A DNA stretch of 64,000 nucleotides from Octopus vulgaris (lineage: Eukaryota): positions 9,300,001 to 9,364,000 of the forward strand of contig OX597843.1 of assembly GCA_951406725.2 (NCBI GenBank). The letters run 5' to 3'. This document shows, piece after piece, positions 1 to 64,000 of this stretch; position 1 is the stretch's first letter; each line of letters begins with the position of its first letter. Under the pieces are notes generated by a model. It saw only the letters and a list, made by a program, of their open reading frames with translations, was not told the DNA's origin and searched no databases. The position numbers and the translations under genes are program-made.

Positions 1-25889: not shown

Positions 25890-26060
25890 CTCTTTATCTT
25901 TGGCGGCCAGTTCCACCTCCAGTCGGGACTGTTTCAATACATCCACAGCCTGTTCCATGTCTGTAGCTTTCTCCATTTCTTCCACTTGATGTAAGTTCTG
26001 AGTCGCCGATGCTAGCTGCTGCCGAAGCTGTTCAACCTCACGTTCAGACGATTCTGTACG
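25890..26060 (-). CDS. cux1: cux exon ([40 protein letters not shown])
   Basis: Aligns to CUX1 [40 protein letters not shown]; 171 nt, phase 0/0. Confidence 0.95.
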
Positions 26061-28409
26061 CTGTAAATATCACAACACAACACTTTCGGTGAACAAACAG
26101 TTAACGAAATGCAGTGAACAGAGAGAGAGCACACAGCACAATGAACAGAGAGTCAAAGAAGCCTGGTGAACAGGGAACCCAATATAGTGAACAAATATTA
26201 AACGAAACACAATGTACAAGTGTATAAATGGAGGTAAGAGAAGTGAGAACAGAACAATGAACAGACAGGAAATGAAGGGGTACAGGGTTCAATTCTCATA
26301 GCTGTCTGCTGGCAACATTTTTTTGTGTCTTATCAAACCAAATACTCAATCTTCCTCTGCAAAACTATACTGTGTCCAAAATATATTTTCTTGTCTGTAA
26401 AATACACACACAAACACACACACACACATACATATACACATAAAGATAAATTAAATACAGAGATATTCTATCGACAATCCAATAATTTGTTTATATTACA
26501 ATATTACATTAAACACTAAGAATATAATATATAACATAATATAATATTATATAAATAATTATAAAAATCATAAAAGACCAGCAAATTGTTTCAATTTATA
26601 TATATATATATCAATAATAAAATATTAGGGAATAAATCCAAACTTACAGGGAGAAATCAGATTTAGGATTAAATCCAATTTTATAGTATAAATATATTAT
26701 ATTATATTATATTAAATTAAATTAGAGATAAAACCACTATTAGGCAAATCAAACAATGAAAAACATATATATATATATATATGTATATTTTTCATTTTCC
26801 TGATAAATATAATCACAGTTCCATTATATATAAATCACTTTATCTTTATAATTGATTAATAACAATATGTATATGGTGTCCAACTGAAGGACCAGCGAAT
26901 TGGATGTTTAACACAACCCTTTGAGAGATTTCTTTTCCTCAGTTTGTTCCTAAGAGTGTAGTGGGTGCCTTTTACGTGCCAGACGGGGCTGGCAAATGGC
27001 CACGGTCGGATGGTGCTTTTTACGTGCCACCGGCACGGGGGCCAGGTGAGGCTGGCAACGGCCACGATCGGATGGTGCTTTTTACGTACCACCGGCACGA
27101 AGGCCAGTTGGGGCGGCGCTAGCAACAGCCACGATCGGATGGTTCGCTTACGTGCCACCGGCACTGGTATCACAGCTGCAATTCCCATTGATGTTGATCG
27201 ACTTCGATTTTAGTTCCGATTTCTACTTGCCTCAACAGGTCTTCACAAGTGGAGTTTTGTGTCCCAAGAAGGAAAGGTATGCGTAAGTCGACTGGCTACA
27301 TCCCAGGTAGAGGCCACGGGTTATGGTCTCACTAGTCCTGCTGGGTCTTCTCACGCACAGCATACTTCCATAGGTCTCGGTCTCTGTATATATATATATA
27401 CATACATACACACACACATATATATACACACACACACATATATACACAAATACATATACATATTATATACACATTATATATATATATATCATCATCGTTT
27501 AACGTCTGCTTTCCATGCTAGCATGGGTTGGACGATTTTGACTGAGGGCTGGCAAACCAGATGGCTGCCCCAGACTTCAATCTTGATCTGGCAGAGTTTC
27601 TACAGCTGGATGCCCTTCCAAACGCCAACCACTCCGAGAGAATAGTGGGTGCTTTTTACGTGCCACTGGCACGGGGGTCAGTCAGGCGGTACTGGCAATG
27701 ACCTCGCTAGAATCTTTTTACACGTGCCAATCATGAATATTGAAAAGGATCCAAGAAGCAATGAAAATTTTAGTAAAAACAAATAGGTAAATGAATGGAA
27801 ACTGAACCAGTGGGTGTGTTAATGGATAGGGCATTAAAACAGAATGAATTTCCTCAAACACAATAATATGTTATATTATATTTATTGATACAGGCATGGC
27901 TGTGTGGTAAGTAGCTTGCTTACCAATTACATGGTTCCGGGTTCAGTCCCACTGCGTGGCACCTTGGGCAAGTGTCTTCTACTATAGCCTCGGGCTGGTC
28001 AAAGCCTTGTGAGTGGATCTGGTAGACAGAAACTGAAAGAAGCCCGTCAAATATGTGTGTGTGCGTGTATGTGTTTGTCCCTTTCCACTATCGCTTGACA
28101 ACCAATGTTGGTGTGTTTACGTCCCCCCGTAACTTGGCGGTTCGGCAAAAGAGACCGATAGAATAAGTACAAGGCTTACAAAAAAATAAACCCTGGGGTT
28201 GATTTGTTTGACTAAAAGGTGGTGCTCCAGCATGGCCACAGTCAAATTTTGACTGAAACAAATAAAAGAATAAAAGAAAAAGAAAAGAATATATACATAT
28301 ATATATATATATCTCCACAGTGAAGTCATGTCTAATTGCGGCACTAATTGATAAGATTAGGAAGAAGAAACTTTATCAGAGAGACTTGGACATTTCCAAT
28401 GAGACTTAC

Positions 28410-28458
28410 TTCTTTAGCACTTTGCAAATCTTTGATTACCATCTCCATTTCATTGCAT
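28410..28458 (-). CDS. cux1: cux exon (CNEMEMVIKDLQSAKE)
   Basis: Aligns to CUX1 ADEIEMIMTDLERANQ; 49 nt, phase 2/0, cttcttccag / gtaagt. Confidence 0.88.
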
Positions 28459-28501
28459 CTGGAAGAAGAGGAGGAAATACAGTTAATAATACAGCAACAG
28501 C

Positions 28502-28532
<31 letters not shown>

Positions 28533-29799
28533 GCCCTGATGCAGTACATAGCCCTGATGCAGTACCAGGCAGTGGCTATCATGGCTTCTGATCTTAACTG
28601 ATTGGAAGTGTTATCATGTACATTGTTTGGTCTTGGTATAAAAGATGGTCTACAGCAAATATTCTGCTCAATACCACAGATTTGCTAATGCCCTGATGCA
28701 GTACCAGGCAGTGGCTATCATGGCTTCTGATCTTAACTGATTGGAAGTGTTATCATGTACATTGTTTGGTCTTGGTATAAAAGATGGTCTACAGCAAATA
28801 TTCTGCTCAATACCACAGATTTGCTAATGCCCTGATGCAGTACCAGGCAGTGGCTCTCATGGCTTCTGATCTTAACTGATTGGAAGTGTTATCATGTACA
28901 TTGTTTGGTCTTGGTATAAAAGATGGTCTACAGCAAATATTCTGCTCAATACCACAGATTTGCTAATGCCCTGATGCAGTACCAGGCAGTGGCTCTCATG
29001 GCTTCTGATCTTAACTGATTGGAAGTGTTATCATGTACATTGTTTGGTCTTGGTATAAAAGATGGTCTACAGCAAATATTCTGCTCAATACCACAGATTT
29101 GCTAATGCCCTGATGCAGTACCAGGCAGTGGCTCTCATGGCTTCTGATCTTAACAGATTGGAAGTGTTATCATGTACATTGTTTGGTCTTGGTATAAAAG
29201 ATGGGCTACAGTAAATATTCTGCTCAATACCACAGATTTGCTAATACCCTGATGCAGTACCAGGCAGTGGCTCTCATGGCTTCTGATCTTAACTGATTGG
29301 AAGTGTTATCATGTACATTGTTTTGTCTTGGTATAAAAGATGGCCTAAAGCAAATATTCTGCTCAATACCAAAGATTTGCTTGTCAGTTGTTTGACCATA
29401 ACCAGTTGAGCATGTCCCTTAGTAGCTGACGATATGTGCATCTCTGATCATGAGCAGAAGTAGTGGGGGAGCATCATAGCCATGTGTTGAGAGGGATTCT
29501 TTGGGGTTTGAACAATTCACCTCTGGAAACATGGGTGGTTCTTTCAACATTCTTAAACAACCATTATTCAGGGACCTTTTGAGCGGGATGGGCTACTCAA
29601 CCTGAAGAAAATTCTAACTGGGCTCCACCTGCAAGGTCATGTGCTGTTTATCTTGATATGAGATCACCATGTTGCGCACATATGGTTGTGATGCATGTGC
29701 CTGGTGTACCCTTATCAGACGGGTAGTCATGATGGGTATATTGGGCTTCGTATATTTTACCCCAGTGTCACTTTGATGGCATGAACTGCTCTCTCACTC
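28533..29799 (+). mobile_element. TAA-flanked ~555-bp element with its first 139 bp in 6 tandem copies
   Basis: GCCCTGATGCAGTACCAGG recurs every 139 bp from 28551; the remainder matches the 6318-6873 copy. Confidence 0.85.
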
Positions 29800-29900
29800 A
29801 AAAATAATAATAATAATGACAACGATGACGTCATCGTTATTATTATTGTCATTATTATTAAAGCAGCAAGCTTGCAGAGTTGCTAGCATGCCAGGCAAAA

Positions 29901-30270
29901 CCGCAGAACGGGGCGCCACTGCGTGGTGCCAAAGATTCCAACATCACCATCAAAATACAGGTCCAGATACTGCAACAGCTTGGGTTTCAGAGGACCACGG
30001 CTCTTTAACATCCTCCCTAAATGCCTGAGAGACTTACATGGTGTGGATGTGGGTTTCTTTAAAACTAAGCTGGATCTCTTCTTGTCGGGGGGTCCCAGAT
30101 GAACCTACCTCACGACAGGAGACACAGATGCGGGCAGCGGCATCGAACTGCCTTGTTGATCAAGTGCCACGTATCAGAGGTGGATTCACATATTAGTGTA
30201 GCTCATTCAGTGGTGGTGCCCCAGCATGGCCGCGGCCTTTGTGCTAAAACATTTTTAAGGATTTAAGGAT
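29901..30270 (+). mobile_element. CR1-clade LINE 3' end
   Basis: GPRLFNILPKCLRDL..FFKTKLDLFLSGVPDEP..RAAASNCLVDQ (one frameshift), short UTR and (TTTAAGGA) tail. Confidence 0.8.
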
Positions 30271-30677
30271 ATATGCATACACATGCACACACATACATAT
30301 ATACACACACACATATATATATATATATACATATATACATTACATATACACACACATTTATGCATACACACACACAAATATATATGCATACGCACACACA
30401 CACATATACATACATATATAAAAGGTCATGGGATTGCACGGAGAAAGTTCCCTTCCGAGGCATAAGTCCTGGCAGAGTTATTTGTGGCAGACCTGCATTC
30501 GCGCATGCACACCAGCCTCACCTCTCCGTGCCACTGATGTTATCCAAGGGAAAGGCAAAGGGGCCGATACAGCTTGGCCTCTATGACATCGCAACTCATT
30601 TCCAAAGCTGAGTGAACTGGAACATTGTGAAAATAAAGTGTCTTGCTCAAGAACACAACATGCAGCCCAGTCCGGGA

Positions 30678-30735
<58 letters not shown>

Positions 30736-32817
30736 TGAGATCCCCTTTGGTCACAACACAGAGCATGGGATTGCACCTAGAAAGTTGCCCTCCCAGGCAC
30801 AAGTCCAGGCAAGATTGTTTATGGAAGACCAGAGGTCACCCGTGCATACCGGCCTCTCCTCTCCACACCACTGGTGTTATCCAAGGGAAAGGCAAAGGGG
30901 CCGATACAGCTTGGCACCTGAGACGTCGCAACTCATTTCTACAGCTGAGTAAACTGGAGCAACGTGAAATAAAGTGTCTTGCTCAAGAACACAACGCGCA
31001 GTCCGGTCCAGGAATCGAACTCACAACCTCATGACTGTGAGCCAAAGCTCTAACCACTGAGCCATGCACCTTCACACACACACACAAACACACACATCTA
31101 TATCACTGCCTTGTGTAAACACCCGTAACCCCTACAGACACGTGTGTCTGCATATACATACATGTGTACTGAGGGTTGTGTCTGCATACATCCGTCATTA
31201 TGTAGCATGAGTGTGTTTATTTCCATGACTATAGAAATAGTATGGTTATTGCTATGACTAAGCCGAGTATATATATGTGGATATATGTATCTATGCATGC
31301 GCCTGTGTGTATGTGTGTGTGTGTGTGTGTGCATGTGTGTGTGGAGGCCCACATCCACTTGACTGAACAAAGTGACGTTATAAATAAAAGTAGGTTGCAC
31401 AATTGTTTTTTTTTTTTTTTAGTTTTTTTTTTTCTTTCTTTGTTTTGGGGGTAATATTGTCCAATGAGATGACCCGATTTCTTCACTGCCCCCGCCCCCC
31501 CCCCCAACTCACCTCACTGCCCCACCACCAACCATTCCTCTGATTATTTTAGTAATTCTTAACAATTGAACCAAGAAAAAAAAACACATTATATTTATTC
31601 TTAACACCACCACCACCACCACCTCTCATACCATTATTACCAACTCCACAACCACAGTCAACACCATTACCACCACCACCACCACCACCACCACCACCAC
31701 CACCTCCGCTGCTGCCATATTTAGATTCCAGTGATTTGGTACCCAATTCTGATAATCCTAGAAGACAGATATCCATATAATATAATATTCGTGTTTCCTG
31801 AGGTGGGTGTCATTTCCATCTCACGACTTGAAGCAGATGAGAAATAAAACTCCACCTGGAGACAATGCCAGTCTACTGCAGGTTGACGCTCTCCCCAGAC
31901 AGTCCGATGCTACCCATTTTCCTCACAACTGCCCTCCTAGGTGCACTGAGATCATCATCATCATCTTTGTTTAGCGTCCGCTTTCCATGCTAGCATGGGT
32001 TGGACGGTTGGACGGTTTATCTGGTTGTGGATAAAGAAGACCGTGGGAACAAATTGGGCAATTTTGGGCAAAATATGTACCCTTTTACCAAGTTATAACA
32101 AAAAGTTAGTGAAATATTTAAAATGTTTACCACCCACTACACTCACGGAGTGGTTGACGTTAGGAAGGGCATCCAGCTGTAGAAACACTGCCAGATCAGA
32201 CTGGAGCCTGGGGCAGCCCCTGGCTCCCCAGACCCCGGTCGAACCGTCCAACCCATCCTAGCATGGAGAACGGACGTTAAACGATGATGATGAGATTTTA
32301 CAAAAACAAAAATATTTAAAAAAAATTTTTTTTCTATTGGGTGAAACAGAAAACTGTGATAATAAAGAAAGAAAGGGAACCCCCCCCCCCACACTTGCCA
32401 GAGACGCCGCAACACTCAGAGATTGAACACGGGAGCTCACGGCTGCAACGCAATGTTCGAAACCACACAGCCATCCCTGCGCTCATGCGTGAGTATATGG
32501 TAAAGGTGTGTATGTGTGAGTGTGTGTAAATATATGGTATGTGTGTGTGTGTGTGTGAATATATGTTATGTGTGTGTGTGTGTGAATATATGTTATGTGT
32601 GTGTGTGTGAATATATGTTATGTGTGTGTGTGTGAATATATGTTATGTGTGTGTGTGTATCAATATAGAGTAAATATATACGTGTGTGTATGTGTGTATG
32701 TATGAAAATATGGTAAATATGTACTGAGTGACTAGTTTGCCATAGTTTCTGAATTTAAGGAATTATTTTAGACATACACATATATATACCACACAGAAAC
32801 ACACACACACACACAAA

Positions 32818-32875
<58 letters not shown>

Positions 32876-32888
32876 TTATATATATATA

Positions 32889-32929
<41 letters not shown>

Positions 32930-32945
32930 GTATACCATGTGTGTC

Positions 32946-32990
<45 letters not shown>

Positions 32991-33332
32991 GTGTGTGTGT
33001 ATGTATAAATAAGTATAGATGTATGTATAGATGTGTATAGATATATATGTATAAATATGTATATATATATATATGTGTGTGTACATATATATGTATGTAT
33101 ATATATATATATATATATGTATATATAGTTCTACATCAAATAATGTTCATTCACTGTGAAACCATATAAGCGAAACACTCACATCTTTACTATAAACACA
33201 CACACATACATACACATGCACACACACACACACACATACACACACACACACACACACACAGAGGAGGTCAGTATTTCTGAATAAGAACTGACTCAAACAA
33301 TGACAGTCCACGACAGCATGTTAAAATATTAT

Positions 33333-33386
<54 letters not shown>

Positions 33387-34632
33387 CTTGGAATCTCAAA
33401 CAATCACCTGTGTGCCAACCCATCCAAGTTAATTTGTATTTTAAAACAAAGAAATGAATTTTTTTTTAATCTAAAGTACCCCCAAAATAGCCGCTGGTTA
33501 CCTCTGACCTGGCGCCAATGCTTCACAGAGACCAGTTGAAGTGGATAACCTACATTAAAACAACAGCAACAACACTATCTAACACACATCTAGACAACAG
33601 GGGAGCTTCTACATGGTTCTCCAAAATGCTAGAAATAGCAGCTATGTGACCAGAACTGAAGCATTTTTTTCACTAACAGAAGGACGTGTTGGACAACATC
33701 ATTTTACAATGTACTCAGTTGACATTAGTTGGACTAGGATCATCACCCTGGATTGTTGCTCCACCGAGTTGATCTAAGTCCTGCCGTGTGGCATCTTGGG
33801 GAATTCTCTTCTATTGTAGCTTCAGGTTGACCAAAGCCTTGTGAGTGGATTCGGTAGACGGAAACTGAAAGAGGCCCCTTGCAATTTTCTGCTTCGGGAC
33901 CCCATCCCTTCAATCAAAATTCATATTCTAGGCACCCTTTATTCCTAGCTGTATTTTACTCTATTCTATCTGAAGTTCAATATTTCTCATTATCCTACTC
34001 TCTCTTTTTTTACTCTTTCTAGTTGTTTCAGTCATTTTGACTGCGGCCATGCTGGAGCACCGCCTTTAGTCGAGCAACTCGACCCCGGGACTTATTCTTT
34101 GTAAGCCCAGTACTTATTCTATCGGTATCTTACGCCGAACCGCTAATTGATGAGGACATAAACACACCAGCATCGGTTGTCAAGCAATGCTAGCGGGACA
34201 AACACAGACACACAAACACACACACATATATATATACACATATATACGAAGGGCTTCTTTCAGTTTCCGTCTACCAAATCCACTCACAAGGCTTTGGTCG
34301 GCCCGAGGCTACAGCAGAAGACACTTGCCCAAGGTGCCACGCAGTGGGACTGAACCCGGAACCATGTGGTTGGTAAGCAAGCTACTTACCACACAGCCAC
34401 TCTGGCGCCTATGAAGTACAAGTTAAGAATTTATTTAGGTCTATTACAAACAGTTTTATTCTTGTTCAACATCTTAACCAAAGTAAATCGATGACTCATC
34501 GACGTACTTTGACCTTAACATGGGGACCCTCAACTGCGGAGGCCCCCTGTGATCGCAGGGGTTGAAGGGGCTTAGCAACGGGCCCTGCCTGTCACATATA
34601 TAAATATATATATAATATATATTTAATATATA

Positions 34633-34686
34633 TTCTGCTGAGGATCATACGACGTAAGTTGAATGTGAAATCACGGTGATACAGAA
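34633..34686 (+). ncRNA. Type-I hammerhead ribozyme with intact catalytic core
   Basis: TTCTG-CTGAGGA-[stem II with GTAA tetraloop]-GAA-ATCAC-G-GTGAT-A-CAGAA. Confidence 0.72.
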
Positions 34687-34812
34687 CTAAATTCATTTTT
34701 TAAATGTCTTGCTTTGAAAAACTGCATTTAGGTATGATTAGTATAATTTTGGTAGTAATGACTTTGTCCCTCTTAGTGTGAGGCATTTATGTGTAATAAT
34801 GCCCTCTATACA

Positions 34813-34881
<69 letters not shown>

Positions 34882-35054
34882 TATATATATATATAAATAT
34901 ATATATAAATATATATAATATATCTATCTATCTATCTATCTAGAATGGAAGAAAGCGCTAATGATCTAAGTGATATGATATATATACAAAAAATGTAATA
35001 TACAAATAAATATCTGTAAATATAAACCATCCGATCTTCTGATTACCTCATTTC

Positions 35055-35117
<63 letters not shown>

Positions 35118-35287
35118 ATATATGACACACACACACACATGTACATACATACACACAAGGGGGTGCTGAAAAGTTTTTGGACAAAGAATTCGGAGTTTAA
35201 GTTCAAATCATTTGAGAACCTCTACACAAATTCTTTACTGAACATTTCTACTTCTAAACTAATGTGTATGTGTGTGCATACACACAT

Positions 35288-35324
<37 letters not shown>

Positions 35325-35429
35325 AGAGATTATAAATCAGTTAAGAGAGAGAGAAACAGAGAGAGAGGGGTTGATAGATAGACAGACAGATAAAAGGATT
35401 AAACAGATAGGCAGACAGATTAATTTAAT

Positions 35430-35674
35430 CTAGTTAGATAGATAGATAGGTAGATAGATAGATAAGTTTCTTTATTGGCCACACAGGGCTGCACACAGAT
35501 GGGACAAGTTACAAGGTAGAGCTTTTCTTTTGGGGGAGAAAAAAAAAAGACGGCGTAGGTTTCCGATCAAAAGGGATCGTAAAAGGGAAAAAAGAACAAA
35601 AAAAGAAAAAAAGAAAGATAGATGGGTATACAGATAGGTAGAGAGATAGATAGATAGATAGTAAATATATATCT

Positions 35675-35748
<74 letters not shown>

Positions 35749-35753
35749 GGGTG

Positions 35754-35792
<39 letters not shown>

Positions 35793-36220
35793 GGATAGAT
35801 AAGATAGACAGATGGATAGGCAGATAGATAGATAGATAGATAGATAGACAGACAGACGATAGATAGATAGATAGATAGATGGATAGATAAGATAGACAGA
35901 TGGATAGGCAGATAGATAGATAGATAGATAGACAGACGATAGATAGATAGATAGATAGATGGATAGATAGATAGATGGATAGATAAGATAGACAGATGGA
36001 TAGGCAGATAGATAGATAGATGGGTAGAGATAGATAGATAGATAGATGGACAGATAGATGGGTAGATAGATAGATAGATAGATAGACAGACACAGACGGA
36101 TAAATAGAGAGACAAATAGATAGACAGACAGATAGATAGGACAGACAGACTAAGAGACAGACAAATAGATAGAGAGATAGACTGATAGACACACAGACAG
36201 ACAGATAGATAGATAGATGG
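35430..36220. repeat. (AGAT)n/(AGAC)n microsatellite tract
   Basis: Read directly. Confidence 0.93.
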
Positions 36221-38309
36221 GAATGGTAAAAGAGGGGTGGCTAAAGAAACTAGTTTGATTCTAAAGAATACTGAAATAACGGTGGTAATGGTGGTGGTGG
36301 TGGTGGTGGTGGGTAGCAGCAGCAGCAGCAGCAAAGATGCTGATGATAGGAAAAAAGAAAATACCAATTTAATAAATGCCATCATCATCATCATCACCAC
36401 CGCCCACAACTGCAACCATCGCCACCACCACCACCACCACTCCCAGTCCCCTCCCCCCCCCCACTGTCAGAAAGTACAAGAAGAATGTAGGTCAGAGTTT
36501 ACTCTGCACAAAACTGTTTGGGTTGATAAAGTGAAAGTGAGGGGGAGGGGGGTGTCACGAAGGGGACGGACGGGAGGGGGGAAGGGGGCAGCAGTGATGG
36601 CGGGGGGGGGGGAATGGAGGGGAGTGGTGCGATCAGCTCATCTTTTTTTTTTTTTTTTTTTGGGAAATTCAGTCACGGTGTATCTAGGACTACATTATCC
36701 AATGCAAAACTTCCCCCCCTTTTTTCTTTTAAAACAGTAACACCGTGATGTGGAGAGTTGACTCGAGGCACGATTTGGCTGCTATTTCTAGCCAGTCAAA
36801 TGGCTGATTGCACGGTGACTTTTTCTGAGACTTCAGCAACCCTCTACATGATCCTCTTTCATGTGGGTGCATGTGAAAATCATTGATGCTATCATCATCA
36901 TCATCTTCACCACCACCATCATCATAATCGTCATCATCGGCGTGACCATCATAATCATCATCATCATCATCATCGTTGCCATCATTGTGACACCATCAGA
37001 ATCATCGTCGTGACCATCATCATAATCAACATCATCATCATCTTCACCACCACCATCATCATCATCATCATCGTTGCCATCATCATCATCGTCGTGACCA
37101 TCATCATCATCGTTGCCATCATTATGACATCATCGTCATGACCATCATCATAATCACCATCATCATCATCATCATCAATTACTCCAGCAACCACCTTTCC
37201 AATCTTGCATCAGAAAGTGGATCGGACGGAATGTATTTGAAGCAGGTTTGCTACGGCTGGGTGCTCATCCTGTCACCAACACGCACTCGTTTCCAAATAA
37301 GGTAAATATTTGCCTTGTGCCTGGGCACATTTCCCACAGAAGGCGGCACATCGAGAATACCACTCGAACGACTGTGACACTCGTGTACAAACTATTGCAC
37401 AATGCCAACACAAAGAGATACAAACACATACACACACACACATATATATATATAGACAGATAGCAAGGTATACATGCAGGGCGGCTGTGCTTCCCAACCA
37501 CATGGTTCCGGGTTCAGTCCCACTGTGTGGCACCTTGGGCAAGTGTCTTCTACTATAGCCTCAGGCCGACCAAAGCCTTGTGAGTGGATTTGGTAGACGG
37601 AAACTGAAAGAAGCCCATCAAGTGTATGTGTGTGTATGTGTATATATATATATATATATAAATATATGTATATATATATATATACACACATACACACACA
37701 CAGTTTGTTTTCTCCGTGAATTCTCCCCCTATATATATATATATATACACACATATACATAAACATATATATGTATACATATGTATGTGCATGTGTGTGT
37801 ATATATATATACATGTGTGTGTGTGTGTGTGTGTGCGTGCGTCTGTATATATATATATATATATGTATATTAGTGTGTCTTCATGGGTACCAGTTACGCA
37901 TCATCAGCATTGGCCATGACTACAATCTCACTTTGCTTGACAGGTCTTCTAAAGCACGGTATATCGTTAAAGGCCTCGGTCACTTGTCACTGCTTCCGTG
38001 AGGCCCAAAGTTTGAAGGGTGCTTTTTATGTGCCACTGGCATGGGTGCTAGGTACACAACCCTGGCATTGGCCACAACTATGATTTCACTTCACTTGAGG
38101 GGTCTTCTCAAGCAGTGCATATCGGTCACTTGTCATTACCTCAGCGAGGCCCAACATGCATGTGTGTGTTTGGGTCTCCTGGTCTGGACATTGCACAGTA
38201 CCTGTAAACAAGCATCACTGTCACACAAGCAGTGTCATCCATTTCACATATCCTGCAAGAACATGTCCGGCCATGGCAGAAATATCACCTGCCCTTGAAA
38301 CAGGCGTTA

Positions 38310-38680
38310 AGGAGGGTCAGGATTGGAACTTGAAATACAAAGTAGCCAGACAATTAATTCTGAGAAATACTGCACACGACTGGACGAGTTAAAAGCAGAA
38401 ATTCAAGAGAAACGTCCAGAATTGGCCAACAGGAAGGGTGTTGTTTCCCAATATGAAAAACAAGACCGCACGTTTCTTTGGGAACCAGACAAAAATTGCT
38501 GCAGCTCAGCTGGGATGTGTTACCCAACCCTCCATATTCACCAGATATTGCTCCTTCGGATTTCCACTTATTCAGGTCTCTCCAGAATAGTCTTTATGGT
38601 AGAAATTTCAATTCCTTGGATGACGTAAAAAGATGCCTTGATGAATTCTTTGCCATGAAACCACCTCAATTCTGGGACAA
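38310..38680 (+). mobile_element. Mariner transposase internal fragment
   Basis: TINSEKYCTRLDELKAEIQEKRPEL; WDVLPNPPYSPDIAPSDFHLFRSLQNSL. Confidence 0.88.
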
Positions 38681-39439
38681 CCCAATAACATGGTACCTGC
38701 AACAAGATCAAATTCTTGAGCCACGATTTGGCCATATTCTACTTCACTAACTTCAGAAACAAGAAGCGGGAATACATATATACTTACTTTTTTTTACGCA
38801 TGGTTCCGGGTTCAGTCCCACTGCGTGGCATCTTGGGCAAGTGTCTTCTGCTATAGCCTCGGGCCGACCAAAGCCTTGTGAGTGGATTTGGTAGACGGAA
38901 ACTGAAAGAAGCCTGTCGTATATATGTATGTGTGTGTATTTGTGTTTGTCCCGCTAGCATTGCTTGACAAGCGATGCTGGTGTGTTTATGTCCCCGTCAC
39001 TTAGCGGTTCGGCAAAAGAGTCCGATAGAATAAGTACTGGGCTTACAAAAGAATAAGTCCCGGGGTTGAGTTGCTCGATTAAAGGCGGTGCTCCAGCATG
39101 GCCGCAGTCAAATGACTGAAACAAGTAAAAGAGTAAAGAGTTTCAGTTGGACTGTGGCCATGCTGGGGCACCAACTTCAAGGGTCTTTATGTTTTTTAAG
39201 TCTGGTGCCACGTATAAAGCACCTGTGCTTGGTGCCATGTACAAATCACCCGTGTGAGTACTGCATAAAAAGGACCCTTGCCACTGCCAAGTATGGAGTA
39301 CCCAGAACACTGTAAAACGGGTGGAGGTTTAAAGGGTATCCAACTGAAGAAACAAGGCTAAAACAGAAAACTAGAGTCTGGTACGGCTCTCCAGTCTTGC
39401 CAACTCCTGTCAAATTGCCCAACCCATACCAGCACAGAT

Positions 39440-39511
<72 letters not shown>

Positions 39512-39615
39512 ATCCAAACAAGAAAACACAGAAAAAAAGAGAGAAAAAAACACGGCAACGCAAGGACGTGGAACAATTAAAGTATTATTGACGCTCAGGA
39601 AAGAAGGGAAGGAGG

Positions 39616-39650
39616 GTTTAACGTTTCGAGCGGAGCTCTTCGTCGGAAAC
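39616..39650 (-). ncRNA. Minimal hammerhead-like motif (Penelope type)
   Basis: GTTT-CCGACGA-AGAGCTCCGCTC-GAA-ACGT-T-AAAC. Confidence 0.55.
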
Positions 39651-39740
39651 AAGGAGAAGGTAAGATCCCAAGAAGGGAAGACAGAGGAAAAAATATTTTT
39701 GCTGGTGGTGCTCAAGAGATCACATAGAGAGAGAGAGAGA

Positions 39741-39833
<93 letters not shown>

Positions 39834-39854
39834 TTAATTGAACCAAACACTCAC

Positions 39855-39921
39855 TTTGTTTTTTCCACTTCATTATATTTCGATTTTAATTCTAACACCT
39901 CAGCTTGTGCACTTTCTAAGG
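39855..39921 (-). CDS. cux1: cux exon (ALESAQAEVLELKSKYNEVEKTK)
   Basis: Aligns to CUX1 [23 protein letters not shown]; 67 nt, phase 1/2. Confidence 0.92.

Positions 39922-64000: not shown

Follow-up and report, generated by a model that had tools for sequence, protein, structure and literature searches.

The closest described systems are the non-LTR retrozymes of metazoans, in which each unit of a low-GC, non-coding and highly self-paired tandem repeat carries a type I hammerhead ribozyme (PMC7229834; 10.64898/2026.07.22.740005). They occur as dimers to multimers and also as monomers, with Penelope-like elements (PLEs) alongside. The definition of a retrozyme is that of Cervera and de la Pena 2020 (PMC7229834), where circles in mussel, RNAs of 170-400 nt and PLEs as candidate mobilizers are described. 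Li et al. 2026 (10.64898/2026.07.22.740005) give vertebrate retrozymes a PLE origin, with consensus lengths of 51-972 bp, and report in vitro cleavage for one of nine Xenopus retrozyme dimers. In the accessible parts of both sources, the mobilization of animal retrozymes by PLEs is a proposal, not a demonstration. The accessible part of PMC7229834 mentions neither octopus nor cephalopods, and a literature search by title and start of abstract, with subscription papers, Repbase/Dfam and preprint supplements outside its scope, returned no cephalopod retrozyme.

PLEs themselves leave tandem and inverted 5'-truncated copies with a bias for microsatellites and a tail of 30-40 bp at one end; how such tails and arms arise is described as an open question (PMC8557442). 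Their hammerheads have a palindromic helix III and a low activity (PMC4209133). For the Poseidon element PAc of Anolis, two internal starts of reverse transcription are described, both strands are cut and extended, the enzyme is predicted to be a dimer, and the ribozyme is unnecessary for insertion in vitro (PMC11167929).

The window analysed here, i.e., the whole stretch of 64,000 nt of Octopus vulgaris DNA, contains one hammerhead motif between two TA-rich tracts (Table 1). This motif belongs to a copy, truncated in 5', of a young 481-bp repeat that does not code for protein, a non-LTR retrozyme set in (TA)n and likely pasted there by a borrowed Penelope-like GIY-YIG/RT protein. The feature is real, and the family is one of non-LTR retrozymes with PLE-type insertion, a kind already known.

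Table 1. Position of the hammerhead, the repeat copy and the surrounding features in the window.
Feature	Positions	Strand	Remarks
Type I hammerhead ribozyme motif	34633..34686	+	predicted cut after 34681
CUGANGA core	34638..34644	+	N7 is G in the window copy; G, C or T across the family
Stem II with U-U base, internal loop and GNRA loop	34645..34666	+	family loop GUAA or GCAA
Palindromic stem III, ATCAC-N-GTGAT	34670..34680	+	constant in the clan; centre varies, 1-2 nt
5'-truncated retrozyme-unit copy	34633..34817	+	unit bases 1 to ~185; "short" fixed 3' end
TA-rich target tract, 5' side	34587..34632		
(TA)n target tract, 3' side	34813..34939		
Conserved hairpin directly upstream of the short 3' end	34782..34803	+	candidate part of an RT-recognition domain (putative role)
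Host gene frame with CUT domain (cux/cut-like)	15312..16100	-	PF02376, E 8e-26
Probable host coding exon, coiled coil, downstream of the intron	25890..26060	-	AG/GT boundaries
Probable host coding exon, upstream of the intron	49119..49186	-	AG/GT boundaries

The hammerhead motif and its repeat family

The motif consists of a stem I of TTCTG/CAGAA, the core CUGAGGA, a stem II with a U-U first pair, an A-A mismatch and a GUAA loop, GAAA at 34667-34670, and an AUA cleavage triplet that ends at 34681. A CUGANGA, GAAA and NUH core with three stems is that of a type I hammerhead. An earlier note on this DNA had read the stems, core, GAAA and AUA at 34633-34686 in the same way, and the letters bear this out. 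A descriptor scan of both strands found no other type I hammerhead in the window; after local shuffling (100 windows), it gave 0.02 loose matches and no strict match per window. The window copy lacks 2 bp of stem I as well as its distal extension, and a C-G pair of its stem II is private to it (A18C relative to the family).

The Rfam hammerhead models, named in the earlier note as a check by covariance model, do not match the motif even at E ≤ 10. The hammerhead is also not the minimum free energy fold of the motif (z -0.46; ensemble probability 0.0002), and its stems are predicted with probabilities of at most 0.1 in the window context and at most 0.22 in the family context. The 1-nt loop that the note had given to stem III is impossible in a monomer: a single copy is predicted to form 4 bp closed by a CGG triloop (-0.2 kcal/mol), and two copies an intermolecular duplex (-13.9 kcal/mol). 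On these models, dimerization through the stem III duplex appears feasible and a monomeric hammerhead fold possible. PLE hammerheads that cleave as dimers have reportedly been found by Lunse et al.

The motif is not the orphan ribozyme that it had been taken for: it marks the start of a copy, truncated in 5', of a repeat present hundreds of times. In the genome (2.8 Gb in 227 contigs), the 181 bases of the window copy have at least 46 matches at 99-100% identity, with 40 of 1,482 candidates scored. The full unit measures 481 bp and is found head to tail in arrays up to 7.5 units long. The window copy is 99% identical to it over q1-191, the exact end being blurred by TA. The island of ~180 bp described in the note does lie between TA tracts; its boundaries are those of unit bases 1 to ~185 of the repeat, and it is not free-standing.

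An exact pattern retrieved 288 hammerheads of the 481-bp family and a control pattern none; a looser pattern retrieved a wider clan of 1,420 hammerheads, all with the same palindromic stem III. For the first 30 clan loci among those listed, homologous downstream sequence was recognized in all 30 by inspection and in 27 by BLAST. A sister unit of 497 bp is 65% identical to the 481-bp unit. As for the base of stem II, the U-U pair is shared with the axolotl HHR_Amex2 (PMC7229834), whereas EN+ PLEs usually have G10.1-C11.1; many clan members have G-C. Stem III, minimal in EN+ PLEs, is of 4 bp in the 481-bp unit (PMC4209133; PMC8557442).

With a GC content of 33%, the unit has no Met-started frame longer than 70 aa; folded as a circle, it reaches a z of -5.3 against 60 shuffles. 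Its length compares with 170-400 nt for retrozyme RNAs (PMC7229834) and with 51-972 bp for retrozyme consensus sequences (10.64898/2026.07.22.740005). One difference from the metazoan retrozymes is that, in the two young PLE families searched, no sequence link to a pLTR was found for the 481-bp unit.

Two main subfamilies are present. Across 128 aligned family segments, the core changes at the free N7 (41 segments) and otherwise only at G8, once, in a single array (two units); loop 2 of the common family variant remains GNRA. Units are nearly identical within an array, and the subfamily differs between arrays. Some arrays have variants in part of their units only, so a single 481-nt circle is insufficient to account for them without later changes. 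One array copy (L064:1-310, minus strand) has lost several segments, among them most of the ribozyme, by deletion or by replacement with short TA runs; it may be an assembly artefact or a repair scar.

No RNA run was listed as containing the unit. Among sequencing contigs guessed to derive from RNA, two of 503 and 509 nt (X1 and X8, from two studies) span the whole unit with its end joined to its start and no letters between, a joint that tandem DNA gives identically and that therefore does not speak for RNA or circles. The run X5 holds only pieces of the unit, and the large run X15 holds 2,230 pieces, the RNA status of these contigs being a guess as well. Sequence related to the unit is also present in runs under four other organism labels.

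Conserved RNA structure

In an alignment of 25 clan sequences, 19 of which were chosen by their core and stem III pattern, two-sided changes occur in five of seven pairs of stem I and in five of seven pairs of stem II. None of 500 shuffles, which ignore relatedness, reaches this score, and control pairings obtained by sliding fall to 30-42% paired. Stem III is invariant in the alignment and so uninformative on covariation. Sister copies found by their downstream sequence alone (nine, being those with a complete ribozyme region among 15 loci) keep stem III in all nine cases, and the core and GAAA in eight each. The covariation of the ribozyme stems across the clan indicates that the fold is kept under selection. 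Of the three stems, RNAalifold recovered only stem III from the clan alignment. A covariation scan over all pairs was set aside, its signal being drowned by the relatedness of the sequences.

A second structured region, unit bases 119-261 (columns 159-312 of alignment A3), contains highly conserved long-range helices around the 3' end called short below. The hairpin directly before this end has two-sided changes in two of five pairs, and 96% of its cells are paired. An H-type pseudoknot is possible in the same region: a CCTC/GAGG helix crosses AGYGTG/CACGCT, both being 95-98% paired. Neither candidate helix has a two-sided change; one pair is broken in three sequences, and another CCTC provides a nested alternative.

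The earlier note's proposal of a small non-autonomous retroelement family with a ribozyme holds. Genomic copies, once gathered, are 481-bp units in head-to-tail arrangement, and stems I and II covary. Together with the number of hammerheads (288), the absence of a Met-started ORF above 70 aa and the Penelope-type ends described below, this makes up a non-autonomous, ribozyme-bearing retroelement family.

Insertion anatomy and candidate enzymes

Seventy-one loci were examined: 31 merged top BLAST loci, and 40 from the first 100 pattern matches listed. The 3' ends of their arms fall at two sites ~130 bp apart, called short (unit base ~185; class 160-195) and long (unit base ~316; class 300-322). 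Of 109 fixed-site arm ends, 106 run into (TA)n, inside which target-site duplications are unreadable. Two arms are often joined head to head (41 junctions). In 38 of these, one arm is short and the other long; no junction joins two short or two long arms, and in the remaining three, one arm is aberrant or interrupted by a LINE. One-armed copies are divided equally between short (15) and long (15) ends. In the first 31 loci plus four, the two arms of one insertion share the subfamily or private variants where they overlap. Clan members end mostly at the homologous sites.

Arms longer than one unit are frequent (42 of 109), and the predicted cut site is crossed freely, which argues against cleaved linear monomers as the usual template. 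The 5' ends do not cluster at this site: five of 109 arms start within 5 nt of it, for 2.5 expected. Slightly more of them than expected (10 for 4.1) lie immediately upstream of stem I, an excess confounded by the choice of loci with an intact ribozyme. Nine of the 41 junctions are in phase to within 5 nt, for 0.9 expected (p 3e-7 against uniform), with arm-length offsets of -1, 0, +1 and +7 units.

The 481-bp family thus shows the insertion mode of PLEs, as described for EN+ members (Neptune/Nematis): a microsatellite target, 5' truncation, partial tandems, an inverted 5'-truncated copy and a tail at one end, to which the hammerhead with palindromic stem III can be added (PMC8557442; PMC4209133). 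Among the differences are the absence of an ORF and the length of the tail, ~130 bp vs. 30-40 bp (PMC8557442). In the accessible parts of the metazoan retrozyme accounts, neither a pair of fixed 3' ends nor arms joined head to head are described (PMC7229834; 10.64898/2026.07.22.740005). Poseidon PAc, like the 481-bp family, has an AT-rich target and two internal RT starts that match the genomic ends; no difference in start site between its strands was seen, whereas in the 481-bp family each site is used once in 38 of 38 classifiable two-armed insertions (PMC11167929). This strict one-of-each pattern is likely a trace of the way in which a Penelope-type enzyme inserts such RNAs into DNA, and a PLE-type mobilization of the unit is very probable.

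Tx1-like LINEs (APE, RT, zf-RVT) are inserted in the unit in the same orientation, at bases 416-441, in six loci (L061/L017/L062 (C3), L063+L079 (C2), L068, L081, L183 and L184); those duplications that are readable measure 4 to 19 bp. In a sample of 30 LINE 3' ends, four adjoin the unit, one of them being the query, and a pattern aimed at the 416-441 zone gave five LINE junctions.

Two young and abundant PLE families of the same genome have intact frames, of 781 aa and 775 aa. Both possess a CxxxxCxxC linker, which we take to be of the Neptune/Nematis type. The first, with RT and GIY-YIG domains in Pfam, also has (TA)n as its target, and its two ends lie 40 bp from each other; each end occurs once in L133, the sole two-armed locus with strands opposing at a known junction. 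The tails of these PLEs are of ~40 bp, against ~130 bp in the 481-bp unit. In several copies (L126:406-4087, L127, L128, L134 and L135), the 781-aa frame follows a second frame of 330-480 aa. The 3' region of this PLE contains repeated ATTGG/TGACGT motifs, and the descriptor found no hammerhead in the element. A hammerhead-like motif is present in the second PLE (775 aa), with U-U at the base of stem II and a palindromic stem III. In this pLTR hammerhead, CCGAAGA replaces CUGANGA in young copies, and an older one has CUGAAGA. About 138 of 141 scored matches of the second PLE (L129, L226-L255) are identical over the RT stretch.

No shared sequence is detectable between the unit and the two young PLEs, the local scores being 37 vs. 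37.9±7.2 and 41 vs. 35.9±5.2. Furthermore, 30 GIY-YIG loci, 10 extended ones and 30 loci of the second PLE contain no unit sequence, save one insertion of a sister retrozyme; the underlying searches scored 150 of 6,136 and 141 of 12,331 candidates. The unit has no RT/GIY-YIG ORF inside, and none is continuous with it at the loci inspected. At 30 clan loci, three upstream PLE fragments in the same orientation look separate, with unrelated sequence between, and one more fragment lies downstream.

Proposed mechanism and the copy in the window

According to the proposed mechanism, arrays would be transcribed, and the hammerhead, acting as a monomer or as a dimer via the palindromic stem III, would cut the multimers into 481-nt monomers, which would then be ligated into circles. 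A dimeric PLE protein would bind one RNA and nick both strands of a TA tract. Reverse transcription would start at unit base ~185 on one strand and at ~316 on the other, and the two cDNAs would stop at variable points, to be joined head to head unless one arm is lost. It is likely that one RNA, either circular or multimeric and uncut, serves the borrowed PLE enzyme for priming on both cut strands; between these two kinds of template, the balance is about even. The (TA)n target and the two ends of the first young PLE speak for a mobilization of this type. Weighing against the scheme are the poorly favoured hammerhead fold and its failure to match Rfam, the shorter tails of the young PLEs and their lack of detectable sequence in common with the unit, the single cleaving dimer out of nine in Xenopus (10.64898/2026.07.22.740005) and the dispensable ribozyme of PAc (PMC11167929).

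The same PLE-type enzyme might copy an uncut linear multimer, with no part for circles and another role, or a vestigial one, for the ribozyme. Arms that read through the cut site fit such a transcript equally well, in-phase junctions would arise from two reverse transcriptases running off one 5' end, variants are mixed inside arrays, and PAc uses uncut RNA in vitro (PMC11167929). However, array units are nearly identical while the subfamily differs between arrays, the in-phase offsets (-1, 0, +1 and +7 units) would require that a long RNA be primed on more than one of its units, and the covarying stems speak for a fold under selection. A linear template of this kind is a serious possibility that falls short of even probability. 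The priming of one strand only appears improbable. In that case, the second arm would result from fold-back or a template switch onto the new cDNA, resolved at the other site by an endonuclease cut or TA microhomology. The nine near-perfect palindromes among the 41 junctions suit this scheme, as do the shorter arm, which mostly ends at the first opposite site, and the AT-rich nature of both fixed sites, with their short TA microhomology. Yet 32 of 41 junctions are more than 5 nt out of phase, both arms exceed one unit in several insertions, the longer arm may end at either site, and one-armed copies are evenly divided (15 vs. 15). Overall, this favours twin priming over fold-back.

Two further readings concern the nature of the unit. 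That it is the pseudo-LTR of a further autonomous PLE, the loci being ordinary 5'-truncated insertions of this element, is quite improbable: the geometry is indeed that of PLE insertions, and the PLE searches scored only 150 of 6,136 and 141 of 12,331 candidates, but in 71 family loci each head-to-tail unit runs straight into the next, no ORF intervening, and the three upstream PLE fragments of the 30 clan loci look like separate elements. A domesticated intronic ribozyme that regulates cux would agree with a site inside a probable cux intron. It can practically be dismissed, as the copy is antisense to the gene, truncated, inserted in a microsatellite and 99% identical to hundreds of dispersed copies.

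Twin priming by a borrowed PLE enzyme can be given a more detailed form, tentative and on the unlikely side. A dimeric Penelope enzyme would grip one ribozyme-made RNA circle via the conserved RNA domain, possibly a pseudoknot that echoes telomerase RNA, and would make rolling-circle copies from both nicked strands, each active site with its own start. The enzyme would be recruited by RNA shape, without sequence common to the autonomous element. With its short non-coding template, two mapped start sites, one-of-each rule, and candidate enzymes that are intact in the same genome, the 481-bp family makes PLE mobilization and the origin of tails and inverted arms testable in a PAc-type in vitro assay; it is the one-of-each rule and the long tail that bring the open mechanism within reach.

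The window copy is ordinary and matters little alone. It is a lone short-end arm with its 5' stop at the start of stem I, and probably a dead and inert passenger. Its position antisense within a cux intron is probable and looks incidental. This location, already claimed in the earlier note, is supported by the minus-strand CUT frame and the flanking exons; the exon at 49 kb is presumed to belong to cux. Neither Pfam nor the Atlas gave a name to the two exons, and the one at 25890..26060 has only generic coiled-coil look-alikes.

Just upstream of the 5' TA tract, outside the unit, lies a 70-bp GC-rich and self-complementary patch (34515-34585). The window also contains a frameshifted LINE-type RT element with several open frames (1317-5004, minus strand) and young minisatellites of 96-98% identity, at 13224-15021 (123 bp), 28551-29381 (139), 44303-46285 (94) and 52843-53660 (122).
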